Shown: positions 1 to 64,000 of the stretch, one piece after another | Layout of the letters: each line of letters opens with the position of its first letter | Numbering within the stretch: position 1 is the stretch's first letter | Assembly: GCA_001823925.1 (NCBI GenBank) | Contig: MHWB01000009.1 | Location: 25,086-89,085, forward strand | Length of the DNA stretch: 64,000 nucleotides | Direction: 5' to 3' | Source of the DNA: Candidatus Zambryskibacteria bacterium RIFCSPLOWO2_01_FULL_39_39 | GTDB taxonomy: Bacteria; Patescibacteriota; Minisyncoccia; Phycocordibacterales; WO2-35-19 | Program-made: the position numbers and the translations under genes | The notes under the pieces: model-generated | The model's input: only the letters and a program-made list of their open reading frames with translations | The model's database searches: none | What the model was told of the DNA's origin: nothing

Positions 1-466
1 CGGATGCAAGAGCAAAAGCCCCATCGTTAGAAGAAGTGAGTAAGGTAAAATCTCTTAAATCGCCGGCTCCCCAAGTGTCTCCAACCACAAGTTTAGAGTC
101 TCCTTCTGGTAGAAGGTCTTCTTCGGTTATTTGTATTTTTTGACCATCTTCCAATTTTCCTTCTGCAATAATGGCGGTCATCACTTTGGTTAGAGAAGCG
201 AGTGGTAATGGTAAGTCTCCATTTTTAGAAAATAATTCTCTATTATTTATAACATCCCAAACTACTGCACTTTTGGCTTCTAAATTTAATTCTTCAAATA
301 CGTTTGGGGTTTCAATTGCCACTGATCCCTCCTTTTGATTTAAAGATTTTTGACCGATTATTAAAAGAATAAAAATTAAAATTGATGCAACAAAGAGGCA
401 AAGAAGGACATGGATAAAATATTTAGTCCTCATTTCTATATTAAAAAATTGTTTAAAATTATTCAT
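1..466 (-). CDS. D-alanyl-D-alanine carboxypeptidase (serine-type, PBP5/DacA-like), partial; C-terminus lies beyond the window start
   Basis: Minus-strand translation from ATG at 464-466 reads MNNFKQFF..., with an N-terminal TM segment and the SxxK active-site motif (PLASLTKVMTA). The frame stays open to position 2. The start codon is uncertain; an alternative ATG lies at 431-433. Confidence 0.55.
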   Translation of the reverse strand, partial: MNNFKQFFNIEMRTKYFIHVLLCLFVASILIFILLIIGQKSLNQKEGSVAIETPNVFEELNLEAKSAVVWDVINNRELFSKNGDLPLPLASLTKVMTAIIAEGKLEDGQKIQITEEDLLPEGDSKLVVGDTWGAGDLRDFTLLTSSNDGAFALAS

Positions 467-983
467 GATCGCTTCCCTCTATTTTGTTTTTAAGCATCTC
501 AAATTCTGGTAACTCTTCAACCTTTTTTAATCCCAAATGGGCCAAGAGGGATAAACTACCCTTATACCTAAAGAGTCTTTGGTCTTTAGGATCTAGTTCT
601 CTTTCAATTAAACCGCGCACACAAAGATTTCTTAATATGAAAGTTGAATTAACTCCCCTTATATAATCTACCTCTCTTCGGGTTACTGGCCCATTATAGA
701 GTATTATGGAGAGTGTTTCTAGACCCGCTTTGCCTATCTCGCGACTCATTTCATCTTTGGCCATTTTTAGAATGAAATCCCTCGCCTCTTTTGATGTTGC
801 CAAACTAACCTCCGTGTCTGTTTCTATCAGACAAATACCTCTGCCACCCAGAGAATTTGCTAAATTTTTTAAAGCTTCCCTAACTTCTCCCTCTTCTCTT
901 TCTGCCAATTTAGAAAGTTTTTTTATTTCTAGGGGTTCATTTTTATAAAAGAGGATTGCTTCTATTTTTGATTCTAATGTCAT
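459..983 (-). CDS. scpB: segregation and condensation protein B
   Basis: 174-aa ORF. The wHTH ScpB-like sequence sits directly downstream of scpA. Confidence 0.8.
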   Translation of the reverse strand: MTLESKIEAILFYKNEPLEIKKLSKLAEREEGEVREALKNLANSLGGRGICLIETDTEVSLATSKEARDFILKMAKDEMSREIGKAGLETLSIILYNGPVTRREVDYIRGVNSTFILRNLCVRGLIERELDPKDQRLFRYKGSLSLLAHLGLKKVEELPEFEMLKNKIEGSDHE

Positions 984-984
984 A

Positions 985-1713
985 TCAATATGTGGGGGTG
1001 CTTATATTTTCCGATTCCATGCTTATATCTTCAAAATGTCTGCTCTGATTTACTCGGAGCATTCCCTGTTTTACTAATTCTAGCATAGCCAGAAAGCTCA
1101 CTATAACATTAACTTTCTCCGCTTTACCAACATGGGCGAAGTCGGAAAAGCTCGTTTTCAGGCTAGTCTGTACTCTGTCTTTTAATTTGTCTACCATTTC
1201 TTCTAAACTCATTATTTTTTGTACTACCATTTTAGGCAGATCTTCTATTTGTTGAGGTATATTTTGAAGCGCTTCCCTAAGTGCCCTCTTGAGGGACAAT
1301 AAGGTAATATCTGGCGTTGGAGCAAATACTACATTTATTTCCTTTCTCTCTTTTGCAAAATATAAAAAATTGCCAAACATCCTTTCAATATTTATTGATA
1401 ACTCTTTGTATTTTCTATAAGTAATTAGTCTGTTTTCCAAATCTTTGATACTTCCCTGTTCCTCGGTGGTGAGTGAAAGGTTTGGCAAAAGAGATTTTGA
1501 TTTTATCAAAAGCAGTGTCGAAGCAATCAAAATAAAATCAGCCGAGTCGGCTATCGGGAATTCTTCAAACGATTTTATATGTTCAATAAACTCATCAGCG
1601 ACGGCAGAGAGTGAGACATCACTTATATGGAGTTTTCGTTTTTCAATCAAATCTAAAAGGAGCGTAAGTGGCCCCTCAAACTCCCCCACCCTAACTTTAA
1701 AATCTGGATTCAT
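985..1713 (-). CDS. scpA: segregation and condensation protein A
   Basis: 242-aa ORF with the ScpA/kleisin-like N-terminus (LLDLIEKRKLHISDVSLSAV). Confidence 0.8.
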   Translation of the reverse strand: MNPDFKVRVGEFEGPLTLLLDLIEKRKLHISDVSLSAVADEFIEHIKSFEEFPIADSADFILIASTLLLIKSKSLLPNLSLTTEEQGSIKDLENRLITYRKYKELSINIERMFGNFLYFAKERKEINVVFAPTPDITLLSLKRALREALQNIPQQIEDLPKMVVQKIMSLEEMVDKLKDRVQTSLKTSFSDFAHVGKAEKVNVIVSFLAMLELVKQGMLRVNQSRHFEDISMESENISTPTY

Positions 1714-1717
1714 TTTT

Positions 1718-3115
1718 CTATTTACCCCCTTCTCTTATTTTAATATGGAGTTCTCGGAGTTGAGTCTCAGAAATCTCAGAAGGAGCGTTCATCATCAAAT
1801 CTTTACCCTCGCCGGTCTTTGGGTAAGCTATCACCTCTCTGATGTTAGGTTCGTTTTGAAGTATCATTACAATGCGGTCAATACCAGGGGCAAAACCTCC
1901 GTGTGGCGGTGCGCCATATGTGAAAGCTTCTAACATGTGGCCAAATTTTTTCAAAGTTTCCTCGTCTGAAATATTGAGAAGTTTGAAAACTTGTTTTTGT
2001 TCAGCTCCGTCGTGGATCCTGATAGAACCCGAAGAGAGCTCATAACCATTTAAGACTAGGTCATAAGAGTTGGCGCGAATGTTGTATAAATCTTCACCTT
2101 TCATAAACTTCTCTTTATCTTCTGGTTTAATTGAACAAAATGGGTGGTGAGCAGCGGCGATGGAACCATCATCTTTTTTCTCAAACATAGGAAAGTCTGT
2201 AATCCAAGCAAAAGCCAATTCGTCTGGATCATTTTTATCTTTTCTTAAATCTGGTTTATCGGTGCCATATTTTTTCATAACTTCGGCAAAAGTGAATCGT
2301 GGGAAAGGTGTCTCTGTATTTTTTTTGTTTGGGTACAAAGTTTTAACGAGCTCAATAAACATGGCCTCGGTGTAAGAGAGTACATCTTCTTGTTCCACAA
2401 AAGACATCTCAAAGTCCAACTGAGTAAATTCTGGTTGCCTGTCCCCGCGGGAGTCCTCATCGCGCATGCACCTGGCAATTTGAAAATATTTTTCAAAACC
2501 AGCAACCATTGAGAGTTGTTTGAATTGCTGCGGTGACTGTGGCAAAACATAAAATTTACCATGGTAAAGTCGGGATGGTATCACGTACTCCCTAGAACCT
2601 TCCGGGGTCCCTTTCATCATGATTGGGGTTTCAATTTCTACGAAATCATTTTTATGCATATAATCGCGGAAAAAAGAAATTATTTTATCTCTCATTCTAA
2701 TATTTTTTTGCATTCTTTCACTTCTTAAATCCAAATATCTGTATTTTAATCTAGCATCCTCACTCACCTCTTTTGTATTTGAAGAGATGTCAAAAGGCAA
2801 AGTTTCTGCTTTGTTTAAAACTTCAATATTTTTTACCTCGAGTTCAATATCGCCGTTTAAAACCCCTGCTTTAATATTTTTTTCAGGTCTTTTGTTTACA
2901 ACTCCGGTGACAGCTAGGACCCACTCGGTGCGCATCTCTTTGGCCGTTTCAATGGCTAGGCTTTTGGGCAGTACGACACACTGTACCAACCCTGAAAAAT
3001 CCCTCATATCCATAAAAACCATTTTCCCCTGGTCGCGCCTTACGTTTACCCAACCCTTAATAGTGACTTCTTTTCCTAGATTCTCCTTTAAATCTTTTAT
3101 ATAAGTTCTTTTCAT
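1718..3115 (-). CDS. lysS: lysyl-tRNA synthetase, class II
   Basis: 465 aa with an OB-fold N-terminus and class II motifs (FYVLPQSPQ, GGFAPGIDRIVM). Confidence 0.9.
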   Translation of the reverse strand: MKRTYIKDLKENLGKEVTIKGWVNVRRDQGKMVFMDMRDFSGLVQCVVLPKSLAIETAKEMRTEWVLAVTGVVNKRPEKNIKAGVLNGDIELEVKNIEVLNKAETLPFDISSNTKEVSEDARLKYRYLDLRSERMQKNIRMRDKIISFFRDYMHKNDFVEIETPIMMKGTPEGSREYVIPSRLYHGKFYVLPQSPQQFKQLSMVAGFEKYFQIARCMRDEDSRGDRQPEFTQLDFEMSFVEQEDVLSYTEAMFIELVKTLYPNKKNTETPFPRFTFAEVMKKYGTDKPDLRKDKNDPDELAFAWITDFPMFEKKDDGSIAAAHHPFCSIKPEDKEKFMKGEDLYNIRANSYDLVLNGYELSSGSIRIHDGAEQKQVFKLLNISDEETLKKFGHMLEAFTYGAPPHGGFAPGIDRIVMILQNEPNIREVIAYPKTGEGKDLMMNAPSEISETQLRELHIKIREGGK

Positions 3116-3119
3116 TTTT

Positions 3120-4091
3120 TTATATTACCCCTATCGCTCTTTTAACCGCTATCATTTTTTGGCTCGCTTTTGCACGGGCTCTCTCTTTGCCTTCTGCCAA
3201 AACTTTTTGCACAAAATTTAAATCTTTAGCGATTTCCTCCCTTCTTTCTCGTAATGGTCTTATAAAATTTTTCAAATCTTCAATCAAAATATCTTTCAAT
3301 ACTTTATACTTACCCTTATTTTCCTCATAAATTTTATCGAGCTCGGCCACAGATCTGAAAAGTTTATGGATATAAAAAACATTTTCTGGGTATTCGGCTT
3401 TGGAATCAGTGACAATGCTCATTACCGCTTTCTCAATCTCTTCATCACTAGCGAAAAGTGGGATAGTGTTGTTATAACTCTTGCTCATCTTTCTGCCATC
3501 GGTGCCGGGCACGGTCTCTACATCTTTTATAATGAGAGCTTCGGGTAGTTTAAAAATTTCACCTGTGGTGAGCGAAGTCGAACCACTGAAAATCCTGTTA
3601 AATTTTTCGGCCGTGTCTCTAGCAAATTCTATATGTTGTTTTTGGTCCTGTCCTACTGGCACTACATCTGTGTCATATAATAAAATATCTGCCGCCATCA
3701 ACATTGGATATGTAAAAGTGCCGGCGCTCACATCTTCTTCTCCTCCTTTCGCCATAGCATCTTTGTAAGCATGAGCTCTTTTTAAATAAGGGACAGTGGT
3801 GATGGTATCAAAAATCCAGGCAAGCTCGGTATGCTCTGGCACATCTGATTGTTTAAAAATTATTGATTTTTTGGGGTTTAGACCTATAGCCAAAAAGTCA
3901 ATTGCCACATCCAACGATAGTTCTCTCATCTCCTTGGCATTTTGGATAAGGTTTAAAGCGTGATAGTCCGCTATCATAAAGTAGCTCTGGTACTCATTTT
4001 GAAGCTCCACAAACTGACGCATTGCACCAAAATAGTTTCCAATATGTGGCCGCCCAGTCGGCTTTACTCCTGAAAGTATGGTTTTTTGCAT
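3120..4091 (-). CDS. trpS: tryptophanyl-tRNA synthetase
   Basis: 323 aa with HIGNY (HIGH-like) and KMSKS motifs. Confidence 0.9.
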   Translation of the reverse strand: MQKTILSGVKPTGRPHIGNYFGAMRQFVELQNEYQSYFMIADYHALNLIQNAKEMRELSLDVAIDFLAIGLNPKKSIIFKQSDVPEHTELAWIFDTITTVPYLKRAHAYKDAMAKGGEEDVSAGTFTYPMLMAADILLYDTDVVPVGQDQKQHIEFARDTAEKFNRIFSGSTSLTTGEIFKLPEALIIKDVETVPGTDGRKMSKSYNNTIPLFASDEEIEKAVMSIVTDSKAEYPENVFYIHKLFRSVAELDKIYEENKGKYKVLKDILIEDLKNFIRPLRERREEIAKDLNFVQKVLAEGKERARAKASQKMIAVKRAIGVI

Positions 4092-4134
4092 GTGATTTGG
4101 CGAAATTATGTGACTTCATAATAGCAAAAATTCA

Positions 4135-5007
4135 TTATTTTGCACACCAGAGGGCAAAAATAGACATAGGTAGGAGTCTGGTTGAATTCTCCTGTTTTAT
4201 GACAAGCTCGCCTGATTCAATTCTACCATTCAAACCTTTTGTCGTGTCTCTAAGTAAATTAGCGACAGATAAAGAAGAGAGTTCGGTAGCATACATATTG
4301 AAAATCACGAAAAGTGGCTCATCACTCAAAATTTCTCGGCAAGCTTTCAAAAGTTCTGGCAATTTTTCTTCTATTTTCCAAATCTCCCCCTTTGGCCCTT
4401 TTCCAAACTGAGGCGGGTCCATAATCAGGCAGTCGTATTTTTTACCCTGCCTCTTTTCTTTATTTATAAATTTAAGAACATCATCTAATATCCAACGGAT
4501 GGGAGCGTCTTCTAATTCGGATAGTTTTTGGTTTTCTCTTGCCCAATCAATGCTAGCTTTTGAAGCATCTACGTGAGTGATTCTCGCTCCCGCCCTTGCT
4601 GCCACCAAACTGGCGATTCCTGTGTAGCCGAATAGGTTTAAAACATTTAAACTATTCGGAATTTTCAATCCGTTCAACAAGCTCAGGACAGGTTTAGAAT
4701 TTTCAGTTTTCAATTTTTCTGCAATCCACTGCCATTGCGATATTTGCTCTGGGAAAATGCCAATATGTTTTGAACCACTTTTAAATTTTATTTTGGCTTT
4801 GACTCCTTCAAAAATATCTACAATCGTCTCTAAAACTGTTTCTGTATTTCTCCACTCATTTTCTGACAATTCTCTTTTCCACCAAGCTCTCGGCTCGGCT
4901 CTCACAATCCTTACTCCCCTTATTTCCTCCAGCTTCTTTTTATCCCCACAATCCAAAAGCTTGTAACCTTCCATCTCCCCCGCCCATATTTTGGTTGAAT
5001 CTTGCAT
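4135..5007 (-). CDS. class I SAM-dependent RNA methyltransferase (RlmI/RlmK-like)
   Basis: 290 aa with a GYTGIASL SAM-binding glycine motif and the DPPQF motif. Confidence 0.55.
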   Translation of the reverse strand: MQDSTKIWAGEMEGYKLLDCGDKKKLEEIRGVRIVRAEPRAWWKRELSENEWRNTETVLETIVDIFEGVKAKIKFKSGSKHIGIFPEQISQWQWIAEKLKTENSKPVLSLLNGLKIPNSLNVLNLFGYTGIASLVAARAGARITHVDASKASIDWARENQKLSELEDAPIRWILDDVLKFINKEKRQGKKYDCLIMDPPQFGKGPKGEIWKIEEKLPELLKACREILSDEPLFVIFNMYATELSSLSVANLLRDTTKGLNGRIESGELVIKQENSTRLLPMSIFALWCAK

Positions 5008-5019
5008 ACTTCTACAATA

Positions 5020-6672
5020 TCATAAAAACAAGCGGACGAGGCGGAGGTCTTCGTAGGAGTATTTGGGGCCGAGCAATTCTTTGACTTTCGCCAGTTTATA
5101 CCCTCCACCCTCACTTACGCCCACCTTGTGAAAAGCATTATAAATTTCTTTAAATTTATTTTTAGTGATACTACTTTGGAGATTGTATATATTGTAATTT
5201 GGATCTTTTTCTTTTATTTTTTCTATATGATCTATGATCGTGCCAAGTTTGAGTCCCCTTTCTTTGGCAATATCTTTCAAGATTTTTCCATCATCTAACA
5301 TTTTTTTGGTTTCGTCCACTGTATCTATTTTTCCCTTGCCCGCCGTAGCGGGAGCGGAGGAGGGTCCCCTTATTTTTATGGCAAATTCATTATGCATTTT
5401 AGAAAGCTTTTCTTCCCCCATTGTTTTAATATGAAAAGAATTGGTTTTGGAAAGGTCTCTAAATGTTTTATCAAATCCCAAAACCTCCTCATTTACTCGG
5501 AGCGCCATGTCATTTAATCCTTTAAGAAAAAGCCCTTCTAGCGAGCGGACTCGAGAAAGGGCCACATAACCCATACCCTTTTCAAAAGAGGCGGATAAGT
5601 CAATTGAAGCGGCGTCAAGTGACATCCCCTGGCTTTTGTGTACGGTGATGGCCCAAGCTAAACGCAAGGGGTATTGGGTTATTTCGGCCTTGCTTCTCCC
5701 ATCTTCTTCTATTCGCCATGTTTCTCTTACTACATCTATAATCTTGCCAGAAAGGATTTTTACTTTTATTTCTTCAAACACGCACTTTTCGACTGTGCCC
5801 AAGGTACCGTTGACGAAGCCCTCTTCAAAATTATTTTTAACAAACATTACTTTGGCGCCAACCTTTAGTCTCAAAGTTTCGGGCGCTAGGCAACTCTTTT
5901 TCAAAGATTCTACCAAATTATGCCTACCCCTTTCCTGCATTTCATATTCAAAAACTTTACCAGAAATTTTTGAAAGCTCTGCTTCGTTTTCACTATTTAC
6001 ATCTTTATTGTGGGAATAAAGTTTGGTTGGTTCAAAATCTGCTTTTTTATTAAACCTAGTCTCCAAAACTTTTAGAGTCTCTTCTGAGACCGTGGCATCC
6101 CTTACCGCGTTTAAAATTTCCAAGTATTTCAAATCGCTTTGTCTATGCTGTTCTGAAAGGTAGCAGACTTTGAGCTTAAGATTTTTCCAGGTATCGGAGT
6201 GATAAGCAAAAAATACTTCCGGCTCAAAAGATTTTCTTACTGGTGGCAATTGAAAAAAGTCTCCGCAAAAAACTACCTGCATACCCCCAAAGGGCTCTAC
6301 TGAGTTTTTTATTTCCTTAACGATCCTATCTAAGAGATCAAGACGGTAGTGGTGAAGCATTGATATCTCGTCAATAATCAGGACAGACGCTTTTTTGACC
6401 TTGTCTTTTACGTGTTTTTTTTCAACAATTTCTTGTAAATCACCTTTACTTAAACTGTCTCTTACTCCCAAACCAGACCAAGAATGAATAGTGATGCCGC
6501 CCATACCGGTTGCAGCGATGCCGGTGGAAGCAGTGATGCCTATATAAGCGTTAAGATTTTGCAAATAATTTATATATTCTCGTAAGACATAAGTTTTGCC
6601 ACTACCGGCGGCGCCAGTTAAAAATACGTTTCTACCGGTTTTTAAGATGTCCAGAGCTTCTTTTTGAGTCAT
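5020..6672 (-). CDS. PIF1/RecD-family ATP-dependent DNA helicase with a C-terminal HTH extension
   Basis: 550 aa. Walker A GAAGSGKT, DEISM and VHKSQGMSLD helicase motifs. Confidence 0.7.
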   Translation of the reverse strand: MTQKEALDILKTGRNVFLTGAAGSGKTYVLREYINYLQNLNAYIGITASTGIAATGMGGITIHSWSGLGVRDSLSKGDLQEIVEKKHVKDKVKKASVLIIDEISMLHHYRLDLLDRIVKEIKNSVEPFGGMQVVFCGDFFQLPPVRKSFEPEVFFAYHSDTWKNLKLKVCYLSEQHRQSDLKYLEILNAVRDATVSEETLKVLETRFNKKADFEPTKLYSHNKDVNSENEAELSKISGKVFEYEMQERGRHNLVESLKKSCLAPETLRLKVGAKVMFVKNNFEEGFVNGTLGTVEKCVFEEIKVKILSGKIIDVVRETWRIEEDGRSKAEITQYPLRLAWAITVHKSQGMSLDAASIDLSASFEKGMGYVALSRVRSLEGLFLKGLNDMALRVNEEVLGFDKTFRDLSKTNSFHIKTMGEEKLSKMHNEFAIKIRGPSSAPATAGKGKIDTVDETKKMLDDGKILKDIAKERGLKLGTIIDHIEKIKEKDPNYNIYNLQSSITKNKFKEIYNAFHKVGVSEGGGYKLAKVKELLGPKYSYEDLRLVRLFL

Positions 6673-6758
6673 GAGTCTTATTGTATTCCTTTCCTCCTAT
6701 TTTTCAATTTTTGCTCCCGCTTTGGCTTTGACAAATACTTTCACTTTCATAAAATTTG

Positions 6759-6786
6759 TTGACAAAAATTTATCTTTGTATATAAT
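6759..6786 (+). promoter_or_regulatory. near-consensus sigma70-type promoter (TTGACA-16-TATAAT)
   Basis: TTGACA at 6759-6764 and TATAAT at 6781-6786 on the plus strand. It points into a GC-rich ORF-free segment, antisense to the flanking genes. Confidence 0.45.
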
Positions 6787-6792
6787 AACTAT

Positions 6793-6947
6793 AGGTTTTT
6801 CATCTTGATCTTGCTCTTGCTCTCGCAGAGGCACCCGGTCAGGTGTCCTACGTCCGTGCCGCCCCATGGTCGAGGCGCTCTTCTGGTGTTGTAATCTCCT
6901 TGCGATACCAGATACAGAGCGCCTCCTGTGGGGTGGCTTTTATTTAC
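6793..6947 (+). ncRNA. candidate small structured RNA (unknown family)
   Basis: A roughly 150-nt GC-rich segment in an AT-rich intergenic region, directly after the strong promoter. It contains a 10-bp stem (GAGGCGCTCT...AGAGCGCCTC) and a GGCAC...GTGCC stem, and ends in GGCTTTTATTT. Confidence 0.25.
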
Positions 6948-6952
6948 AAATG

Positions 6953-8626
6953 TTAATTTATTGGAAGTTCGATTGTAAAGGTAGTCCCCTTGCCTACTCC
7001 TTCTGACACCACCTTAATATCACCCTGATGGGCTTCTGCCATTTTTTTGGCTATATATAAACCTAGACCGGTGCCGATGACGTTGGTTTTGCTGGCGTCT
7101 TTGGTTCGAGAAAATTTACTAAATAGTTTGTTTATTTCACTAGGGTCAATACCAACTCCGCTATCTTTGACCGCTATCTTTACCTGCCTAACGGCAGGCA
7201 GGTTTTTATTTTCATCTTCAAATACAGAAATTTTAATACTGCCATGGATTGTGTATTTCACTGCATTATCAATAACGTTACCGATCACCTGTTTGATTTT
7301 ATTCCTATCAGCATTTATTTTGGCAGAAAAATTGAATGGCTCTAATTCCAAAGACAAACCTGCATCTAAAATATTTGGTTTAAGTTCATTTGCCACTTCT
7401 TTTACAAGCTCTCCTACATCAAAGATACTTTTTTCATAAACCATCCTGCCTTGCTCAATCCGCGAGATGTTTAAGAAGTCCCCGACTATATTTATCAAAT
7501 TTTGGCAAGATTTTCTAATAGTCTCTACCGAATCCTTTGCCTTCTGTGGTAATACGCCAAAATCACCCTCCAAAAGCATTGAGGAGTAGCCCTTTATGGC
7601 GGTGAGTGGCGCCCTTATTTGGTGGGTGGCAAGCGATAAAAACTCTGACTTTAAATTATCCAACTCCCGCAGTTTTTCATTTGCCCTCTCAAGATCCTTC
7701 GCCAACACTTCAATCTTTTCCCTTTGTTCTACCTCCCTTTTTACCGAGCGGACTAATAAAATTCCAACGATAAGAAATAGAATCAAAGTAAGAGAAACAA
7801 TAATTCTTACGTTATTTATATCATTTACAAAAAGTACAGCACAAAGTGCAATCCATAAAGCCGTTATTAAAGCTTGAGTTCCGATTAGTTTGACATTAAA
7901 TGTTTTAAATTTGACTATTGAATAAACTAAAAATCCGGCAAATATAGGCATTCCAAATAATCCATACTGACCCAATTCCCAATTCTCTGTAAAACTTCCT
8001 ATTATATTTCCCCATGCGAAAGCAAATAAAAATAACACGACACCAGTAGAAAGGGAGAATATTTCTTTCCGATTCAAATTTCCTGGCTTATGAAGTTTTC
8101 GTATTGAATACCCAATAATTATTATGGTCATAAGAATTTCTACTGCATATGTATAGTAGAGAGCTATTGGACCCTCTACGCTAAGGCATGTAGAAATATC
8201 AAATCCTGACAAACTGTACTTTGTTGGTACAAAAATTAGCAGTGGCGTATAAATCAAAAATAAAAATAATTTAGAAATAAAAGGTAAATCTTTCTTTTCC
8301 AAAAATAAATATAGTAAATAAAACCCCCCTATATATACTAATGGCTCAATAAGTATAATAATAGACCACACAAACATTACCACATCACTTCTATTGCTTG
8401 CCCAAAAAATTGAATCTAAAAATACCCATAGAGCAAAAGTGATTATGGTTACAAAAAGAACCCTATTTGGAATGGAGTTTTTATTCTGAAAAAATACAAA
8501 AAAAGCTAACAAGAGAGAAATTATAATTATTGGTAAATGAGAATAGTAAACTAGTGGAGCGACATCTGCACCAAACAATAACCATTTTGGTCCTTCAAAA
8601 TTACACAATTCTATTAAAGTTTCCAT
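6953..8626 (-). CDS. sensor histidine kinase with a multi-TM N-terminal domain
   Basis: 557 aa. The HisKA H-box (LSLATHQIRAPL) and HATPase_c motifs (DSGVGI, GTGLGL) follow about 8 TM helices. Confidence 0.8.
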   Translation of the reverse strand: METLIELCNFEGPKWLLFGADVAPLVYYSHLPIIIISLLLAFFVFFQNKNSIPNRVLFVTIITFALWVFLDSIFWASNRSDVVMFVWSIIILIEPLVYIGGFYLLYLFLEKKDLPFISKLFLFLIYTPLLIFVPTKYSLSGFDISTCLSVEGPIALYYTYAVEILMTIIIIGYSIRKLHKPGNLNRKEIFSLSTGVVLFLFAFAWGNIIGSFTENWELGQYGLFGMPIFAGFLVYSIVKFKTFNVKLIGTQALITALWIALCAVLFVNDINNVRIIVSLTLILFLIVGILLVRSVKREVEQREKIEVLAKDLERANEKLRELDNLKSEFLSLATHQIRAPLTAIKGYSSMLLEGDFGVLPQKAKDSVETIRKSCQNLINIVGDFLNISRIEQGRMVYEKSIFDVGELVKEVANELKPNILDAGLSLELEPFNFSAKINADRNKIKQVIGNVIDNAVKYTIHGSIKISVFEDENKNLPAVRQVKIAVKDSGVGIDPSEINKLFSKFSRTKDASKTNVIGTGLGLYIAKKMAEAHQGDIKVVSEGVGKGTTFTIELPIN

Positions 8627-8685
8627 TCTATATATTTAATATGATATGATTTTAACATTATCCAAATATTATTCAAATAACAATC

Positions 8686-9087
8686 ATGATTTTAGTTAAA
8701 ACAAAATTAGGGAAAAGTATTAAACATGGAATAGGACTTTTGGCAGATCAATTTATTCCTAAGGGTACAATAACGTGGGAGTATCATCCCCTTTTTGATT
8801 CAGCATTTACCGATGAAGAAATTAATCAAATGTCCGAACCAGCAAAAAAACAATTTTTTCATTACGCATATTTTGATAAAGATTTAGATAAACACGTTTT
8901 GTGTTTTGATGACCAACGATTTATTAATCATTCTGCTAAGAAAGAAGATATAAATATTCAGTCTTTTACTCGTAAAGACATTGCTCTCAAAGATATTCAT
9001 CTTGGAGAAGAATTATTATGTGATTATGATCAATTTGATAATACTTATTTTGATCGCATTAATCTAGATAGATCAAATCTTATTTGA
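8686..9087 (+). CDS. SET-domain protein (putative lysine methyltransferase)
   Basis: 133 aa with GIGLLADQFIPKGTIT, RFINHS (NHSC-like) and GEELLCDYD (ELxxDY) SET motifs. Confidence 0.55.
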   Translation: MILVKTKLGKSIKHGIGLLADQFIPKGTITWEYHPLFDSAFTDEEINQMSEPAKKQFFHYAYFDKDLDKHVLCFDDQRFINHSAKKEDINIQSFTRKDIALKDIHLGEELLCDYDQFDNTYFDRINLDRSNLI

Positions 9088-9670
9088 TTTTTTTAGAAAA
9101 TCTAGTCTTTGGAAAATAAAGAAGTGTTGCAACTGAACCACTGGTTATAGACATATATATTGGATATATGAGTACTCCAAATGTTGCAGAACCTATTGCA
9201 CCAAAATTCAATACATTACCAATAAATGTAAGTAGCCAAGAAAATCCACTCTCACCCGTAGGTTCTAAATAGGATTTTTTGATTGTAGGTAACATGCCGA
9301 CAAAATCCATACTTAAATTAAGGATTAAGGCAATAACTGGACTTTTAAATATATACCATAGTACTAGTCCCGTCATTGATACAAAGAAGCATGTTATATC
9401 AAAAGGGTTTAAGCCACCCTCTCCATATTTAATAGAAAGTATTGCTACTATGAAAATTCCAAACACATCAGCTACTGGAACCCAAATGGTATCTACTGCT
9501 CCAGAGAAATAATAACTAATTCCAGTAACACTCCCTACTATAGTGAGTATCCACCAAGTTGCTCTGCTTGGTTTTGTTTCTCCTTTTAAAATTGAGATTA
9601 TATATACAATATAAGCTCCGAAGGATATGATTCCTGCTACAACTCCAAATATATAAGTTATTGTAAACAT
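9080..9670 (-). CDS. integral membrane protein, unknown function
   Basis: 196 aa with 5-6 predicted TM helices. Confidence 0.45.
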   Translation of the reverse strand: MFTITYIFGVVAGIISFGAYIVYIISILKGETKPSRATWWILTIVGSVTGISYYFSGAVDTIWVPVADVFGIFIVAILSIKYGEGGLNPFDITCFFVSMTGLVLWYIFKSPVIALILNLSMDFVGMLPTIKKSYLEPTGESGFSWLLTFIGNVLNFGAIGSATFGVLIYPIYMSITSGSVATLLYFPKTRFSKKIK

Positions 9671-9673
9671 TTT

Positions 9674-9802
9674 TTATTCTAACGCGGTACCATCTTCAAT
9701 GTAAAAATCCTTATCAACCGTTGTTCTTTTATATGTCATTACTACAGACACTATAATAGAGATAAAAAATATAGTTATTAAAATTTTTGATTTTTTATCC
9801 AT
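9674..9802 (-). CDS. small single-TM protein (42 aa), hypothetical
   Basis: ATG at 9800-9802; reads MDKKSKILITIFFISIIVSVVMTYKRTTVDKDFYIEDGTALE. It stops 4 nt before the start of the 196-aa membrane protein. The six-frame ORF track (60-aa minimum) does not list it. Confidence 0.25.
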   Translation of the reverse strand: MDKKSKILITIFFISIIVSVVMTYKRTTVDKDFYIEDGTALE

Positions 9803-9849
9803 TTGAATATTTTAATCCCCTCTTAATAAAATTATGTTCTATATCTTGC
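9803..9849 (+). repeat. direct repeat copy 1 (duplicate of the speH 3' end)
   Basis: About 47 nt with roughly 85% identity to 11089-11135; the core cccctcttaataaaattatgYtctatatcttgc is identical apart from one Y position. Confidence 0.6.
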
Positions 9850-9984
9850 CTGTCTGGTTTTAATATAACTCTTGGATTATTTTTGTCAACTATCAAAACT
9901 CTCTAGCCACAACACCAAAATTCAAACACACTTTAATTATACAGTAAAATCTATCCTCTAACAAAATTTTTGTTTATAAAAAAA

Positions 9985-10419
9985 TTAGACTGCTAATTCC
10001 AAGAGTTTTTTCCTATAATTACCAGTGATCTTATGATCTGCCCCGGGAATTACAACAATTCTCCATTTACATTTGAGAGTTTTGGCTAATTGAAGGTTAT
10101 TCTTGTACACCCATTTTTCTTTTTCTCCGACTATAAAAATGACTTCTTTAGCTTTCAATGTTTTTAGAGAATGAGCAATAGGTGTCATTGAACAGAGAAT
10201 GAGAGTTTTGACAAATTTTATTTCTACATAGTCACATGCTAAAACAGCTCCCATCGAAAACCCAATGACAGTATCATAATTTCCACGGGGGAGACGAAGA
10301 TTATCCCATGATATATTATATACTTTCATATATTTTGAAAGAACACAATAATCCTTCGCATGTTCTCCTAATCCTGGTATAAACAATGTTTTATTTTTTG
10401 TAGTGATTATCTGTTTCAT
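9985..10419 (-). CDS. small alpha/beta-hydrolase fold protein
   Basis: 144 aa with the GFSMGA nucleophile elbow and a C-terminal PGADHK histidine. Confidence 0.5.
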   Translation of the reverse strand: MKQIITTKNKTLFIPGLGEHAKDYCVLSKYMKVYNISWDNLRLPRGNYDTVIGFSMGAVLACDYVEIKFVKTLILCSMTPIAHSLKTLKAKEVIFIVGEKEKWVYKNNLQLAKTLKCKWRIVVIPGADHKITGNYRKKLLELAV

Positions 10420-10456
10420 AAACTATTTTAATATTTTATAATATAAATATTGTTAA

Positions 10457-10497
10457 ATATAAAAGAGCGGTAAGCATCACGTGATTGCCTCCGCTCT
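10457..10497 (-). terminator. rho-independent terminator for the DUF397 gene
   Basis: AGAGCGG...CCGCTCT stem followed on the minus strand by TTTTATATTT. Confidence 0.5.
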
Positions 10498-10561
10498 CTC
10501 TGGTTGGTTCGTGACTTCCCCTTAAGGAAGTGGGTAAGTGCCTCTGCCAAAAGTGAATTTG

Positions 10562-10780
10562 CTAGGAGAGTTCAAATTCTCCCGCCTTGACCGCACCAAT
10601 GAAGGCGGTCCATTCTCTCTTGTTAAAGAACACAGTTGTCTTACCCTCATCGAGGGTGGAACGAACAGCGACGCCTTCGGGCCTGATAGCCACGGAGACA
10701 CACGGGACGTGTTTTCCCGACTTCCATTTTTTCACATCTGGAGTCTTGAAATCAGAGTCTTGAACGAGAAAGGTTTTCAT
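10562..10780 (-). CDS. DUF397-domain protein
   Basis: 72 aa with the DUF397 pattern (W.KSGKH..CVSVA.....V.VRST.....TVFF....W.AFI.....GEFE). The segment is GC-rich within an AT-rich context. Confidence 0.55.
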   Translation of the reverse strand: MKTFLVQDSDFKTPDVKKWKSGKHVPCVSVAIRPEGVAVRSTLDEGKTTVFFNKREWTAFIGAVKAGEFELS

Positions 10781-11080
10781 AACCCATCCTTGGATTGAAA
10801 TTCAGCTACCGAGAGCTGCCTACTCTTTAATATACTCTTTTAAATTATTCTGTCAACTCTATTACGCATATCTCTATGACAACAAAATATTATGTGCTAA
10901 GCTTTATAACAGACCAAATCGTAGTTCTTGAAGATCACAACAAGGTACATTCCGCAAAGTAAGGTAGTATGAAGAAATATCCAATCTGTCCTCCGACTCC
11001 AGTCCTGCCGTCGTAACCGAAAGGGGCGTTCACATGTGTGCGCCCCTTAAATATATATGATAAAGAAAAACAAAAATTTT

Positions 11081-11458
11081 TTAATCGTTTGAATACCTTG
11101 TCCCCCTCTTAATAAAATTATGCTCTATATCTTGCAGGTCAAACTTTTCTTTAAAATAATTTAATATAAATTCATTATCCATTCCGTTTTTGCAGGTATA
11201 AACATCTGCACTTAAAAACCCGTTATCTGGAAAGGTATGAATACTTATGTGGCTTTCGGCAATGACTACAAACCCGCTCCAACCCCCCGGATCCTTCTTG
11301 TCATTGTTTGGTGCAGAATAAACAACCGGCTCAGCAAGTTTGTGCATTCCTAGCTGTTCTGGAAGTTCATTTAGACATTCTAATACTAGCTCTTTGTTAT
11401 TGAGTTTTTCTTTTGATCCACCATATCCGTCTATTGTCAGATGTTCTCCAAAGTGCAT
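11081..11458 (-). CDS. speH: S-adenosylmethionine decarboxylase proenzyme (archaeal-type, SpeH)
   Basis: 125 aa with the ESHISIHTFPD processing and active-site motif. Confidence 0.8.
   Translation of the reverse strand: MHFGEHLTIDGYGGSKEKLNNKELVLECLNELPEQLGMHKLAEPVVYSAPNNDKKDPGGWSGFVVIAESHISIHTFPDNGFLSADVYTCKNGMDNEFILNYFKEKFDLQDIEHNFIKRGTRYSND
11089..11135 (+). repeat. direct repeat copy 2 (native speH 3' end)
   Basis: Matches 9803-9849; here it encodes ...DIEHNFIKRG of SpeH. Confidence 0.6.
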
Positions 11459-11473
11459 ACAAAAATTATACCA

Positions 11474-11725
11474 TTATTTTATCTCAAAAACTTTATTTTT
11501 TGAGGAGGCGCCGGAGATTAGGGTAATTCTTGTAGGAGAAGTATTAAAATATTTTGCCAAGGCTTTGATTATTGCTTGGTTTGCCCTGCCTTCTACTGGA
11601 GGTTCCTTTACAGATACTTTGAGATGTAAATCTCCTTCTTTGTTCTGCCAGAGGTTCTGCTGGGCTTCTTGTTTTTCCACCTTCTCCTCTTTTGCACTCG
11701 GCTTTGCTTTTACAAACACTCTCAT
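11474..11725 (-). CDS. DUF167/YggU-family protein
   Basis: 83-aa UPF0235-like sequence (LKVSVKEPPVEGRANQAIIKALAKYF). Confidence 0.6.
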   Translation of the reverse strand: MRVFVKAKPSAKEEKVEKQEAQQNLWQNKEGDLHLKVSVKEPPVEGRANQAIIKALAKYFNTSPTRITLISGASSKNKVFEIK

Positions 11726-11746
11726 TATCTTATCAGATTTTTTATC

Positions 11747-14161
11747 CTAAAACTCCTTGTAGTTTGGGTCTACTGCAAAGTTTGCTGTTACAGATTTATC
11801 ACTGTTCATAGTTAGATCACAATCTCCTCTTCCAGAGCAGGACCCGCTCCATCCTGTAAATATCCTACCCGGTGCAGCTGTGGCTTGTAGGGTTACATCC
11901 TCGTCTGGATCATAATCTGCCTGACACACAGAACCGCAACTTATAGCTGGGGTACCCTGGGTACTTGATACTGTCCCCTGCCCTGCTTTGGTTACATTGA
12001 GTCTGTAGCCAATAGGTGCACAAACTGGCACAGCAATTCCTCCCGTGGCATTTTGAGTAGCGGCTATAGGTGAACTATTTTGACCACCAGCAGTTGCTCG
12101 CACCCAATAGTAGTAAGTGGTACCTCCAGCTGGAGTTGTGTCTGTAAAAGTTGTGCCTGATACTCCAGTACCAGCAAGCAGAGGGCTGGCTGGGAAAGTT
12201 CCGGGTGGAAGCGTATTTCTATAAATATTGTAAGTGACAGGTGTACCTCCACCATTGGAAGCTGTCCAAGTAATCCGAACATCTCTTGCAGGACAGACTC
12301 CTATCAAACTACCAGAAACGCTACCAGGATTAGTAGGAAGCACATTATAAGTTACTGCTACAGTCTTACTCCCGCCCGTTACAGCAGGCGTTGAACCATT
12401 ATCAGAAACCGTTACAGCGCACAAATTACTACCAGCAGGCATACTTGAAGGAATGGGGACACCGACAGCTCTTACGGTCCCTGGAGCCCCTTGAGCCAAA
12501 GGTCCGCCTGTAATACTACCAGGACTTCCGACGCCACCAATCGTACACCAAGTCTGATTTGTGCTTGCACGCCAGTTTAGATTGCTACCTACTGCTCCAG
12601 AGTTAGATATAGTAGCGTTTGATGTGGCGGGGGCAGCCTGCCCAATTTGTCTACTAAAAAACATAGTTGCTGGAATAAGTCCTATACTTGGTCCTGATCC
12701 ACCAGATACAGTCACAGTAACTGCATCAGTAGTATTGCCCGGCTGACAAGTAAGTGTGTAAGTACGATCTGCAACTAGAGCTCCAGAAGATTGACTACCA
12801 GATGTACCAGTCCAAGGACAAGACCCAGATGAACAAGTTACTGCACAAGAAGTTGCGTTTGTTGATGTCCAAGAGATAGTAGAAGCGCCACCGCTTATTA
12901 CCGAAGTTGGAGTTGCGGTTATATCTGGAAATGCATTTGCAATACTACACATATACTCCACCACATTTCCTCCACCTCTACGAAAACTGTATGTCCTGTT
13001 AAATGGATCTACTGCAGAGGCTGGAGTTCCCCAAGCTGGAGCTGGGCCGGGAAAGACATTCCAACTTGCGCCCGAAAGTTGATACATCCCATTACTTTGG
13101 GTAGAAACTATTGCATTACGGAAATTTGTAGAAGGGATATGGACAGGTTGATTGACTACCGAAGAAAATAGTCCGATATTGGTCCAGCCCGGAAGACTGT
13201 TCCAACTACAACTTTGCAGAGCTGTAGCGCCAGTACAGATTTGCTCATAAATATTTCTTCCAGTAGAAGCATTTGGTGCAAAGACATTTATTGTTGCAGG
13301 TGTTGAAAAATATTTTCCAACCGGATTTTGAGAGGCGGCAAAGCTCCCGGTAACTGTGTACCAAGAGCCATTACAAACTGTCTGTCTGCTTGGTTCTACC
13401 GTGAGGAAGACAGTTGCTTCAGCGTTACACCCAGCATCACCTGTATTTGAAAGAAGTATATCTATAGGGTAAGTGCCAGGAGTAAGAGATGAAGTATTGT
13501 TTATAGTTACACCAAAAATCGTAGGAGGAAAACCATCACCATCATTATTTGTAGGTGAAGGAGCATTACAGGTCGCTCCAGCTGGGCAAGTCGGCACCCC
13601 AACATTCATTACTGTTGAACCTTGTGCTGTGTAAGCTAAACCAACCCAACCAAGATCTCCCTGGCTAACTGTAAAACTTGACCCCGAAGGATACGAGATG
13701 ATTGGTTGACCATTTGGGTCGGAACATGTAGATCCGTTTCCATTTAAAGGAAGTGTTGTGGGCCCGTCAGATATCGGATCTGAAGAAGCTCTTTCTTCAT
13801 TCCACCAACACTGTCCAAGGTTTGTGCTACAAGGCCCACCGGTTGTATAGCTACACCAATTATTAGAACAAGAAGCAGACGTGACTTGTTGTCCTACAGT
13901 TGAACAACTTGAATCACATATATAACTATCTACGCATCGAATACCAGAACAATATGTGCCTAAAAAATTCCAACTACCACCACACGCAACATCTCCTGCT
14001 ATATCATAATTATCTATTTCACAAGCACTTACAGCTGTACATTCTGAAACTGAAGCACAAGTATCTGTCGATTGAGCACTAGAATTATCTACATTAAAAA
14101 TAAAAAATAAAACCACTCCGAGTAATAAAGGTATTATTTTGTAGAGTTTACTAGATATCAT
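11747..14161 (-). CDS. large secreted Cys/Gly/Thr/Ser-rich protein with a C-terminal divergent InlB B-repeat domain
   Basis: 804 aa with a signal peptide. The C-terminal ...YRLNVTKAGQGTVSS...CGSVC....TLQATAAPGRIFTGWSGSCSG.GDCDLTMNSDKSVTANF matches the List_Bact_rpt/InlB B-repeat pattern. Confidence 0.7.
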   Translation of the reverse strand: MISSKLYKIIPLLLGVVLFFIFNVDNSSAQSTDTCASVSECTAVSACEIDNYDIAGDVACGGSWNFLGTYCSGIRCVDSYICDSSCSTVGQQVTSASCSNNWCSYTTGGPCSTNLGQCWWNEERASSDPISDGPTTLPLNGNGSTCSDPNGQPIISYPSGSSFTVSQGDLGWVGLAYTAQGSTVMNVGVPTCPAGATCNAPSPTNNDGDGFPPTIFGVTINNTSSLTPGTYPIDILLSNTGDAGCNAEATVFLTVEPSRQTVCNGSWYTVTGSFAASQNPVGKYFSTPATINVFAPNASTGRNIYEQICTGATALQSCSWNSLPGWTNIGLFSSVVNQPVHIPSTNFRNAIVSTQSNGMYQLSGASWNVFPGPAPAWGTPASAVDPFNRTYSFRRGGGNVVEYMCSIANAFPDITATPTSVISGGASTISWTSTNATSCAVTCSSGSCPWTGTSGSQSSGALVADRTYTLTCQPGNTTDAVTVTVSGGSGPSIGLIPATMFFSRQIGQAAPATSNATISNSGAVGSNLNWRASTNQTWCTIGGVGSPGSITGGPLAQGAPGTVRAVGVPIPSSMPAGSNLCAVTVSDNGSTPAVTGGSKTVAVTYNVLPTNPGSVSGSLIGVCPARDVRITWTASNGGGTPVTYNIYRNTLPPGTFPASPLLAGTGVSGTTFTDTTPAGGTTYYYWVRATAGGQNSSPIAATQNATGGIAVPVCAPIGYRLNVTKAGQGTVSSTQGTPAISCGSVCQADYDPDEDVTLQATAAPGRIFTGWSGSCSGRGDCDLTMNSDKSVTANFAVDPNYKEF

Positions 14162-14167
14162 ATTTTA

Positions 14168-14674
14168 TCACCTAATATTTTTTATTAAAACAATCCTTAC
14201 CGTCACATCTTTTGTCACAGAATTTTTGACAAATTCAAATTTGATAGGTTGGGTTGGATTTTTGGGGTCGTAAGATAGAAATATCATTAAGTCTTTGCTT
14301 ACATTTATTTCCCCACTCACCTGCCAACCTTTGGCTAATACATAATCTTTATAAATTTTTAGATTTTCTTCTACGGTTTTAGCAGATAGGTACGCTCTGA
14401 CCACCTGTTCTTCTTGTTTTCCATCTGGAGTTGTTACCTTTACTATTTCATTTGATATAACGACAGCCCCTTCTTCTATTGGCAAGTCAGTAGGCAGTCC
14501 CTGAGGAAGGATTTCTGCGCCAAACTGTTCCGCTTTTCTCTCAAATTCTTGTTTGGGTTCTTCTACTACTGCTTTCGGATTTTTACTACTGTTCCATATA
14601 TAGATAAAAATACCTACAGCGACTCCAAACAAGATTATTATGACAGGAATAAATTTAGGATTATTATTATCCAT
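14168..14674 (-). CDS. membrane-anchored hypothetical protein
   Basis: 168 aa with an N-terminal TM segment. It lies upstream of, and is probably co-transcribed with, the 804-aa gene. Confidence 0.45.
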   Translation of the reverse strand: MDNNNPKFIPVIIILFGVAVGIFIYIWNSSKNPKAVVEEPKQEFERKAEQFGAEILPQGLPTDLPIEEGAVVISNEIVKVTTPDGKQEEQVVRAYLSAKTVEENLKIYKDYVLAKGWQVSGEINVSKDLMIFLSYDPKNPTQPIKFEFVKNSVTKDVTVRIVLIKNIR

Positions 14675-14829
14675 TTTTTACAAAATATTTATACTAAATT
14701 ATAGAATAAAATTAGGATATGTTGTAAAATCTTGTGGATAAGGTGCTATTGACATTTGTGTTAAAAGTATTATTATAATAATTAGAACAGCCAAGCTGGC
14801 TGGCACATTGAAATAGAGGAGGAAGAAAG

Positions 14830-16857
14830 ATGAAAGCAATTACTCTTTTGGTTTTGATTGCCAGCTCTCTGCTGGCAGTTGAGCAGGTGGCTAATGTGCC
14901 ACCGGATTACACTGTTGACACAGTGACCTATGACGCACAGGGGAAACTCTGGGTTTTAGGAACTGCTCTAGGTGCTGATGGAAGACCGCAGTCAATGGTG
15001 GGTATTGTTGAAGGTGGTCAGATTAAAGATCCCCTTTTCAATAAGGTATCTACTAGCCGTCCCACGAAGCGGACATTCTGGGAACAAGAAAAGAGTATTG
15101 AGTGGGGAGGTGTTTTTTCTAAAGGAAAAACACTTTACCTGCAATCACTACTTGGACCGGGGTTTCCGATTCCGTGGCCATTAGGGCGACCGCCCCAGAC
15201 CTACTTTGACAAGGTTGAGGATGGGGTTGGGAGTAGAATCTGCACTAGTATTGGTAACAATATTGGTACAAAGACTCTTGGCCGGTTTTCATATGGTTGG
15301 GTTGGGGCTGACAAAGAGAAGTATTTCGTTGCTGGCAACCGACCGCCAACAACGGACCCGCGTCCCGGCTTTACGTTTGATGAGGAATACAGTCTTTATC
15401 GGCTAACATCCTCTACATATTCCGGAAGTATCTGTACCTTTCAAAGGGTTCATCTCTTGGACAAAGACTACCGGGTTCTCCAAGCATGGAGGATGCCCGA
15501 CGGGCGCTTCCTCACAGAGAGATACCGCTTCCCTGCCACTAAGGTAGCGACGGAAGTTGGGATTATAGGAGTGGATGGCAAGTTTAGCTCTCTTCAGATC
15601 ACTGGAGAGGAATGTTGCCAACTACTTGTTGAGCCGAGTGATATCTCGGCAACCATTCTCTACAAGAGTGGTGGCAAGTGGATGGTGAGAGCCTTTCGTG
15701 ACGGACGACTCGCGGGACTGTACGAGCTTTCGGGCTTCAACAACACCCAGCCTGTCTGGCTCTCGCAACAGAACGGCCCTTGGGCTGTGTTTGCAGGAGC
15801 TGGGGCTGGTCGGCAAAATCAGGATACAGTCGTGTTAATGAATACCCTCACGGGTGTTCAAAAGGTTGTGGTTTCTGATGGACAGCTCGGTAGTGTCGCT
15901 GTCCAGAACCTGGATTCGGCGCATGTGGCTGTATCTCCCTCGGGAGAGGTAGACTTCCTGTTCAAGATAGGGCCAACGGGTACTATCTACAGAGAAAGAA
16001 TGGTGGCAATCCCGCCAATCATTACGGCTCTCTCGGTGAGCTCGGCCAAGATTACTGTCGGCGAATCTGTGGTGATACGTTGGCAGTCCAAGAATGGAGA
16101 AAAGGCTCGGCTTTATGCCGGGTCCAATATCGTCTTGGATAACTTGCCAGCTAGCGGTGAGGCGACGGTTTCCCCGCAGTTGAGTACTACCTACAAGGTG
16201 GAGGTGCTCGGATTTGGCGGTTTGGCTGAGAGCAGTGTGTCGGTGGAGGTTATGACCTCTGCCACACCTAAACCAGAATACGGAGTGCAGAGTTTCGCCT
16301 CACCTTTCTTTCACAGTTTGGAGAAATCCGAGCTTGGGTGCAGAGAGTTCTCACCCGGAGCGATCATATCGCTCTACGGCAAAAATTTGAGCAGTGGTGG
16401 GACGGCGAGTTATACAAGTTTAACGCTTCCGACTATCCTCGTCGGAACATCGGTGTTCATTGACGGAGTACGAGTACCGCTCTACTTCGTCTCTCCCGGG
16501 CAGGTGAACTTCCAGGTGCCTTACGAGGTAACCGGCCAAGTAAGATTCTGGGTAGAGGCTGGAACAGCAAAAGGACCAGAGATAAGTGTTCTCGTCAAAG
16601 ACACCTCTCCCTGCTTCTTGAGGCTTCCGAATGGAGAGCCTTACTTTGCAGAAACTGGAAATGTGCGTACATACTATGCGACCGGATTGGGCAAAACTGA
16701 TCCGACTGTGGAAACAGGCGCGCCCACTCCAGACAACGCTCTTTTCAAATCGTTTTTTGTCCCGACAGAGATCACCGGTACGCCGGTTGAAGTTTTGTTC
16801 TCGGGACTTGCTCCGTATTTCATTGGCCTATATCAGGTCAATGCAACAGTTCGTTAG
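14830..16857 (+). CDS. secreted protein with a C-terminal Ig-like domain pair (Solibacter-type C-terminal domain, TIGR03437-like)
   Basis: 675 aa with a signal peptide and a GAGGAGG ribosome-binding site. The C-terminus has ISLYGKNL...VPLYFVSPGQVNFQVPYEV. The coding region is GC-richer than the backbone. Confidence 0.65.
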   Translation: MKAITLLVLIASSLLAVEQVANVPPDYTVDTVTYDAQGKLWVLGTALGADGRPQSMVGIVEGGQIKDPLFNKVSTSRPTKRTFWEQEKSIEWGGVFSKGKTLYLQSLLGPGFPIPWPLGRPPQTYFDKVEDGVGSRICTSIGNNIGTKTLGRFSYGWVGADKEKYFVAGNRPPTTDPRPGFTFDEEYSLYRLTSSTYSGSICTFQRVHLLDKDYRVLQAWRMPDGRFLTERYRFPATKVATEVGIIGVDGKFSSLQITGEECCQLLVEPSDISATILYKSGGKWMVRAFRDGRLAGLYELSGFNNTQPVWLSQQNGPWAVFAGAGAGRQNQDTVVLMNTLTGVQKVVVSDGQLGSVAVQNLDSAHVAVSPSGEVDFLFKIGPTGTIYRERMVAIPPIITALSVSSAKITVGESVVIRWQSKNGEKARLYAGSNIVLDNLPASGEATVSPQLSTTYKVEVLGFGGLAESSVSVEVMTSATPKPEYGVQSFASPFFHSLEKSELGCREFSPGAIISLYGKNLSSGGTASYTSLTLPTILVGTSVFIDGVRVPLYFVSPGQVNFQVPYEVTGQVRFWVEAGTAKGPEISVLVKDTSPCFLRLPNGEPYFAETGNVRTYYATGLGKTDPTVETGAPTPDNALFKSFFVPTEITGTPVEVLFSGLAPYFIGLYQVNATVR

Positions 16858-16868
16858 TTCATTGAGAT

Positions 16869-16910
16869 GCCCCCATGGTGCCTAGACATCGTGGGGGCTT
16901 GCTTTTTTAT
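16869..16910 (+). terminator. rho-independent terminator
   Basis: GCCCCCA...TGGGGGC stem followed by TTGCTTTTTTATTT. Confidence 0.6.
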
Positions 16911-16988
16911 TTATTTTTAGTATAATAAGACCAGAAATACACTAGCCCTTTGTAATAACAAGACGGGCAGTATAGAAGGGAGTTTGGT

Positions 16989-18842
16989 ATGAGACTGATG
17001 ATTACTTTCCTACTTTTTGTTTCCTCCGTCTTCGGACAGAAGGCACGTTTTCTCGTACTCTTCGACGAGAAGAGTTACGAGACAGTCAAAAAGGTGGGGA
17101 GAGAATCGTTTGTGTCTCGGCCCGAACGTAACTTTCTCTGCCCGGGCGCAAGCCACTTTGAGTGGCTTGCAGAAAACGATAAAGGAAAAAATGGCGTGGA
17201 GCGGATAGCGGTTGTAACCGCATCAGCAAACGACATGACGCCGTGTGGAGATATGAAAGTTCGAAGGCTCTCCGAAGGACAGCTACGAGCTCCCGTGTTG
17301 GCAGAAACCGACCTCGGGCTTGACCCGCAGTCGGGTAACCAGCAAAACGAGTTTAAGCAGATCCGTTTCAATCCGGAAGAGGCCGGTAGAAGCAGGGTTG
17401 CTGAAGGTAAAATTGGTCTGGTCCTACTAGACAGTGGTGTTGGACCACATCAGGATGTAGACAGATTTGACAGCCTTGTAAAGAATACTCCAGATATCCA
17501 AGGACATGGTACTGCTGTGGTGGGAATCGCCGCGGCAACTTCCATGAATCCATTTGGGATCAAAGGGATTTCTATGCAAGCTCCTATCATATCAATCGTG
17601 GTTACCAAGTTTGATGCAAACGGGGAATTTTATGTAGACCAGGTTGACGCACTACGCGCAATCCTTTCTCTCCATGATCTGCCTTATTACGAACTGCTCG
17701 TGGTAAACATGAGCTTCGTAATATTGGAGAACGTGGAAGATCGAGAAAAATGGGACGTATGGGCCCAAGTTCTTGATTCTCTGAAGGATAAAGCCTTGTT
17801 CGTTGCCGGATCTGGCAACGACTCACGACGTTACAAGACGGAGAATTTACAACCATGCGCCAGCTCGCATTTATCAAATGTGATCTGCGTCGCCGGGGTG
17901 GATAGAAATGACAGCTCTTTTGGAGCTGGTTCAAGCTGGGGCATGGAGGTTACGACTTCTGCGCCTTGGTGCTGGTACACCACACTTGTGAAGGATTTTG
18001 AGGGTAGGCCTTACGGATGGCGCTGTGGTACGTCAATGGCGACTCCCGGTGTGGCCGGAGCCCTGACTCTGGCTATCGAGGAGAGGTATGGGGAATTCCC
18101 TAACTCTATCCTCACTCCCGAGATTCTCAAAAAGCTTCTAGTGCGAAGCTCACGCTTTGCGCCGGCGCTAATCGGGAAGGCCGTGCCAGGCATCCTTGAT
18201 GTGGGGCAACTGCTCAAGGAGTCAAGGCTTCTGATAGATGTTCCGCTCACAGAAATTCCCCTATGCAAAATTCGTGAGAGGGATGGGGTTCTCGGAAGCT
18301 GGAGCGAGCGGGCAAGTTTTGCTCGTGGAGATTTGGCAAGCATCTATGGTGAAAACCTAGAAGGTTGCAAAGTGTACTTGAACGGTAAACCGCTCGAGAT
18401 ACTTTACTCCTCACAAGGTCAGTTAAACTTTGTTTTTCCGGCGGAAATATTAGCTTTTCCACCAAAAAACCCAAGCACACTTGCTGTAGTAAGGGAATTT
18501 GACGGAAGACTACGCCCAGAGACCACCAAGATTATCCTTTCAGGCTTTTCTCCTTCCGAGTCAATCGGAGTTGGAGGAATCTATCGTGAGGGTGGACTGG
18601 TCTCTCCAGAAAATCCAGCGAGGCCCGGAGATACAATCACAGTCTTTTTGAGCGGTGCGGTAGGCGCCAAAAGCGCCACTGTGCTCCTCGGAGGAACGAC
18701 AATTGAAGTGGAAGTGAAGGAATCCTCTGGTGTCCAGACGATCTCCTTTACTCTCCCCGACCTGCCAGCAGAGTACGGTCTCTATGGCAAGGTCCAGGTT
18801 GGCCAAAGTCAAGCAGACTTTGGTTTCAACTACACGCGATAA
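16989..18842 (+). CDS. subtilisin-like S8 serine peptidase with the same C-terminal Ig-like domain
   Basis: 617 aa with a signal peptide. Catalytic triad motifs are LLDSGV (Asp), HGTAVVGI (His) and GTSMATPGVAGA (Ser). The C-terminal ASIYGENL...LNFVFPAEI is a paralog of the 675-aa tail. Confidence 0.75.
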   Translation: MRLMITFLLFVSSVFGQKARFLVLFDEKSYETVKKVGRESFVSRPERNFLCPGASHFEWLAENDKGKNGVERIAVVTASANDMTPCGDMKVRRLSEGQLRAPVLAETDLGLDPQSGNQQNEFKQIRFNPEEAGRSRVAEGKIGLVLLDSGVGPHQDVDRFDSLVKNTPDIQGHGTAVVGIAAATSMNPFGIKGISMQAPIISIVVTKFDANGEFYVDQVDALRAILSLHDLPYYELLVVNMSFVILENVEDREKWDVWAQVLDSLKDKALFVAGSGNDSRRYKTENLQPCASSHLSNVICVAGVDRNDSSFGAGSSWGMEVTTSAPWCWYTTLVKDFEGRPYGWRCGTSMATPGVAGALTLAIEERYGEFPNSILTPEILKKLLVRSSRFAPALIGKAVPGILDVGQLLKESRLLIDVPLTEIPLCKIRERDGVLGSWSERASFARGDLASIYGENLEGCKVYLNGKPLEILYSSQGQLNFVFPAEILAFPPKNPSTLAVVREFDGRLRPETTKIILSGFSPSESIGVGGIYREGGLVSPENPARPGDTITVFLSGAVGAKSATVLLGGTTIEVEVKESSGVQTISFTLPDLPAEYGLYGKVQVGQSQADFGFNYTR

Positions 18843-18855
18843 GATCTTTGCGGAA

Positions 18856-18886
18856 GGCCCCCCTACCAAGGTAGCGGGGCCTTTTC
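18856..18886 (+). terminator. rho-independent terminator
   Basis: GGCCCCCCTACC-AA-GGTAGCGGGGCC stem followed by TTTTC. Confidence 0.5.
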
Positions 18887-19031
18887 ATTGGACAGATTTA
18901 TTGTCTTCTGATATACTATGGGAGTAGGGGGATGCTCCGCTGGTGTCAACCCGGATGCGGGGATGTAGCAATGCCCGAATCCTGGTTTTTGCGGCCCCCC
19001 TACTACGTCTTGCCAGCTGTGGATAACATAG

Positions 19032-19059
19032 TTGACAAGATTTTTTTTATGTATATACT
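19032..19059 (+). promoter_or_regulatory. near-consensus sigma70-type promoter (TTGACA-16/17-TATACT)
   Basis: TTGACA at 19032-19037 and TATACT at 19054-19059. It lies inside a 16-bp inverted repeat pair (18979-18994 and 19083-19098). Confidence 0.4.
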
Positions 19060-19065
19060 TACATC

Positions 19066-19151
19066 CGGACGAGAGAACTCATCCGCAAAAACCAGGATCA
19101 AGGAGTGGCCCGCTTGCCACCCCAAAAAGGGCGACCCGCGTCGCCCTTTTT
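19066..19151 (+). ncRNA. candidate small RNA, about 85 nt, from promoter to terminator
   Basis: GC-rich and starts just after the -10 element. It ends at the hairpin GGGCGAC-CCGC-GTCGCCC followed by TTTTT (19129-19151). That hairpin also serves as the dnaJ terminator on the opposite strand. Confidence 0.3.
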
Positions 19152-19185
19152 CATTTTATTTAATTTTCTTAAAAAACTTTCTACC

Positions 19186-20298
19186 TTACATTCCCTCTTC
19201 TCGCAGTTTCAAGATAGCTTCTTTGGCAGACTTGGTTAATTTTTTAGGTAAGGCGACACGGATGTGAATTAAAATATCACCGCGATTTCTGCCATGTTCT
19301 GGCACTCCTTTGCCTTTGATTTGCAAAATATCACCAGTGTTTATACCTTCTGGAATATTTAAAGTGGAAAGTCCATCTAAAGTTTGAATGTCAATCTTGG
19401 CGCCGAGCAAAGCATCTGATAATTTTACATCTAGATTCATCACTAAATCATTGCCTTCTTTGTGGAAAGTTTTGTGTTTTTTGACATGGGTTTTTATATA
19501 AAGGTCGCCTGAGGTGCCTCCCTTGACCGCTTCACCTCCTCCCGAGAGACGGATCATTTCGCCATTGTCGATGCCGGCTGGGATTTTTATTTTTATTTCT
19601 TCTTCTTTTTTCAATATACCCAAACCATCACAAGAGCTGCATTTTTCTTTTGGCACTTTGCCACTGCCCGCGCAATTGTTGCAAGCTCTGGTCATTTCTA
19701 TAGAACCGAAGATAGACTTTTTCATTTCTCTGATTTTCCCTTTGCCGTTGCAAGTCTGGCAACTTATGATCTCGGTCCCCTTTTTGCCTCCGGTGCCACT
19801 ACAAACGTGACATACTGAGACTTTATTTAAAAGAATAGCTCGTTCTACTCCAAAAATTGCTTCTTCAAAAGAGAGCTCTATATCTATAGAGATGTCTCGC
19901 CCTCTTTTTGTTTGAGATCTTTGTCTTCCGCCAAAAATACTGCCTAAGTCAAATCCGTTTGCAAAAATATCTCCAAAATCAAAGTTTTCGGCAGAAAAAT
20001 TAAATCCCCCCGCTCCTGGATTGGAGGCAAAATCTTGCCAATTAAATCCACCCGTATTTCCTCCGGTAGCTCCGGCAAAATTTTGGCCGTACATATCATA
20101 CTGGGATCTCTTTTGGTCATCAGAAAGGACGGTATAAGCTTCGTTTATTTCTTTAAACTTTTCGGCATCACCCCCTTTTTTGTCGGGGTGAAATTTGTGG
20201 GCAAGTGTCCGAAAAGCCTTTTTAACCTCATCTTTGGAGGCCTTTTTGTCTATCCCTAATATGTCATAATAGTTCTTCATATGATTTTGCGAAATCAT
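19186..20298 (-). CDS. dnaJ: molecular chaperone DnaJ
   Basis: 370 aa. J domain with HPD, G/F-rich region and four CxxCxGxG zinc-finger repeats. Confidence 0.9.
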   Translation of the reverse strand: MISQNHMKNYYDILGIDKKASKDEVKKAFRTLAHKFHPDKKGGDAEKFKEINEAYTVLSDDQKRSQYDMYGQNFAGATGGNTGGFNWQDFASNPGAGGFNFSAENFDFGDIFANGFDLGSIFGGRQRSQTKRGRDISIDIELSFEEAIFGVERAILLNKVSVCHVCSGTGGKKGTEIISCQTCNGKGKIREMKKSIFGSIEMTRACNNCAGSGKVPKEKCSSCDGLGILKKEEEIKIKIPAGIDNGEMIRLSGGGEAVKGGTSGDLYIKTHVKKHKTFHKEGNDLVMNLDVKLSDALLGAKIDIQTLDGLSTLNIPEGINTGDILQIKGKGVPEHGRNRGDILIHIRVALPKKLTKSAKEAILKLREEGM

Positions 20299-20359
20299 GT
20301 CGCATGATACGTCGATTAGAGTGCGACCTTATTATATCAAATTTTTAACCCTTTGTCTC

Positions 20360-20668
20360 CTATCTTTTAAAAACAGTAGATTCGAGTCTTCTAACTCTCG
20401 AGCTTAGCTCGTCATAATCTACTCTAAAGGTTCTAGTATATTCTTCAAGTGAATTGTCTATTTTGTTGCCCAAATTCTCTAAATCTTGTTTCGTCGCAAA
20501 TCTTTCGAGATCTTGTTTTGTTACTGTATTTGCAAAACCTTTCGCTGTCGCTTGGGCGAGATTATCAACTGTCTCTGTTAGATTCTCCATAGTCTTTTCC
20601 AAATGATCCATTCGTTTATCTAAACTGCTGAGAGTGACGGAGTTTTTTGTTTTAGTAATTTTCTTCAT
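20360..20668 (-). CDS. small coiled-coil hypothetical protein
   Basis: 102-aa heptad-rich ORF between dnaK and dnaJ. Confidence 0.4.
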   Translation of the reverse strand: MKKITKTKNSVTLSSLDKRMDHLEKTMENLTETVDNLAQATAKGFANTVTKQDLERFATKQDLENLGNKIDNSLEEYTRTFRVDYDELSSRVRRLESTVFKR

Positions 20669-20687
20669 ACTTTTATTATACTAACTT

Positions 20688-22619
20688 TTAACTCTTTGTC
20701 TCGCTTGGCTCGTCGGAGCTTTCAGCAGAGGTGGCTCCCCCTTTTTCCTCAGGTGGTTTTTGGTCTTCCTTGTCCGACGAAGCTTCAGCGGAGTTGGATG
20801 GCTTTTGTTCTTGTTGGGGATTCTTACTCATATACTCCCCTATTTTTTGAATCTCTTTAGAAAGATTTTCGGTAGCTGTTTTTATTGCTCCGACATCTTC
20901 GCCGTCTTTTATTTTTTTAAGCTCATTTACTTTTTCTTCAACACCCTTTTTGATTTCATCACTTATTTTTCCCTCCGCTTCCTTCAAAGCTTTTTCGGTA
21001 GTGTAGATCAATTGCTCGGCCAAGTTTTTGGTTTCAGCCGCTTCTTTCTTTTTCAGGTCATCTGCGGCATGGGTCTCGGCATCTTTTTGCATCTTTTCTA
21101 TCTCTTCTTTAGAAAGACCCGAAGTGCCTTCTATTTTTATTGATTGCTCTTTGCCGCTTGATTTGTCTTTGGCTTTGACGCTCAATATACCATTGGCGTC
21201 TATATCAAAAGAAACTTCTACTTGAGGCATACCGCGTGGAGATGGAGGAATACCGTCTAAAATAAATCGGCCTAAGGTACGGTTGTCTCCTGCCAAAGGT
21301 CTTTCACCTTGGACGACGTGTATCTCTACGCTAGTTTGATTGTCAGCAGCTGTAGAAAAGACTTGTGATTTGGAAGCTGGGATAGTGGTGTTTCGGTCAA
21401 TGAGTTTGGTGGCCACTCCGCCCATAGTCTCAATACCGAGTGAAAGCGGGATAACGTCCAAAAGCAAAATATCTTTGACATCTCCGGCGATAATACCTCC
21501 TTGGATAGCGGCGCCTAACGCAACTACTTCGTCCGGGTTGATGCTTTTGTTTGGTTCTTTGCCGAAAAACTTTTTTACTTCTTCTATGATTTTCGGCATT
21601 CTGGTCTGACCCCCCACCAATACTATTTCTTCTATTTCGGCCACTTTAAAAGGCGAGCTTTCTATTGCACGTCGGGTGATCTCCATGGCTCTAGCGATAA
21701 ATTCATCAGAGAGCTCTTCTAGTTTGGCGCGGTTCATCTTAATAAGGAGGTGGCGAGGGCCAGAAGAATCGGAAGTGATAAACGGGATGTTTACTTCGGT
21801 ATCTGTGGCGGTGGAGAGCTCAATCTTGGCTTTTTCTGCCGCTTCGTCGAGTCTCTGGAGGGCCAGCGGATCTTTGGTGATGTCAATACCACTTTCCTTT
21901 TTAAATTCAGAGGCCAGGAAGTAGATGATTTTTTGATCAATATCTTTACCGCCTAAGTGTGAGTCACCATCGGTTGACTTAACCTCTACCACATCATCCC
22001 CGACTTCCAAAATAGAAATATCAAAAGTACCACCCCCAAAATCAAAGACGGCGATTTGTTCATTTTTCTTTTTATTAAATCCATAAGCTAAAGCCGCGGC
22101 GGTGGGTTCATTTATAATGCGTAAAACATCAAGGCCCGCGATTTGGCCAGCGTCTTTGGTAGCCTTTCTTTGGGCATCGTTGAAATAAGCGGGCACCGTG
22201 ATAATAGCTTGGCTAATTTTTTCTCCGAGTTTAGCTTCGGCATCGGCTTTGAGTTTCCCAAGTATCATAGCCGAAATTTCTTCCGGTCGGTAAATGTGAT
22301 CGTTCATTTTTACTTGGACACTACCGGTAGTGGAAGCAGAAATTTCAAAAGGCACAGTATCCTTATCTTTTTGGACAGCATCTTCTTTGAAATCATGACC
22401 GATAAATCTCTTGATGCCAAAAACAGTGTTTTGAGGATTGGTGACCGCTTGCCTTCTAGCCAAAAGCCCCACCAATCTTTCGCCTGTTTTAGAAATAGCG
22501 ACAATAGAGGGGGTGGTTCGCGCTCCCTCTGCGTTTTCAATTATTTTTGGATTTCCAGATTCCATCACTGCCACCGCGCAGTTGGTAGTTCCCAAATCTA
22601 TTCCTATGATTTTTGACAT
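20688..22619 (-). CDS. dnaK: molecular chaperone DnaK (Hsp70)
   Basis: 643 aa with [10 protein letters not shown]-like, DLGGGTFD and VLVGG signatures. Confidence 0.95.
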
Positions 22620-22777
22620 ATTGATACGAAAATTATGCGAATAATTTTAAAATTTCAGACCCCACCCCGTCCGATTTACATCGGACTGCCCCTCCCCTTG
22701 TCTAATGTGAGGGGCAAGTGGAATAAAATAATAATGTTTTGCGAATGAATTATACATCTAGTCACATTTTTATACAC

Positions 22778-22806
22778 TTGACTTGTATACTATAATTTGT
22801 TATAAT
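22778..22806 (+). promoter_or_regulatory. near-consensus sigma70-type promoter (TTGACT-17-TATAAT), antisense to the flanking genes
   Basis: TTGACT at 22778-22783 and TATAAT at 22801-22806 on the plus strand. It points into the minus-strand 86-aa and grpE genes. Confidence 0.3.
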
Positions 22807-22848
22807 ATAGTTGGGAGAGTAACGATATACATACCGGCGACTTTTCTT

Positions 22849-23109
22849 TTACACCAAGTTTGTTTCTAAAGTATTAATTCTATTTTCGTGATCGCTAACC
22901 TGAACTTTTACAAGTGTTTTTTCTTCTGCAATTCCAGCAATCATTTCTTCTTGAGAGTCGAGTTTTTTATCTATAGTAATAAGTTTTTCGTTTGTGGCTT
23001 TAAATTTATCGTTTACATTTTCAATTAAAGCTCCAATATGTTGCTTCATATCTTCATTTGCTTCAGTTCTAACTTGTTTTATATATTTTTGTATAGATTC
23101 TTCGTTCAT
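22849..23109 (-). CDS. small coiled-coil hypothetical protein
   Basis: 86-aa ORF between grpE and dnaK. Confidence 0.4.
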   Translation of the reverse strand: MNEESIQKYIKQVRTEANEDMKQHIGALIENVNDKFKATNEKLITIDKKLDSQEEMIAGIAEEKTLVKVQVSDHENRINTLETNLV

Positions 23110-23151
23110 ATTCTCATTATAGCATAGTCAGCTAGTGGTAATGTAATATGG

Positions 23152-23721
23152 TTATCCACTCCTATACTCCCCCACTTTGACTTTGGGGGCGCGGATGATT
23201 TTGTTTTGGAGTTTGTAGCCGGCACTCATTACTTCTAGTATTTTATGATTATCTTCTTCTTTTTCTGTTGGTACGGTCTCTACCGCTTCATCTCTTTTGG
23301 GATCAAATAATTCCCCAAGGGGCGAGACTACAGAGACCCCATGATTTGAAAGAACGTTTATAAGCTGAGTATGGATATACTCCACACCTTGTCTCCAATT
23401 TTTGTCTACCTTTTCCCAAGCTTCTTTGTTTTTGAAAGCACTTTCAAATGAATCAAGGACGGTAATGATTTCAGTAGCAATATCTTCTTTGGCAAATTTA
23501 GCAAATTCACTCTTTTCTTCTTCTAGTCTTTTACGCAAATTTACCCCATCTGCCCTCTCTTTTTGCCAACCGATCAAATACTCTTGATTTTTCTCTTCCA
23601 ACTCTTTAATTTTTTGTCTGAGTTTTTTTATAAGGCTGGCTGGATTATTTTCTTCTTCCTCATTATCAAAAGTTACTTCAAGAGTTTCTTCTGAATTATT
23701 TTTTTTATCCTCGTCTCCCAT
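23152..23721 (-). CDS. grpE: nucleotide exchange factor GrpE
   Basis: 189 aa with a coiled-coil N-terminus and a GrpE C-terminal beta domain. Confidence 0.85.
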   Translation of the reverse strand: MGDEDKKNNSEETLEVTFDNEEEENNPASLIKKLRQKIKELEEKNQEYLIGWQKERADGVNLRKRLEEEKSEFAKFAKEDIATEIITVLDSFESAFKNKEAWEKVDKNWRQGVEYIHTQLINVLSNHGVSVVSPLGELFDPKRDEAVETVPTEKEEDNHKILEVMSAGYKLQNKIIRAPKVKVGEYRSG

Positions 23722-23781
23722 TTGTGTTATAAAATTATAAACATCCAGATATTTACTAGACTCCCTATTTAAAAGTTAATT

Positions 23782-24210
23782 TTATTTAGATCTGGATTTA
23801 CTCTCCCTTTCTTTGCGCCTTGATTTTGTGCCATACATAAATACTCCAACGAGAGAAGCAAGTGTTCCTCCCCCGATTATACTACTTGCCCACTGCTGAC
23901 CTTTTATACTTACAAATAAAGCTACTGTTAATCCAAATATAGAAATAATAAACCCAAGTATTTGTCCCCATTTTGATCTTTCTACATCGGACTTTATAAC
24001 TCTTTTTTCTAAATCGACTCTGTGGGCAAATTGATCTTCTGCCATTTTAATTATTCTTTCTGCTGCACCCGGAACAATACTGTTAAATCTTTCTAAGATT
24101 TCTGGTGGGGGTAACGGACCAGAAAAAGATTGAAAAGATTCCTGGCGAACTAACATTTTACCATCCGCATCTTTGTTATTTTTATCTGGCGAGTTGTTCA
24201 TATCTTTCAA
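23782..24210 (-). CDS. DUF2335-like membrane protein
   Basis: 142 aa with PPPEILERFNSIVPGAAERII followed by 2 TM helices. Confidence 0.45.
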   Translation of the reverse strand: MKDMNNSPDKNNKDADGKMLVRQESFQSFSGPLPPPEILERFNSIVPGAAERIIKMAEDQFAHRVDLEKRVIKSDVERSKWGQILGFIISIFGLTVALFVSIKGQQWASSIIGGGTLASLVGVFMYGTKSRRKERESKSRSK

Positions 24211-24394
24211 TAGATATTTTTATATCATCACCAATGGCTCTCCAGTCATTCTTCAATGACTCGATATCAGTCTCTGCGTCGGTTTCAGAAGCGTTGTACT
24301 CTTGGAGAGTATTTCCAAAATCTAATAATCTAGCCCCTCCTTCTATAAAAGAAGGTTCAGCAAAAAGTTTGTTTGAAATATAGTGTTTTTTCAT
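24182..24394 (-). CDS. small hypothetical protein (70 aa)
   Basis: ORF overlapping the start of the DUF2335 gene by 29 nt. No recognisable motif. Confidence 0.2.
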   Translation of the reverse strand: MKKHYISNKLFAEPSFIEGGARLLDFGNTLQEYNASETDAETDIESLKNDWRAIGDDIKISIERYEQLAR

Positions 24395-24455
24395 ACAATC
24401 TAATCTTAACAGATAGAGAAGAAGTGAACAAGTTAACAGTAAGCTCAGGATTAAA

Positions 24456-24869
24456 CTATCTCTTTGACCACTGTGGAGCTTTACGGGCTTTCTTGAGGCC
24501 GAATTTGCGACGCTCTTTGGCTCTAGGGTCGCGTTTCAAAAAGCCAGCTGTTTTTAGTTTGGTCTTTGAAGATTCGTCATGTTTGACGAGGGCACGAGAG
24601 ATACCATGCCTCACTGCTTCCGCTTGGGAATGAACACCGCCACCCTTTACATGTATTGAAATATTGAAATTGCCAACTTTTACTTTGTTTGTGGCTTCTT
24701 CTATAATCTTGCGAAGTTCTGCTGTTGGAAAATAAGACGCCAAATCGCGGTCGTTTATTTTAAAAGTGTTTTTAGAGGCGGGGGTAATCCGCACTCTAGC
24801 TGAAGCTGTTTTTCTTCTACCTACGGCTTCTGTATATCTATCTGCTGTTTTTTCTTTTGTGATTGGCAT
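24456..24869 (-). CDS. rpsI: 30S ribosomal protein S9
   Basis: 137 aa with the C-terminal GLKKARKAPQWSKR. Confidence 0.9.
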   Translation of the reverse strand: MPITKEKTADRYTEAVGRRKTASARVRITPASKNTFKINDRDLASYFPTAELRKIIEEATNKVKVGNFNISIHVKGGGVHSQAEAVRHGISRALVKHDESSKTKLKTAGFLKRDPRAKERRKFGLKKARKAPQWSKR

Positions 24870-24894
24870 ATGTGTTGTAGCGGAGCTTGATTTT

Positions 24895-25260
24895 TTATTT
24901 TGTAATTAATAAATTTTTCATCATCCTATCTCTCAATTTGTTTTTGGGCAACATGCCTTTTATAGCAATCTTTAAGACTTCTTTCATACCAAAATCAGCC
25001 ACTACCTTTTTCATTGTTCGCTCGCGTAAGCCCCCCGGATAGCCTGAATAATTTTTATAAACTTTTTGATCCATTTTTTTGTTGGTGGTAGATATTTTGG
25101 TGGCGTTTGTTATTTTTAGTTTTATATTTGGAATAGCGTTACGGACAAAATCGGCTCGATTTTTGCCCATCAAAACAGTTGCCGCCTCGGAAGCGATCCT
25201 ACCCAACTTTTTTCCTTCTGCATCTATTGTATATTCCATTTTATTTGCGTCATTTGTCAT
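24895..25260 (-). CDS. rplM: 50S ribosomal protein L13
   Basis: 121-aa L13 sequence. Confidence 0.9.
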   Translation of the reverse strand: MTNDANKMEYTIDAEGKKLGRIASEAATVLMGKNRADFVRNAIPNIKLKITNATKISTTNKKMDQKVYKNYSGYPGGLRERTMKKVVADFGMKEVLKIAIKGMLPKNKLRDRMMKNLLITK

Positions 25261-25281
25261 AATTTGTAATTTAGTTGCGTG

Positions 25282-25629
25282 TTATACAAATTCAATAATT
25301 GCCATCTTGCTTCCGTCCGAAAGTCTTCTTTTGGATTTTGTAATCCTGGTGAAGCCTCCTTTGCGGTCCTCGTATTTTTTGGAAATAGTATCCACCAATA
25401 TTTTAGTGGCGCCCACTCCTATCTTTGTTCCTATGATTCTTCTTGCAGATACTGTCCCGGCCTTACCTTTGGTGACCAGTTTTTCTATGAAAGGTCTAAG
25501 CTCTTTGGCTTTTGGTTCGGTGGTTTTTATTTTCTGATGCAAAACCAAAGATCGAGCAAGAGAATTGATCAAAGCATTTCTTACTTTGCGTACCCTACTA
25601 AATTTTCTGTTTGCGTTGTGGTGTCTCAT
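25282..25629 (-). CDS. rplQ: 50S ribosomal protein L17
   Basis: 115 aa; MRHHNANRKFSRVRKVRNAL is the L17 N-terminus. Confidence 0.9.
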   Translation of the reverse strand: MRHHNANRKFSRVRKVRNALINSLARSLVLHQKIKTTEPKAKELRPFIEKLVTKGKAGTVSARRIIGTKIGVGATKILVDTISKKYEDRKGGFTRITKSKRRLSDGSKMAIIEFV

Positions 25630-25658
25630 GTTCGTATTTAGTGCTTCGTATTTCTAAT

Positions 25659-26651
25659 TTACTTTAAAGTTATACCATGTTCTCCCAAAACTCTTTTGAT
25701 CTCGGCTACTCCTTTTGCTCCAAGACCTTCTACTTCCAATATGTCTTTTTCTTTTTTCCTGGCCAAGCCCCCAATTGTCCTAATGTTGGCGCTGGAAAGT
25801 GCATTTAGTGTGCGAGCTCCCAAATTTAGATTTTCAATACGAGTTTTTAGAAATTCTGGATCCATTTTTTGATTTTCATTATGCATCTCTTCATCCATAT
25901 TTGAAGTGTCATCAGTTGAAAACTCTCCATCTTTCAAGTTCTCCTTTTCTTCAAAACCAGTGATAGCTTTCAATTGTCCTATCATAATGTTTATAGATTT
26001 TTCGAGGGATTCTTTGGGGCTTATACTGCCATCTGTTTCTATAAGTATGCGTAGACGATTAAAATCGGTGCGGTCACCAACTCGCATATTTTCTACCTCA
26101 TAACTAACCCTTCTGATTGGAGTAAAGTTTGCATCCAAGACTATGGTGCCGATATCAACCTTGTTCTTGCCGAGGCTGTCACGACTAACAAACCCGAGAC
26201 CCTTTTCTACTACCATCTCGATATTGAGCTCCGAATCTTTGTCTGTGAGAGTGGCGATCACAAGTTCTGGATTTATTATTTCTACTTGTCCGGGAGCCTC
26301 TATGTCTTTGGCGGTTAAAGTCTTCATTCCCTTCCCTTTGATAGTTAGGGTTTGGGGTTCGTTTGAAAGCATCTTGACTCGGAGTTTTTTTATGTTGAGC
26401 ATTATCATTATTACATCTTCTTTTACTCCTTTGATTGAAGAAAATTCGTGTTCAACACTGTTTATTTTTATTGAAGTTATAGCGGCTCCGGGTAAAGAGG
26501 ACAAAATAATGCGACGGAGACTGTTGCCGATAGTAAATCCAAATCCGGGATAAAATCCGTCAATTTCATAGACACCACGATTATCATCCTCGGAGACTAC
26601 CCGTGGTTTTGAAGGCAATATAATAGCTTTATCAAAATTATCCATTGTCAT
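25659..26651 (-). CDS. rpoA: DNA-directed RNA polymerase alpha subunit
   Basis: 330 aa with N-terminal dimerisation and alpha-CTD (helix-hairpin-helix) domains. Confidence 0.9.
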   Translation of the reverse strand: MTMDNFDKAIILPSKPRVVSEDDNRGVYEIDGFYPGFGFTIGNSLRRIILSSLPGAAITSIKINSVEHEFSSIKGVKEDVIMIMLNIKKLRVKMLSNEPQTLTIKGKGMKTLTAKDIEAPGQVEIINPELVIATLTDKDSELNIEMVVEKGLGFVSRDSLGKNKVDIGTIVLDANFTPIRRVSYEVENMRVGDRTDFNRLRILIETDGSISPKESLEKSINIMIGQLKAITGFEEKENLKDGEFSTDDTSNMDEEMHNENQKMDPEFLKTRIENLNLGARTLNALSSANIRTIGGLARKKEKDILEVEGLGAKGVAEIKRVLGEHGITLK

Positions 26652-26668
26652 AATATTAAAAATTAAAA

Positions 26669-27277
26669 TTACCTCTGGTAATACTCAATAACTTGACCAA
26701 GATCAAATAATAAATCAGATTTCTCTATAAAAGAGCTATCTTTTACAGAAAGTTCTTTTGTTTTGGTATCCCAAGAAATCCAATCTGGCGATTTTGTCTC
26801 TATTATTTTATTTTCCAATTCACTAAACATCTTGCTTCCCTGGCTACCTTGTCTTACGGTGATTTTATCTCCCCCCTTTACACTAAAAGACGGCACATAA
26901 ACTTTTTTACCATTTACCAAAAAATGTCCATGTGCGACCGCTTGTCTGGCCGCAAGATGAGTTGGTAAAATACCAGCTCTCCAGACTACATTATCAAGAC
27001 GATGCTCTAAAGATTTTAAAAGGTTTATGGTGGGTGAACTCGTCTTTTTGCTAAGGGCTTGATTTACGTATTTTGCAAATTGTTTTTCGGTAACGCAATA
27101 AAACATTCTGGCTTTTTGCTTCTCATTTAATTGGGTGCCAAAATCGGTCTTTGGTTTGTTAAAAGACCTCTTCTTGTTTTTGCGCTCCTCCCGCAAGCTA
27201 TATTTTTGAGTTTGAGTTTTCTCAAAAATCGGAGCTTTGAGTCGGCGGGCTATTTTGTATTTTGGACCTATTTTCAT
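26669..27277 (-). CDS. rpsD: 30S ribosomal protein S4
   Basis: 202 aa with an S4 domain. Confidence 0.9.
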   Translation of the reverse strand: MKIGPKYKIARRLKAPIFEKTQTQKYSLREERKNKKRSFNKPKTDFGTQLNEKQKARMFYCVTEKQFAKYVNQALSKKTSSPTINLLKSLEHRLDNVVWRAGILPTHLAARQAVAHGHFLVNGKKVYVPSFSVKGGDKITVRQGSQGSKMFSELENKIIETKSPDWISWDTKTKELSVKDSSFIEKSDLLFDLGQVIEYYQR

Positions 27278-27302
27278 AAATTGATTTTATATTTAACAAA
27301 GA

Positions 27303-27737
27303 TTAAACTCTCCTTGGTTTTTTTGGTTTTGGACCGTTATGAGGTACTGGTGTGGCATCTTTTATGGAGGTTATGTTTATACCTTTTGATATAAAACCTC
27401 TTATTCCCGACTCCCTACCCGATCCAACTCCTTTTACAATGACTCCGATTTCTTTTATCCCCAAAGCTTGAGCTCTGGCTCCTAAAGTTTCGCCCACTTT
27501 AGCGGCTGCAAAAGGAGTGCCCTTTTTTGCTCCTTTAAATCCCAATTTACCGCTTGATTCTACTGCCAAGACGTTACCCTTTTTATCAGTAAGTACCAGT
27601 TCGGTGTTGTTGTAAGTCGATCTGACATAAAGCAATCCAGCGTCGACTCTTTTTTTAGACGAAAGAGCAGATGTGTCGGTCTTAACACTTGCATCTCCTG
27701 CTTCGGATTCTGTTTTTACAATTCTCTTTTTTCCCAT
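27303..27737 (-). CDS. rpsK: 30S ribosomal protein S11
   Basis: 144 aa. Confidence 0.9.
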   Translation of the reverse strand: MGKKRIVKTESEAGDASVKTDTSALSSKKRVDAGLLYVRSTYNNTELVLTDKKGNVLAVESSGKLGFKGAKKGTPFAAAKVGETLGARAQALGIKEIGVIVKGVGSGRESGIRGFISKGINITSIKDATPVPHNGPKPKKPRRV

Positions 27738-27751
27738 TTTATTTTATTATT

Positions 27752-28150
27752 TTATTTCTTTTCAACCGCTCTTCGTCCGGTACCCATTGTTTTTCTGGTG
27801 TTTCCTCTACGAGTACGCGAATTGGTTTTGGTGCGTTGCCCCCTAACTGGCAGAGTTCTACTATGTCTCACTCCTCTATAACATTTGATATCCTTTAATC
27901 TTTTTATGTTTCCAGAAACTTCTCTTTTTAAGTCTCCTTCAATTTTTAAACCCTCTATTATTTTTTTAATTTGGTTTTCTTGTTCTCCACTTAACCCTTC
28001 TGCTTTTGTACCCCAATCTATTTTAGCTTTATCTAAAATTTGCTGAGCTCGAGATCTGCCAACTCCAAAAAGGACAGTCAAGCTTATCTCAAGTCTTTTT
28101 TTATCCGGTATTGTAATTCCTAATATTCTCATAATTTTTCCTTTTTTCAA
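27752..28150 (-). CDS. rpsM: 30S ribosomal protein S13
   Basis: 132 aa; the true start is probably the internal MRILGI. Confidence 0.9.
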   Translation of the reverse strand: MKKGKIMRILGITIPDKKRLEISLTVLFGVGRSRAQQILDKAKIDWGTKAEGLSGEQENQIKKIIEGLKIEGDLKREVSGNIKRLKDIKCYRGVRHSRTLPVRGQRTKTNSRTRRGNTRKTMGTGRRAVEKK

Positions 28151-28158
28151 TATTTAAA

Positions 28159-28275
28159 TTAACCTTGTCTTTGTTTGTGTTTCGGATTTCCTTTACAAAT
28201 TACAAACAAAACGCCTCCTCGGCGAACTAATTTACATTTTGGACACATCTTCTTTATTGAAGCTTTTACTTTCAT
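28159..28275 (-). CDS. rpmJ: 50S ribosomal protein L36
   Basis: Manual translation gives [38 protein letters not shown] (38 aa, with a C-x2-C...C-x-H zinc ribbon). The six-frame ORF track (60-aa minimum) does not list it. Confidence 0.85.
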
Positions 28276-28285
28276 TTTTTACTGT

Positions 28286-28516
28286 TCATGTTGTTCGTCT
28301 ACCATCAAGTCTACGAATAATCCTGCCTTTTCCTCCATATGGGTCAAGCACGACTTCAACAGAATCTCCGATCAAGACCTTGATTCTATTGAGTCTCATT
28401 TTACCCGATAAATATGCAAGCAACTCTTCTTCTTGTAATTTGACACGGAAAAACGCATTCGGAAGCGCTTCCGTTACCATACCTATTTTTGTCTCCCGCC
28501 TTTCTTTATCTGTCAT
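28286..28516 (-). CDS. infA: translation initiation factor IF-1
   Basis: 76 aa with an S1-like OB fold ([16 protein letters not shown]...YLSGKMR). Confidence 0.85.
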
Positions 28517-28572
28517 TTGAAATAAAACAACAATGGGAAAAGGTTAGCATAAAAGCCCCTTGGGTGTCAACT

Positions 28573-30006
28573 CTAGTTATTAATGGTTGTTTGGACATAG
28601 ATTTTTGAAGGGTTTTTGGGAAAAGACTGTTTCCAGACAGGTCTTACTGTGGCGGTTATGCTTAAAATCCCAGCAAATTCATCCATAAGCTTCCGCGCAT
28701 CCCCTTTTGGAGCACCTAGAAGTCTTTGGCTTATAATGTTTGTGTCTATGTCTGCCACTATGGTAGCTTGGCCCCCTATTTGCAGGTTTATTTTGTCGCT
28801 TGTCTCAAAATCACCGGGCGTGTTCATAATTTTCAAAAGAGAAAAATCGTTTATAATGGGTTTGATATTACTCCAATCGGTAGAATTTGAGATGTATTCG
28901 TTTATTATTTTTTTAGATAAATCTTGCTTATTGAGCATTATGGCGTAGGCCGTTACCTCTTTCCCTATAAGTACAGATGAGGTTTCTTCTTTTTGAGATA
29001 ATTCTCTGGATTTATATATTATAGAATCTGAAAGTAGGGTAAGTCCGTCAGGTATTTTTGTTTCCAAACTTTTTTTAAGATTAATTTTCGCCTCTGTATC
29101 AATATTTTGGAGGGCGGTTTGTTTGTCTGCGGGAGCCACCGTCTTTCTCTTACCTATAAAACCATTTGTTATATCTGTAGAAGACCTAGCATAAAAGTTT
29201 TTGAAACGAGCGGCATCATTTTTAAATCCAGGAATGGTGAAATCAGATTTTTTGATGTTATATTTTTCTCCGGCTTCATCGGCAAAAATCTCTACTTCTA
29301 CACTACCTGGAGTCCCTACCCCACCTTTAACTATTTTACCGGGGACGATAACTGATTCTGGTATTCTATAAATAAGGCCCTCGGGGTTTTCAAATCTAGT
29401 GCGAACAATGAGTCTTTGTGGTTCAGAAGAGAAATTGTTATAGATAACAATTTTCCCAGATGCCTTTAACTCAACAGCTTCCTCGCCCGTCGCTTCAACG
29501 GAGACTGTCTTTAATTCTGACAGTTTGATGACTTCAAATCTGACATCGCTTTCCATTACTTCATTTTTTGCGCCGACTATTTTTGTATCCACTGCTACTC
29601 GCTCTGTCTTAGGATTGATAGATATAGTAGCTGAAGCAAAGACGGTCATCATGCTTACAACAAAAACAGCAATCAAAATAACAATGATTGTTCCAAAAAC
29701 AAAAGTTTTTCTTTTTGATTTGCGGAAAAGACCATCTTGTTGTTTTGACTCACTCTTGTCTTTGGGATAATAGTATTCGTAGGCATCATTATTTTTTATG
29801 TCTCTTGTTTCAGATATTTTGGAACTTAAATTTGAGACTGGAGCTTCTTCTGGCGCAACAAAAGGAGTGGGTTCCGTCTTTTGAACAGAATCTTTTATGG
29901 TTATAGGAATGGTTGATACTTTCCTTTTGCCACCGTTCGGAATCGGGATATTGCGGATGCTTCTCCTCTCTGGAGGAGTGACGTCACTAAATTGAATTCT
30001 TGGCAT
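28573..30006 (-). CDS. membrane-anchored hypothetical protein with a large extracytoplasmic domain
   Basis: 477 aa with a single TM segment near residue 100. Confidence 0.45.
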   Translation of the reverse strand: MPRIQFSDVTPPERRSIRNIPIPNGGKRKVSTIPITIKDSVQKTEPTPFVAPEEAPVSNLSSKISETRDIKNNDAYEYYYPKDKSESKQQDGLFRKSKRKTFVFGTIIVILIAVFVVSMMTVFASATISINPKTERVAVDTKIVGAKNEVMESDVRFEVIKLSELKTVSVEATGEEAVELKASGKIVIYNNFSSEPQRLIVRTRFENPEGLIYRIPESVIVPGKIVKGGVGTPGSVEVEIFADEAGEKYNIKKSDFTIPGFKNDAARFKNFYARSSTDITNGFIGKRKTVAPADKQTALQNIDTEAKINLKKSLETKIPDGLTLLSDSIIYKSRELSQKEETSSVLIGKEVTAYAIMLNKQDLSKKIINEYISNSTDWSNIKPIINDFSLLKIMNTPGDFETSDKINLQIGGQATIVADIDTNIISQRLLGAPKGDARKLMDEFAGILSITATVRPVWKQSFPKNPSKIYVQTTINN

Positions 30007-30062
30007 GATTTGTATTATAAACCTTTATTTTGATTTATGTGCAACAAAGTTGTGGAAAAACT

Positions 30063-30134
30063 TAATAAAAAACAAAAACTACTATTCCTGCGTTAGGTCA
30101 TCAAGGATAAGGCTCTTGGAACAGTAGTTTTTGT
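30063..30134 (-). terminator. long hairpin downstream of alaS (21-bp stem, 29-nt loop) followed by a T-run
   Basis: AAAAACAAAAACTACTATTCC pairs with GGAACAGTAGTTTTTGTTTTT (one mismatch). Confidence 0.4.
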
Positions 30135-30137
30135 TTT

Positions 30138-31979
30138 TTATTCTAGTATTGCTTTAATACGGCGGATGCCGGCAGAGACAGCCTCTTCTTTAACAATTTT
30201 AAAAGTCCCAAGTTCTGAAGTATTTTGTATGTGTGGACCTCCACAAAATTCTTTTGAGTAAGCTTCTTCTAAGGATGGACCTATAAAATAAACAGAAACT
30301 TCATCTCCATATTTATCTCCAAAAGCATGGACCGCGCCGGTTTTTTCGGCATCAATCTTTTTCATTATGACTTTATTTACTGGTAGATTTTCAGCAATTT
30401 TTTGGTTTACGAGATCTTCCACTTTTTGTTTTTCTTCAGCGGTTAGTTTGCTGTCGTGATTAAAATCAAACCTGAGGCGTTCAGCCGTGATATTGCTTCC
30501 TCTTTGCATAACCTTTTCTCCTAAAACATTCTCCAATGCTTGGCGTAAAAGGTGTGTGGCGGTGTGAAGTTTTTTGGTCTCTTCTCCTGCGTCCGAAAGT
30601 CCACCCTTAAACATGCCAGCAGAAGAAGTGCGCGAGAGCTCTTGGTGTTTTTTTAATTCCTCATCATATTCTTGATTAAACTGATCACTTATTTTTAGAT
30701 GTGTTTTAAAATATTCTTCACTATTCTGTTTTTCTTTCAAAATATCAAGGAATACTTCCTTTGGAAGACCAAAAGATGAGAAAAACCAAAAAGCATTCAA
30801 TCCGGATATTATACGGGTGTAGGCATCTCTTATAGAATATCTTTTTTCAAATTCTTTAAGCCCATTCTCCAAAGTCTTTTCAAATTTTTCTTCTTCCTGA
30901 GACAAATTAGCAAAAATAAAATCTTTATTTTTAGAGAGTTCCGAATAAACATCTTTGTATATTCCTATTACTACTTCTGCTATTTCTTTGGTGAAAGATT
31001 TTAGACCAATTTGTTTGCCGTATCTGACAGCTCGTCTGATAAGTCTACGCAAAACATATCCCTGACCCGTATTAGAAGGAGTGATTCCCTTCTCATCTCC
31101 CAAGATGAATGTAGCTGCTTTCAGATGATCAGCAATTATACGCATCGCTTTAATATTTTCACCTTCATATTTTTTATCAGAAAGTTTTTCCATTTTTTCT
31201 ATAATTGGCCAAAATAAATCAGTTTTATAATTATCGTCTAAACCGTTCATAACCGTAAGTGTCCGCTCTAGTCCCATACCCGTATCAACATTTTGCTGTG
31301 TTAATAGTGCAAATTTTCCTTCTGTAGTTTTGTTGTATTGCATAAAAACATCATTCCATATTTCAAGCCATTTTGAGTTGTCGTCATTAAAGCTCTCGGG
31401 CACCTCTTCGCCCGCTTGCCCTGAGCTTGTCGAATGTGTCCAGTAAAACATTTCAGTGTCTCCACCGCAGGGGCCCGTCTCTCCGGCTGGCCCCCACCAA
31501 TTATTCTTCTTTGGCAATTTGGCAATTCTTTTTTCGGGAATACTTAAACTTTTCCAAGTCTCGTATGCCTCATTATCAAAAGGTGCGTCACTGTCCCCCG
31601 CAAAGACAGAAACGGCCAATCTATCCTTATCTAGTCCCAACCATTTTTGATCAGTTAAAAATTCATAGCTCCACTCTATTGCTTCTTTTTTAAAATAATC
31701 GCCGAGTGACCAGTTGCCGAGCATTTCAAAAAAAGTGTGATGAAAGCTATCACCAACTTCTTCAATGTCCCCTGTCCTAATGCATTTTTGAACATCTACA
31801 AGTCGTACTCCTAGCGGATGTTTTTCACCTAAGAGATATGGTACCAAGGGGTGCATGCCGGCAGTCGTAAAAAGTACCGTTGGATCATTTTCGGGCACAA
31901 GCGAAGCGCTCGGGATAATCTTATGTCCCTTCCCTTCAAAAAATTCCAAATATTTTTTTCTAATTTCTTCCGAGGTCAT
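30138..31979 (-). CDS. alaS: alanyl-tRNA synthetase, short form lacking the C-terminal C-Ala domain
   Basis: 613 aa. An AlaRS catalytic N-terminus runs into the editing domain (HTATHLL...CGGPH), and the protein stops there. Confidence 0.85.
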   Translation of the reverse strand: MTSEEIRKKYLEFFEGKGHKIIPSASLVPENDPTVLFTTAGMHPLVPYLLGEKHPLGVRLVDVQKCIRTGDIEEVGDSFHHTFFEMLGNWSLGDYFKKEAIEWSYEFLTDQKWLGLDKDRLAVSVFAGDSDAPFDNEAYETWKSLSIPEKRIAKLPKKNNWWGPAGETGPCGGDTEMFYWTHSTSSGQAGEEVPESFNDDNSKWLEIWNDVFMQYNKTTEGKFALLTQQNVDTGMGLERTLTVMNGLDDNYKTDLFWPIIEKMEKLSDKKYEGENIKAMRIIADHLKAATFILGDEKGITPSNTGQGYVLRRLIRRAVRYGKQIGLKSFTKEIAEVVIGIYKDVYSELSKNKDFIFANLSQEEEKFEKTLENGLKEFEKRYSIRDAYTRIISGLNAFWFFSSFGLPKEVFLDILKEKQNSEEYFKTHLKISDQFNQEYDEELKKHQELSRTSSAGMFKGGLSDAGEETKKLHTATHLLRQALENVLGEKVMQRGSNITAERLRFDFNHDSKLTAEEKQKVEDLVNQKIAENLPVNKVIMKKIDAEKTGAVHAFGDKYGDEVSVYFIGPSLEEAYSKEFCGGPHIQNTSELGTFKIVKEEAVSAGIRRIKAILE

Positions 31980-31994
31980 ATTTTAAATTATTGT

Positions 31995-32444
31995 TTAGGT
32001 TCTTTTGATATAAAATTTGTTTTGTAAGTAATTTTCAATAACTTCAAAACTAGGAAAATATCGCGGAGATGGTAATTTTTTTAAATCAAACCACTGCCAC
32101 TCAACAATTTCATCTGGCTCCATTACTTTTGCTTCTCCATGCCACTTTTCCGTGACAAGTCCAACTGTCATAAAATGAGCGTGCTCATTTTTACAGTTAT
32201 GGACAGAGATAACTTTGGGATCTTGTATAGTAATCCCTGTTTCTTCTTTCGTTTCTCTTATAGCGCCCTCTTCAAATGATTCTCCCCATTCGAGTTTTCC
32301 GCCCGGCAGGCACCACTCCCCACTACTACGGAAAGCCGAATCTGCTTTGTCTGGATCAGGATGCCGCATTCCTAAGAGGATTTTCCCCTCTTTTTTTAAG
32401 ATAATTCCAAACCCTGCACCTACCCTCTTTTTTTCTTCTGTCAT
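31995..32444 (-). CDS. NUDIX hydrolase
   Basis: 149 aa with the Nudix box GGKLEWGESFEEGAIRETKEETG. Confidence 0.75.
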   Translation of the reverse strand: MTEEKKRVGAGFGIILKKEGKILLGMRHPDPDKADSAFRSSGEWCLPGGKLEWGESFEEGAIRETKEETGITIQDPKVISVHNCKNEHAHFMTVGLVTEKWHGEAKVMEPDEIVEWQWFDLKKLPSPRYFPSFEVIENYLQNKFYIKRT

Positions 32445-32479
32445 AATTGTTAATTAAAAATAATTTAATATTTTCATAT

Positions 32480-33106
32480 TTATTTTTTACCTCTATTTAC
32501 CCACCAATCACTCTTTTGTCTTTCATTATCAAACCACCAGTCGTTAGAATCTGTTTCCATAATTTCTTTTGCAAGAGAAATTGCAAAAGGAGTTTTTAGT
32601 CGTTTTACTGCCGAACTTATCCACTTTAGAGCTCGTGTATTACCCGTATCAACTTCTTCTTTAAGTGCCAAGATCCATTCTAAATTATCCGCATCTTTTA
32701 CTAACACTGACTCTCTGCTCTGCCTTTCCTCGTACTCTTTTATTGTATCAAATACTTTTGCACCAAATGGTATTGAGTCTGCAATGTCCTTGTGCGCTTC
32801 TTCTTCCTTCCTATCAACATATTTCTGGTGTACATAATTTAAATCAGATATTCTAGTTTCGGAAATATCATGAAAAAGACACATCTGCAAAACTTTTGAT
32901 ATATCAACTTTGCCATCCATCTCTGCGAGCATATATCCTATAAAGCAAACTCTGTTTATGTGTTCTGCGACTGTCTGGTTGCCAGTACCTAAAAAGTGAA
33001 ATCCGCTCCTTGGGGTTCTTGCAAGGATCCCTACCTCAAAAAGAAAGTTAGTTATTTTTTTATTGTCACTTTCTTTTTCGGACACCTTTTTAGCACTCTT
33101 TTTCAT
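32480..33106 (-). CDS. HD-domain phosphohydrolase (YfbR-like)
   Basis: 208 aa with H...HD motifs (AEHINRV, LFHDISE). Confidence 0.65.
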   Translation of the reverse strand: MKKSAKKVSEKESDNKKITNFLFEVGILARTPRSGFHFLGTGNQTVAEHINRVCFIGYMLAEMDGKVDISKVLQMCLFHDISETRISDLNYVHQKYVDRKEEEAHKDIADSIPFGAKVFDTIKEYEERQSRESVLVKDADNLEWILALKEEVDTGNTRALKWISSAVKRLKTPFAISLAKEIMETDSNDWWFDNERQKSDWWVNRGKK

Positions 33107-33200
33107 ATCGCCATTTTACAACAAAAAGATGATATTTCCAATTTGATTTTAAGCAAATTTACAGGTATATTTGTGGGACTATTATTTTTAATTTCCAAAA

Positions 33201-34469
33201 ATGAATTATAAAAAGAAAGTATTAAAAAATGGTTTAAGGGTGATAGCGGTACCAATGAAAGCCTCTCCTTCGGTTACAGTGATGTCTTTGATTGAAGCTG
33301 GCTCAAAATATGAAAACAAGCAGAACAACGGTATCTCACACTTCTTGGAGCATATGTGTTTTAAGGGTACGGAGAAAAGGCTAAAAGCTATAGATATATC
33401 CAGAGAGTTTGATGCAATGGGTGCTCAAAATAATGCTTTTACTTCACAAGAAGTGACCGGCTATTGGGCCAAAGCTTCCAATAAACATACCGACCAAATT
33501 TTAGATATTATTTCTGATATGTACCTTCGTCCGACTTTCCCAGTCGCTGATTTGGAAACTGAAAAAGGGGTGATAGTAGAAGAAATAAATATGTATGAAG
33601 ATTTACCAAACAGACTAGTGCACGAGGTTTTTGATGAACTTCTGTATGGTGATCAACCTGCCGGTTGGTCTGTGGCTGGCACCAGAGAAAATGTCCGAGG
33701 GTTTGAGCGGGATGATTTTGTAAATTATAGAAAAAATCATTATGTGGCAAGCGCCACTACTGTAGTAGTAGCTGGAGATATTGATCCTGCTCTTATTTTT
33801 AAAAAAGTAAGCAAAGCTTTTGATGGTATGCCGGTAACCAAAAAAGTCGGTAAGAAAAAAGTCGTAGAAAAACAAAATGGGCCAATGGTTAAGTTGAGAT
33901 TTAAAGAAACAGACCAAACTCATCTGGTAATTGGCTTCAGGGCATATGACTTGTATGACAAAAAAACTCAAGCCTTGAGGATCCTTTCGGTAGTGCTTGG
34001 TAATGGTATGAGTTCTCGCCTTTTCCAGAAAATGAGAGAAGAACTTGGTATCTGTTATTACGTTAGGTCAGCCGTTGATGGGCTAACAGATCATGGGACC
34101 TTTCTGATCTCGGCAGGAGTTGATTCGAGCAGAGTGGAAGAGGGTGTCAAGGGAATTTTGGATGAGGTCAAAAAAATAAAGAGTGAAAAAGTGCCAGAGT
34201 CAGAGCTTCGCAAAGCCAAAGACTATCTTATTGGCAATATGTATTTGGGGCTGGAGTCCTCTGATGCCCAAGCAAACTTTTTTGGTTCTCAAGAAATAAT
34301 GAAAGAGAAAATAAAGACACCAAAAGAAGTAGAAAAAGAAATACAAAAAATAACCGCAAAAGATATTTCCAAAGTAGCCAAAGAGATAATCACAAACGAC
34401 AGACTCAATATGGCCATCGTCGGTAAATACAAAGACGAATCTCGCTTCAAAAAAATTTTGAAGATTTAA
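33201..34469 (+). CDS. M16-family zinc peptidase
   Basis: 422 aa with the inverted zinc motif HFLEHMCFKGT. Confidence 0.75.
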   Translation: MNYKKKVLKNGLRVIAVPMKASPSVTVMSLIEAGSKYENKQNNGISHFLEHMCFKGTEKRLKAIDISREFDAMGAQNNAFTSQEVTGYWAKASNKHTDQILDIISDMYLRPTFPVADLETEKGVIVEEINMYEDLPNRLVHEVFDELLYGDQPAGWSVAGTRENVRGFERDDFVNYRKNHYVASATTVVVAGDIDPALIFKKVSKAFDGMPVTKKVGKKKVVEKQNGPMVKLRFKETDQTHLVIGFRAYDLYDKKTQALRILSVVLGNGMSSRLFQKMREELGICYYVRSAVDGLTDHGTFLISAGVDSSRVEEGVKGILDEVKKIKSEKVPESELRKAKDYLIGNMYLGLESSDAQANFFGSQEIMKEKIKTPKEVEKEIQKITAKDISKVAKEIITNDRLNMAIVGKYKDESRFKKILKI

Positions 34470-34471
34470 TT

Positions 34472-35101
34472 TTACAAATCTTTCAAAACCTCAAAATCTT
34501 TTTTAAGTTGGTCTAAAGTGTGTGCGTTGTAGACTGCTACAGCGGGATGGTAGAGTGGGACTATTTTTACTTCATGATTTTTCCATCCCCACTTCGCTAA
34601 AGCTTCGCGGGGCACAGCAAAAATTTTGCCATGGTTTTTACTTATAGGTTCCAATTCAAACTCTAAACCCAACTTTGGCATAACATAGTACATAGAATAT
34701 CTACCAAGAGTTGCAATAACTTTTGGCTGTATTATTTCTATCTGTCTGTCTAGAAATGGTCCATAAATTTCTATTTCTTCTGGCAGAGGGTCGCGGTTCT
34801 GTGGGGGGCGATCTTTTACAATATTTGTCACATACACTTCCTCCCTCTTTATTCCCACAGATTCTAAAAGTTCGTTTAAAATATCTCCTGCTCTACCACA
34901 AAAAGGCCGGCCAGTCTTTGCCTCGTTTCTCCCCGGAGCTTCACCTATAAACATTATTTTTGCAAAATGACTCCCCTCGCCTATTACCGGCAGATTTTTA
35001 TTCTCAATTCTAAATTTATAAAGTGGCGACTTTTTAAGCGCTATCACTTCATCTCGTATTTTCCGCATAAGCTCTTTTCTTTCCTCTACTGTTTGAATCA
35101 T
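34472..35101 (-). CDS. uracil-DNA glycosylase, family 4
   Basis: 209 aa with the GEAPG...GRPFCGRAG motif. Confidence 0.8.
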   Translation of the reverse strand: MIQTVEERKELMRKIRDEVIALKKSPLYKFRIENKNLPVIGEGSHFAKIMFIGEAPGRNEAKTGRPFCGRAGDILNELLESVGIKREEVYVTNIVKDRPPQNRDPLPEEIEIYGPFLDRQIEIIQPKVIATLGRYSMYYVMPKLGLEFELEPISKNHGKIFAVPREALAKWGWKNHEVKIVPLYHPAVAVYNAHTLDQLKKDFEVLKDL

Positions 35102-35237
35102 ACGTTAATTCTACTCTCTGCTAGATTATATTTCAAAATTTGATTTTTTAGTCCAAATGTAGTAAAAAGATGAAGGAGGTATCAGATGATGCAATTTCAT
35201 TGGCGACGATGGCGACCGGACGAAAATCACGAATGCC

Positions 35238-35624
35238 ATGCGCCAGACAAGGTCCCTTGTGGACGCCATCAATGTGGCCTTACGGGATGTACGTGGTTCC
35301 GGACGATTAGGAGACCCGCCAAATGCCGAAACGCTCTTCTGGAATTTGATGCAAGCGTGGCACAACTCATTCCCGGGTAAATGTGTCCTCATAACACTTA
35401 CCCAAGAGAAAGACCACGATACGCAACAGCTTCGCGCTTGGTTCGGCGAACCAGCGAGCTTTCGATCCGGTTATGTTGATTCGATGGGTGAACATCTCAT
35501 CGCTCACGCTTCCGGACCATTAGCTGAGCTCAAAGAACTTATCCCGGTACTTTTGCCGATCGGGAAGATGGGAGAATTTAAGCAAGAACTCCAGAAAAAT
35601 GTTATTGCATGGTGTAGGATCTAA
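35238..35624 (+). CDS. GC-rich hypothetical ORF; the reading frame is ambiguous and it may be a frameshifted gene
   Basis: A 128-aa ORF. A 64-aa ORF in another frame starts at 35186 behind a strong AAGGAGG ribosome-binding site and overlaps it. The segment 35126-35680 is GC-richer than its surroundings. Confidence 0.25.
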   Translation: MRQTRSLVDAINVALRDVRGSGRLGDPPNAETLFWNLMQAWHNSFPGKCVLITLTQEKDHDTQQLRAWFGEPASFRSGYVDSMGEHLIAHASGPLAELKELIPVLLPIGKMGEFKQELQKNVIAWCRI

Positions 35625-35643
35625 CAAGCAAGAGAACTATGAG

Positions 35644-35675
35644 GGCGGTCCGCCTAGCCAGCGACCGCCTTTTTA
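35644..35675 (+). terminator. rho-independent terminator
   Basis: GGCGGTC...GACCGCC stem followed by TTTTT. Confidence 0.55.
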
Positions 35676-35766
35676 TATCAATAAAAAATAAACGAAAATT
35701 GCCTAAAAGTACCCATTTTACTAAAAATGATTTTTATTTTCACTAGAATTATGATAACATTTAAGT

Positions 35767-36006
35767 ATGACAAACAAACTAAAAAACAAACCTTTTTTCA
35801 TAATTGAATTTGAACGCGAAGAAGATAAAAGGTGGATAGCCGAGATTCCAAAATTACCCGGGGTCATGGCTTATGGCACCACTAAATCCGAGGCGAAACA
35901 AAAAGTTTACGCTATGGCTCTCCGCACCCTAGCAGATAAAATAGAACAAGGACGAAAATTCATACCCGTGATCAAATTATTTACATATGATATGGCACGC
36001 AGTTAA
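35767..36006 (+). CDS. hicB: HicB-family antitoxin
   Basis: 79-aa UPF0150/HicB-like sequence (FIIEFEREEDKRWIAEIPKLPGVMAYGTTKSEAKQ). Confidence 0.65.
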   Translation: MTNKLKNKPFFIIEFEREEDKRWIAEIPKLPGVMAYGTTKSEAKQKVYAMALRTLADKIEQGRKFIPVIKLFTYDMARS

Positions 36007-36196
36007 AGCATCGCACCTTCTCCGCTCCTTACTGAATTTAGGTTGGTCTATCAAAAGACAGAAAGGATCACACCGGATTCTTTCAAAACCAAGTTACCCC
36101 GATTTTACTTTTGCTTTTCATGACAGAGAAGAGATCGGGCCAAAAATGTTGGCTCGAATATCAAAACATACAGACCTTTTACCTAAAGATTTGTAA
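35987..36196 (+). CDS. hicA: HicA-family mRNA interferase toxin
   Basis: 69 aa with the HicA motif GW...RQKGSHRIL. It overlaps hicB by 20 nt. Confidence 0.65.
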   Translation: MIWHAVKASHLLRSLLNLGWSIKRQKGSHRILSKPSYPDFTFAFHDREEIGPKMLARISKHTDLLPKDL

Positions 36197-36198
36197 AT

Positions 36199-36465
36199 CT
36201 ATTTTATAACACCTTCCTGCTTTAACTTCCTGACTTTCTCGGTTCTACCTCTGTTGTATCCGCCAACTTTGCCATTACTTCTAATCACTCGATGACACGG
36301 GATGTCGGGATTATAATTTGTATTTAAAATATTACCTACTGCTCGGAAAGCTTTAGGTGACCCAGCTCTCTTAGCAACTTCTTTGTAAGTAAGAGTTTTA
36401 CCTTTTGGAATTTTCCTCACCACCTCAAAAACCTTTTGTTTGAATGCCTTTTTGTCTGCTTTCAT
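36199..36465 (-). CDS. MGMT-family DNA-binding domain protein (O6-alkylguanine alkyltransferase-like)
   Basis: 88 aa with the active-site PCHRV motif. Confidence 0.7.
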   Translation of the reverse strand: MKADKKAFKQKVFEVVRKIPKGKTLTYKEVAKRAGSPKAFRAVGNILNTNYNPDIPCHRVIRSNGKVGGYNRGRTEKVRKLKQEGVIK

Positions 36466-36528
36466 TTGAATAAAATTGTATCACGTTTATTAATATGTTA
36501 TCCTAATTTTAGAAGGGAGGCTCATGGT

Positions 36529-36816
36529 ATGGATAGTGTAACCAAATCTCCAGTGTTGGAATATAAGCTCTGTGTTAAAGAAGGCTTACCGGATTTTGAG
36601 GGGGAAAAATTTCGAATCTTTAAGGCTACTGATGACAAAGAGGCCATACTTTTCTCACAGAGCATTTTGAGTATAAACCAAGCTCTTACACCCCAAAACT
36701 TTTTAAAGGCTGGAGGAGTGGCTCTGTTTCGTGGAGATATCAAAATCTATCCTCCAGAGAACAAAACAACAGAAAAGAAAGTGGGAGGACTTCCTCTTCG
36801 TCCCCCAACCCATTGA
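36529..36816 (+). CDS. hypothetical protein
   Basis: 95 aa from the ATG at 36529, preceded by an AAGGGAGG ribosome-binding site. Upstream in-frame sequence would overlap the MGMT gene and is probably not translated. Confidence 0.4.
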   Translation: MDSVTKSPVLEYKLCVKEGLPDFEGEKFRIFKATDDKEAILFSQSILSINQALTPQNFLKAGGVALFRGDIKIYPPENKTTEKKVGGLPLRPPTH

Positions 36817-36846
36817 TACTACCAGTGGGTTATTTTTATGATGATT

Positions 36847-37584
36847 TTATTTTATCGCGTTAGCAACTGAATTTATATAGGAACAATACGCACACTCTGG
36901 AGCAGATTTTGGTAGTTCTTCTGCGTCTAAACATTTTTTCATATCTAGAAGTGTTTTTTCTATCCATTTGCCAGAGCCAATATAAGGAATAATTTTGACA
37001 TCAAATTCTAGCCTGCCGTCAAAAAATTCTCTATCTCTTTTGCCGTTGGCATATACGAAATAACCAGTGTCAGAAACTTCTAGATCGTTGTGCCTCAGGA
37101 GCCACTGATAAACTTCCATTTGTCTTTTGTATCCATCTTGCCACTCGGCGTCCAAGTTTACCTCTGTTTCTTTGCTGGTGGCTTTGTAATCAACCACTAT
37201 AAGTTTCCCATCTTTATCTATCCAAATATCATCTACGGCGCCAAAAATTACAAAATTGGCTGGCTCAAAAAACGCTTCTACCCCGGTAAAATTTTCTCGC
37301 CATTTATCCATTCTAGCGTCTGCGAAAGGTATAGCATCTATGCCATAACTTTCCATCAAAGGGTGGGGTGTTTTTTGTTTACGATAAATATCAAATTCTT
37401 TTTTAAGTAAAGTGTCTACGGCGCTATTTAGATTAAAAGGGAAGCCTTGTGGGCGAGAGACTCCAAGCCTTCTGTCTAAATAGAAACACCTCGGGCACTC
37501 TACAAACAAGTCAATCTTTGACCTGCTTATTTTAAAAAACTCCTTCGATTTTGGGTCATAAAGTTTTTTTCTATACCAAGCCAT
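36847..37584 (-). CDS. PD-(D/E)XK nuclease, Cas4/RecB-like, with a 4-Cys cluster
   Basis: 245 aa with GAVDDIW, VVDYKAT and QMEVYQW motifs. There is an N-terminal CPRC and a C-terminal CAYC. Confidence 0.6.
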   Translation of the reverse strand: MAWYRKKLYDPKSKEFFKISRSKIDLFVECPRCFYLDRRLGVSRPQGFPFNLNSAVDTLLKKEFDIYRKQKTPHPLMESYGIDAIPFADARMDKWRENFTGVEAFFEPANFVIFGAVDDIWIDKDGKLIVVDYKATSKETEVNLDAEWQDGYKRQMEVYQWLLRHNDLEVSDTGYFVYANGKRDREFFDGRLEFDVKIIPYIGSGKWIEKTLLDMKKCLDAEELPKSAPECAYCSYINSVANAIK

Positions 37585-37585
37585 T

Positions 37586-38422
37586 CTATTTTTGTATTAG
37601 ATTAATTTCCTCAAGCATTTTGGTAATTTTTTCTTGTGAGAGACCGGCTTGGCGCAAGATGTCGGGATTGTCACGAGCCTGTTTGCAAAGGACTACACCA
37701 GCTTGCATCAGAAGCTTTTCGTCGCTTGGAGTGCTACTGTTTAAACAAGTGATTGGGTGAAGCCCCGTCTCTTCTATCAAATCTTGCAGATTGCCTTGCT
37801 CCGGATAATTCCAACCAACTAATTTCATATTTCTACATTTGGCGTACTTCACCGCAGATTCTGAAAATTTGGTATTAGTTACCAACCAACCTTCATTGAG
37901 TTTTCTTTCACCCCCAAAATCAAAGATTTCTTTCTCCAAATCTTCCCACCTGGCTTTGACATAAAGCGCCACTTTAAGATCGGATTTTATACCGAGTTCG
38001 TTATGAAATTTGGCCTCCATCATTATGAGTTTTTCTTTATTCCAAGCGACAATATCTACTTCGTGTTCAGCGCATTGTCCCTTAGCGATGAAATCAGTCT
38101 GGGTTTCAAATCCCTTGGCTCGGAAGATTTCGGCCACAAATTGTTCAAATGGGAAACCAGTCGGGCCGAGCTCCATCACCGCTCTCCTCAAAGAATATCT
38201 GGCTGCATATTTTTTACCACCATCTTCTCTGCCCAAAAGTTCAAAAGCGTGTCTGTAAATATCTTTGGTGGTGGCATTGTCTTTGAGCTCTTTTTTTATT
38301 TGCTCTACAATATTATCAATCGTCACTTGGTCTGCTCCCGCTCGCCTTAAAGAGTCTTCTAGTTTTTGCGGGTTAAACTCCTCTCTTTCCCCAGTCGCTT
38401 TTATTATGTATTTGTTATTCAT
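37586..38422 (-). CDS. ATP-cone domain fused to an Mrr-like restriction endonuclease domain
   Basis: An N-terminal ATP-cone (KYIIKATGEREEFNPQKLEDSLRRAG) is followed by an Mrr_cat-like core (FEQFVAEIFRAKGFET...EHEVDIVAW...MEAKF). Its start overlaps the mnmA stop (ATGA). Confidence 0.5.
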   Translation of the reverse strand: MNNKYIIKATGEREEFNPQKLEDSLRRAGADQVTIDNIVEQIKKELKDNATTKDIYRHAFELLGREDGGKKYAARYSLRRAVMELGPTGFPFEQFVAEIFRAKGFETQTDFIAKGQCAEHEVDIVAWNKEKLIMMEAKFHNELGIKSDLKVALYVKARWEDLEKEIFDFGGERKLNEGWLVTNTKFSESAVKYAKCRNMKLVGWNYPEQGNLQDLIEETGLHPITCLNSSTPSDEKLLMQAGVVLCKQARDNPDILRQAGLSQEKITKMLEEINLIQK

Positions 38423-39567
38423 TGAGTCATTATAGCACCACCTAAGCATATTTCTCCATCGTATAAAACCAAAGACTGCCCCGGAGAGACTCCAATTTGA
38501 GGTTTGTCAAAAATTACTTTTGTTCCGTCGCCTGAAATTTTAATTTTGCATCCGATTTTTTCTTGACGGTATCTGATGCGACAAGACAGATTTTTATTAT
38601 TGATTTCTTGCGTAAAATTAACATCTTTTAATTTTATTTCTTTACTTAACATTTTTAACGATCGTTTTAAATGTTTAGATGCGACTGTAATGGTATTGTT
38701 TTTAAGATTTTTTTCTACTACGTATAAAGGCACTTCCTGATTTGATTTCTGGGTAATAGTAAAACCGTGGCGCTCTCCTATTGTAAAAAATAGCGCTCCA
38801 TTATGATTGCCGATTATTTTGCTTTTGTCGTTTAATACACTTCCCATTTTTGGTTTTATATATCTTGATAAAAATTCTTTCATGTCAATTTGCCCTAAAA
38901 AGCAAAGACCTTGGCTGTCCTTTCTTGTTGCTTGAGGAAGCCCAAACTGTTTGGCAAGTTTGCGGACTTCTTCTTTTTGCAAGTGTCCGATGGGAAATAA
39001 AATATGTTTTAGTTGTTTTTGGGTTAAAGTCCAGAGAAAATAACTTTGATCTTTATTTTTATCCTTTCCTTCCAAAAGAATCACCTCACCCCCCTGCCCT
39101 ATCTCATAACTTCCCCTACCCCCTCTTACCTTAAGAGGGGGAAAGATCTGACAATAATGTCCTGTCGCCACAAAGTCTGCTCCATTTTTCAAAGCAAATT
39201 TCAAAAAGTGTCCAAACTTTATTTCTTTGTTGCACATTACATCCGGATTAGGAGTCTTACCCTTCCTATACTCTTCTATCATATAATCCACGATTTGCTT
39301 CTTATATTCTTTTTCTAAATCCAAAGTAATGAAAGGAATATCCAAGACTGCAGCCGCACGCATTGCACTTCGCCTGTCATCCTTCCATGTGCAAGGGTAA
39401 CCTTCTGGTGTCCAAGCTTTTATAAAAACCCCAGTTACATCGAATCCATCTTTTTTTAAGAGCGCCGCCGACACAGCCGAGTCTACTCCTCCTGAAAGCC
39501 CTACAAAAACTCTTTGATTTCGCTCAGAGTGAACTTTTTGTTTAGGTTTAATATCATTGCTTTTCAT
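38419..39567 (-). CDS. mnmA: tRNA 2-thiouridine synthase MnmA
   Basis: 382 aa with the PP-loop SGGVDSAV and the downstream catalytic cysteine region. Confidence 0.85.
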   Translation of the reverse strand: MKSNDIKPKQKVHSERNQRVFVGLSGGVDSAVSAALLKKDGFDVTGVFIKAWTPEGYPCTWKDDRRSAMRAAAVLDIPFITLDLEKEYKKQIVDYMIEEYRKGKTPNPDVMCNKEIKFGHFLKFALKNGADFVATGHYCQIFPPLKVRGGRGSYEIGQGGEVILLEGKDKNKDQSYFLWTLTQKQLKHILFPIGHLQKEEVRKLAKQFGLPQATRKDSQGLCFLGQIDMKEFLSRYIKPKMGSVLNDKSKIIGNHNGALFFTIGERHGFTITQKSNQEVPLYVVEKNLKNNTITVASKHLKRSLKMLSKEIKLKDVNFTQEINNKNLSCRIRYRQEKIGCKIKISGDGTKVIFDKPQIGVSPGQSLVLYDGEICLGGAIMTQ

Positions 39568-39597
39568 AGGTGGTTATGATATAATATAAGTAGACAG

Positions 39598-39966
39598 TTG
39601 GCAAGAAAGAGAGGAATTATGATCCTAAATCTGAGTATCCAAGGTTATATCTCTTTGGGAAAAGACGATGGGAATCTGAAAATGGACGCGATGCATGGAG
39701 TTATGAATTTTCTTAGAGTGGCCGCAAATTATGTTGGTGATGATTTGGGATCGGTCGATCTCAATATTATGATGGACACAGCCAATGTTCCCACGGGAAC
39801 TGTGTTGTTCCACGTTGAGCGTAAATCCAGCGAGTCAGCCAGCTTTTACTACAATGTTTCGCACAATAGCGGAACGCCGGACTTTATTTCAATGGAGAAG
39901 CGGGGTATACCGCTAAGGCCTGTTGAGTTCTTCAATCGTGCAGTCTGTTTGAAAGTTCGCGTCTGA
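39598..39966 (+). CDS. GC-rich orphan hypothetical protein
   Basis: 122-aa ORF with its own -10-like TATAAT and a GC-rich hairpin plus T-run terminator at 39977-40015. Confidence 0.35.
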   Translation: MARKRGIMILNLSIQGYISLGKDDGNLKMDAMHGVMNFLRVAANYVGDDLGSVDLNIMMDTANVPTGTVLFHVERKSSESASFYYNVSHNSGTPDFISMEKRGIPLRPVEFFNRAVCLKVRV

Positions 39967-40046
39967 TCTCAATCAGTCCCCGGCCCGCTACGGCGCGCTG
40001 GGGTTTTTGTTTTTATACTTTCTAACTTACGATTTTCTACTTTTTA

Positions 40047-41120
40047 CTAATTCAAATACAACTCCCTGTTTCTTTTATGCTCATCAAAATTTTTGGCGTA
40101 ATACATATTGCCTGATTTGTCAGATAGGAAATATAGATAATTTGTTTTAGTCGGAGTAATGGCGGCACGAATTGAATCTATACCAGGGTTTGTGATGGCG
40201 GTCGGAGGCAATCCTTTGTTTTTATAGGTGTTATACTTATGATCTTCCGCCAAGTCTTCTTTGGTAAGAGTGTACGAATTTTTACCATTATAGTATTGAA
40301 AAGGGGCATCAACCTGGAGTGGCATTTCTAAACGCAATCTTTTCCATAAAATACCAGAGACAATCCTCTTTGACTCTAGTGTGCCGTTGGCCTCGTCTTC
40401 AATGATCGAAGCCATTGTTACGACCTCATTCAAAGGTTTTTGAAATTTTAAAACATCTTCCTCGTACGTTTTTATTTGTCTAGCAAAGTTTTCTCGCATC
40501 ATTAAAATGAGGTCACTTGCTTTGGTGTTGGGCATTAAAAAGTAAGTATCTGGAAAAAGGTAACCCTCATAATTATTATCAGAAACTTCAGCCACAAAAT
40601 CTTTGGTGTTGAAAGTTGGCAACTCTTTCTCCAAAATTTTCCCAATTTCAATAGAGGAGGTGCCTTCGGGTATGGTTATTTTTTGGGCGATTAGACCAAA
40701 CTCTCCGTTGTGAATCATTTTTGCTACCTTAAAAATATTGGTGGCATCGGGGAAATAGTAATCACCCGCTATCACCCTCTTTTCACCGCCCAAAATGAAA
40801 ATAAATGTCTTTAACCACAAACCAGAGCGCACCCCTTTTTTTTCCTCAAAAGAATTTGCTATCTGCGATAAAGACTCTCCTCTCTCTATAGTAATCAAGG
40901 CCTGTTCTGGAAAGGGCTTTGGTGATCTAAAAGCAAAAAAGTATAGGACTCCAAATAAAACTAGCGACAAAAAAACAGCTGAAATTGCCCTTATAAAATG
41001 GTTGTCCAAAAACAATAATACTTTGGTGACTCTGTCTCGCCAAGCGATAAGTCTCAGGTGGCGAGGATCTCGCTCAAGTAAAACAGCCACTTTTTTCTTT
41101 AAATTTAACCAAAAGTCCAT
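40047..41120 (-). CDS. mltG: endolytic murein transglycosylase MltG (YceG-like)
   Basis: 357 aa with an N-terminal TM segment and a YceG domain. Confidence 0.75.
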   Translation of the reverse strand: MDFWLNLKKKVAVLLERDPRHLRLIAWRDRVTKVLLFLDNHFIRAISAVFLSLVLFGVLYFFAFRSPKPFPEQALITIERGESLSQIANSFEEKKGVRSGLWLKTFIFILGGEKRVIAGDYYFPDATNIFKVAKMIHNGEFGLIAQKITIPEGTSSIEIGKILEKELPTFNTKDFVAEVSDNNYEGYLFPDTYFLMPNTKASDLILMMRENFARQIKTYEEDVLKFQKPLNEVVTMASIIEDEANGTLESKRIVSGILWKRLRLEMPLQVDAPFQYYNGKNSYTLTKEDLAEDHKYNTYKNKGLPPTAITNPGIDSIRAAITPTKTNYLYFLSDKSGNMYYAKNFDEHKRNRELYLN

Positions 41121-41126
41121 AGAAGT

Positions 41127-42368
41127 TTATATTGGCAAATTAGAAGGAGCTTTAGACTTGAGTGAAGGGATTTTCTCGAAGGTTGGGGTGCTGGCTACTG
41201 ATCCGGGGAAGTGAAAAATGGTAGCAAGTTCCTCAATGTTTAAGACAAAAGGTTTGCTATAAAATTTTTTGCCTTTCCATGGTGAATAAAAATATCGTCG
41301 AAGTTTGTACTCTTCCAAAACTTTTGGTTTTAATTTCTCTTTTGCATTCCACCACTCTTGCCAAGGATAATCAAAAATAGTAAACCAGCCAGTCGGCTTA
41401 AAGCCGTTTAGATTTAGAGAGCCGTATTGTTTGAAGGAGCCACCAATACCACCTCCACCGTTGCCTGGGTTAAATTTTTCTTTGTCGGCGATATAAATAC
41501 CTCTGATGCCGACATCAAAAGGTAGCTTTGAGACGCTACGCTCTAGAGCGGCTATTACATCGGCCTCGCCTTTACTTGGAATTCTAGGGAAACCACCTTC
41601 TTCTTTGGCCACTTTTAATTCTTTTAAGATTTTTTCTTTCTCTTTTTTTGCCTCATCTACCCAAGCGTCTTCTTTTTCTCCAAATACATCAGCTAGACGT
41701 CTCTTTTTGTGGGCACGGATCAATATCTGAATCCAAACATTGTGTCCCTCGGTAATGGAGCCTAAAAATTCTATAAGAGGAGTCATTGGGTCTACTTTAA
41801 ACTCTTCTTTTGGATCTTTATCTAGACCGTAGTCAATGTAAGTTTTGATTGGATAAGGGTCGGCTTTAGTCAAAGCAAATTCACAGGCCCAAATATTATT
41901 TAAATCAGATTTGTAGTAAAAAGGTTTGGTATAATCTTCCACTTCATATATTTCTATACCCGGATATTGAGAATATATTTGAGATTCAACAATGTTTCTG
42001 TGTTTTGGTTTGGTCCAGATAAAAAATTTTATATTGCCCCCAATAGAGACTATTTCTAATGAAAACCAGCCTCTAGTTTGACCATTCCATATTCTGTCTA
42101 TCCAAGTGCCCTCGCCACCGGGCTGGTGGAAAGCCGCTAAAACCACTTCCATCGCCAAAGGAGACTTCATTATTTCTCTTGGCAACTTTATCTCTAAAAG
42201 GACCGAACCTTCTTTTTGCCAAAATTTTGTCCGTTTATAATAAAGCCAAGCATTAAAAAAGGCCACCAAAAAAGCGACTGGAAGCCAAAAAGGCATAGCA
42301 AGGTAAACATACCTAAATGCCAGAAGTAAGCCATCCCAAATTTCAGGTGGTATAAAACCAAAAATCAT
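41127..42368 (-). CDS. hypothetical membrane protein
   Basis: 413 aa with 2 N-terminal TM helices. No recognisable motif. Confidence 0.45.
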   Translation of the reverse strand: MIFGFIPPEIWDGLLLAFRYVYLAMPFWLPVAFLVAFFNAWLYYKRTKFWQKEGSVLLEIKLPREIMKSPLAMEVVLAAFHQPGGEGTWIDRIWNGQTRGWFSLEIVSIGGNIKFFIWTKPKHRNIVESQIYSQYPGIEIYEVEDYTKPFYYKSDLNNIWACEFALTKADPYPIKTYIDYGLDKDPKEEFKVDPMTPLIEFLGSITEGHNVWIQILIRAHKKRRLADVFGEKEDAWVDEAKKEKEKILKELKVAKEEGGFPRIPSKGEADVIAALERSVSKLPFDVGIRGIYIADKEKFNPGNGGGGIGGSFKQYGSLNLNGFKPTGWFTIFDYPWQEWWNAKEKLKPKVLEEYKLRRYFYSPWKGKKFYSKPFVLNIEELATIFHFPGSVASTPTFEKIPSLKSKAPSNLPI

Positions 42369-42392
42369 ACATTAAATTATAGCACAGAGAAT

Positions 42393-43448
42393 TTATACTA
42401 CTGTGTACATTCCCTGCTTATTTTTCCTGAAGTATTTTGGATTTTGGAGATTGACCATCACTGTGTTGGCTTTGACGTATCGCTCTTTCATCACTTTTTC
42501 CAAGACGGCCTCTTTTGCCAAGGCCCCGTTCTTTTTGAGAATATCTCGGATAACGTCTCGAACCACGCCAGTAGAGTAGCCCCATTCTTTGAGAGCATAA
42601 AGACCGCGACCAACCAAGACAAAACGCGGGTCTTTGATAAGTTCGTTGTGGGTGGTGGCGACATGAGCTTTTTTGTTGAAAACTTCGCTGATGAGTTTGG
42701 CTACTTCGCGGAAATGTATTGGCGAGCCATGTTTACGTAAAATAAGGTAGGCATAATCGCGTACCCCCTTTGTTTTTATATTGGAAGATTTTGATTTGCC
42801 CCATTCACCTAGCGGATTTTTGGCAATATTTTTTGAAATAGAAAGCCACCGAGTGAGTATCTCATCTTGTTTAAATTCATTGGAGACATCTTTTAAGTGT
42901 TCTAGGAAAGAAGAGACGATTTCAGATTCTGGAATTATTTCATCGTCTCCGAGTCCGGTATAAAGCTTACGCAATGCGTTGTGGATTTTTTCGGCCAATT
43001 CACCATCTACATGCCAACGGTGCTTAAACTCAATATCTTCTTTTATTTTATTAAAATCATCCCCAACTACTAAAAGAAAATGAATATATTTTTTAGTGAC
43101 AATATCTTTACCCAAATGATTTAATAAATCATCTTCAGATATTACTCCGCCCATTTTACTTACAATATTTTTGAGTTCCTCAAAAACCGCTACCTCTTTT
43201 TCGTAGGTCGGAGCTTTTCTTATATGATTTACCGCATAGTTTTCAATTTGTCGCACTCTCTCTCTGGTGATGCCGTATTTTTTGCCTATCGCTTCCAAAG
43301 TCATCTCTTTTCCTTCTTGGTTCAAACCAAACCTGCCTACAATGACATCTTGGGCCCTAGCCGGTAGAGAGCTTAAAAGTCTTTTGACAACCTGTTTAGG
43401 ATTAAATGACAGACTGAAAGTTTTATTCTTGAGAACTTCTTTTTTCAT
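42393..43448 (-). CDS. DNA-binding protein with a sigma70 region-4 HTH and a C-terminal HARE-HTH
   Basis: Region-4 HTH GKKYGITRERVRQIE, plus a C-terminal ...FVLVGRGLYALKEWGY HARE-HTH pattern. Confidence 0.5.
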   Translation of the reverse strand: MKKEVLKNKTFSLSFNPKQVVKRLLSSLPARAQDVIVGRFGLNQEGKEMTLEAIGKKYGITRERVRQIENYAVNHIRKAPTYEKEVAVFEELKNIVSKMGGVISEDDLLNHLGKDIVTKKYIHFLLVVGDDFNKIKEDIEFKHRWHVDGELAEKIHNALRKLYTGLGDDEIIPESEIVSSFLEHLKDVSNEFKQDEILTRWLSISKNIAKNPLGEWGKSKSSNIKTKGVRDYAYLILRKHGSPIHFREVAKLISEVFNKKAHVATTHNELIKDPRFVLVGRGLYALKEWGYSTGVVRDVIRDILKKNGALAKEAVLEKVMKERYVKANTVMVNLQNPKYFRKNKQGMYTVV

Positions 43449-43523
43449 AAATTTATTAAATTAATTAGACCACAATATTATACCACATTTACACTCTCTA
43501 CAATATCACAGACGGTTTTTTTG

Positions 43524-46427
43524 TCAAATTACCAAATTGATTATTTTATTTGGTACAAAAATTATCTTTCTAACCTCTTTTCCATCTAGCCACTTTTGGA
43601 CCTCTGGTAGAGATAAAGCCTTTTTCCTCACCTTATCTTCAGTCGGGTTGGGTTCTGCTTCAAACTGCGCCCTTATCTTGCCGTTTATTTGAACGACTAT
43701 TATTACTTTTTCTTCCTTTATTTTTGAAAGGTCTGCTTCTGGCCATTTTTCGAGATGGATGGAGTCTTTGTGGCCCATCTTGCTCCAGATCTCTTCTGTG
43801 ATATGTGGTGCAAAAGGTGCCAAAAGTTTCAAAAATATCTCAAATATGTCAAGGTTGAACCTTGACATACCCATCTCCTTTTCCAGTTCATTTAAGAAAA
43901 TCATCATGGCTGAAATGGCGGTATTGAATTTGTAACTTTCTATATCTTCTGTAACTTTCTTTATTGTCTTATGCAGTAAACTTTTGAGTTTTACTTCGCC
44001 CGTTGTAGTTTTGGCGGAAGCGGGATTTTTATTTGTGTCATTCGTGTTTATTCGTGTATTGGTATCGAGTCTCCACACTCTTTCCAAAAATCTTCTGATA
44101 CCAACAATACCTCCCAAGTCCCACGGATACTGCCCCGTCTCGTTGTAAGGTCCGATGAAAGCTAAATACATTTTTACAGTGTCTGATCCAACTTTTTCTA
44201 CCAGCTCATCGGGGTCTCCTCCATTACCTTTACTCTTACTCATTTTTTGCCCATCTGGACCCAAGATAAGTCCACGGTTCATTCTTTCTCTAAAAGGCTC
44301 TGATTCGTTCACTAGTCCCAAGTCAAAAAGAACTTTGTGGAAAAATCTGGCATACAAAAGATGCATGGTAGTGTGTTCGGCTCCGCCAGAATATCTAGAG
44401 ACCGGCATCCATTTTTTTAACCTGAGTTTATCGAATGGTTCTTTTTTATTTTGAGGATCGCAATATCTAAGAAAATACCAAGAAGAATCTACGAAAGTAT
44501 CCATAGTATCGTATTCAGGAGTCCAGCCTTTACCAAATATTTTCTCCACCCTTTCTTTTAATCCTTTTGAAGTGGCCAAAGGGGACTCTCCTTTTGGATT
44601 AAAGTCCACATCTTCTGGTAAAAGCCACGGTAAGTGCTCCTCTGGGATTTGGTGTGGCTTACCTTCCGGATCATAAACTACGGGTATTGGGCAACCCCAA
44701 TATCTCTGACGACTTAAGAGCCAATCTCTTAATTTATATTTGACCACTTTCTCCCCAAACTTTTCTGTTATTTTTTCTCGTGCTTCTTCGCTTCCCGTTC
44801 CGTCAAATTTTTCTGAATTTACAAGTATTCCTTCTCCAGCATAAGCTTTAGCTGAGATATTTCCGCCACTTATTACTTCAACAATCGACAAATTGTATTT
44901 TTTGGCGAACTCAAAATCGCGCTCATCGTGGGCAGGTACGGCCATGACGGCTCCAGTACCATAATTATTTAACACATAATCAGCTACAAAGACTGGTACT
45001 TCTTCTCCTGTCGCAGGATTTATGGCCGTCACCCCTTCTATTTTTACGCCTGTCTTAACTTTTTTTGCATCAGTCCTCTCTATTTCAGTTTTGCTTTTTG
45101 TCTCTTTTATATATTTTTCTATTTCTGATTTGTTTGTTATTTCTGATTTCTGATTTTTGATTTGTTCTGTAAGCCATGGATGTTCTGGCGCAACAACAAG
45201 ATAAGTTACGCCGAAAAGTGTATCAATACGAGTAGTAAAGACGCTAATCACCCCTCCCAAACCCTCCCCCAAGGGGAGGGCTTTCAAATCCTCGTGTATT
45301 TCTTTTAGAACATTTACGATATTATTTTCAATTTCTTCGTTTTTAAATCGTATAACTTTAAAACCATTTTGTTCAAGTAAATTTGTTCTCTCCTCGTCTC
45401 TTTCTTTTTGGTGGTCGTGTATGTCTCCGTCAACCTCAATTATTAACATTTTTTCTATGCAAACAAAATCTACAATAAATCTACCTATAATCCATTGTCT
45501 TCTAAAACGGTATCCTGTTGCGTCACGTCTTAAACCTTGCCATAAAATATCCTCGGTTTTTGTTGGGGCTTTTCTCATCTCAACTGCTCTGCCGTGGAGT
45601 TCTCTCCAATTTTCTTTATCCGTGGTGTAGAATTTTGGGTCTCCCTCCCCTTGGGGGAGGGCCGGGGTGGGGTGGTTTATTTCAAACTCCACTTCCGCCC
45701 CTTCTGATTTGCCTATCCAATTTCTCTGCGCCTCTTTTATTTGTTCTGGCCACTTCAAATCATCCATATCAGAAAGTAGTCTCTCCGCATAATCAGTGAT
45801 TTTGAAAAACCATTGCTCCAAATCTTTTTGTATAACTTCACTACCACATCTCTCACACTTCCCCGCTATCACCTGTTCGTTGGCTAGCACTGTGTTGCAA
45901 GACGGACACCAGTTGACGCTTGCTTTCTTTTTGTAAGCCAGACCTTTTTTAAAAATTTCCAAAAACAACCACTGTGTCCATTTATAATATTCTGGGTCCG
46001 AAGTAATAACTTTGCGCGACCAATCAAAAGAGTTGCCCATACTTTGGAGTTGTTTCTCCATATAAGCAATATTTTCGTAAGTCCACTTTTTAGGATCTAA
46101 GCCTCTTTTTATTGCGGCATTTTCTGCTGGGAGTCCAAATGCGTCAAAACCGATCGGAAACATTACATTAAAACCTTGCATCCTTTTAGTACGCGCAAAA
46201 ATATCTGGTACAGCAAACGCGTACCAATGGCCGATATGTAAATTGCCAGATGGATAAGGAAACTCTACTAACGCATAAAAATTTCTTCGGCTCGACGAAG
46301 CCTTGGCGGAGTCGGCTGCATCATCTTTGACTTCATAAATCTTATCCTCCTTCCACCTCTTCTGCCACCCCTTTTCTATTTCTTTATGATTATACTTCTC
46401 GCTCATACTAAAACTATAACTCACCAA
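43524..46427 (-). CDS. leuS: leucyl-tRNA synthetase carrying an in-frame DUF559 (Vsr-like endonuclease fold) insertion
   Basis: 967 aa with HIGH (HIGHWYA) and KMSKS motifs and a CP1 editing domain (TTRIDTLFG). About 140 extra residues (aa 252-393) are inserted just before the CP1 domain. Confidence 0.9.
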   Translation of the reverse strand: MVSYSFSMSEKYNHKEIEKGWQKRWKEDKIYEVKDDAADSAKASSSRRNFYALVEFPYPSGNLHIGHWYAFAVPDIFARTKRMQGFNVMFPIGFDAFGLPAENAAIKRGLDPKKWTYENIAYMEKQLQSMGNSFDWSRKVITSDPEYYKWTQWLFLEIFKKGLAYKKKASVNWCPSCNTVLANEQVIAGKCERCGSEVIQKDLEQWFFKITDYAERLLSDMDDLKWPEQIKEAQRNWIGKSEGAEVEFEINHPTPALPQGEGDPKFYTTDKENWRELHGRAVEMRKAPTKTEDILWQGLRRDATGYRFRRQWIIGRFIVDFVCIEKMLIIEVDGDIHDHQKERDEERTNLLEQNGFKVIRFKNEEIENNIVNVLKEIHEDLKALPLGEGLGGVISVFTTRIDTLFGVTYLVVAPEHPWLTEQIKNQKSEITNKSEIEKYIKETKSKTEIERTDAKKVKTGVKIEGVTAINPATGEEVPVFVADYVLNNYGTGAVMAVPAHDERDFEFAKKYNLSIVEVISGGNISAKAYAGEGILVNSEKFDGTGSEEAREKITEKFGEKVVKYKLRDWLLSRQRYWGCPIPVVYDPEGKPHQIPEEHLPWLLPEDVDFNPKGESPLATSKGLKERVEKIFGKGWTPEYDTMDTFVDSSWYFLRYCDPQNKKEPFDKLRLKKWMPVSRYSGGAEHTTMHLLYARFFHKVLFDLGLVNESEPFRERMNRGLILGPDGQKMSKSKGNGGDPDELVEKVGSDTVKMYLAFIGPYNETGQYPWDLGGIVGIRRFLERVWRLDTNTRINTNDTNKNPASAKTTTGEVKLKSLLHKTIKKVTEDIESYKFNTAISAMMIFLNELEKEMGMSRFNLDIFEIFLKLLAPFAPHITEEIWSKMGHKDSIHLEKWPEADLSKIKEEKVIIVVQINGKIRAQFEAEPNPTEDKVRKKALSLPEVQKWLDGKEVRKIIFVPNKIINLVI
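45249..45674 (-). mobile_element. in-frame DUF559 domain insertion within leuS, bounded by 19-bp palindromes
   Basis: Encodes ...RFRRQWIIGRFIVDFVCIEKMLIIEVDGDIHDHQKERDEERTNLLEQNGFKVIRFKNEEI.... The palindromes CCCTCCCC-n3-GGGGAGGG lie at 45262-45280 and 45643-45661, each encoding LP(L/Q)GEG. Confidence 0.55.
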
Positions 46428-46485
46428 GCCTTAAATTTCTACTACACCTTAAAAAATCACAAAATTTATGAAATATATTTTCAAT

Positions 46486-46513
46486 ATTGACAAAAAAAAT
46501 AGACTTGCTATAA
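46486..46513 (+). promoter_or_regulatory. near-consensus sigma70-type promoter (TTGACA-16-TATAAT) upstream of the NfeD/flotillin operon
   Basis: TTGACA at 46486-46491 and TATAAT at 46508-46513. Confidence 0.45.
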
Positions 46514-46530
46514 TCCGTTCCAGACGCATC

Positions 46531-46552
46531 GGGAGACTAGAGTCTCTTTTTT
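46531..46552 (+). terminator. hairpin plus U7, a terminator or attenuator between the promoter and the nfeD ribosome-binding site
   Basis: GAGAC-taga-GTCTC followed by TTTTTTT, only about 15 nt after the predicted transcription start. Confidence 0.35.
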
Positions 46553-46583
46553 TGATGCAAATTCGTTGACAAGGAGGCTACAC

Positions 46584-47096
46584 ATGCCGCTTTTTTTGGT
46601 GACTGGTATTTTTGGACTCTTGTTTTTCGTAGGGTCCTTACTACTTGGTGATCACGATGTTGGTCACGACCACGATTTTGATGGTGACCACGACCACGAA
46701 GGGCCGAACATTTTCTCGGTTTTTAACGTGGCATGGTTTCTTATCGGATTCGGAGGGATGGGGGCCATCATGAGAGCCAATAGTATCAGTATGCCCGGGA
46801 GTACTATCTCTGGTTTACTGACCGGAGTTGTTTGTTGGGGCTTTGCATTCTTTGTAATGCATATGCTCAAGAAGCAGCAAGGTGACTCGACTGTCACTAC
46901 AGCTCGTCTTATGCAAGCAACTGGTGTTGTTGTCCTACAAATACCCGTGAATGGTATTGGTAAAATTCAATGTAGTGTGGCTGGAGGTTCGCAAGAATTT
47001 TTGGCTCGCTATGCTGGCGTCACTTCTTTACCCGAAGGTTCTCGAGTGAGAATTGTCGGTGATAATGGTGGTGTCTACACTGTGGAAACACTCTAA
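46584..47096 (+). CDS. NfeD-like membrane protein (short form) with a His/Asp-rich loop
   Basis: ATG at 46584 with an AAGGAGG ribosome-binding site. It has 2-3 TM helices and a C-terminal OB-fold (VNGIGKIQCSVAGGSQEFLARYAG....RVRIVGDNGGVYTVE), plus the GDHDVGHDHDFDGDHDHEG tract. The segment is GC-rich. Confidence 0.6.
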   Translation: MPLFLVTGIFGLLFFVGSLLLGDHDVGHDHDFDGDHDHEGPNIFSVFNVAWFLIGFGGMGAIMRANSISMPGSTISGLLTGVVCWGFAFFVMHMLKKQQGDSTVTTARLMQATGVVVLQIPVNGIGKIQCSVAGGSQEFLARYAGVTSLPEGSRVRIVGDNGGVYTVETL

Positions 47097-47117
47097 ACGA
47101 GAAAAGGAGAGAAAAAC

Positions 47118-48968
47118 ATGCAAGAATTGCTCAACTCACTTTCTGTGAATCTCGGGTGGATTCTTGGAACAATTCTGTTGTTCCTTGCCATCCTCGGCTC
47201 ACTAAAAATGGCTGCGAACAGGTACAAGAAAGTACCTCCCAGCAAGGTTGGTATCATCTATGGTCGTAAGCAGACCTACGAAATAACTGGTCCCGATGGA
47301 CAATCGAGACAAGAAAAACTCGGTTTCCGACTTCTTACTGGAGGGGGTGCTGTTGTATACCCCTTTGTGGAAGACTATGCTGAGATGGATCTTAGCGCTC
47401 GCTTGATTCAGCTTGAAGTAAGGAAGATTCCTACTCAGGGCGGAGTCATGGTGAATGCTAAAGGGACAGCGACTGTAATGATCGGGACGGATACTCCGAG
47501 CTTGATCACCGCAGCCCGCAGTTTCGAGGGAAAACGTGGTGAGGAAGTAAACCAAATCATTCGTGAGAACCTTGAAGGTCAACTCCGCTCAATCCTGGGT
47601 ACTCTCTCGATCGAAGATCTCATCAGCGATCGAGAGAAGCTCAACAAAGCAGTCCTCAAAGAGGCGGAGACCGAACTCTTGAAGCTTGGTCTGCGCATCA
47701 GCATCCTGACTATTCAGGAGATCAATGATGAAGTCGGCTACATCGAATCCCTTGGTAAGAAGCGAACTGCTGAAGTCCAGGGCGAAGCGACTAAAGGTGA
47801 AGCCGAAGCGAGAAGTAGAGCAGCGATTGCCGCTAGCAATGCGACGAAAGAAGCAGAACTGGTGGCGGCGCAAAACGAAGTGATTATCGCCGAGGCTCAG
47901 AAAAAACGCGATGTCCAAGTTGCGTTATTCAAAGCTGAGACTGAGCGTGAGCAGGCAACTGCTAATCAAGCGGGAGCCATCGCTGCAGCTGAAGCAGACA
48001 AGACGGTTCGTCAACGGAAAGTCGAAGCTGAAGCAGCTGAGACCACTGCACGTATTCAATTGGCCGATCAGGAAACTGCTCGTGTCGAAAAAGAACTGCA
48101 GTTCAAAGTCATCAAGCCGGCCGAAGCAGAGAAATTGGCGGTCTCGATTCGTGCCGAAGGTGTCAAAAATGGCGCGATTATCAAGGCTAACCAAGAGAAG
48201 GAAGCCGCAGTAATCAAAGCTGATGCTGACAAGACGGCAGCTGTACTCTCTGCCGAGGCGATCAGGACGACTGCGACGGCGCAAGCTGAAGCAGCTCGTC
48301 AAACAGGTCAAGGTGAAGCCGATGCACTCAAGGCCAAGCAGCTCGCTGCAGCCGAAGGTACCAAAGCTCAACAGTTGGCCGATGCCACTGGTATTGAAGC
48401 TAAGAAAAAGGCTGAAGCTGCGGGTCAGGAAGCCATGTTGCTTGCTAATGCCAGGGGCGTTAGGGAGCAAAAGCTCGCTGAAGCTGCTGGTACCGAAGCG
48501 GCACTCATGGCGGAAGCCAGAGGTAGTGAAGCCAAGCTACTTGCAGAAGCTAAAGGTAAGAAAGAGTTAGCGCTTGCACTTGCTGCACTCGATCCGACTG
48601 GTAAGCTCTTGCAGATTCTCGATGCAGCCCCCAAGGTTGCTGAGGCTATCGGCGACGCTCTCGCTAAGGCGCTTGGACCCGACGGTCTTGCCAACGTGTT
48701 CGGTCAGATGGCCGCACCGCTTGGTAGTGTTGACTCGATTCGGATGTATGATTTTGGTGGAAATGGTCAGGGTGGCAATGGTGCCGGTCCGCTGGCCAAG
48801 TTCGCCAATCTGACTCCGGACATGTTCTTCCAGTTTGTCTCCAAGGTGAAAGCTTTGGGATTCGGATCTCTACTCGAGAAATTCGGGCTGACCTCTGATA
48901 TCCTGGATGGAATGATTTCAACTCCTCCGACTGAAGGTCAACCGCCTGCAGTTTCGGAAAATAAGTAA
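47118..48968 (+). CDS. flotillin-like SPFH/band-7 protein with a long Ala/Glu-rich coiled coil
   Basis: 616 aa with an N-terminal TM segment and an SPFH domain. An extended EA-repeat coiled coil resembles FloT/YuaG-type flotillins. Confidence 0.8.
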   Translation: MQELLNSLSVNLGWILGTILLFLAILGSLKMAANRYKKVPPSKVGIIYGRKQTYEITGPDGQSRQEKLGFRLLTGGGAVVYPFVEDYAEMDLSARLIQLEVRKIPTQGGVMVNAKGTATVMIGTDTPSLITAARSFEGKRGEEVNQIIRENLEGQLRSILGTLSIEDLISDREKLNKAVLKEAETELLKLGLRISILTIQEINDEVGYIESLGKKRTAEVQGEATKGEAEARSRAAIAASNATKEAELVAAQNEVIIAEAQKKRDVQVALFKAETEREQATANQAGAIAAAEADKTVRQRKVEAEAAETTARIQLADQETARVEKELQFKVIKPAEAEKLAVSIRAEGVKNGAIIKANQEKEAAVIKADADKTAAVLSAEAIRTTATAQAEAARQTGQGEADALKAKQLAAAEGTKAQQLADATGIEAKKKAEAAGQEAMLLANARGVREQKLAEAAGTEAALMAEARGSEAKLLAEAKGKKELALALAALDPTGKLLQILDAAPKVAEAIGDALAKALGPDGLANVFGQMAAPLGSVDSIRMYDFGGNGQGGNGAGPLAKFANLTPDMFFQFVSKVKALGFGSLLEKFGLTSDILDGMISTPPTEGQPPAVSENK

Positions 48969-49032
48969 TTGGTCCAACCTTGGGCCGGGTGTTTCAGACA
49001 CTCGGCCCATATTTCTAGAAAAGGAGAAGGAA

Positions 49033-49476
49033 ATGAGGTACCCATTAATAGAAGGTGTGCCTGACGCTTTAGTTATCCACTGTGCCGACCCTCGATTTCA
49101 GACTGCTTTTCGCCAGTTTGTTCGTGAAGGGCTTGGTGTGCGAATGCCGATGGTTCTGGCACTTCCTGGTGTCACTAGCCATTTTGGTATGCAAGCAATG
49201 TTACCAAAAAATTGGTACGCATTGAAGGTAAGCATCCAAACTATGACGAGTCGACACGATGTTGCTCGTGTTATTCTCATCAATCACGACGACTGCAAAG
49301 GTTACGCCAAAATAGCAGGCCACCTTGGTGGTTTGTCGAAAATTGGTGTGGCCCAGAAGAAACATTTGCACGGTTTGGCAGAATTTGTCCGCAAGGAGTT
49401 TCTGCCAAACGCGCAATTTGAACTCTACCAAGCCCACATTGTGGGTAGCGAGGTTGAATTCGAAAAAATCCTATGA
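49033..49476 (+). CDS. hypothetical protein (weak beta-carbonic-anhydrase-like Cys-x-Asp-x-Arg and His-x-x-Cys motifs)
   Basis: 147 aa with VIHCADPRF and INHDDCKGY. This is the third gene of the GC-rich operon. Confidence 0.3.
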   Translation: MRYPLIEGVPDALVIHCADPRFQTAFRQFVREGLGVRMPMVLALPGVTSHFGMQAMLPKNWYALKVSIQTMTSRHDVARVILINHDDCKGYAKIAGHLGGLSKIGVAQKKHLHGLAEFVRKEFLPNAQFELYQAHIVGSEVEFEKIL

Positions 49477-49504
49477 GCAGTTCTTTTGGATAAGGACTCT
49501 AACA

Positions 49505-49537
49505 CCGGCGGGCGCATAGCGTCTCGCCGGTTTTTTT
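49505..49537 (+). terminator. rho-independent terminator; it also serves the minus-strand membrane-protein gene
   Basis: CCGGCGGGCGC...GCGTCTCGCCGG stem followed by TTTTTTT. Confidence 0.6.
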
Positions 49538-49554
49538 ATATAGATTTTTATAAA

Positions 49555-50490
49555 TTACCCTCTTACTTGAGTTGGGTAAGCGATAGGGTCTATAACTCTC
49601 TGGAAGCATTTCATACCCATACCGTGTGCCCAATTGTCATTTTCCATCATACCCCCTTTTACTGGATAACCAACCTGCATCACTCTTGGAGATTCTGAAT
49701 ACTGATTTTGGCCCATCATATTTTCGCGATTAAATTCTGCACAAAGTTCAAAAGACATCTCTCCAACTTTTTTATACTCATAAGGTTTGCCACTCTGTGA
49801 GTCAACCATCATATTTGGCCAGTTTTCTGGGACCATACCGTTCATTTGCCAATAATTTATAACTTGATATTGCAGATTTTGTAGATCAGAAATTTTTTGA
49901 TCATCGTATCTCATGAGTCTTTGTGTTTGCGGGCTACCTATTACAGAAAATCCTAAGATTATAAATACCAAGATAACAACTCCAGAAACTATCGCCCAAA
50001 ACTTTCTTCTTGCTGTTGGGATCTTTTCTCTTATATCATTTAAGTAATATCCAAACACAAGACCGGAGACAAGCAAGACAGAGAGAGCCTTGAGCAAGAA
50101 GCCGAGCGTAAGATCCTGTCCGTCTAGGAATTTATAAAGTACCGTCACCAAGTCTCCAGCGAGTATTATGCCCGCAACAAAGAGAGTGATGTATGTGAGC
50201 CACTTTCTTATTGGCAAATCTTTTTTCTCTGGAGATTCGTTGTAAGTTTTGTGTACAAAATAAGAAAGTAGTATAAAAATTGGGAAAACAATTAAGAGGG
50301 TTGCAACGGGCAAACTGATTTCTGATCCAGTCCTGAAGTATCCATAGTAGGTTGCCACTTCCGGATAAGCTTCATTTATTATTTTAAAAACCAAGTTGAG
50401 GAAGCTAATGACTGTAGTATAAAGAGCTACTATTGCTCCAAGGTGCAAAAAGAAATCTTTTGCCGTTGTGTGATTTTGATTATTTTCCAT
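49555..50490 (-). CDS. integral membrane protein, unknown function
   Basis: 311 aa with about 6 TM helices and a C-terminal soluble domain. Confidence 0.45.
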   Translation of the reverse strand: MENNQNHTTAKDFFLHLGAIVALYTTVISFLNLVFKIINEAYPEVATYYGYFRTGSEISLPVATLLIVFPIFILLSYFVHKTYNESPEKKDLPIRKWLTYITLFVAGIILAGDLVTVLYKFLDGQDLTLGFLLKALSVLLVSGLVFGYYLNDIREKIPTARRKFWAIVSGVVILVFIILGFSVIGSPQTQRLMRYDDQKISDLQNLQYQVINYWQMNGMVPENWPNMMVDSQSGKPYEYKKVGEMSFELCAEFNRENMMGQNQYSESPRVMQVGYPVKGGMMENDNWAHGMGMKCFQRVIDPIAYPTQVRG

Positions 50491-50531
50491 AGATTTAAAT
50501 TAATATTAAGACTCTTAATTATACCACATTT

Positions 50532-51515
50532 TTATATCTTAAACTCAATCACCTCTCCGTCTTTGACAATATACTCCTTACCTTCTATACGGAGCAATCC
50601 TTTTTCGCGGGCATTTGCATAAGAGCCAGATTCCAAAAGCTTGTCCCACTCAATCACCTCTGCTCTTATAAATTTATCTTTAAAATCTGTGTGTATTGCG
50701 GTGCCGGCAATCGGCGCAGTAGAACCGCGTGGAGTTGTCCAGCCCCTAGTCTCGTCTTCTCCTGTTGTAAAGAAAGTTATAAGGTCCAATATTTCATAGC
50801 TCTTTCTTATGAGCTCATCAAAACCTTTTTCAAAAATTGGATCTACGACTACGTAAGGTCCGGGTATCTTATCTTTTATTTCTGTAATATTTCTCGATGC
50901 CGCTTCTGAAGTGTTGAGTACATAAAGAATGGGTTTTTGAGTCAAAAGGCGCAAGTTAGAAAGTTTGAAAGTTGGGCCAAGAAGTTTTCCTGCTTCTAAT
51001 ATTTTTTGAGCTTCTTTTAATTCCTCGTCCTCACTTATAGCTTCTTTCTTGCCGGCTCTGACATCTTTTACTAACCCTTCTCTTCTCTTTATAACTGTTT
51101 GCATATCAGCCAAGATAAGCTCAAGATTTATTGTCTCAATATCTCCAAGTGGGTCTATTTTGTTATGCACGTGGATTATATCTTTATCTTCAAATACTCT
51201 TACCATCTCAACTATCGCATCCACTTCTCTTATATGAGAGAGAAATTTATTACCCAAGCCCTCCCCTTCGGATGCACCTTTTACCAGTCCTGCGATGTCT
51301 GTAAATTCTATTACTGCGGAAATTTTTTTTGCAGATTTTGAAAATTCATTTAGTCTTTCAAGCCGTTCATCTGGCACAGGAACAATTCCTACACTCGGGT
51401 CTATAGTACAAAATGGGTAGTTCTCTGCGGGCACACTCTTTTTTGTAAGTGCATTAAAGAGCGTGGATTTGCCCACGTTTGGAAGCCCGACAATTCCTAC
51501 AGTAATATTCGCCAT
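50532..51515 (-). CDS. ychF: ribosome-binding ATPase YchF
   Basis: Starts at MANITVGIVGLPNVGKSTLFNALT (G1 motif) and has a C-terminal TGS domain. The ORF-track start 18 nt upstream is probably spurious. Confidence 0.85.
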   Translation of the reverse strand: MANITVGIVGLPNVGKSTLFNALTKKSVPAENYPFCTIDPSVGIVPVPDERLERLNEFSKSAKKISAVIEFTDIAGLVKGASEGEGLGNKFLSHIREVDAIVEMVRVFEDKDIIHVHNKIDPLGDIETINLELILADMQTVIKRREGLVKDVRAGKKEAISEDEELKEAQKILEAGKLLGPTFKLSNLRLLTQKPILYVLNTSEAASRNITEIKDKIPGPYVVVDPIFEKGFDELIRKSYEILDLITFFTTGEDETRGWTTPRGSTAPIAGTAIHTDFKDKFIRAEVIEWDKLLESGSYANAREKGLLRIEGKEYIVKDGEVIEFKI

Positions 51516-51564
51516 TCCATATTTATACCACAAAATACCCTTATTTTGCTTACCCTTTACACCT

Positions 51565-51593
51565 ATTGACTTTTAAGGTGTAATTTGCTATAC
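51565..51593 (+). promoter_or_regulatory. near-consensus sigma70-type promoter (TTGACT-17-TATACT) for the LysM operon
   Basis: TTGACT at 51565-51570 and TATACT at 51588-51593. It is followed by a leader of about 90 nt. Confidence 0.4.
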
Positions 51594-51691
51594 TCAATGG
51601 CAGATTATCGGTGTATGCATTGGTACTGACCCGAGGGGTTGGTAGATGCAGAAATCGGTAAAATTGCTTGTTTGAAATAGAAAGGAACGAC

Positions 51692-52807
51692 ATGAATCGC
51701 ATGTTCGTTTGCATGATCACTCTTGTGCTACTTCTCGGTTGCTTCGGCAATCTCGTGGCACAGGAAGATACCTACGTGGTTCAGAAGGGCGACAACCTTT
51801 GGAATCTCGCCGGTGCGCATCTTGACGATGCAAAGCTGTGGGAACAAATCTACAAGGACAACCCGTTCCTTCAAGAACCAGGTCGTCGTTTCCAGAAGGA
51901 AGGGATCGTCTATGTGATGGTTCGGCCCGGCGAAAAGTTGTACGGTTTGGAGAAAATTGGCATCACTGCCACAATGACTCCGATCGAACAACTTCGTCTG
52001 CCTCAACCGGAAGCGAAGATCTACCATGTTGCCACAACTCCTGCATGGGTTTGGTGGCCGCTGGCTCTCGCAATCGCTCTGATCATCGCTGCATGGCTCA
52101 TCTATCGGATGCTCACACGAGATCCGGTAAACTCGAGACCAGCGATGGTTCCGGGCGGAGTAACCGAAGCGACAGCGACAACCGCGATTCAAAGGGTTGC
52201 GGCTCGTACCGCTGGTTACACTCAGGAGCAATCGTTAGGTCAAAATGTCTACCAGCAGTTCACGATTATTCGTCGAACTGCCGGCCGGATCTGGGGCAAC
52301 ATGACTGTTCGTTATGCAGATGGTCGTTCAGTTCCGCGACGTCTCAATAGCGACCGTGCATACCAAGCGGAAGTCCGCTTTTCTGACGGTCACACCGAAA
52401 CACTGTACATGTTGCAGGGATGCGGTAACGATCTGCGCTACGGCGGTATCAGTCGGTATCTGCCAGGACCGGAATTCCGGTTTGAAGCAGATCCAGCACC
52501 TGTTGCTGTTCCGGCACAGCCTGTTCCCGAACCGGCCCCCGCTCCGGTAGCACCAGTTCCAGCACCTGTTGCTGAAGCTCCGGCCCCGGTGAGTGGTGAG
52601 TTCGTCCGTACCAAGGACACACCTACTACTCTACAACCTGACGGTGTGATTACGTTCGAGTTCAAACGCTCGAACAATGGCCAGCCGAACATGGTGCGAC
52701 TCCAAGGTATCGAAGCCGAAGAGTTCACTTTCTCGGTTGGTCCCGATGGCACTACTCTCCGATACCGCGAGGTTGAGGAAGAGCAATCTGTCGGCGCAAG
52801 CAAGTAG
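51692..52807 (+). CDS. LysM-domain lipoprotein with a Pro/Ala-rich linker
   Basis: ATG at 51692 behind an AAAGGAA ribosome-binding site. It has a lipobox (LLLGC), a LysM motif (YVVQKGDNLWNLAGAHLDDAKLWEQIYKDNPF), a TM segment and a PAPVAPVPAPVAEAPAPV linker. The segment is GC-rich. Confidence 0.6.
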   Translation: MNRMFVCMITLVLLLGCFGNLVAQEDTYVVQKGDNLWNLAGAHLDDAKLWEQIYKDNPFLQEPGRRFQKEGIVYVMVRPGEKLYGLEKIGITATMTPIEQLRLPQPEAKIYHVATTPAWVWWPLALAIALIIAAWLIYRMLTRDPVNSRPAMVPGGVTEATATTAIQRVAARTAGYTQEQSLGQNVYQQFTIIRRTAGRIWGNMTVRYADGRSVPRRLNSDRAYQAEVRFSDGHTETLYMLQGCGNDLRYGGISRYLPGPEFRFEADPAPVAVPAQPVPEPAPAPVAPVPAPVAEAPAPVSGEFVRTKDTPTTLQPDGVITFEFKRSNNGQPNMVRLQGIEAEEFTFSVGPDGTTLRYREVEEEQSVGASK

Positions 52808-52814
52808 TACCTTT

Positions 52815-52840
52815 GGGTCAGCACCACGTCGTGCTGACCC
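52815..52840 (+). terminator. GC-rich hairpin (10-bp stem, CACGTC loop) without a U-tail
   Basis: GGGTCAGCAC-cacgtc-GTGCTGACCC directly after the LysM gene stop. Confidence 0.35.
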
Positions 52841-52957
52841 TCTCACCAGAGCACTTTATCCTGAGTTAAATCGAAGGATTCAAAATTTGAGTGTTGCGGT
52901 GGGAGTGAAATATATCCCTGTTCTTTCGAAATTAAATCTGAAGAGGAGAAGAAGATA

Positions 52958-53332
52958 ATGGTAATGACACAACGTCTCTCCGTTGAGGAGAGAATGACGC
53001 AGTTCAATCAACTGATGCGTGCGCACGGATACCGTCCGCCCACCAGAGAAGACCTCATTCCAGGAGAAGAAATGCTCATGGTTGAGGTCGAACGATTCAT
53101 GGAGTCTCACAATCAAGGATACAATCCTTCAATCATGGGCACCAAGATCAAGCTAGACGAAGAGCCGATCGTGATCTCGAATCAAAACCCCACCAAGGAA
53201 CATGTGATGTATCACTGCATCATGCCGGCGTGGGACGGTCAGTGCTTCGTCCCGATCGAGTCGTTTCTCGCGGTTGGCTACCACAAGGGTTGCTACGAGA
53301 ACGATACTCGGTGGGCCATCAGGGCTCGCTAA
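52958..53332 (+). CDS. GC-rich hypothetical protein
   Basis: 124 aa with a purine-rich ribosome-binding site. No recognisable motif. Confidence 0.35.
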   Translation: MVMTQRLSVEERMTQFNQLMRAHGYRPPTREDLIPGEEMLMVEVERFMESHNQGYNPSIMGTKIKLDEEPIVISNQNPTKEHVMYHCIMPAWDGQCFVPIESFLAVGYHKGCYENDTRWAIRAR

Positions 53333-53341
53333 ACTCCTCCC

Positions 53342-53368
53342 GGGACCAACACCAAGTCGTGTTGGTCC
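53342..53368 (+). terminator. GC-rich hairpin (10-bp stem, CAAGTC loop) without a U-tail
   Basis: GGACCAACAC-caagtc-GTGTTGGTCC. It has the same architecture as the hairpin at 52815-52840. Confidence 0.35.
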
Positions 53369-53439
53369 TTCCATCAAAGTTTTCTTTACGAAGAATATTT
53401 TGATGGGAGTAAAATCCATGTTCTTTGGAGAGGAATAGA

Positions 53440-53715
53440 ATGAGACACACTTTTCAGTTATGTGTGATATGTATCATCCTGACGCTGATTGGATGCCAAC
53501 ATGTTCAGGAGTACAACGCGCACCGTTTTGACAAGCAAATCGAGACCGCCAACAAACTCCTCAGGCACGAGGAAGTTCGTCTGAAGGATCTTATGGATCT
53601 CGATGGCGTATTTCCATACAAGGCGTTCCGTGAAGAACTCAAGAAAAGAGGGATGGATCAAAAGCAAATTCTGTTCCTCTGTTGCACTGACAACCGATAC
53701 GTAAGTATGCGATAA
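53440..53715 (+). CDS. small lipoprotein, hypothetical
   Basis: MRHTFQLCVICIILTLIGCQH has a signal peptide and a lipobox; a GGAGAGG ribosome-binding site precedes it. The ORF-track start at 53425 is probably too early. Confidence 0.35.
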   Translation: MRHTFQLCVICIILTLIGCQHVQEYNAHRFDKQIETANKLLRHEEVRLKDLMDLDGVFPYKAFREELKKRGMDQKQILFLCCTDNRYVSMR

Positions 53716-53719
53716 CCAA

Positions 53720-53763
53720 CCGCCCACAATGGACAAGATCCGTTGGAGGGCGGATTTTTGTTT
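53720..53763 (+). terminator. rho-independent terminator
   Basis: CCGCCC...GGGCGG stem followed by ATTTTTGTTT. Confidence 0.55.
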
Positions 53764-53863
53764 ATATAAAAATGTCCTTTTATAAAACTCCTGAATACAA
53801 AACCACTACGAATTTTTATAATTCTTTCAAAAATTTTTCCACAAAAAGAAAGCCGCTCGCAAT

Positions 53864-54838
53864 TTATTTTCTAGAAATTAAATTCAAAATAAGCTTAACC
53901 ACTTTTTCTTTATGAGATGGATCACTTTCGGCTACCATGATTGTAAGCGCGGTTAAAGCTGACGGAGTTAGTTTGGAAACGTCCAAAATTTTTGCTTGTT
54001 GTAAAAACCAAACAAAAGCAAAAGCTCCGCTTCTTTTGTTACCATCAATAAATGGATGATTTTTTACCATGAAATACAAAAGATGTGCCGCTTTTTCTTC
54101 AGCAGTTGGGTAAACTTCTTTACCACCAAATGATTGCATCACATTGCCTATAATACCGGAGACACTCCCCTGGTTTCTTTCAGTCCCGAATATATCATTC
54201 GCCTCTTCTTTTTCTAAAAGATTTCGCTTCAGCTCTCTTAGGCTGTCGGAGATTTTTTCGGCAGTAAGACCAACTTTTTTCTTGGTTAATTTCCCTTTTG
54301 GTAGAAGTTCTTTGTCATAAGCATCGAGCGAGAGCCACGTATCGGCAAAAAGAGAAACAAGCTCAACAACATCTTTTGAGTCAGTCGCAGATCCAGATGG
54401 AAGAAGCTTTTTTATATCTTCAACTACGCTCAAAAATTGCTCGTAGTTTTTGGCAATACGATTTCTGTTAATTGCGTATCCGTCTACGATATAACCCCGC
54501 AAAGTTTTGGTAGCCCATTTACGAAATTCTATTGCCACTTTAGAATTTGCTCTATACCCTACTCCCAAAATAACATCCAGTGAGTATAAAATAACGGGTT
54601 TATCGGAATTTGCATTATGCATTTTTTGCATATTGCTTTTTGGATCAATCTCCTTGTCTTTAAAAATATTGTTTATATGTCTTGAGATCACAGATTGATC
54701 AACATCAAAAAGCCGCACTATTTGCGCTTGTGTGGCCCAAATTGTTTCCTTGCCAAAATCACCCTTGAGCTCTATTGCTCCAGATTTTGCTTGATATATA
54801 ACGATATTATTCTTTATTTTCTTATCTACCTTTTTCAT
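53864..54838 (-). CDS. Fic/DOC-family protein with an N-terminal RhuM-like domain
   Basis: 324 aa with an N-terminal RhuM-like region (IYQAKSGAIELKGDFGKETIWATQAQIVRLF) and the C-terminal Fic motif HPFIDGNKRSGA. Confidence 0.65.
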   Translation of the reverse strand: MKKVDKKIKNNIVIYQAKSGAIELKGDFGKETIWATQAQIVRLFDVDQSVISRHINNIFKDKEIDPKSNMQKMHNANSDKPVILYSLDVILGVGYRANSKVAIEFRKWATKTLRGYIVDGYAINRNRIAKNYEQFLSVVEDIKKLLPSGSATDSKDVVELVSLFADTWLSLDAYDKELLPKGKLTKKKVGLTAEKISDSLRELKRNLLEKEEANDIFGTERNQGSVSGIIGNVMQSFGGKEVYPTAEEKAAHLLYFMVKNHPFIDGNKRSGAFAFVWFLQQAKILDVSKLTPSALTALTIMVAESDPSHKEKVVKLILNLISRK

Positions 54839-54925
54839 TATTACTTATATTTATAACACAAAATGTCCTTATTTTACGCACTACACGGTGAATGATGTAA
54901 AAAAAAGCCGAGAGGTCTCGGCGTT

Positions 54926-55462
54926 CTAAGAGGAGAAAAATTCCTCAGTTTTTCTTAAGGCCTCCAGATTTGGAGGATCAGTCATGAGCTCTCTGGCTCC
55001 TTCGATACTGGTCCACCTGGTGGCGTGAAATTCTTTTGGATCTACATTGAACTCTGATCCGTCTGTCGAGAAGCGATACCAGATATCCATATGCTCTTTG
55101 CAGGACTGAACTCGGTTTTCGATGGGCGTAATGGTGAGGAGGAAAGGTCTGATTTCTTCTTTGATTCTATCCTTAACTCCAAGCTCCTCCTCGATCTCTC
55201 GATTCAGTGTCCTCATGAGTGGCTCGCCTTTATCTATATGTCCACCCGGGAATAGCCAAAGGCCTGACTTCTTATGGTGAACAATGAACACTTCTTGTGT
55301 GGCTGGGTCATAAGGCAGAAAGTAACAGCAGAAGTGGCTCACATTGCCATCGTCCCTGGTTAAATCTCCTTTCTCCAGCCGCTCGAGCCAGTATTGAGAG
55401 ATCTGCTCATTACAGAGCTTTGGATCGATCACCGCTTTGATTTCTTCGTATAAAGTAGTCAT
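54926..55462 (-). CDS. NUDIX hydrolase
   Basis: 178 aa with the Nudix box GGHIDKGEPLMRTLNREIEEELG. Confidence 0.7.
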   Translation of the reverse strand: MTTLYEEIKAVIDPKLCNEQISQYWLERLEKGDLTRDDGNVSHFCCYFLPYDPATQEVFIVHHKKSGLWLFPGGHIDKGEPLMRTLNREIEEELGVKDRIKEEIRPFLLTITPIENRVQSCKEHMDIWYRFSTDGSEFNVDPKEFHATRWTSIEGARELMTDPPNLEALRKTEEFFSS

Positions 55463-55485
55463 ATTGTTCTTGGGTCAATTTACTC

Positions 55486-55827
55486 TCATTTCAATTCAAA
55501 AGCCAGCAGACCGAATTCTTTGATTTTTTCTTTGTAATTTGGGTAAGAATAATATCTCTTCTTTGCTTCTTCTTTTGAGCTAAGGTCCGGCATTATTTTC
55601 TTATACGGAATTTTTCTGAACATTGCATCAATGCTTTTGAAATGAGTCTTCTTGCTGATTGTTTTTGAAAACTTGTCTTTGCCACAGACAAAAATCAAGG
55701 TATCTCCTTTTTCGATTGGCTGATATTTTATTGTGGCAGCCCGGGTTTCCACGGCTTTGATGCCACTTCTTAATTCATCGAAGTTTTTCTTATCTACTGC
55801 CCTAAATCTAAGCGTCCAAGTTTTCAT
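55486..55827 (-). CDS. ASCH (PUA-like) domain protein
   Basis: 113 aa with the ASCH pattern SGIKAVETR....IEKGDTLIF. Its start overlaps the upstream ParB-like gene stop by 4 nt. Confidence 0.55.
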   Translation of the reverse strand: MKTWTLRFRAVDKKNFDELRSGIKAVETRAATIKYQPIEKGDTLIFVCGKDKFSKTISKKTHFKSIDAMFRKIPYKKIMPDLSSKEEAKKRYYSYPNYKEKIKEFGLLAFELK

Positions 55828-56219
55828 TTTTTTGAAATTTCTGGAATTTTCTCTCTTGGTATTTTACGGACCATTACTTTTTTGAGTCCTTGCATATGGG
55901 CTTTTACAAGCCGATGCAAACCATCGAGAATAAGCCACCTGCCCTTGTTTTCCATAATATCAATCGGATATTTGAGATCGGCTTTTTGGATTTTTTTGTA
56001 ATGAACAGAGTGCTTATCTGGCTCATCAATTACTTCCCATGGTTTGAGGTTATAGTCGTCAGTATCTTCCACTTCCCAGAACGGAATATCAAAATGCCAG
56101 ATCAGATTCTGCATATCCATTTCTTCCGCGGGTATATCCAAAGCCCAAACTTTTTTGGAGTCCCAAGAGAAATCAAACCCAACGTCTTTAATTATTTGTG
56201 GTCTATCTTCCCATGCCAT
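55824..56219 (-). CDS. ParB/Srx-fold (ParB-like nuclease domain) protein
   Basis: 131 aa with YPIDIMENKGRWLILDGLHRLVKA, matching the ParB N-terminal-domain motif (PI.V....G.Y.LIDG.HRL.AA). Confidence 0.5.
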   Translation of the reverse strand: MAWEDRPQIIKDVGFDFSWDSKKVWALDIPAEEMDMQNLIWHFDIPFWEVEDTDDYNLKPWEVIDEPDKHSVHYKKIQKADLKYPIDIMENKGRWLILDGLHRLVKAHMQGLKKVMVRKIPREKIPEISKK

Positions 56220-56331
56220 ATCGAAAGTGTAATTAAAATTCTGACAAAAAGAAAGCTAAATTTAATCATATTTTAAATAAATAGCAAATTGACGAGTTAT
56301 TCTAAATATTGTATCTTCTTGCAAGAAAGGG

Positions 56332-56631
56332 GTGAGAGAGATGTTTTTGTTAGTCCTTTTCGTCATCACTCAGATAATAGACTGTGTCACTACATACATA
56401 GGGATAGTATATCTCGGAGGAGTTGAAGCCGTATTCATTACAAAGATACTGATGTCTATGTTTGGATTGATTGGAGGTTTGGCTATCACAAAAATTATGA
56501 TTGCATATGTCTATTACTATGGACACAAAAAGCGATCATTATATTTGAGATGTGGAATCATAGTGATATTTTCCATAGTATCGATCTGGAATTTCTATCA
56601 GATTAACAAAATAGTGCCTATCTTTGGATGA
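56332..56631 (+). CDS. small 3-TM membrane protein (DUF5658-like)
   Basis: 99 aa; the DUF5658 assignment is tentative. Confidence 0.35.
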   Translation: MREMFLLVLFVITQIIDCVTTYIGIVYLGGVEAVFITKILMSMFGLIGGLAITKIMIAYVYYYGHKKRSLYLRCGIIVIFSIVSIWNFYQINKIVPIFG

Positions 56632-57361
56632 GCACTATTTTTTATACCCTGCTCAAGAAGTCAGATTATTTGTCGATCGATATAAAAATAAAAAAGCATT
56701 TTATGATAGGATATATAGGGTGAAATATTTTATTTTTTCTTTACCGAAGAATATTTTTAACAGCTTTAGGGGTAGAAATTTTAGTTTACATTTGCTTGCT
56801 TGGGTCCTCACCGCTGTATTAGTCATCTCTGGATTTGATTGGTACTACTTCTCTTCTACCAGAGCTTACTCTTTCAACAACTTATTTTTTCCCGCCATTA
56901 TTGTGGGTGGTATATTGCCGATAATTGGTCCACTTTTGATACTTCTAATTGGTCGACTTAGGAGAGATAAAAAAATAGAAATGCTTGCTTGGGTGCTTGG
57001 TCAAGCGGCGCTTGTGGGCTATCTTATCTCTTCTTCTTATAAAGCTCTTACTGGGCGTATCCCTCCACCTCACACAATAGTCGTGGATATAAGCAATCAA
57101 TTTAATTTTGGTTTTTTTAAAGAAGGAATTTTTTGGGGCTGGCCGTCATCTCACACTACTGTAGCTTTCGCTATGGCGTTTGCACTCATCACTCTCTACC
57201 CGAAAAATAAAATTGTGAGATTTCTCTCTTTTGTTTACGCGCTATATATAGGCATTGGCGTCTCTTTTGATATTCACTGGTTTTCAGAGTTTATAGCGGG
57301 AGCAATCATTGGGGCAGTTATCGGCATTGTAGTTGGTAAAAGTTTTAGTCAAAAAACTTGA
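56624..57361 (+). CDS. PAP2-family membrane phosphatase
   Basis: 245 aa with KALTGRIPPP and GWPSSHTTVAFAMAFAL (PSGH-like) motifs. Confidence 0.55.
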   Translation: MDEHYFLYPAQEVRLFVDRYKNKKAFYDRIYRVKYFIFSLPKNIFNSFRGRNFSLHLLAWVLTAVLVISGFDWYYFSSTRAYSFNNLFFPAIIVGGILPIIGPLLILLIGRLRRDKKIEMLAWVLGQAALVGYLISSSYKALTGRIPPPHTIVVDISNQFNFGFFKEGIFWGWPSSHTTVAFAMAFALITLYPKNKIVRFLSFVYALYIGIGVSFDIHWFSEFIAGAIIGAVIGIVVGKSFSQKT

Positions 57362-57567
57362 GTTTGTAATTTAAATATTGAGGAGTATGCTGAATACAGA
57401 ATAGGAGGTCTTTACGACATCAAGAAACAAGAAGTCCAACAGTTTTAAGGGTGGGCCAAGCAACCAGACAAGACATCATCGCAGACCGGTTAGTCTTGGT
57501 GGTGAAAGCATAAGGAAAAATATTTCTTACGTTCCTCATTTTAAGCATAAGGCTTGGCATATACTAT

Positions 57568-57849
57568 TTGATAACTTTAATGTACTTAAAATACTTGGGT
57601 TGTTTCAGGAGTACTACGATGTCTTTTGTGTGGATAAGGGAAAGTCTGCTTCAAGGTTGCGACGCGACAAAGAATGGATTCAGGCAAAGCCATATAGGAT
57701 CAGAAAACAACAAGCTTGGAGTATTCTCTTTCGTGGTCTCTCTGGAGCAGATCGTTTCCTATATTAATGAAATATGGCTTGATCCTGATTATGAGTTGGT
57801 AATTGTGCCTGACAAGTGTCAAAGGATCACGATCGGATCAAAAAAGTAG
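57568..57849 (+). CDS. hypothetical protein
   Basis: 93-aa ORF with no recognisable motif. Confidence 0.25.
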   Translation: MITLMYLKYLGCFRSTTMSFVWIRESLLQGCDATKNGFRQSHIGSENNKLGVFSFVVSLEQIVSYINEIWLDPDYELVIVPDKCQRITIGSKK

Positions 57850-57896
57850 TGCGCAGAATATTTGGAGAAGTGTGGAAAGACCATCTTCTCCTCTTT

Positions 57897-58673
57897 TTAT
57901 TTCAAATTTTTTAAATATGCCAGAGCACCGTAGAGACCGCCAAAATCTCCGAGCTCAACTTTTCTAATAGTCGGAATTTCAGGGAAGATTTTGAGAATCT
58001 CTCTGAGATACCTTTCTGTTTTATCTAGAGGGATAGCGGGGTCACCGGTAATCATTGAGCCACCCAAGACTACACAATTTGGTGACCATTCTACAATTAT
58101 ATTATTTAAACCGACAGCCAACATTTTTGCGTGTTCGTCCCAGACATTTTCGTCGTGTATTTCTTTTGGGTTCTTACCCGTCCGCTCTTTCAAAGCTTTG
58201 CCAGAGATCATTTCTTCCAAAGTTTTTTTGCTATTCATATCTATAATTTGATTTCCCGGTTCAAAGCCAATCGCTTTCTCATCTATTTTGCTATTTACAA
58301 TTCTAGCACCTCCAACACCGGTGGAAACGGTGATGTAGGCTACTATATTGAAACCCTTGCCCGCTCCCCAACTAGCCTCACCAAGCCCTACCATTGCGGC
58401 ATCATTTTCTATGAAGATATCTGCCCCAAAAGCTTTTTGGAGATCGTCTTTAAATTTTCCTTCAGTCCATCCGGAGATACTGCGACTCATGCCACCGATT
58501 ATTTTTTTGATTTCTCTGCCACTCCTTAGTTTGTTTACTTTTTCGCTAAATAATTTAAAACCATCTTCATAATTTTTTGGGGTTTCAAAAACTTCAGGGG
58601 TTTCAAAGATTTCCCCATTTATTGAATAGGCCATTCTTGTTTTTGTCGCTCCAATGTCAAATAAGATATACAT
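57897..58673 (-). CDS. ROK-family sugar kinase (glucokinase-like)
   Basis: 258 aa with ILFDIGATKTR, ENDAAMVGLGE and VSTGVGGARIV. Confidence 0.6.
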   Translation of the reverse strand: MYILFDIGATKTRMAYSINGEIFETPEVFETPKNYEDGFKLFSEKVNKLRSGREIKKIIGGMSRSISGWTEGKFKDDLQKAFGADIFIENDAAMVGLGEASWGAGKGFNIVAYITVSTGVGGARIVNSKIDEKAIGFEPGNQIIDMNSKKTLEEMISGKALKERTGKNPKEIHDENVWDEHAKMLAVGLNNIIVEWSPNCVVLGGSMITGDPAIPLDKTERYLREILKIFPEIPTIRKVELGDFGGLYGALAYLKNLK

Positions 58674-58681
58674 AATTTTTT

Positions 58682-59677
58682 TTAAATTAATTTTTCTTTG
58701 TATTCCTCTACTCTTGGTTGATCATAAGGGTTTATTTGGAGCATTTCTGCCAGAGAAAGTGTGACTTCTATCATAAGGGCCATAAATTTACCCAACTCTC
58801 TTTCATTTATTTCAGGCATCTCATATTTTTCAAACGGTAGTGTCGCCTCTTCGTATGCTCGTACAGTCTTTTCATAAGTTGATTCATTTATACTATTGCC
58901 AATTTCTTTAAGCGACATTAGAAATATTGTAAACCTATTTTTGGGGCCACCCAAATAAAGCTCTAACATCGAATGCAAGTCGGTGGGACCTATGGATACG
59001 GTAGGAGTCAACGTAGAGAGACTTTCGGCGATGAGTTGCCTACACCATTTTCCCAAATCTTCAAGCTCTGAATTGAAAATAAAAAAATCCAATATCTCTA
59101 CTCCTTTTTTATAATTATCAAAAATATTTTTAGCTAAAATAAGCGACTTATTGTTTACAGTCTCATCTTCGCATTCTTTCGCCATTTCTTTGCCACCTTC
59201 CACAAAAGCATTGGCGTCTAGCCCAGCAATAGAAAGGATGGTGATATGGGGGGTAGTAAAAGCGCTAAAACGGCCACCGGTTTCCCCTTCCCAAGGTAAT
59301 TTTTCTATCCCCTTTTCTTCGGCCAGGTTCCAAAGTTGAGAGTTTTTGGAGGAGATAACTACTACTCTTTCATTTGTGGATGCTCCGAACTTTTCAGATA
59401 AAATATCAAATGTTTTGCGGAAAGACTCCAATGTCTCCATGGTTTTGCCTGATTTGCTCACAGCGATTAAGATAACATCTTCTAAATTTGCTATTTCTGT
59501 TTGAACAAGATTTTTTAGCTTGTCGTATTCGTTTACATCTGGGGATTCTAGGAAAAATATTTTTTTCTCTACATCTTTTTTGTGTAAGGTTAAGGCATTC
59601 CAAACCGCTTTTGAGGCCAAGTCAGAGCCTCCTATGCCGACTACAAAAATAAACTTAGAGTTTTGATACTTTTCCAT
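58682..59677 (-). CDS. pgi: glucose-6-phosphate isomerase (short PGI/PMI type)
   Basis: 331 aa with FVVGIGGSDLASKAVW and two SIS-like domains. Confidence 0.6.
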   Translation of the reverse strand: MEKYQNSKFIFVVGIGGSDLASKAVWNALTLHKKDVEKKIFFLESPDVNEYDKLKNLVQTEIANLEDVILIAVSKSGKTMETLESFRKTFDILSEKFGASTNERVVVISSKNSQLWNLAEEKGIEKLPWEGETGGRFSAFTTPHITILSIAGLDANAFVEGGKEMAKECEDETVNNKSLILAKNIFDNYKKGVEILDFFIFNSELEDLGKWCRQLIAESLSTLTPTVSIGPTDLHSMLELYLGGPKNRFTIFLMSLKEIGNSINESTYEKTVRAYEEATLPFEKYEMPEINERELGKFMALMIEVTLSLAEMLQINPYDQPRVEEYKEKLI

Positions 59678-59702
59678 AAAAGAATTATAACATTATAAAT
59701 AA

Positions 59703-59732
59703 AAAACTCCCCGCGACAGTCGCCTGGCGCGG
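59703..59732 (-). terminator. hairpin plus T-run on the minus strand, just upstream of the pgi start
   Basis: CCCGCG-ccaggcgactgt-CGCGGG on the minus strand followed by GAGTTTTTTATTT. It ends a roughly 330-nt GC-rich segment (59700-60040). Confidence 0.4.
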
Positions 59733-60345
59733 GAAGCCGGTCCATAACCGGTAAAAGACCCCTGAAGCATGAAAGCGAATTACTGCAACTTCGGGCTACC
59801 TCCGTTTTTCGTTTGGGCCGGTTGGGCCTTCTTCGCGATAGGTGGAGCGAGAGGTGGACGTAGGTCGGGTGACCTTTCTGCATAACAGGATGGTGGTCCT
59901 GGTCGCAAGCCCCAAGCACTTGGGGGTGTCCACATTTGGCTCTTTGTGGGAACCTTCATTGATTTCTCCTTGTTCATTTTACCTCGGGGGAGGTTTGTAC
60001 AACTTTTAATTTTATACACCCTATTTAAAAATAAAGCAAGCAAAAGGCCACTGTGGAAAACTCACACAGCGGCCAAATCTGACCCCTATTCCCACCAAGC
60101 TAACAGTAGATAACCGCTTTCTCCTGCGGATGTTGTAGTCTCCTTTTGGTAAGAGACCACTTTCTCCTACTTTTTCGATGGCTTCTTCCTTCGCTGTGAG
60201 CCATTTTTGGACAGGCTCTCTTAGTCTTCGGAAGTATTCGAGTTCGAACCATCTGATTGTTGCTCCAATTCTGGTGGTATAACTGCTTCTAGAAAAATAC
60301 TATATTACTAAAAAGAAAAGTCAAGCGAGCAAAAACTGTGGATAT

Positions 60346-60864
60346 TTAATTATTTAATTCTGAAAATTTTACCCAAGTCGGAGGCTCAAAAATAGTGTTG
60401 TCTACTTCTGGCCAAATTTCACATTTGTATGACATTTCATCTTTGGTGCCTATGATTTGAGCTTGTTCTTGAGGGGAAGCATTTCTAGAAGCACTTTTTG
60501 CCACAGAAGATTTGTAGCCTATATTTTGTAGACTCGTCCAAATAAAAGCTTCCTCATCTTTTATTATTAGAAAGCTATTAAATTCTTTTGCTTCGGAAGC
60601 ATCAGTCCTTATCCTAAATTCTTCATAAATTTTTGATCCATCGGTATGTACCACTCCGGCGATTTTAGAGATACCGTCTGATTTTTCAAAAGTACAGATG
60701 TAGGGCTTGCCCAATTTCATAATGCTTTCAATCGTATAGTTACCGTTTATTTTGCCGTCCTCCGCTACTATCGGAGTTGCTGACTTACTCCCGTAAACAT
60801 AAACAAGTATGCCTACAACTACTACCGCTATTACCCCTAGCCAAAATGTTATTTTATTTTTCAT
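60346..60864 (-). CDS. exported hypothetical protein
   Basis: 172 aa with an N-terminal TM or signal anchor. Confidence 0.4.
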   Translation of the reverse strand: MKNKITFWLGVIAVVVVGILVYVYGSKSATPIVAEDGKINGNYTIESIMKLGKPYICTFEKSDGISKIAGVVHTDGSKIYEEFRIRTDASEAKEFNSFLIIKDEEAFIWTSLQNIGYKSSVAKSASRNASPQEQAQIIGTKDEMSYKCEIWPEVDNTIFEPPTWVKFSELNN

Positions 60865-60893
60865 TTAACAATTTTATCATTATTTTTGGTTTT

Positions 60894-61499
60894 CTACCAC
60901 TCCTTTATAGCGGCTCCCCTCACTTCTATTTTACCAGCAGGCCTTATGAATTTTATATTTTTTTTAGGTATGAAATTTATATGTGGCGATTTATCAAGTG
61001 CTTCGGCTATTTTATCCAAATCCTCAGCCTCTGTTATCCACGAAGTCCCAAATTTTTTCCAAATATCAAATGGTTTTGAGAAAGATGATAAAGTTTTTTC
61101 TCCCGAGTCCAAAAAATATTCATGAAAGAAAGACATCGCCAGTTCGCGAACATTTTTATAAATCGGATCGCGAAAACGCAGTACAGAATGGTTGGTCTTA
61201 CTTATCGCTCCCCAAAACCCATTGATCTTGAAAATACAGAGAGTGTGGTCGCTGTCTTTTTTTAAATCTTTAACTTTTAAATCCAAAAGATAGTTTTCTA
61301 TTTTGTGGCGTTGTAAACAAAAGCAGGCAAAAATAGCCCCCTCAAAACAATGGGCTTTTTTGTTTTGGAACATTTTTGAAGGTGACATATAAGTCTCCCT
61401 CCCTTCTTCAAAATTGAAAGGTATTTTGTCCAAAAAATCTTGCACTTTTTTGGGAGTGTTTAGTTTTTTTATCAGAGAGGTTATCTGGTCTTTTGTCAT
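60894..61499 (-). CDS. hypothetical protein, possibly a papain/transglutaminase-like Cys-His fold
   Basis: 201 aa with KAHCFEGAIFACFCL ... DHTLCIFK ... GFWGAI. Confidence 0.35.
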   Translation of the reverse strand: MTKDQITSLIKKLNTPKKVQDFLDKIPFNFEEGRETYMSPSKMFQNKKAHCFEGAIFACFCLQRHKIENYLLDLKVKDLKKDSDHTLCIFKINGFWGAISKTNHSVLRFRDPIYKNVRELAMSFFHEYFLDSGEKTLSSFSKPFDIWKKFGTSWITEAEDLDKIAEALDKSPHINFIPKKNIKFIRPAGKIEVRGAAIKEW

Positions 61500-61542
61500 T
61501 TTTTAATTATACTATAATCATCATCCAATCTATGTTTTATCT

Positions 61543-62595
61543 ATGTTTTATCAAAAAGTTTTAAAACCCATACTTTTTAAGTTTGATCCAGAAAAAGTGC
61601 ATAATCTAATTGTTTTTTTAGGTCCTTTTTTGGGAAAAAGTTTTGTCCTAAGAAAATTAGTTGCCCTTTTTTATAAATACAAAGGCAGAGATATTTCAAA
61701 AACGATTGACGGTTTAACCTATCGGACCCCCTTTATACTTTCGGCCGGTTTTGATTACAACGGTAAGCTCTTAAACATTTTGCCAGAAATATCTTTTGGA
61801 GGTGTGGAGGTAGGTTCTATTACCGCCAGAGCTTGTCTGGGAAACAAAAAACCTCGTTTGACTCGGCTTCCAAAATCACAGAGTATTATCGTCAATAAGG
61901 GACTGTGTAATGATGGAGTGGATGAAATTATCAAGCGACTTAAAAATTATAAAAGGAGAAATGATTTTGTAATCGGCATTTCTATTGCTCGAACCAATGA
62001 TGAAAAAGCCTCGGCAGTAGAAGAGGGCGTTCTAGACTATTTTTATAGTTTTAAGAGATTAAACGAAGAAGATGTTGGCGACTATTATACTCTAAATATT
62101 TCTTGCCCGAATTCTTTTACTGGAGGAACTTTCACTAATCCAGCGTTACTTTCGCTATTGCTTTCGAAAATTTCTTCTATCAAATGTCACAAACCGATTT
62201 ATATAAAAATGCCTATAAATTTGGAGTGGCCAGAGTTTGATAACTTGCTCAAAATAATAGAAAAATTTGAAAATATCAAAGGAGTAGTTATAGGGAATTT
62301 AAACAAAGATTATAATTCCTTAGATTTTAAAATAGAAGTACCAAAAAAATTTGGGGGTGGTTTAAGTGGCAAGCCGTGTTTTGAAATTTCAAACGAATTA
62401 ATCAAAAAAACCAAGGTTACTTATGGTAATAGGTTTACTATTATTGGTTGTGGTGGAGTGTTCTCTTCCAAAGATATGATTTCAAAATTTGAGGCTGGAT
62501 CGGACTTGGTGGCTTTAATAACCGGTATGATTTATAATGGACCGGGGCTTATAAAAGAGCTTTCAAATCATTATGCAACCTCACATGAATACTAA
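61543..62595 (+). CDS. pyrD: dihydroorotate dehydrogenase
   Basis: 350 aa with TIM-barrel DHODH motifs (GGVEVGSIT, IIGCGGVFSSKD). Confidence 0.7.
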   Translation: MFYQKVLKPILFKFDPEKVHNLIVFLGPFLGKSFVLRKLVALFYKYKGRDISKTIDGLTYRTPFILSAGFDYNGKLLNILPEISFGGVEVGSITARACLGNKKPRLTRLPKSQSIIVNKGLCNDGVDEIIKRLKNYKRRNDFVIGISIARTNDEKASAVEEGVLDYFYSFKRLNEEDVGDYYTLNISCPNSFTGGTFTNPALLSLLLSKISSIKCHKPIYIKMPINLEWPEFDNLLKIIEKFENIKGVVIGNLNKDYNSLDFKIEVPKKFGGGLSGKPCFEISNELIKKTKVTYGNRFTIIGCGGVFSSKDMISKFEAGSDLVALITGMIYNGPGLIKELSNHYATSHEY

Positions 62596-63334
62596 AAAAG
62601 CATTGTTAATTATAGTTTTAGTGATAATAGCGGGTGCTTTAACCTTCTTTATTTCTAAGTCTAGAAGCAATTATTCCCAAACGGCAACTTCTACTCCAAA
62701 AGTGGAGGAGGGCGGTTTACATACTGGTATCCAAATCAAACCAGAACTGCCGGGGCAAACTCTGCCCTTCTCCAATGATCCCAAAGATTTGGCTTGGGCT
62801 GTTTTCCAAAAATATTTGGGGTATAACAAAGACCAAAATTTGGAAGGTGTGAGGGGTGTTGTTTATAAAGTAGCTTCTGTTTGCGAAGATCCCAAAACCA
62901 CTATTGATTGCAAGGCGAGAATGAATCTAGCTTGGGAATACGGCAATGTTTTAAAAAAGGAAGATTTTGTAAATGTCTGGGAAGATAGCAAACAAATTAT
63001 TTTAGCAACTGATTTTAAAACAAGAGAAGATGATAGTATTATTGGTCGCGATAGATCCATCATATTTTTTGTGAGAGATGAAAATAAAAACTTAAAAATG
63101 TTGAGCTTTAGCCCTTTTAAAGGTGTTATTGTAAACAAGGGCACTGCGTCCCAAGAAGAATTAAATGATAGGATTGTTCGTTATACGGAAGATAAAGATA
63201 AGGACGGTATAGCGGATTATGATGAAGAATGTCTAGCGGTCAAAGAAGGGCAAACTTGCACCCAAACAAATCCAAAAATCCGCGATACTGATGGTGACGG
63301 TCTCTGGGATGGTATAGAAGCGTTGATTCAATAG
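62585..63334 (+). CDS. membrane-anchored protein with C-terminal thrombospondin-type-3-like Ca-binding repeats
   Basis: N-terminal TM segment and C-terminal DKDKDGIADYDEE...DTDGDGLWDG. The start is uncertain (62573 or 62585). Confidence 0.45.
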   Translation: MNTKKALLIIVLVIIAGALTFFISKSRSNYSQTATSTPKVEEGGLHTGIQIKPELPGQTLPFSNDPKDLAWAVFQKYLGYNKDQNLEGVRGVVYKVASVCEDPKTTIDCKARMNLAWEYGNVLKKEDFVNVWEDSKQIILATDFKTREDDSIIGRDRSIIFFVRDENKNLKMLSFSPFKGVIVNKGTASQEELNDRIVRYTEDKDKDGIADYDEECLAVKEGQTCTQTNPKIRDTDGDGLWDGIEALIQ

Positions 63335-63377
63335 TTTACAAATTAATTTATAGTTGCTATTAATTTCGTTTCAAACA

Positions 63378-63411
63378 CTTAACAAATTAAACGATCGTTT
63401 AATTTGTTAAG
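63378..63411. repeat. perfect 34-bp palindrome (17+17), putative operator copy A
   Basis: CTTAACAAATTAAACGA|TCGTTTAATTTGTTAAG. Confidence 0.7.
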
Positions 63412-63429
63412 TAGCGAAATTTGGAATAC

Positions 63430-63927
63430 TTATCTTTTGCTAATTTGATAAGGTTTTGCCAATTTGAATGTTTTTATGTAAGTATACAAATCCATCTCTT
63501 TTAAATGAGCACCAAATTTTTTAGGTAAAGGGCTTGGGCCGACCCAAACACTTTTTTGAATCATAGAATATTGAAATTCTCGGAGATGCCATCTGAGCCA
63601 ATTTCTCTCAGCTTTTCTTGATTCGGGGATATCAAACATAAGTAAAAGATTTTTTGGAGCGTTGAGAATAAATGGTGAATGGAATTTTAGCGATAATTTT
63701 CTTTTATTTTCACAATATTCCTTACCTTCTTTGGTGAGAATCCATTTCCCCGATTTTATTTCTACCAGTCCATTTTTTCGTAATCTAGACATGGTACTAT
63801 GAAAGGAATTTTTATTGTGCTCAAATGGTTTTGGTATCCCAAGTAAATTTACTCGCATTCCTTTATAACTCAAATGAGTGTTCCAAAGGTCTTCTAGTAT
63901 TTCCATTACAAGACTCATAATATGCAA
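63430..63927 (-). CDS. winged-helix DNA-binding protein with a C-terminal Cas2-like/PaaX_C-like domain (putative regulator)
   Basis: 165 aa with a wHTH (NGLVEIKSGKWILTKEG). The C-terminal LLLMFDIPESRKAERNWLRWHLREFQYSMIQKSVWV resembles the Cas2/PaaX_C fold pattern. Confidence 0.4.
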   Translation of the reverse strand: MHIMSLVMEILEDLWNTHLSYKGMRVNLLGIPKPFEHNKNSFHSTMSRLRKNGLVEIKSGKWILTKEGKEYCENKRKLSLKFHSPFILNAPKNLLLMFDIPESRKAERNWLRWHLREFQYSMIQKSVWVGPSPLPKKFGAHLKEMDLYTYIKTFKLAKPYQISKR

Positions 63928-63946
63928 TTATATCACCTGTCACACA

Positions 63947-63984
63947 GACTTAACAAATTAAACGATCGTTTTATTTGTTAAGTC
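63947..63984. repeat. 38-bp near-perfect palindrome (19+19, one mismatch), putative operator copy B
   Basis: GACTTAACAAATTAAACGA|TCGTTTTATTTGTTAAGTC. It shares the core of copy A. Confidence 0.7.
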
Positions 63985-64000
63985 TGCTAGCTTTAACATT

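Follow-up and report, generated by a model that had tools for sequence, protein, structure and literature searches.

Integrase-mediated islands target the 3′ ends of genes and, like their integrase-less derivatives, show direct repeats made from that end and a gene that is restored by element-borne sequence. Patescibacteria (CPR) have tiny genomes, and to our knowledge gene gain in this group is poorly documented. One route that operates elsewhere, homology-facilitated illegitimate recombination (HFIR), is known from Acinetobacter, S. pneumoniae, P. stutzeri and E. coli (PMC3240628). Its signature is 3-10 bp of microhomology at the illegitimate junction, and its usual outcome is deletion of recipient DNA (PMC3240628). 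A single crossover (SCO) with a circular molecule, by comparison, duplicates the homologous segment (PMC3240628). DUF397 proteins are known from the XRE-DUF397 pairs of Actinobacteria, such as Scr1/Scr2 and WhiJ/BldB, which have been proposed to be TA-like (PMC2701414, PMC10364602, PMC6262351).

The locus studied here, from a groundwater Patescibacteria genome (Zambryskibacteria), lies within a 64,000-nt window, by which we mean the whole stretch of DNA that was analysed. An insert with a DUF397 gene separates speH from its usual downstream neighbour, and it is bracketed by two copies of the speH 3′ end. The original prediction took this repeat for the scar typical of site-specific integration, perhaps an old and decayed one, while allowing for a recombination product. 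Our studies uphold the insertion scar and point to another way in which it was made. The features of the locus, in the direction of transcription, are as follows.

11081..11458, minus strand: speH, S-adenosylmethionine decarboxylase proenzyme, 125 aa, intact (Pfam AdoMet_dc, 94.3 bits)
11076..11135, minus strand: copy B, the speH 3′ end in current use (QDIEHNFIKRGTRYSND, then stop), presumed to be an imported allele
11021..11048, minus strand: GC-rich hairpin AAGGGGCG...CGCCCCTT, just 3′ of the speH stop and within the insert (read from the sequence)
10829..10856, minus strand: promoter P1 (TTGACA-16-TATATT) of the DUF397-hydrolase operon, 11/12 consensus, joint best in the region
10562..10780, minus strand: DUF397 gene, 72 aa (28.4 bits with PF04149, cut-off 24; GC 0.49, GC3 0.56)
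10464..10497, minus strand: GC hairpin followed by a T-run, between the DUF397 and hydrolase genes (palindrome I5)
9985..10419, minus strand: minimal, lid-less alpha/beta serine hydrolase, 144 aa (AF2, Foldseek, conserved residues)
9960..9975, minus strand: AT-rich hairpin directly 3′ of the hydrolase stop (sequence comparison)
9846..9889, minus strand: promoter P2 (TTGACA-16-TATATT, 11/12 match) with the first ~10 nt of a leader (AGACAGGCAA)
9846..9849, minus strand: distal junction, a 4-nt microhomology (GCAA) between the leader (..AGACAGGCAA) and the recipient speH (..TTTGCAAGAT..), from a three-way alignment
9790..9849, minus strand: copy A, the displaced original speH 3′ end, a relic (QDIEHNFIKRGLKYSNG, then stop; 56/60 against the sister empty site)
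9674..9802, minus strand: TM42, a small TM gene, 42 aa, its ATG overlapping the relic TAA (ATGGATAA)
9080..9670, minus strand: TM196, a 196-aa membrane protein and conserved downstream neighbour (tblastn synteny)

Two speH ends around one insertion

The 47-bp repeat originally described (9803-9849 and 11089-11135) is real, with 41 of its 47 positions identical, and the repeat search extended it to a family, D1, that spans 65 nt (9790-9854 and 11076-11140; 54/65, 83% identical; spacing 1286). Its 33-nt core, CCCCTCTTAATAAAATTATGYTCTATATCTTGC, occurs exactly twice across the 64-kb window and differs between copies A and B by 1-2 mismatches (31/33 in the orthologue comparison). The doubt that this might be a chance similarity can be set aside, since the core had 0 matches in 100 dinucleotide-preserving shuffles. 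Over 60 nt the two copies are 85% identical, with 9 differences and a longest perfect block of 20 nt. True speH-end homology begins at GCAAGAT (window 9849); the five bases at 9850-9854 that were counted within the 65-nt repeat are a promoter/leader fragment, not speH. Copy B supplies the last ~19 codons of speH, and the SpeH C-terminus reads ...DIEHNFIKRGTRYSND, so the repeat does derive from the 3′ end of this gene. The repeat search for inverted repeats near the insert ends returned only I14, a 15-nt A/T run that was considered as a terminal inverted repeat and treated as chance.

The empty site was located via a SpeH homologue search. In a sister population from the same aquifer (L065-L067), the insert is absent and the speH stop overlaps the TM42 start, by 8 nt in L065/L066. 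Sister DNA is 90.3% identical to the window across yggU-speH and 92-93% identical across relic-TM42-TM196. An insert-free speH followed by the small TM gene was also found in at least eight more distant Patescibacteria (L010, L012, L015, L017, L022, L025, L031 and L036), where tblastn recovered speH-TM42-TM196-SET-HK synteny and where neither DUF397 nor the hydrolase is present at the speH locus. Relatives sharing both repeat copies would have spoken against the original prediction; these relatives have no insert, and speH stands directly before the small TM gene in them. Exact-sequence look-ups with SpeH, DUF397 and TM196 returned the same population only, every member insert-bearing and none with an empty site; the SpeH protein is 100% identical on at least 23 contigs of this Rifle aquifer population. 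Among 36 related loci there is no other insertion with a speH relic at this site. At one locus, L023, speH and TM42 stand 540 nt apart; this was examined as a candidate second insertion and rejected, as the gap holds an extra membrane-protein gene and no speH relic. By these comparisons the insert is specific to the lineage of the window and, on the most parsimonious view, was gained after the split from the same-aquifer sister population.

The two copies had been regarded as duplicates of one sequence. They are better described as two alleles: it is the relic that agrees with the allele of the sister, and copy B does not. Mismatches against the empty-site allele of the sister number 4/60 in copy A, 12/60 in copy B and 28/323 (~8.7% divergence) in the rest of speH. 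A Fisher test on these counts gave p=0.019 for copy B against the speH body and p=0.058 for copy B against copy A. The sister SpeH (P0024, 96% aa identity) ends in ...RGLKYSNG, which is the peptide encoded by copy A, and the downstream copy is thus the displaced original gene end. By this match copy A is the original speH end, pushed downstream as a relic, while the window speH now finishes ...RGTRYSND (copy B). Eight of the nine differences between the copies fall within the last 27 nt, and seven are in the tail codons after Gly, turning GLKY..G into GTRY..D; GTRY is the majority state among relatives. The concentration of differences in the tail, together with the family-majority residues, suggests two alleles that each evolved as a working gene end. 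Copy B is the more divergent allele and was probably imported (p about 0.02-0.06 over 60 nt). The density of mismatches to the sister rises only weakly, from about 11230 onward, and gave no position for the left crossover.

The distal junction was resolved by a three-way alignment of the two copies with the empty site. Copy A ceases to match the empty site precisely at GCAA, which places the junction there. The break cuts the first hairpin of the leader in its loop (ACAGG-CAA/CC-CCTGT, the slash marking the cut). On the far side of the relic, the overlap of the TM42 start with the relic stop repeats the arrangement of insert-free genomes (L036, L065/L066), and copy A, directly upstream of TM42 and still readable in the same frame as copy B, is now its 5′ UTR. 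Both flanks appear to function still, speH having a valid C-terminus and TM42-TM196 having kept their ribosome-binding region. TM42-TM196 would in addition have gained the imported promoter P2, whose activity is predicted.

The DUF397-hydrolase module and the leader

The original prediction of an alpha/beta hydrolase and a DUF397 gene in the insert was borne out by the Pfam DUF397 match and by the predicted hydrolase fold. Substitutions in DUF397 against its homologues are distributed 14/13/38 by codon position, a third-position excess that confirms a coding signature. The hydrolase scores 23.1 bits with Pfam Abhydrolase_5, below the cut-off of 27. Its AF2 model (pLDDT 92.4) matches esterases and thioesterases in Foldseek at probability 1.00, and Ser55 (GFSxG), Glu101 and His129 are invariant across 20 homologues. 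Modelling thus confirms an alpha/beta hydrolase fold for the 144-aa protein and makes it a putative esterase. PADLOC and NCBIfam gave no match for DUF397, the hydrolase, TM42 or TM196. The ORF list and Pfam show no HTH ORF in the insert, and the XRE partner of DUF397 is absent.

The original prediction noted that the DUF397 gene is GC-richer; its GC content is 0.48-0.52 against 0.26-0.36 in most adjacent 200-nt windows. The "actinobacterial-type" family would have been a sign of origin, which our comparisons do not sustain. The module occurs in at least five other contexts. The detectable DUF397 relatives are all encoded on metagenome contigs from groundwater or soil, within this same DUF397-hydrolase operon; in L046 the partner of DUF397 is a methyltransferase. 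A high-GC DUF397 gene beside a low-GC hydrolase gene recurs in five measured modules regardless of host GC. On this evidence the high GC of DUF397 belongs to the module as such and does not speak for a direct actinobacterial origin. The hairpin between the two genes (10464..10497) has an equivalent at the same position in the L048, L059, L052 and L071 modules, and L052 has an element similar to the 9960..9975 hairpin 3′ of its hydrolase gene. The hairpin at 11021..11048 was not called a terminator in a consensus scan because its T-run is short.

The P2/leader head (window 9900-9846) shares 82% identity with the sequence that precedes DUF397 in L048, and the leader-head pattern is repeated in L048 and L062. 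By this likeness P2 and AGACAGGCAA are the truncated head of a next module, now facing TM42-TM196. A search with the covariance model R1 detected no complete leader in the window, and the DUF397 leader of P1 falls outside the family. The leader proper is a structured RNA motif without a match in Rfam, which gave only chance-level matches over window 9000-12000 and none for L062, L048 and L059. As a separate observation, the conserved promoter-leader unit precedes small ORFs, including RiPP-like peptides beside a radical-SAM enzyme.

We also considered the leader head as a recombination site for cassettes. The same head stands before unrelated genes in L062, L053 and L071, for which a shared promoter/leader is the simpler explanation, and the candidate was rejected. 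We think it very improbable that promoter-leader heads and their units are self-expressing cassettes that move among Patescibacteria by recombination at a defined leader site. In that reading a unit would consist of a small GC-rich ORF, a hairpin and an AT-rich enzyme gene, and a trans-acting enzyme would catalyse the exchange. The tandem units of L048 with their near-identical 61-nt boundary hairpins, the boundary repeats of L052 and the L062 island with a 39-nt direct repeat at either end would fit such a reading.

Proposed route of entry and its alternatives

We consider it reasonably probable that the insert entered by homology-anchored recombination in speH combined with an illegitimate join at microhomology, without an integrase. 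The foreign DNA spliced into the speH 3′ end would measure at least about 1.29 kb (9850-11135), the left crossover possibly lying further upstream. We infer a donor, a related Patescibacteria genome or replicon, in which speH (...RGTRYSND) would be followed by the hairpin, by the DUF397-esterase operon under a promoter of its own and by the head of another promoter/leader operon. On the left side, the incoming speH would have paired with the resident speH and undergone homologous recombination, so that the imported tail (copy B) now completes the working gene. On the right side, the incoming DNA would have been joined illegitimately, 10 nt into the next leader, to resident speH at GCAA. As this join lies upstream of the resident stop, the last 19 resident codons (copy A) would have been kept as a relic and not deleted. 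A fragment first closed into a circle at GCAA could give the same product by a single Campbell-type crossover in the 57-nt speH homology. A Campbell crossover is poorly served by a homology of this length that is 85% identical, and this counts against the proposal, as does the duplication of recipient DNA where HFIR usually deletes it (PMC3240628). A donor with speH ending in TRYSND and then the module was not found in any collection searched.

The original prediction noted that no integrase was present, and ORF lists and Pfam over window 1-24000 agree: there is no integrase, transposase or tRNA, and only housekeeping genes were seen. Non-coding stretches of the insert reach at most about 300 nt, leaving no space for a decayed integrase. 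Site-specific integration, the mechanism first proposed, is nonetheless worth setting out. The 33-nt core would be an att site and the insert a small integrase-less element, or the remnant of a larger island, whose attP carried a speH 3′ end, the recombinase being encoded elsewhere or since lost. This would account for direct repeats from a gene 3′ end that flank the insert and share a near-identical 33-nt block, for the existence of an empty site, and for same-family modules in differing genomic contexts. We regard it as unlikely. No recombinase is found in the insert or within 10 kb on either side, and the core, at 31/33, shows the ordinary conservation of orthologous speH ends from different populations (sister 31/33, L013 30/33). 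At the far end the promoter/leader is cut at +10 and joined through a 4-nt GCAA microhomology, which looks illegitimate. The 36 related speH loci hold no other element or relic that would indicate reuse of the site, and no match was found in phage, plasmid and IMG/VR collections, whether searched with the insert, with the hydrolase profile or with the leader pattern.

Self-duplication is, in our judgement, rather less plausible still. Here a staggered break or replication slippage would have doubled ~60 nt of the resident speH end, after which copy B diverged. The tail length x-x-Y-S-N-x-stop is common to both copies and, among the loci compared at the DNA level, is found only in the window and the sister; the database holds close variants with a tail of the same length (P0032, P0048). 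Copy B, the selected copy, would however need 9 changes in 60 nt since the split from a ~8.7%-diverged sister while the relic stayed at 4/60, and four substitutions in two adjacent codons would have to land on the family-consensus residues T-R. Target duplications of 60 nt have no known bacterial mechanism.

Reversed polarity, in which the insert is old and the sister lost it by repeat-repeat recombination with recovery of a clean speH-TM42 junction, is highly improbable: recombination inside the 33-nt core would give the structure of the sister with its A-type tail, but the eight or more distant genomes that are insert-free, none with DUF397 or the hydrolase at the locus, make insertion in the window lineage the parsimonious view, and the reversal would alter only the timing and not how the structure first arose.

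Significance and comparison with known systems

The event is unusually well resolved and mechanistically ordinary. It combines a filled site, the empty site of a co-occurring sister, a displaced gene end and a base-precise junction, and this combination suggests, although it does not prove, that Patescibacteria can gain genes by homology-anchored illegitimate recombination without an integrase. It also illustrates how both neighbouring genes can come through such an event in working order. A practical warning follows against reading an integrase-driven island or a distant donor into every direct repeat of a gene 3′ end and every GC-rich ORF. Two by-products are perhaps weightier: a mobile operon of DUF397 and a mini-esterase outside Actinobacteria and without an XRE partner, and a conserved structured promoter-leader unit before small ORFs.

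The locus differs from integrase islands in that it has no integrase, its site is not reused and its far join lies inside a truncated promoter/leader. It differs from transposons and IS elements in its 60-nt repeat at 85% identity, in the absence of terminal inverted repeats beyond I14 and in the absence of a transposase. The small units recall integron cassettes in that they occur in tandem in L048, where their boundary elements are repeated, and turn up in a variety of contexts, but they carry their own promoters, and no attC-like site or IntI was seen on reading the sequences. The 72-aa protein shares the DUF397 domain with the XRE-DUF397 pairs; however, DUF397 here leads an operon in which its partner is a minimal alpha/beta hydrolase (a methyltransferase in L046), and the host belongs to Patescibacteria.

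In T6SS effector-immunity, Rhs and CDI loci with displaced gene ends and orphan modules, as here, a replacement 3′ portion arrives with cargo, and the old end is pushed down together with the downstream genes and kept (PMC5361080). In contrast to those loci, speH is a housekeeping polyamine gene and not a polymorphic toxin, there was one event and not successive displacements, and the cargo is not an immunity gene. The topology, with a homologous segment duplicated on either side of the insert, is that of a Campbell crossover, although the homology would be only ~57 nt long, 85% identical and nowhere perfect over more than 20 nt, and no circular form is known. HFIR would likewise anchor one end by homology (the speH allele) and the other at a microhomology (GCAA), with an insert of ~1 kb and no need for a dedicated recombinase. 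The locus departs from HFIR in that 57-60 nt of recipient DNA were retained as a duplicate instead of being deleted, and in that the event is read from natural sequences.

The insert between speH and its neighbours

A repeat search of the window recovered the direct repeat originally seen to duplicate the 3′ end of speH, at 9790-9854 and 11076-11140 (65 nt, 83% identity, spacing 1286). Its previously noted 47-bp segment is identical at 41/47 positions, and 100 shuffles produced no match to the 33-nt core, which the window contains twice. The bracketed DNA does carry the predicted hydrolase and DUF397 genes. The genes of the region all lie on the minus strand, and beyond them are a SET-domain gene (plus strand) and a histidine kinase gene (HK, minus strand):

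11474-11725, minus: yggU-like DUF167 gene
11081-11458, minus: speH (AdoMet_dc, 94 bits)
10562-10780, minus: DUF397 gene (PF04149, 28.4 bits against a cut-off of 24)
9985-10419, minus: hydrolase gene, 144 aa
9674-9802, minus: TM gene, 42 aa (TM42)
9080-9670, minus: membrane protein gene, 196 aa (TM196)

Copy B of the repeat (11076-11135) encodes the SpeH C-terminus, ...QDIEHNFIKRGTRYSND. Copy A (9790-9849), in the same frame as the speH end, still reads QDIEHNFIKRGLKYSNG, with a TAA that shares bases with the TM gene's ATG (ATGGATAA). The conserved yggU-speH pair adjoins a gene (11747-14161) for a surface-type protein of 804 aa that has an InlB B-repeat domain. In an otherwise identical population this protein has 802 aa (L002, 99% identity) or 779 aa (L008, 96%), and the L003 version is split (574 + 229 aa); it appears to be fast-changing.

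The reading of the repeat as an insertion scar was borne out by relatives. The exact SpeH, DUF397 and TM196 proteins are found on dozens of Rifle aquifer contigs, including GCA_000992905.1 and GCA_001823665.1 (both labelled Candidatus Zambryskibacteria), and every sufficiently long Rifle contig bearing them has the identical insert. A scan for speH in one genome per species gave 36 loci. Searching with the window's proteins (tblastn) showed the order speH-TM42-TM196-SET(-)-HK at L010 (SpeH 85% identical to that of the window), L012, L015, L017, L022, L025, L031 and L036, with TM42 itself detected at only some of these eight loci and neither DUF397 nor the hydrolase between speH and TM196. Rather than carrying both repeat copies, these relatives pass straight from speH to the TM gene, which starts a few bases from the speH stop or overlaps it (L036: ...IYG* / ATGGATAG). 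Further, a SpeH homologue search identified a sister protein (P0024; 125 aa, 96% identity) whose C-terminus, ...DIEHNFIKRGLKYSNG, is exactly the relic peptide of copy A. It is encoded on three contigs (L065-L067), two of them from Rifle samples, in the order yggU-speH-TM42-TM196, with an 8-nt speH/TM overlap and no insert. Sister and window share 90.3% DNA identity across 11725-11076 and 92-93% across 9849-9339.

Origin of the repeat copies and route of insertion

In a three-way alignment, the match between copy A and the empty site begins at GCAAGATATAG (window 9849); upstream of GCAA, copy A has nothing in common with speH. Copy A differs from the empty site at 4/60 positions, copy B from the empty site at 12/60 and the two copies from each other at 9/60, while the rest of speH differs from the sister at 28/323 (Fisher: copy B vs speH body, p=0.019; copy B vs copy A over the same 60 nt, p=0.058). 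All but one of the nine A/B differences lie within the last 27 nt, and seven are in the tail codons after Gly, changing G-L-K-Y-S-N-G in A to G-T-R-Y-S-N-D in B. GLKY and GTRY each occur naturally in relatives, GTRY being the commonest variant, and the x-x-Y-S-N-x tail (seven codons with the stop) is confined to this clade among the genome loci compared. Copy A is therefore the recipient's original speH end. Copy B is most simply a second allele, one that evolved in a different but closely related lineage where it formed a functional end of the gene.

Site-specific integration, the explanation favoured at first, is not supported. As first claimed, there is no integrase, and window 1-24000 has none, nor any transposase or tRNA; what it encodes is housekeeping or otherwise ordinary for a chromosome (ScpA/B, two aminoacyl-tRNA synthetases, methyltransferase, PIF1 helicase, histidine kinase, subtilisin-like protease, DnaJ/DnaK/GrpE). 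No non-coding stretch of the insert is longer than about 300 nt, which leaves no room for a hidden, decayed recombinase. The insert had no match in phage, plasmid or IMG/VR collections, and the other speH loci compared contain no speH relic, i.e. no site reuse. The 33-nt core is nothing special: its identity is that of ordinary orthologues (A vs B 31/33, A vs sister 31/33, A vs L013 30/33).

At its far end the insert carries the start of a further unit. Downstream of the hydrolase, window 9900-9846 is 82% identical to sequence upstream of DUF397 in L048. This head (TTGACA-16-TAnnnT, 6-7 nt, then AGACAGGCAA) runs on into a ~70-nt leader in L048, L052, L053, L059, L062 (three copies) and L071; in the window it ends after AGACAGGCAA and the relic follows. 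Leader and recipient speH (TTTGCAAGAT) have GCAA alone in common, and the junction has the look of an illegitimate, microhomology-mediated join. In a consensus scan, the region's two best promoters (11/12 each) were P1 (10856-10829), ahead of the DUF397-hydrolase operon, and P2 (9889-9862), within this head and pointing into TM42-TM196.

Homology-facilitated illegitimate recombination (HFIR) leaves one homologous end and a second junction with 3-10 bp of microhomology (PMC3240628). The insert fits this signature, with speH homology at one end and GCAA at the other, although here recipient DNA was duplicated, not deleted. An alternative route to the same product is the entry of a circular molecule by single crossover, which yields a duplicated homologous segment (PMC3240628). 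Both routes are integrase-independent, and both require a donor with the module beside a speH end. The product may have survived selection because the speH tail is still valid and TM42-TM196 retain their native upstream 50 nt and acquire promoter P2.

The DUF397-hydrolase module and its leader

The hydrolase has 19 detectable homologues and the DUF397 protein only three (word-seeded search). Six modules have DUF397 directly in front of a hydrolase homologue: those of the window, L048 (two, in tandem), L059, L052 (an unannotated ORF) and L068-70. In L046 it is followed by a methyltransferase, and in L071 a 27-aa acidic ORF takes its position. The DUF397 ORF is truly coding: mismatches to L048b fall 14/13/38 by codon position. 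The hydrolase model (pLDDT 92) matches lid-less esterases and thioesterases, and Ser55, Glu101 and His129 are invariant in 20 homologues.

The GC-rich DUF397 gene had been assigned to an actinobacterial-type family. As a sign of origin this is not supported, since the same contrast recurs in the five modules measured (DUF397 0.49-0.57, hydrolase 0.31-0.37) over host contigs of 0.34-0.51; the jump is thus characteristic of the module and does not point to a recent donor among Actinobacteria. In the operons of the window, L048, L052, L059 and L046, the first small gene has ~50-57% GC (GC3 up to 0.79) and the enzyme gene ~31-38%, whatever the host composition.

Several further features of these loci were observed. 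A strong GC-rich hairpin, conserved in position and not in sequence in each module whose spacer was read, separates the small first ORF from the enzyme gene (window 10420-10561, L048, L052, L059, L071); it could be an attenuator, terminator or mRNA-stabilising element. Between the speH-proximal hairpin and promoter P1, ~160 nt of moderate GC (10860-11020, plus strand) contain no more than two tiny ORFs, of 28 and 15 aa, on the plus strand and have a homologue in none of the loci fetched. In L046 (1156-5922), the sole DUF397 module seen beside mobile-element genes, DUF397 and a 188-aa SAM methyltransferase are surrounded by an AbiEii toxin gene, an IS200-type Y1 transposase and an rve-family integrase fragment. 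Each of the two tandem L048 units is bounded by a 61-nt element (1312-1372, 2548-2608, 3472-3532) with an 11-bp GC hairpin and GAGA loop (GTGGYGGGGACCC GAGA GGGAACCCGCCAC). Although the DUF397 proteins of the units share only 47% identity, the element itself is 100% identical between them (third copy, 89%), and is a candidate homogenised boundary element, REP-like repeat or processing site. In L052 (6894-6946, 7609-7647, 8393-8478), the hydrolase gene's last 45 nt and its AT hairpin are repeated 1.5 kb upstream, giving an acetyltransferase gene its last codons and stop in another reading frame, with an NYN-domain gene between the two halves of this upstream copy. This upstream copy looks like a remnant of a preceding hydrolase copy, i.e. 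of tandem-array ancestry.

The promoter-leader copies are:

L048: 1416-1488, 2675-2751
L062, minus: 11144-11068, 9075-8998, 7914-7840
L053: 5877-5954
L059: 7662-7744
L052: 7673-7754
L071: 7575-7652
Window: 9889-9846, truncated

Apart from the truncated one, each comprises a conserved sigma-70-type promoter and a ~75-nt leader that begins AGACAGG and contains hairpin P1, an invariant ACUUU(A/G)GA stretch, hairpin P2 and a CUUU paired with AAAG in the Shine-Dalgarno region. Over nine sequences, 98% of cells pair and 8/17 pairs show compensatory changes; none of 500 shuffles does as well, and pairing in slid controls is 43-67%. A covariance model recovered L071, absent from training, at 57 bits. 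There was no Rfam match. The leader is a candidate for a cis-regulatory RNA, new to science, in Patescibacteria-like genomes.

In L062 (6300-12225, minus strand), each of the three copies precedes a small GC-rich ORF. The first unit encodes a 47-aa Cys-rich peptide, a 346-aa ORF whose CxxxCxxC motif gives it the look of a radical-SAM/SPASM enzyme, and an HExxH protein of 209 aa; because of this combination it resembles a RiPP cluster. The second encodes a 64-aa protein with the C-terminus AIAKGQFED, and the third an acidic peptide of 36 aa that resembles L071's 27-aa ORF. A 4.2-kb island lies between 39-nt direct repeats (6968-7006 / 11206-11244, 95%) corresponding to the 3′ half of a neighbouring gene's terminator. 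One copy has a T to C stem change without the needed compensating change in the stem's 5′ half, and the repeat resembles the window's two-allele repeat.

Comparison with known systems

DUF397 is known as a partner of XRE regulators in Actinobacteria and has been described as actinobacteria-specific (PMC2701414; PMC10364602; PMC6262351); unlike those pairs, DUF397 here has no XRE partner. When compared with integrase-driven islands for recombinase, site reuse and core identity, the insert agreed in none, and its structure therefore falls outside that class. The event illustrates cleanly, in nature and in a phylum that has been little studied, a type of recombination already known, and the module family and leader motif found along the way add to its interest. 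In outcome, its closest analogue is found at T6SS effector-immunity, Rhs and CDI loci, where 3′ portions of genes are displaced, a process for which HFIR has been put forward (PMC5361080).

What the first reader, a model, noticed from the sequence alone, without database searches (positions are those of the whole stretch)
45249..45674. In-frame DUF559 (Vsr-like endonuclease) domain inserted into leuS, bounded by twin 19-bp palindromes
LeuS is intact except for about 142 extra residues between the catalytic core (…SEGAEVEFEIN) and the CP1 editing domain (ISVFTTRIDT…). The insert has the DUF559 signature (RFRRQ…FIVDFVC…LIIEVDGDIHDH…FKVIRF…), which normally occurs as a stand-alone small endonuclease-like protein. 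Two copies of the palindrome CCCTCCCC-N3-GGGGAGGG (45262-45280 and 45643-45661) delimit it at the DNA level. Each encodes LP(L/Q)GEG, so the element restores the reading frame. No intein splicing motifs (Cys/Ser…HN) are visible, so the domain is presumably retained in the mature synthetase. This looks like a selfish or mobile domain insertion into an essential gene, with a repeat signature reminiscent of a target duplication or recombination site.
Basis: partly seen in the sequence, partly recalled or inferred. Interest (0 to 1): 0.7.

Follow-up and report, generated by a model that had tools for sequence, protein, structure and literature searches.

The report
Mobile nuclease cassette inside leuS
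The leucyl-tRNA synthetase gene carries an in-frame 432-bp cassette, bounded by palindromes and encoding a Vsr-like (DUF559) nuclease, and the same kind of cassette sits unspliced at fixed sites in many essential genes of two bacterial phyla, so it looks like a selfish mobile element that uses neither an intron nor an intein.

Summary
leuS (minus strand, 43524-46427) has an in-frame insert of 144 codons (45246-45677). It matches Pfam DUF559 at E=1e-33 and lies between the catalytic core and the editing domain. The two 19-bp palindromes occur nowhere else in the window. They are exact reverse complements of each other and form the cores of 35-nt terminal inverted repeats, so they are not a target duplication.

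Homologous cassettes occupy the same LeuS loop in Patescibacteria and Bacteroidota (58 of the 80 best genome loci). Others sit at fixed sites in TGT, RecJ, MetH, UvrB, TatD, MnmE, RibD and further proteins, in the cases examined just upstream of a conserved motif. 77 of the 80 loci are embedded in long open frames.

The putative catalytic residues are invariant and dN/dS is 0.05-0.21. The cassette's synonymous divergence is lower than that of its host gene. Its distribution among close LeuS relatives is patchy (8 state changes for 9 carriers), and one Patescibacteria copy groups with Bacteroidota copies. The terminal hairpins covary. Double-hairpin and solo-hairpin derivatives also occur in frame.

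There are no intein or intron features. AlphaFold shows a folded nuclease domain on disordered tethers that are encoded by the hairpins.

Best reading: an unspliced, homing-like mobile nuclease cassette. I found no published description of it.

The parts
43524..46427 (-). leuS (leucyl-tRNA synthetase), the host gene. It is open from a TTG at 46427, but the likely true start is the ATG 7 codons downstream.
   Evidence: ORF. Pfam tRNA-synt_1, editing domain and Anticodon_1. 100% identical to P0020, named 'leucine--tRNA ligase, Candidatus Zambryskibacteria bacterium RIFCSPLOWO2_01_FULL_39_39'. The AF2 model superposes on E. coli LeuRS 5omw with TM 0.85.
45246..45677 (-). The whole inserted cassette: 432 bp, 144 codons, aa 251-394 of the ORF. 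It runs from the outer end of one terminal inverted repeat to the outer end of the other.
   Evidence: 35-nt inverted repeat. Absent from the closest LeuS orthologs P0025 and P0026. Homologous cassettes occur in other host genes.
45643..45677 (-). Left (5' on the coding strand) terminal inverted repeat: AACCACCCCACCCCGG followed by the hairpin CCCTCCCC-CAA-GGGGAGGG (hairpin at 45643-45661). It encodes the N-terminal tether NHPTPALPQGEG.
   Evidence: L-type hairpins covary across 50 distinct copies: 97.8% paired, 64 compensatory cells against 19.2±6.0 in shuffles, and no one-sided changes. pLDDT is 56-63 in the AF2 model.
45246..45283 (-). Right (3') terminal inverted repeat: an extended 11-bp-stem hairpin AAGCCCTCCCC-TTG-GGGGAGGGTTT (45259-45283; 8-bp core at 45262-45280) followed by GGGAGGGGTGATT. 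It encodes the C-terminal tether KALPLGEGLGGVI.
   Evidence: (I5). R-type hairpins covary across 55 distinct copies: 9 of 11 pairs show two-sided changes, 71 compensatory cells against 27.6±6.3 in shuffles. pLDDT is below 50 at aa 386-390.
45285..45596 (-). DUF559 (Vsr-like PD-(D/E)xK) nuclease core, aa 278-381. The putative active-site residues are E292, D320, E331, D333, H337 and D344 in ORF numbering.
   Evidence: Pfam PF04480, E=1e-33. Sequence match to PDB 3HRL, E=1e-17. [quoted passage not shown] These residues are invariant in 23 cassettes from about 15 host families.
45597..45642 (-). N-terminal extension of the nuclease domain (aa 263-277, DPKFYTTDKENWREL). It leads into the first helix and contains the invariant Thr (T18 of the cassette).
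   Evidence: Alignment A2. Secondary structure of the AF2 models.
44760..45245 (-). LeuRS CP1 editing domain, starting at the conserved VFTTR(I/P)DT motif immediately downstream of the cassette.
   Evidence: Pfam PF13603, aa 393-556. Alignment A1.

Best explanation
This is a selfish mobile cassette. It consists of a DUF559 (Vsr-like PD-(D/E)xK) nuclease gene bounded by about 35-nt G/C-rich terminal inverted repeats, each built around a palindromic hairpin. It lives inside conserved housekeeping genes as an in-frame insertion that is never spliced out.

Shown by the data:
- The cassette is translated as part of LeuRS.
- The nuclease folds as a separate domain on two flexible Pro/Gly tethers, which are the translated palindromes.
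- It projects from a variable surface hairpin loop at the start of the editing domain, and the synthetase scaffold stays intact.
- The cassette is under purifying selection and keeps an intact putative active site.
- It is patchily distributed and occupies the same sites in distant phyla.
- It has double-hairpin and solo-hairpin derivatives.

Inferred:
- It spreads mainly by homing. The nuclease, made as a passenger of the host protein, cuts cassette-free alleles near the conserved motif next to the insertion point. Recombinational repair then copies the cassette in. Rare ectopic events seed new host genes.
- The G/C palindromes are free of stop codons in every frame, so an insertion is tolerated whatever frame it lands in.
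- Because they stay perfect DNA palindromes, they are probably also the symmetric sites at which a dimeric nuclease recognises the cassette ends.
- Recombination or deletion between the two hairpins produces the mini and solo forms.
For: Anatomy:
- establish the insert, its frame and its inverted repeats.

Same cassette in other hosts:
- TGT (P0001 and L001, 64% identical, same PTPxPLPKGEG...KALPLGEGLGG ends).
- 46 of the best 149 representative hits are 300 aa or longer, many with an internal match.
- Hosts include RsmI-like methylase, RecJ, TGT, TatD, trehalase, UvrB, UDP-GlcNAc 2-epimerase, MetH, SpoIID, MnmE, RibD and SpoIIE phosphatases. In several of them (TGT, TatD, UDP-GlcNAc 2-epimerase, MetH) the host Pfam domain is split in two.

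Site specificity:
- 77 of 80 species-representative genome loci are embedded in long open frames.
- 58 are LeuS, in both Patescibacteria and Bacteroidota. In nearly all of them the cassette sits just before VFTTRPDT; at least one (L075) is at a second LeuS site.
- The TGT, RecJ, MetH, ACS-like and TsaB-like hosts each have one fixed site, in several of them (TGT, MetH, ACS-like, TsaB-like) directly upstream of a conserved motif.

Selection:
- E42, D70, E81, D83, H87 and D94 (cassette numbering) are invariant.
- omega is 0.05-0.21.

Mobility:
- Cassette pS is 0.43-0.60 against 0.67-0.82 for the host flanks.
- There are 9 carriers among the 120 closest LeuS. The nearest host neighbour of 7 of the 9 lacks the cassette, and Fitch parsimony needs 8 changes.
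- The cassette of a Paceibacterota genome (L040) is closest to Bacteroidota cassettes (69-70% identity, hosts only 50-53%), not to those of its nearest hosts.

Ends:
- Hairpins occur at both ends in 44 of 80 loci and at one end in 25 of 80. Background is 0.04 per 105-nt window.
- The stems covary.
- Left loops are A-rich and right loops T-rich, which marks a true inverted orientation.
- Outer termini ACCCC...GGGGT are shared across host genes.

Derivatives and footprints:
-.

Structure:
-. I-Bth0305I, a proven homing endonuclease, is the second-best fold match.

Exclusions:
- No Rfam family and no Hint domain.
Against: - No nuclease activity, target site or transfer event has been observed. 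Everything here is comparative.
- Cassette identity correlates with host identity overall (Spearman 0.56), so much of the history is vertical or local.
- Host synonymous sites are saturated, which weakens the dS contrast.
- Classical homing needs no terminal inverted repeats. Their strong conservation, and the MITE-like miniatures, fit a transposon-like mechanism better than pure homing.
- No closely related filled and empty allele pair was available to define the exact junction. The empty loops of the nearest relatives (DSKHK) are not simply the filled allele minus the cassette.
- The hairpin alignments were built from sequences chosen for having a stem of at least 7 bp, which inflates the percentage paired.
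- I did not extract distances between the cassette's N and C ends from the AF2 model.
Confidence: 0.62

Rival explanations
1. A transposon rather than a homing element. The DUF559 nuclease acts as the excision or nicking enzyme on its own palindromic inverted repeats. The cassette and its double-hairpin miniatures then move by cut-and-paste or copy-and-paste into A-rich/T-rich loop-coding DNA.
For: - Conserved inverted repeats of about 35 nt, with perfect-palindrome cores and shared outer termini in all host genes.
- MITE-like double-hairpin and solo forms at further sites.
- Tandem extra hairpins.
- At least 15 different host families.
- A stand-alone intergenic copy that also has hairpins (L049).
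- Left flanks are A-rich and right flanks T-rich.
Against: - The cassette encodes no strand-transfer enzyme (DDE, HUH or recombinase), and no target-site duplication was seen.
- Copy number is low: one copy in this 64-kb window.
- The same exact site is used in orthologs of two phyla, and 58 of 80 loci are in one gene. That is what homing predicts, not random transposition.
- The flank composition may simply reflect AT-rich genomes.
Confidence: 0.2
2. A domesticated accessory domain. An old fusion now serves LeuRS (for example nucleic-acid binding near the editing domain), is inherited vertically, and has been lost repeatedly.
For: - Strong purifying selection (omega 0.05-0.21).
- Positive correlation between cassette and host identity.
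- The same loop also hosts an alpha/beta-hydrolase domain in other Patescibacteria LeuS, and a second site hosts NUDIX. So this enzyme does acquire accessory domains in these lineages.
Against: - The same cassette with the same ends sits in unrelated enzymes that share no function.
- 8 state changes for 9 carriers.
- Cassette pS is lower than host pS.
- Cross-phylum incongruence.
- DNA-level conservation of the palindromes has no explanation under selection on the protein alone.
Confidence: 0.1
3. The insert is removed before the mature enzyme forms. Possible routes are an unusual intein, an intron, or translational bypass promoted by long-range pairing of the two inverted repeats in the mRNA.
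For: - The predicted mRNA fold pairs the two 35-nt repeats and loops out the whole insert (MFE -121 kcal/mol, z = -4.97).
- The insert length is a multiple of three.
Against: - No Hint or intein Pfam hit. After the nuclease domain, 144 aa leaves no room for a splicing domain.
- No Rfam intron or ribozyme at E<=1.
- The frame is open and under purifying selection in every copy.
- In most Bacteroidota copies the left and right stems differ, so long-range pairing is not conserved.
- The left hairpin shows no G·U pairs, which argues for a DNA constraint rather than an RNA one.
Confidence: 0.04
4. An assembly or binning artefact, i.e. a chimeric contig.
For: This is a metagenome-assembled genome. 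One related public contig (L001) even starts with Illumina adapter sequence.
Against: - The identical LeuS protein is recorded on 16 contigs from several sources.
- The same architecture appears in dozens of independent assemblies, including cultured isolates (Aequorivita marina, Maribacter spp., Hyunsoonleella ulvae, Psychroserpens sp.).
- The reading frame is perfect across both junctions.
Confidence: 0.01

Closest known systems
EDxHD / Vsr-like homing endonucleases (I-Bth0305I; Dassa et al. 2009, PMC2677866; Taylor et al. 2011, PMC3239194)
   Same: - Same fold. The cassette model matches the I-Bth0305I catalytic domain 3R3P with TM 0.74, rmsd 2.7 Å.
- Same composite putative active-site residues: E42, D70, D83 (the x position), H87 and D94 in cassette numbering, plus the extra acidic residue E81 at the position of Vsr Phe62.
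- Both target conserved sites in housekeeping genes.
   Different: - No sequence-level match to 3R3P. The cassette belongs to DUF559 proper, with 3HRL as its nearest solved relative.
- It has no NUMOD/HTH DNA-binding module.
- EDxHD enzymes sit in group I introns, in inteins, or between split-intein gene halves. This one has no splicing vehicle and has palindromic inverted repeats.
ShiLan domain: an unspliced, actively homing insertion in an actinophage DNA methylase gene with a hidden HNH endonuclease (Arsenault, Gosselin & Gogarten 2025, PMC11855218)
   Same: The insertion reads through in frame with the host gene. It has neither intein nor intron features, it is predicted to loop out of the host protein, and it shows homing-like evolutionary patterns.
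   Different: - In ShiLan the nuclease is an HNH enzyme read in a different frame from its own start codon. Here the nuclease is a DUF559 enzyme translated in the host frame as part of the host protein.
- ShiLan is in phages. This family is in cellular essential genes of two phyla, is bounded by hairpin inverted repeats, and has miniature derivatives.
Rickettsia palindromic elements (RPEs; Ogata et al. 2000, from my own knowledge; cited in PMC1779305 and PMC10969869)
   Same: [quoted passage not shown] They are translated and tolerated at surface positions. The double-hairpin and solo forms found here are close analogues.
   Different: RPEs encode no protein and are about 100-150 bp non-autonomous repeats in one genus. 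Here an autonomous form carrying a nuclease exists, the sites are fixed, and there is no sequence relationship (homology was not tested).
Mobile G+C-rich palindromic clusters and double-hairpin elements of fungal mitochondrial DNA, and in-frame fused free-standing endonuclease ORFs (from my own knowledge: yeast var1 GC clusters; Allomyces DHEs and the atp6-fused ORF; literature list)
   Same: G/C-rich hairpin pairs in AT-rich genomes. They can lie within coding sequence and are associated with mobile endonuclease ORFs.
   Different: Those are organellar and carry LAGLIDADG or GIY-YIG enzymes. The hairpins are not the fixed termini of a nuclease cassette nested inside a host domain.
Inteins
   Same: In-frame selfish insertions at conserved sites of essential genes. 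They often carry a homing endonuclease and are patchily distributed.
   Different: There is no Hint splicing domain and there are no splice-junction residues. The insert is predicted to remain in the mature protein.

Membership tests
DUF559 / Vsr-like PD-(D/E)xK nuclease (Pfam PF04480) | Profile match above the curated threshold | tested here: met
   115.8 bits against a cut-off of 20.6, E=1.1e-33, covering profile positions 4-108 of 109.
DUF559 / Vsr-like PD-(D/E)xK nuclease (Pfam PF04480) | Vsr-like fold | tested here: met
   The AF2 model of the cassette (pLDDT 74.5) matches 3HRL with TM 0.87 and rmsd 2.5 Å, then 3R3P, then 1VSR.
DUF559 / Vsr-like PD-(D/E)xK nuclease (Pfam PF04480) | Catalytic Asp, His and acidic residues present | tested here: met
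   E42, D70, E81, D83, H87 and D94 are invariant in 23 cassettes. The correspondence to Vsr E25, D51, H64, H69 and D97 is taken from PMC3239194. Catalytic activity itself cannot be tested with these tools.
EDxHD homing endonuclease family (I-Bth0305I type) | Sequence membership, an N-terminal NUMOD/HTH DNA-binding region, and residence in an intron or intein | tested here: not met
   No phmmer match to 3R3P at E<=1. The region N-terminal to the core is only about 25 aa. No intron or intein is present. The resemblance is in fold and active site only.
Homing endonuclease gene (functional class) | Same insertion site in orthologs, patchy distribution, and horizontal spread | tested here: met
   Same LeuS loop in two phyla. 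8 changes for 9 carriers. The L040 cassette groups with Bacteroidota cassettes. Cassette pS is lower than host pS.
Homing endonuclease gene (functional class) | Cleavage of the cassette-free allele, followed by copying through repair | not testable with these tools
   This needs biochemistry and a genetic cross.
Intein | Hint domain blocks; Cys/Ser at the N-terminal junction; His-Asn followed by Cys/Ser/Thr at the C-terminal junction | tested here: not met
   No Hint or intein Pfam hit at E<=0.01. The junctions read EIN|HPTP and GGV|ISVF. The insert is too short to hold both a nuclease and a Hint domain.
Group I / group II intron | Ribozyme core detectable; the open frame is not required to continue into the downstream exon | tested here: not met
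   No Rfam match at E<=1 in 44800-46100. The frame is open through both junctions in 77 of 80 loci.
TIR transposon / MITE | Terminal inverted repeats | tested here: met
   35-nt inverted repeat, 86% complementary. Inverted orientation is conserved across the family.
TIR transposon / MITE | Target-site duplication and a transposase (DDE, HUH or serine/tyrosine recombinase) | tested here: not met
   No direct repeat flanks the ends in 20 loci, judged by eye only. The only encoded protein is the DUF559 nuclease.
Rickettsia palindromic elements | Sequence homology to RPE families | not tested
   The comparison is conceptual only: in-frame palindromic insertions.

The most novel reading that the evidence does not exclude
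These cassettes define a previously unrecognised class of prokaryotic mobile element. It is an autonomous nuclease gene that needs no promoter, start codon, intron or intein, because it moves as a translatable domain cassette. Its stop-free palindromic inverted repeats serve both as flexible protein tethers and as the symmetric DNA sites, possibly extruded as hairpins with T·G wobbles, on which its Vsr-like nuclease acts. The class would have autonomous, double-hairpin (MITE-like) and solo forms that shape essential proteins in Patescibacteria and Bacteroidota. It would also assign a function to at least the DUF559 clade studied here.
Probability: 0.4. Interest if true: 0.9.

Novelty: new variant of a known kind. 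Interest (0 to 1): 0.78.

Why it matters
Homing endonuclease genes are thought to survive inside essential genes only by hiding in self-splicing introns or inteins. Here a nuclease gene appears to use a third strategy, which is to stay in the host protein as a tethered extra domain. It does this at scale, across two phyla and more than a dozen housekeeping enzymes.

If confirmed, this would have several consequences:
- It would give a biological role to at least this clade of DUF559, one of the commoner bacterial domains of unknown function (22,207 representative hits).
- It would explain a recurrent source of odd domain architectures and of Pro/Gly-rich in-frame mini-insertions in CPR and Bacteroidota proteins.
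- It would supply an autonomous counterpart for RPE-like coding palindromes.
- It would offer a compact nuclease with natural permissive-site linkers for protein engineering.
- It would matter for annotation. These LeuS, TGT, RecJ and other proteins are currently named as ordinary enzymes.

Tried and rejected
- Intein: rejected. There is no Hint hit, the junction residues are wrong, and the insert is too small.
- Intron or ribozyme: rejected. Rfam found nothing at E<=1.
- Target-site duplication: rejected. The repeats are inverted, internal to the element, and shared across host genes.
- Palindromes as a common genomic motif: rejected.
- Other copies in the window: none found by tblastn.
- Phage carriage: only 2 weak relatives in IMG/VR.
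- The first related-loci run, with the 23-sequence alignment, failed because no stretch was conserved enough. It was repeated with 7 sequences.
- The metagenome scan for the exact right end gave only 5 hits, one full TGT cassette and four short hairpin-only contexts, and added little.
- G-quadruplex reading of the G-runs in the repeats: the motif is canonical in this copy but not conserved in Bacteroidota copies (my reading of the sequences), so I did not pursue it.
- A common target motif across host genes: I saw only A-rich left flanks and T-rich right flanks, which may be base composition.
- Literature searches (DUF559, COG2852, EDxHD, Vsr-like plus mobile, Patescibacteria plus LeuRS insertion, intein-less in-frame homing) found no description of this element. 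The ShiLan paper is the nearest.


Full report
**1. The observation**

The minus strand of 43524-46427 is one open frame of 967 codons. The public protein P0020 is 100% identical to it and is named leucine--tRNA ligase of Candidatus Zambryskibacteria bacterium RIFCSPLOWO2_01_FULL_39_39, a member of the Patescibacteria (CPR). P0020 is recorded on 16 contigs.

Pfam places the class I synthetase core at aa 21-238, DUF559 (PF04480) at aa 278-381 (E=1.1e-33) and the LeuRS editing domain at aa 393-556. No intein or Hint family matched.

The palindrome CCCTCCCCNNNGGGGAGGG occurs only at 45262-45280 and 45643-45661, where none is expected by chance. The two copies are exact reverse complements of each other (loops CAA and TTG). 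They are the cores of a 35-nt inverted repeat at 45246-45280 and 45643-45677. The inserted unit is therefore 45246-45677, which is 432 bp or 144 codons. The window holds no other DUF559 copy and no other hairpin of this type.

**2. The insert is absent from the nearest orthologs**

I aligned 17 LeuS proteins. The cassette is present at exactly the same position in nine of them, whose LeuS identity to the window ranges from 56% to 81%. It is absent from P0025 and P0026 (about 80% identical), which have a 5-aa loop there (EFEIK-DSKHK-INVFTTR). The syntenic empty locus L003 and the filled locus L002 confirm this at the DNA level.

Among the 120 closest LeuS proteins, nine carry the cassette. For seven of the nine, the nearest host relative lacks it. 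Parsimony on a host-only tree needs eight state changes.

Some empty loops look like footprints: GLGGV(I) in P0028 and P0033, NPTPNPSPWQGE in P0078, and LPDGEMG in P0030.

**3. The same cassette sits in other genes**

A search with the 144-aa cassette found P0001, a tRNA-guanine transglycosylase fragment. It carries a 64%-identical cassette with the same ends (SPTPNPLPKGEG...KALPLGEGLGGA), immediately before the TGT motif LFGIVQGG. The hairpins and outer termini are the same at the DNA level.

An exhaustive search of 1.84 billion representative proteins gave 22,207 DUF559 hits. 46 of the best 149 are 300 aa or longer, many with an internal match that includes the tethers. Pfam scans of 20 of these identified the hosts:
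- LeuS, including a second insertion site
- TGT, RecJ, an RsmI-like methylase, TatD and trehalase
- a sugar epimerase, UvrB and UDP-GlcNAc 2-epimerase
- the MetH activation domain, SpoIID, MnmE and RibD
- SpoIIE phosphatases

In several of them (TGT, TatD, UDP-GlcNAc 2-epimerase, MetH) the host domain is split in two by the insert.

**4. Genome loci**

A scan of one genome per species found 412 relatives, and I examined the best 80. They come from Patescibacteria and from many Bacteroidota, including cultured isolates.
- In 77 of the 80 loci the match lies inside a long open frame, with tens to hundreds of open codons on both sides.
- 58 are LeuS. In both phyla the cassette sits in the same loop, just upstream of VFTTRPDT.
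- TGT, RecJ, MetH, an acetyl-CoA-synthetase-like protein (site before VFWCTADIGW) and a TsaB-like protein each have one fixed site, seen in two or three genomes.
- A second LeuS site lies before MPGWAGSSWYF.

Insertion next to a strongly conserved motif of a housekeeping gene is the habit of homing endonucleases and inteins. That last statement rests on general knowledge of those elements.

**5. The ends are part of the element and are conserved as DNA palindromes**

Using a strict definition of a hairpin, both ends have one in 44 of 80 loci and one end has one in 25 of 80. The background rate is 0.04 per 105-nt window.
- Left hairpins are CCCTYYCC-N3-GGRRAGGG, preceded by CCCC-NN.
- Right hairpins are AAGYCCTYCCC-N3-GGGRAGGRTTT, followed by GG(N)GGGGT.
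- The outer termini ACCCC...GGGGT are shared among LeuS, TGT, RecJ, ACS-like and TsaB-like hosts.
- Left loops are A-rich and right loops T-rich, so the two ends are true inverted copies.

The stems vary by compensatory changes. In the right hairpin, 9 of 11 pairs show two-sided changes, with 71 compensatory cells against 27.6±6.3 in shuffles. In the left hairpin, 97.8% of cells are paired, with 64 compensatory cells against 19.2±6.0 and not a single one-sided (G·U) change. These sequences were chosen for having a stem, so the percentage paired is inflated. The covariation and the absence of wobble intermediates are not affected by that choice.

The peptides these hairpins encode differ between copies (LPQGEG, LSKGKG, PSxGGG, PPSGARG), which means different reading frames are used. 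Selection therefore acts on the nucleic-acid palindrome. The lack of G·U pairs points to DNA rather than RNA. One such possibility is a symmetric site for a dimeric nuclease. That reading is an inference.

**6. Derivatives**

The same LeuS genes contain related in-frame elements at other sites:
- Double-hairpin miniatures, with the left and right hairpins 30-60 nt apart. An example is L040, NPSPTLPKGKGVEFKVLPSGEDLGGV.
- Solo right hairpins, such as EVLPFGEDLGGD before KMSKS in five Flavobacteriia, and SPLLGRGGGGEV at the second LeuS site, where full cassettes sit in other genomes.

So there are autonomous, miniature and solo forms, as in transposon and MITE families.

**7. Selection and age**

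Across 23 cassettes from about 15 host families, E42, D70, E81, D83, H87 and D94 are invariant (cassette numbering). By the correspondence given for I-Bth0305I and Vsr (PMC3239194), these are the composite active-site residues.

Nei-Gojobori estimates give omega of 0.05-0.21 for the cassette. Its synonymous difference (pS 0.43-0.60) is lower than that of the flanking leuS codons (0.67-0.82) in every pair. The host values are near saturation, so this contrast is qualitative.

The cassette of a Paceibacterota genome (L040) is most similar to Bacteroidota cassettes (69-70% identity, with hosts only 50-53% identical), not to those of its closest hosts (61-62% cassette identity, hosts 67-68% identical). 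It also carries the Bacteroidota-type right hairpin. Overall, cassette and host identities are still correlated (Spearman 0.56).

Together these results indicate an active, constrained nuclease gene that has moved between lineages more recently than the hosts diverged, against a largely local or vertical background.

**8. Structure**

AlphaFold2 on the whole protein gives mean pLDDT 87.6 and pTM 0.77. The nuclease core (aa 271-383) is confident, at 87-95 in most 10-residue blocks. The two hairpin-encoded stretches are not (56-63, and below 50 at aa 386-390). The scaffold superposes on E. coli LeuRS (5omw) with TM 0.85.

The cassette modelled alone matches the DUF559 structure 3HRL (TM 0.87), then the catalytic domain of the homing endonuclease I-Bth0305I (TM 0.74, E=1e-4), then Vsr. 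By sequence only 3HRL is hit.

From the alignment with E. coli LeuRS, and from my own knowledge of that enzyme, the insertion point corresponds to the variable loop of the beta-hairpin that precedes the threonine-rich editing motif. That is a surface position.

**9. What it is not**

- No Rfam family matches the region.
- The predicted mRNA fold pairs the two inverted repeats. That pairing is not conserved where the left and right stems differ.
- The open, selected frame argues that the cassette is translated.
- An assembly artefact is excluded by the many independent assemblies and isolates.

**10. Interpretation**

The best-supported reading is a selfish, mobile, in-frame nuclease cassette that persists unspliced in permissive loops next to conserved motifs.
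- Homing (cutting of empty alleles followed by repair) best explains the fixed sites across phyla, the patchiness and the young synonymous age.
- The conserved inverted repeats and the miniatures suggest that the nuclease also recognises the cassette's own ends. A transposon-like mechanism is therefore the main rival, or possibly a complement.
- Domestication is unlikely, given the unrelated hosts.

**11. Comparison with what is known**

The nearest known systems are listed here.
- The EDxHD (Vsr-like) homing endonucleases share the fold and the putative active-site residues. They have a different vehicle and are not the same sequence family.
- The ShiLan domain of actinophage methylases (PMC11855218) is also an unspliced homing insertion. 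Its nuclease is an out-of-frame HNH enzyme.
- Rickettsia palindromic elements are in-frame coding palindromes with no encoded protein.
- Mitochondrial GC clusters and double-hairpin elements are a further analogue.

Eight of the nine full-text searches were aimed at finding a prior description; none found DUF559 cassettes with hairpin inverted repeats nested in essential genes. The held library lacks most subscription-journal papers, so prior description elsewhere cannot be excluded.

Noticed in passing
Related proteins P0023, P0024, P0028, P0030, P0077, P0084, P0107 and many others (alignment A1, columns about 660-830); not in the window's LeuS: A NUDIX domain (PF00293) is inserted in frame inside the LeuRS editing domain, after KYNLPIKEVI, in a large fraction of Patescibacteria LeuS proteins. 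Sometimes it occurs together with the DUF559 cassette.
   Followed up: no
Related proteins P0087, P0098, P0103, P0104, P0133, P0135, P0139 (alignment A1, columns 280-520): The same LeuS loop that holds the DUF559 cassette holds an alpha/beta-hydrolase domain (PF12697, PF00561, PF06821) in other Patescibacteria. So this loop is a general hotspot for domain insertion.
   Followed up: partly
P0039, P0041, P0045 (LeuS loop); P0028 and P0042 (C-terminal region, alignment A1 columns 1120-1150): A different in-frame mini-insertion, PQPPLNLRGG(AERSEAGEL), recurs at several positions in Patescibacteria LeuS. Its peptide suggests a palindromic DNA sequence. It may be another family of coding palindromic elements.
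   Followed up: no
window 22650-22760 (intergenic, upstream of dnaK, which ends at 22619 on the minus strand): The stretch ACCCCACCCCG-TCCGATTTACATCGGA-CTGCCCCTCCCCTTG...GAGGGGC contains C-runs like the outer part of the cassette's inverted repeat, plus two small hairpins. This could be a decayed end or a coincidence.
   Followed up: partly
L001 / L006, positions 1-50 and 740-765 (public contig CAYQIR010000050.1): The contig starts with Illumina adapter sequence (GTGACTGGAGTTCAGACGTGTGCTCTTCCGATCT). Its TGT gene is broken by a stop shortly after the cassette, which may be an assembly error or a pseudogene. The MAG is labelled Saccharibacteria, yet its LeuS is 74% identical to the Zambryskibacteria one.
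   Followed up: no
window 45246-45280 and 45643-45677: Each inverted repeat contains four G-runs on one strand (GGGGGAGGGTTTGGGAGGGG, and GGGGGAGGGCCGGGGTGGGG on the opposite strand at the other end). This is a canonical G-quadruplex motif. It is not conserved in Bacteroidota copies.
   Followed up: partly
Right-end hairpins of L004-L083 (alignment A4, columns 6/26, 11/21, 12/20): The right hairpin often carries T·G or G·T wobble positions. G·T is the commonest state at the ninth stem pair (29 of 55), even though a synonymous change would make it G-C. The left hairpin has none. This is curious given that Vsr enzymes recognise T:G mismatches.
   Followed up: partly
L049 (Patescibacteria MAG JBAZWO01), positions 2440-2930: This is a stand-alone, intergenic DUF559 gene of the same clade, and it is also flanked by the G/C hairpins. 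The hairpin-bounded cassette therefore exists outside host reading frames too.
   Followed up: no

Follow-up and report, generated by a model that had tools for sequence, protein, structure and literature searches.

Near one end of the DNA stretch analyzed here (64,000 nucleotides of Candidatus Zambryskibacteria bacterium RIFCSPLOWO2_01_FULL_39_39, hereafter called the window), a small gene lies between two palindromes that closely resemble each other. This arrangement raises the question of whether the palindromes are binding sites for the protein encoded between them, or whether they serve as RNA hairpins, recombination sites, or parts of a mobile unit. We addressed this question through the fold of the protein, the position of the palindromes relative to the promoter, and the layout of the locus across the protein family.

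Fold and family of the encoded protein

The gene (63430-63918, minus strand) encodes a protein of 162 aa, here called mini-PaaX. The preliminary description had reported a 165-aa ORF between the palindromes. Such an ORF is present and opens mechanically at TTG 63927; however, public gene calls and most homologues start from the ATG at 63918, giving 162 aa. The Pfam search identified PF20803 (PaaX_M) at residues 95-157 (51.7 bits; cut-off, 24), a domain that all 120 listed homologues carry. The N-terminal part of the protein (~residues 1-78) is a winged helix, and its C-terminal part (~88-157) is a Cas2-like domain with a ferredoxin fold. The AlphaFold model (mean pLDDT 81.6) showed a helix-helix-hairpin winged helix, in which helix 36-48 is followed by hairpin 52-61, and then a beta-alpha-beta-beta-alpha-beta domain. 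In the Foldseek search, E. coli PaaX (8a39, probability 0.98) ranked first, ahead of Rv0674, many Cas2 proteins, and VapD; the winged helix also matched LmrR, and HTH_45 gave a weak, sub-threshold match in the Pfam search. A DNA-binding fold was thereby found in both the model and the structure matches. The combination proposed earlier, a winged helix with a Cas2/PaaX_C-like segment, was correct for the winged helix and the Cas2-like fold by Pfam, AlphaFold, and Foldseek, but the second domain corresponds to the PaaX_M central domain and not to PaaX_C.

The best structural match, PaaX of E. coli W (PDB 8a39), represses phenylacetate catabolism and has the same domain order, with the winged helix at the N-terminus and the Cas2-like domain after it. 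PaaX represses as a dimer, from palindromic operators that overlap promoters. In comparison, mini-PaaX is half the size, lacks the PaaX C-terminal domain, and has a longer candidate operator (28-40 bp), which is located on both sides of its own gene. A true PaaX identity was rejected on the basis of this half-size, of a score far below the cut-off for the PaaX equivalog TIGR02277 (19.2 bits against 264.55, with 162 aa facing a 279-position profile of which positions 22-149 alone were matched), and of the neighborhood. No paa genes were found at any locus examined, the neighbors being DHODH, a cohesin/dockerin-like cluster, PGI, ROK, and others.

Cas2 and VapD have the same ferredoxin-like fold as the C-terminal domain of mini-PaaX. 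The start of this domain (LLLMFDIPE...ER..LR..L) resembles type II-A Cas2, and an invariant Asp occupies the Cas2 metal-binding position, which we take to be that of the catalytic Asp. Five acidic or basic residues of the domain are invariant (D96, E99, E104, R105, and H111), and, as judged from this conservation, a catalytic role may be open to the protein. However, both Cas2 profiles remained below their curated cut-offs (TIGR01573, 22.8 against 24.5; PF09827, 20.2 against 23.8), PDB Cas2 sequences matched mini-PaaX at E = 0.26-0.77 only, and the domain is fused to a winged helix. A link to CRISPR appears unlikely, as the 64-kb window contains no repeat array and no cas Pfam label appears among the genes listed around the homologues; the top direct-repeat family in the window was the palindrome itself, with 3 copies. 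The Rfam search of the window returned zero matches. Some public records name homologues 'Cas2', a label that looks like over-annotation. The protein thus combines a winged helix with the Cas2-like domain found at the center of PaaX, and it qualifies as neither a genuine PaaX nor a genuine Cas2. Its family comprises more than 1,100 sequence clusters with several paralogues per genome, and literature searches on PaaX with Cas2, PaaX with Patescibacteria, PaaX-like/PF20803, and palindromic regulators of CPR returned nothing relevant.

The fold matches to the VapD and Cas2 nucleases, the conserved acidic and basic residues, the many paralogues per genome, and an autoregulatory layout, which is typical of toxin-antitoxin operons, would also suit a fused toxin-antitoxin-like module. 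In such a module, a VapD/Cas2-like ribonuclease joined to a DNA-binding domain would autoregulate via the palindromes and serve in addiction or stress. We regard this as very improbable: a partner gene is absent, the neighbors differ at every site, the genes are inherited stably at conserved sites, and over its whole length the protein best matches the repressor PaaX, in which the Cas2-like domain is, to our knowledge, not known as a nuclease.

Palindromes, promoter, and RNA folding

The two palindromes flank the gene as had been described, and both extend further than first outlined. The downstream palindrome (D, 63377-63412; ACTTAACAAATTAAACGATCGTTTAATTTGTTAAGT) spans 36 bp and is perfect, as had been claimed for both, while the upstream palindrome (U, 63945-63986) spans 42 bp and carries one T/A mismatch. 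U is the putative primary operator and D a putative second operator. The dyad of U falls between 63965 and 63966, and 26 bp separate the end of U from the ATG of the mini-PaaX gene. On its other side, U begins 67 bp past the stop of a co-directional gene, which lies outside the window and was seen in locus L001. D is located 17 bp from the stop of the mini-PaaX gene and 43 bp from that of a convergent 253-aa gene (62573-63334). Within the 64-kb window, the 17-mer half-site showed 4 matches with at most one mismatch and 7 with at most three, compared with 0.61 expected from shuffles; none of 100 shuffles reached 7. Across the window and 10 kb beyond, 3 palindrome copies were present.

A sigma-70-type promoter of the mini-PaaX gene was predicted at 63927-63956 (minus strand), with 10 of 12 consensus matches and a TG before the -10. 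Its -35 box (TTGTTA, 63951-63956) lies within the gene-proximal arm of U, and an 18-nt spacer separates it from the extended -10 TGATATAAT (63927-63935; TG-TATAAT). Only 8 nt lie between the -10 and the ATG, indicating that the mRNA is leaderless or nearly so. In ~30 homologues, a distance of 43-47 nt mostly separated the dyad of U from the ATG, and a TATAAT-like box stood 7-9 nt ahead of the start codon. Therefore, the -35 box of this leaderless, extended -10 promoter is part of the gene-proximal arm. The two-fold symmetric site thus overlaps the core promoter of its own gene, and this geometry is kept in the ~30 homologues.

RNA folding showed that the flanking palindromes form stable hairpins (-20.8 kcal/mol for D and -25.2 kcal/mol for U) with z below -5 (D, z = -5.4). 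Together with the location of D between convergent genes and of U past a co-directional gene, this might indicate that the palindromes are hairpins only, either terminators or mRNA-stabilizing 3' hairpins, unrelated to the encoded protein. An extra copy in locus L064, 4.2 kb from the family gene of that locus, would also fit, as the genes on its two sides converge and its A/T tails resemble those of a bidirectional terminator. However, the stems of U and D are AT-rich with a CGATCG center and have no T-run, unlike the usual terminators of related genomes, which have a GC-rich stem and A/T tails. The terminator scan called neither U nor D, and the U-tract is absent from both. These results bore out the earlier view that the palindromes do not resemble terminators. 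Moreover, a hairpin requires self-complementarity alone, yet U resembles its own D, and all four half-site classes share the blocks ACAAAT (-13 to -8 from the dyad) and CGA (-3 to -1), which are kept across paralogues. Since this conservation exceeds what a hairpin needs, the bare hairpin is weakened as an explanation. U also keeps a constant distance to the ATG and contains the -35 box, the sites are nearly exclusive to the mini-PaaX gene family, and the mnmA copy described below is conserved despite a weak RNA fold. We therefore consider it improbable that the palindromes act as hairpins only.

Layout of the sites across the family

The arrangement was examined by a matrix scan among non-redundant homologues. 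In those at least 65% identical, U was found in 20 of 21, D in 19 of 21, and both in 19 of 21; in those 50-57% identical, 21 of 41 showed no site with a matrix that is biased towards CGATCG-centered sites. The two flanks also co-vary. Over 28 nt, U showed a mean identity of 81% to its own D and of 55% to the D of other genes, and its own D ranked first in 9 of 17 cases and among the top three in 13 of 17. Among orthologues at one syntenic site, the palindromes differ from each other, yet U and D agree within each. Gene conversion between the two copies could be an alternative source of this co-variation. Mutual information between protein columns and operator positions was as high for the Cas2-like domain, used as a control, as for the winged helix, indicating that this signal reflects shared ancestry.

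Sites of this type were then counted in 0.81 Mb of related loci, where 94 stood no more than 130 bp from such a gene and 6 were found farther away (null, 0-2). Dozens of palindromes independent of the gene, which would mark a generic repeat, were thus not observed; with 94 sites adjoining the genes against 6 elsewhere, the palindrome is not a REP/MITE-like repeat. This count covers the 0.81 Mb of related loci, and the 3 copies given above come from the 74 kb made up of the window and 10 kb beyond it. Locus-specific 28-mers detected only 2 extra sites, and a scan with half-site and center through a genome-contig collection, which lacks the window's own genome, gave 12 matches, mostly unrelated. 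The palindromes therefore behave like two-fold symmetric binding sites, consistent with the earlier proposal of dimeric operators: the layout is family-wide, the two flanks change together, and the proximal arm contains the -35 box. Judged from these patterns, the encoded protein most likely binds the flanking 28-40-bp two-fold symmetric sites.

A different kind of symmetric site is a recombinase core. If the palindromes were core sites for a host tyrosine recombinase, like the pdif sites that border small gene modules of Acinetobacter plasmids, the gene would be cargo; it is indeed bounded by two similar ~28-36-bp sites with a 6-bp center and symmetric arms, and its presence varies between genomes. 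Xer sites have an 11-6-11 geometry, which the arms exceed here, with a conserved outer block 8-13 bp from the dyad. D-type arms carry ATGTTAA, as does the XerD arm of dif, but the block stands 4 bp further from the center than in dif, and a Xer/dif-like site was rejected. In addition, the sites differ among paralogues of one genome, where one recombinase would need one site type; the -35 overlap and fixed ATG distance tie U to the expression of the mini-PaaX gene; the positions are stable over long divergence; and the cargo is always the same protein family. Recombinase core sites are thus extremely unlikely.

The third palindrome of the window (38645-38678) is located in frame within mnmA (38419-39567, minus strand), where it encodes KHLKRSLKML. 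It is identical to the 34-mer at 27 of 34 positions. This likeness is far beyond chance: in 300 dinucleotide shuffles of the window, the best site had 10 mismatches, and none had 8 or fewer. The site represents the ACATTT...AAATGT variant, which is usual at D sites, and as RNA it folds weakly (-6.5 kcal/mol, z = -1.9). It had been regarded as a degenerate third copy. A diverged, in-frame copy is indeed present, but it is no decayed relic: the site is kept in orthologues of other genomes with 67-75% protein identity, and its CGA TCG codons are invariant. In locus L104, one substitution is mirrored on both arms, such that two amino acids are changed and a perfect 28-bp palindrome is retained. 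This symmetric change at the cost of two amino-acid substitutions represents a DNA-level constraint overriding the coding constraint. Another in-frame site was found in pgk of locus L058, where a perfect 38-bp palindrome makes the gene 6 codons longer than in 7 orthologues; this palindrome is hard to account for by point mutations that build up a binding site. Palindromic elements of Rickettsia similarly occur in frame within housekeeping genes. Those elements are 100-150 bp long and numerous, whereas the palindromes described here measure 28-38 bp and are very few, and the mnmA copy, which is conserved from one genus to another, does not obviously alter the length of its gene.

Mobility, proposed autorepression, and meaning for the organisms

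The palindrome-gene-palindrome unit had also been considered a small mobile unit. It might be a mobile or repeat-associated element similar to REPtrons, in which a Cas2-fold nuclease acts on the palindromes and occasionally seeds copies, also inside genes. REPtrons consist of RAYT genes and REP palindromes, and they share with the present locus a small gene that has copies of its own short palindrome on both sides. The RAYT proteins belong to the HUH/Y1 transposases, and a single genome contains tens to hundreds of REPs. The observations pointing in this direction are the multiple paralogues in single genomes (GCA_043799105.1 has 3, and L016 has 2 within 6 kb), the presence or absence of the gene at otherwise syntenic sites, the palindromes inside coding sequences, including the one in pgk with its additional codons, the distant copy in L064, and the invariant Asp at the position of the Cas2 catalytic Asp.

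However, an all-against-all comparison showed homologues at the same syntenic sites although the flanks were only 66-90% identical, indicating mainly vertical inheritance. Paralogues within a genome were 65-77% identical (65-81% for paralogue identities overall) and no nearer to each other than copies of different genomes, which argues against recent copying, and every paralogue has its own palindrome sequence. When filled and empty sites were aligned, the indels were never cassette-sized and no target duplication was present. Only 6 of 100 sites lay away from the genes, that is ~6%, and the gene encodes a winged helix with a Cas2-like fold, in contrast to REPtrons. No HUH or tyrosine motif of RAYT/IS200 transposases was visible by eye, and Pfam, NCBIfam, and fold searches of the protein returned PaaX_M, Cas2, and winged-helix matches only, with no HUH/Y1 transposase among them. 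The family was not found in the viral-contig scan, and no near-identical second copies were seen. A mobile cassette as the main explanation was rejected, since the indels are never cassette-sized and most copies are syntenic, and so was an insertion sequence or MITE, in view of the paralogue identities and the lack of duplications. The small mobile unit suggested in the preliminary description therefore gained no positive support; recent mobility of the cassette is unsupported, and we consider a mobile or repeat-associated unit unlikely.

A related possibility, also improbable in our estimate, is a low-copy, self-associated repeat system. In it, the protein would recognize, and perhaps cut or copy, private 28-40-bp palindromes, with the Cas2-like domain replacing the HUH transposase; the system would be REPtron-like or a one-unit forerunner of a repeat array. 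New copies would be rare, would also arise in frame, as in mnmA and pgk, and would last as roadblocks. If this were true, bound palindromes would shape transcription in genomes with very few regulators.

We consider it probable that mini-PaaX represses its own gene, with one operator before and one after that gene, and that it has a few additional sites. In this proposed mechanism, the small winged-helix/Cas2-like protein would bind as a dimer to U and D. U covers the -35 box of what is predicted to be a strong promoter (near-consensus -35, extended -10) yielding a leaderless mRNA; occupancy of U would exclude RNA polymerase, and, because U covers the -35 box, negative autoregulation is expected. 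Bound U would also stop read-through from the co-directional upstream gene. D, just past the stop codon, would be a second operator for the same protein. Most likely, it would aid repression by looping of the ~570-bp gene or would form a bound roadblock that ends both convergent transcripts; possibly, it would also act as an RNA 3' hairpin. With few sites elsewhere, such as that within mnmA, the regulon would be very small. We infer the binding, the repression by binding, and the roles of D and the mnmA site.

The closest analogy for cooperation between U and D is the lambda immunity region, where the repressor gene also lies between operator sets, one of them over its own promoter. In lambda, cI is flanked by OR and OL, and a CI loop between the two sets tightens autoregulation. 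The differences are an unrelated fold, one site per side instead of three, a distance of ~570 bp instead of 2.4 kb, and a chromosomal location with no prophage; looping at the present locus is proposed only.

CPR/Patescibacteria have tiny genomes with few recognizable regulators, and we know of no regulator from this group with a mapped operator. Many 'Cas2' labels in their genomes are probably wrong. The family provides a natural series of diverged protein/site pairs, in which the drift of DNA-binding specificity can be followed. The comparative data effectively annotate the cis-sites of the family, namely the promoter, a candidate operator over the -35, a second one at the 3' end, and rare intragenic sites, and thereby provide a regulator-operator pair that can be tested directly, although the organisms themselves are not cultivable.

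A two-domain PaaX-like protein between two palindromes

We re-read positions 62800 to 64000, and the palindrome coordinates and sequences of the preliminary description were correct. The downstream palindrome, D (63377-63412; ACTTAACAAATTAAACGA|TCGTTTAATTTGTTAAGT), is perfect over 36 bp, and a stable RNA hairpin was predicted for it. The upstream palindrome, U (63945-63986), spans 42 bp and carries one mismatch, so the two are not both perfect as had been described. The ORF between them (63430-63927, minus strand) encodes 165 aa from a TTG codon; in public gene calls it begins with the ATG at 63918 and is 162 aa long. Upstream, a co-directional 393-aa gene ends 134 bp before this ATG, as read in L001, the locus that supplied 10 kb past the window end. 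The closest named relatives of the window's proteins belong to Candidatus Zambryskibacteria, Paceibacterota and the Patescibacteria group.

The 17-nt half-site matched four positions in the window with at most one mismatch and seven with at most three, compared with 0.61 expected; seven was reached in none of 100 shuffles. A third copy (38645-38678) shares 27 of the 34 bases of the 34-mer, and the best chance site obtained by dinucleotide-shuffling the window 300 times had 10 mismatches. Together, the three copies ranked first among the direct-repeat families across the window. Two other repeats were also noted. One is a 65-nt direct repeat (9790-9854 and 11076-11140; 83% identical, 1,286 bp apart), which may indicate that two adjacent paralogous genes resemble each other in their upstream regions. 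The other is an AT-rich inverted repeat (30064-30142; 25-nt arms, 96% complementary, 29 nt between) with A/T runs at its outer ends, unrelated to the palindrome family.

Pfam assigned the protein to PaaX_M ("PaaX protein central Cas2-like domain"; 51.7 bits, cut-off 24), with Cas2 and winged-helix matches both below threshold. NCBIfam gave 22.8 bits for Cas2 (cut-off 24.5) and 19.2 for the PaaX equivalog (cut-off 264.6), and PADLOC returned weak Cas2 models only. The AlphaFold model (mean pLDDT 81.6; above 90 across residues 81-150) comprised an N-terminal winged helix and a C-terminal beta-alpha-beta-beta-alpha-beta domain. Its top Foldseek match in the PDB was E. coli PaaX (8a39; probability 0.98), followed by M. 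tuberculosis Rv0674 and then by many Cas2 proteins and VapD; that the protein is a fused toxin-like nuclease seems very unlikely. From the Pfam, NCBIfam, AlphaFold and Foldseek results, we therefore call it mini-PaaX: it has the first and second domains of PaaX without the third, and counts as neither PaaX nor Cas2 in the strict sense. No CRISPR array and no Rfam match were found in the 64-kb window, and none of the listed neighbours of mini-PaaX homologues carried a cas Pfam label. The family comprises 1,171 clusters at E ≤0.001, several of whose members are named "Cas2" or "PaaX" in public records. Its Cas2-like half is strongly conserved, with invariant MFD.PE, ER.W.R.HL and Q.SVW.GPSPLP motifs.

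Paired palindromes and promoter geometry across the family

Palindromes were then sought within 200 bp on either side of the gene in 79 metagenome loci and several long contigs. In most close homologues, a 26-48-bp palindrome ends 13-31 bp ahead of the start codon, and a sister palindrome lies between 11 bp before and ~26 bp after the stop. A position matrix was made from the homologue sites, with a threshold that 0-2 sites passed in 0.81 Mb of shuffled data. In the set of 21 non-redundant genes sharing 65% identity or more with the query, U was detected in 20, D in 19 and both in 19. At 50-57% identity, 15 of 41 genes had both sites and 21 had neither; these figures are minima because the matrix favours CGATCG centres. 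The palindrome-gene-palindrome layout is thus a property of the family. Read toward the dyad, the consensus half-site is aACAAATTnnaCGA|, in which ACAAAT (-13 to -8) and CGA (-3 to -1) are kept in all four half-site classes, and positions -7 to -5 and beyond -14 vary.

A consensus scan identified a predicted promoter with TTGTTA (63951-63956), an 18-nt spacer and TATAAT, with TG one base upstream of the latter (extended -10, 63927-63935; 10/12 matches). It ends 8 nt before the ATG, indicating that the mini-PaaX mRNA would be leaderless or nearly so. The -35 box lies within the gene-proximal arm of U, such that a protein on U would cover it, the classical repressor geometry. About 30 homologues repeat this arrangement, with the dyad mostly 43-47 nt ahead of the ATG, TTGTTA, TTGTCA or TTGGCA in the proximal arm, and TATAAT or TACAAT 7-9 nt ahead of the ATG. 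At D sites, ACATTT...AAATGT often replaces ACAAAT...ATTTGT, and the TTG of the -35-like box is thereby gone; this would fit a site for protein binding without promoter activity.

Each gene has a private version of the palindrome, in which its own U and D agree (CTGCAGGTGCAG in L080, CTCTGCCATGGCAGAG in L065, GTGCGACCGCAT in L048). In the central 28 nt, identity averages 81% between the U and D of one gene and 55% between U and the D sites of different genes; U matched its own D best in 9/17 cases, and this D was among the top three in 13/17. This agreement persists among orthologues at syntenic sites whose palindromes have diverged from one another, and in the L106 orthologue of the window's copy, CCTAACAAATTTGACGGCTGTC... 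flanks the gene on both sides. Plain terminators, for which the hairpin predicted at D would be expected, are an improbable explanation: a hairpin requires self-complementarity only, and the U-D agreement and conserved bases point to a single sequence-specific reader of both sites. Gene conversion between the two copies is an alternative account of the agreement.

Palindromes within mnmA and at other loci

The third copy, which lies in mnmA (38419-39567, minus strand), had been described as degenerate; however, it is not a relic, as the palindrome is present in the DNA of four orthologues: AAACATTTAAAACGA|TCGTTAAAAATGTTA in the window, AACATTTTGGACGA|TCGTCTAAAATGTT in L100, AACATTTGGGACGA|TCGTCCCAAATGTT (a perfect 28-mer) in L104 and CTACAAATTAAACGA|TCGTCCAAAATGTTG in L099. 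In a protein alignment, 8/19 orthologues had the peptide (K/Q)H(F/L/I)(G/K)R(S/P)S(K/Q)ML at this position, and the others had unrelated sequences of various lengths, indicating a variable loop. The central Arg and Ser codons are CGA TCG in all four mnmA genes, although the same genes often use AGA, AGG and the other Ser codons. Between L100 and L104, one position is altered on both arms (T to G; A to C), which replaces F by L and K by Q and keeps the symmetry. These patterns reflect a DNA-level (or RNA-level) constraint within the coding sequence. The genome GCA_043799105.1 has three mini-PaaX paralogues, and the U half-site of one of them, P0026, agrees with the left half of that genome's mnmA site at 16/18 positions, including the outer ATCTAC. 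In the window, it is the right half of the mnmA site that has an outer ACTTAAC in common with the flanks of the window's mini-PaaX gene. Both matches are suggestive only.

In the window (36847-38449) and in L099, L100 and L104, mnmA is followed by a conserved gene set: an ATP-cone and Mrr-like nuclease-domain protein, a PD-(D/E)XK protein and a uracil-DNA glycosylase (outside the window). The palindrome, ~200 bp upstream, might affect expression of this set. Separately, short unrelated inserts, often Gly/Arg-rich, occur at one spot of mnmA (39050-39150; residues ~143-165): PLKVRGGRGSYEIGQGG in the window and SPQSRRGRGEAR, LLNQGEGDAKRG or KLPKKVLEKSLACATRRPEDFSERSF in other orthologues. Motifs resembling LAPRSFSGVG or LAPYSFSGAG occur at two further mnmA spots in some orthologues, not in the window. 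The inserts suggest that short GC-rich elements may be recurrently inserted in frame into genes of these genomes.

Further sites were found in other loci. L064 (14731-14786) has a third copy, with perfect 28-bp arms and one mismatch to the U of that locus. It is 4.2 kb away from mini-PaaX, where folA-like and kinase-like genes converge, and its A/T-rich tails give it the look of a bidirectional terminator made of operator sequence. In L058 (6955-6992), pgk contains an in-frame 38-bp palindrome of the family type, AATGACACAAATTCTGCCATGGCAGAATTTGTGTCATT, which is perfect; its 13 codons encode NDTNSAMAEFVSL in place of the seven codons (SGNKLIN) of seven orthologues, a net gain of six; the mini-PaaX gene of L058 is without such palindromes. 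L076 has a family-type site 60 bp past pgk. The distant homologue of L011 (174 aa, 35% identity) has no upstream palindrome of the family type, and TTAACAAAT...CGATCG...TTGTTAA palindromes (3914-3946 and 4571-4610) bracket the next downstream gene (147 aa, function unknown), a variant layout with the sites around a neighbour. A pattern search also returned strong family-type palindromes in Saccharibacteria and Patescibacteria contigs (L009, 6015-6050; L012, 2864-2900), one upstream of a dnaX-like gene and the other immediately ahead of the ATG that starts a 771-aa membrane protein. These 8-kb loci cover ~2-6 kb around the palindromes, and no mini-PaaX gene occurs within that distance; the two may be chance matches or remote regulon members.

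Dispersal, mobility and a candidate autorepressor

We considered whether the palindromes are a generic dispersed repeat. Across 0.94 Mb of loci there were 84 long palindromes. A family gene lay within 120 bp of 43 of them, and the remainder were mostly GC-stem hairpins with A/T tails, that is, ordinary terminators. In 0.81 Mb of non-redundant related loci, 94 family-matrix sites lay within 130 bp of family genes and six elsewhere. Locus-specific 28-mers at up to seven mismatches added two sites only, and the window plus 10 kb beyond held three copies. From these counts, dozens of gene-independent copies do not exist in these loci, and the dispersed repeat was rejected.

A REPtron-like or mobile unit is unlikely, though it deserves more weight than other rivals. 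The pgk case and the perfect long palindromes inside genes are poorly explained by slow binding-site evolution, which keeps it alive at low probability. L015, L016 and L019 have in common a run of Mur ligase, PBP, MreC, MreB, tRNA synthetase, M50 peptidase and RRF genes, in which mini-PaaX is present or absent at two intergenic sites and at first sight looks inserted. However, the filled-versus-empty differences exceed the unit size and include other DNA, and the comparison revealed no duplications. Many genomes carry the gene at the equivalent site although the flanks are just 66-90% identical, paralogues within a genome (65-77% identical) are no closer than copies between genomes, and no family member was found in the viral contigs scanned. 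For the site of the window's own copy, L106 shows the orthologous order of DHODH, a 242-aa gene and a convergent mini-PaaX (82% identical). Neither mini-PaaX nor the 242/253-aa neighbour is present in L105, where 2 bp separate the DHODH stop from the next gene. Thus, the cassette is missing from some relatives, but within larger gains or losses and not alone. The evidence against mobility outweighs that for it, and the cassette is not obviously mobile. Recombinase core sites are the least probable reading of the palindromes.

The model best supported by the sequence comparisons is a dimeric autorepressor with one operator over the -35 box, a second at the gene's 3′ end and very few further sites. 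A mini-PaaX dimer on U would repress its own gene. D could cooperate with U by looping, as in phage lambda cI, which has operators on both sides; or it could act as a roadblock, insulating the gene and ending convergent transcription. The proposed mechanism is conventional and the domain is already catalogued in Pfam; our literature search found no paper on the mini-PaaX family, its operators or the flanked layout. For CPR bacteria, the family would offer a ready-made, testable candidate pair of regulator and operator; it also corrects "Cas2" annotations, and its mnmA site is a clear example of palindrome conservation within a coding gene.
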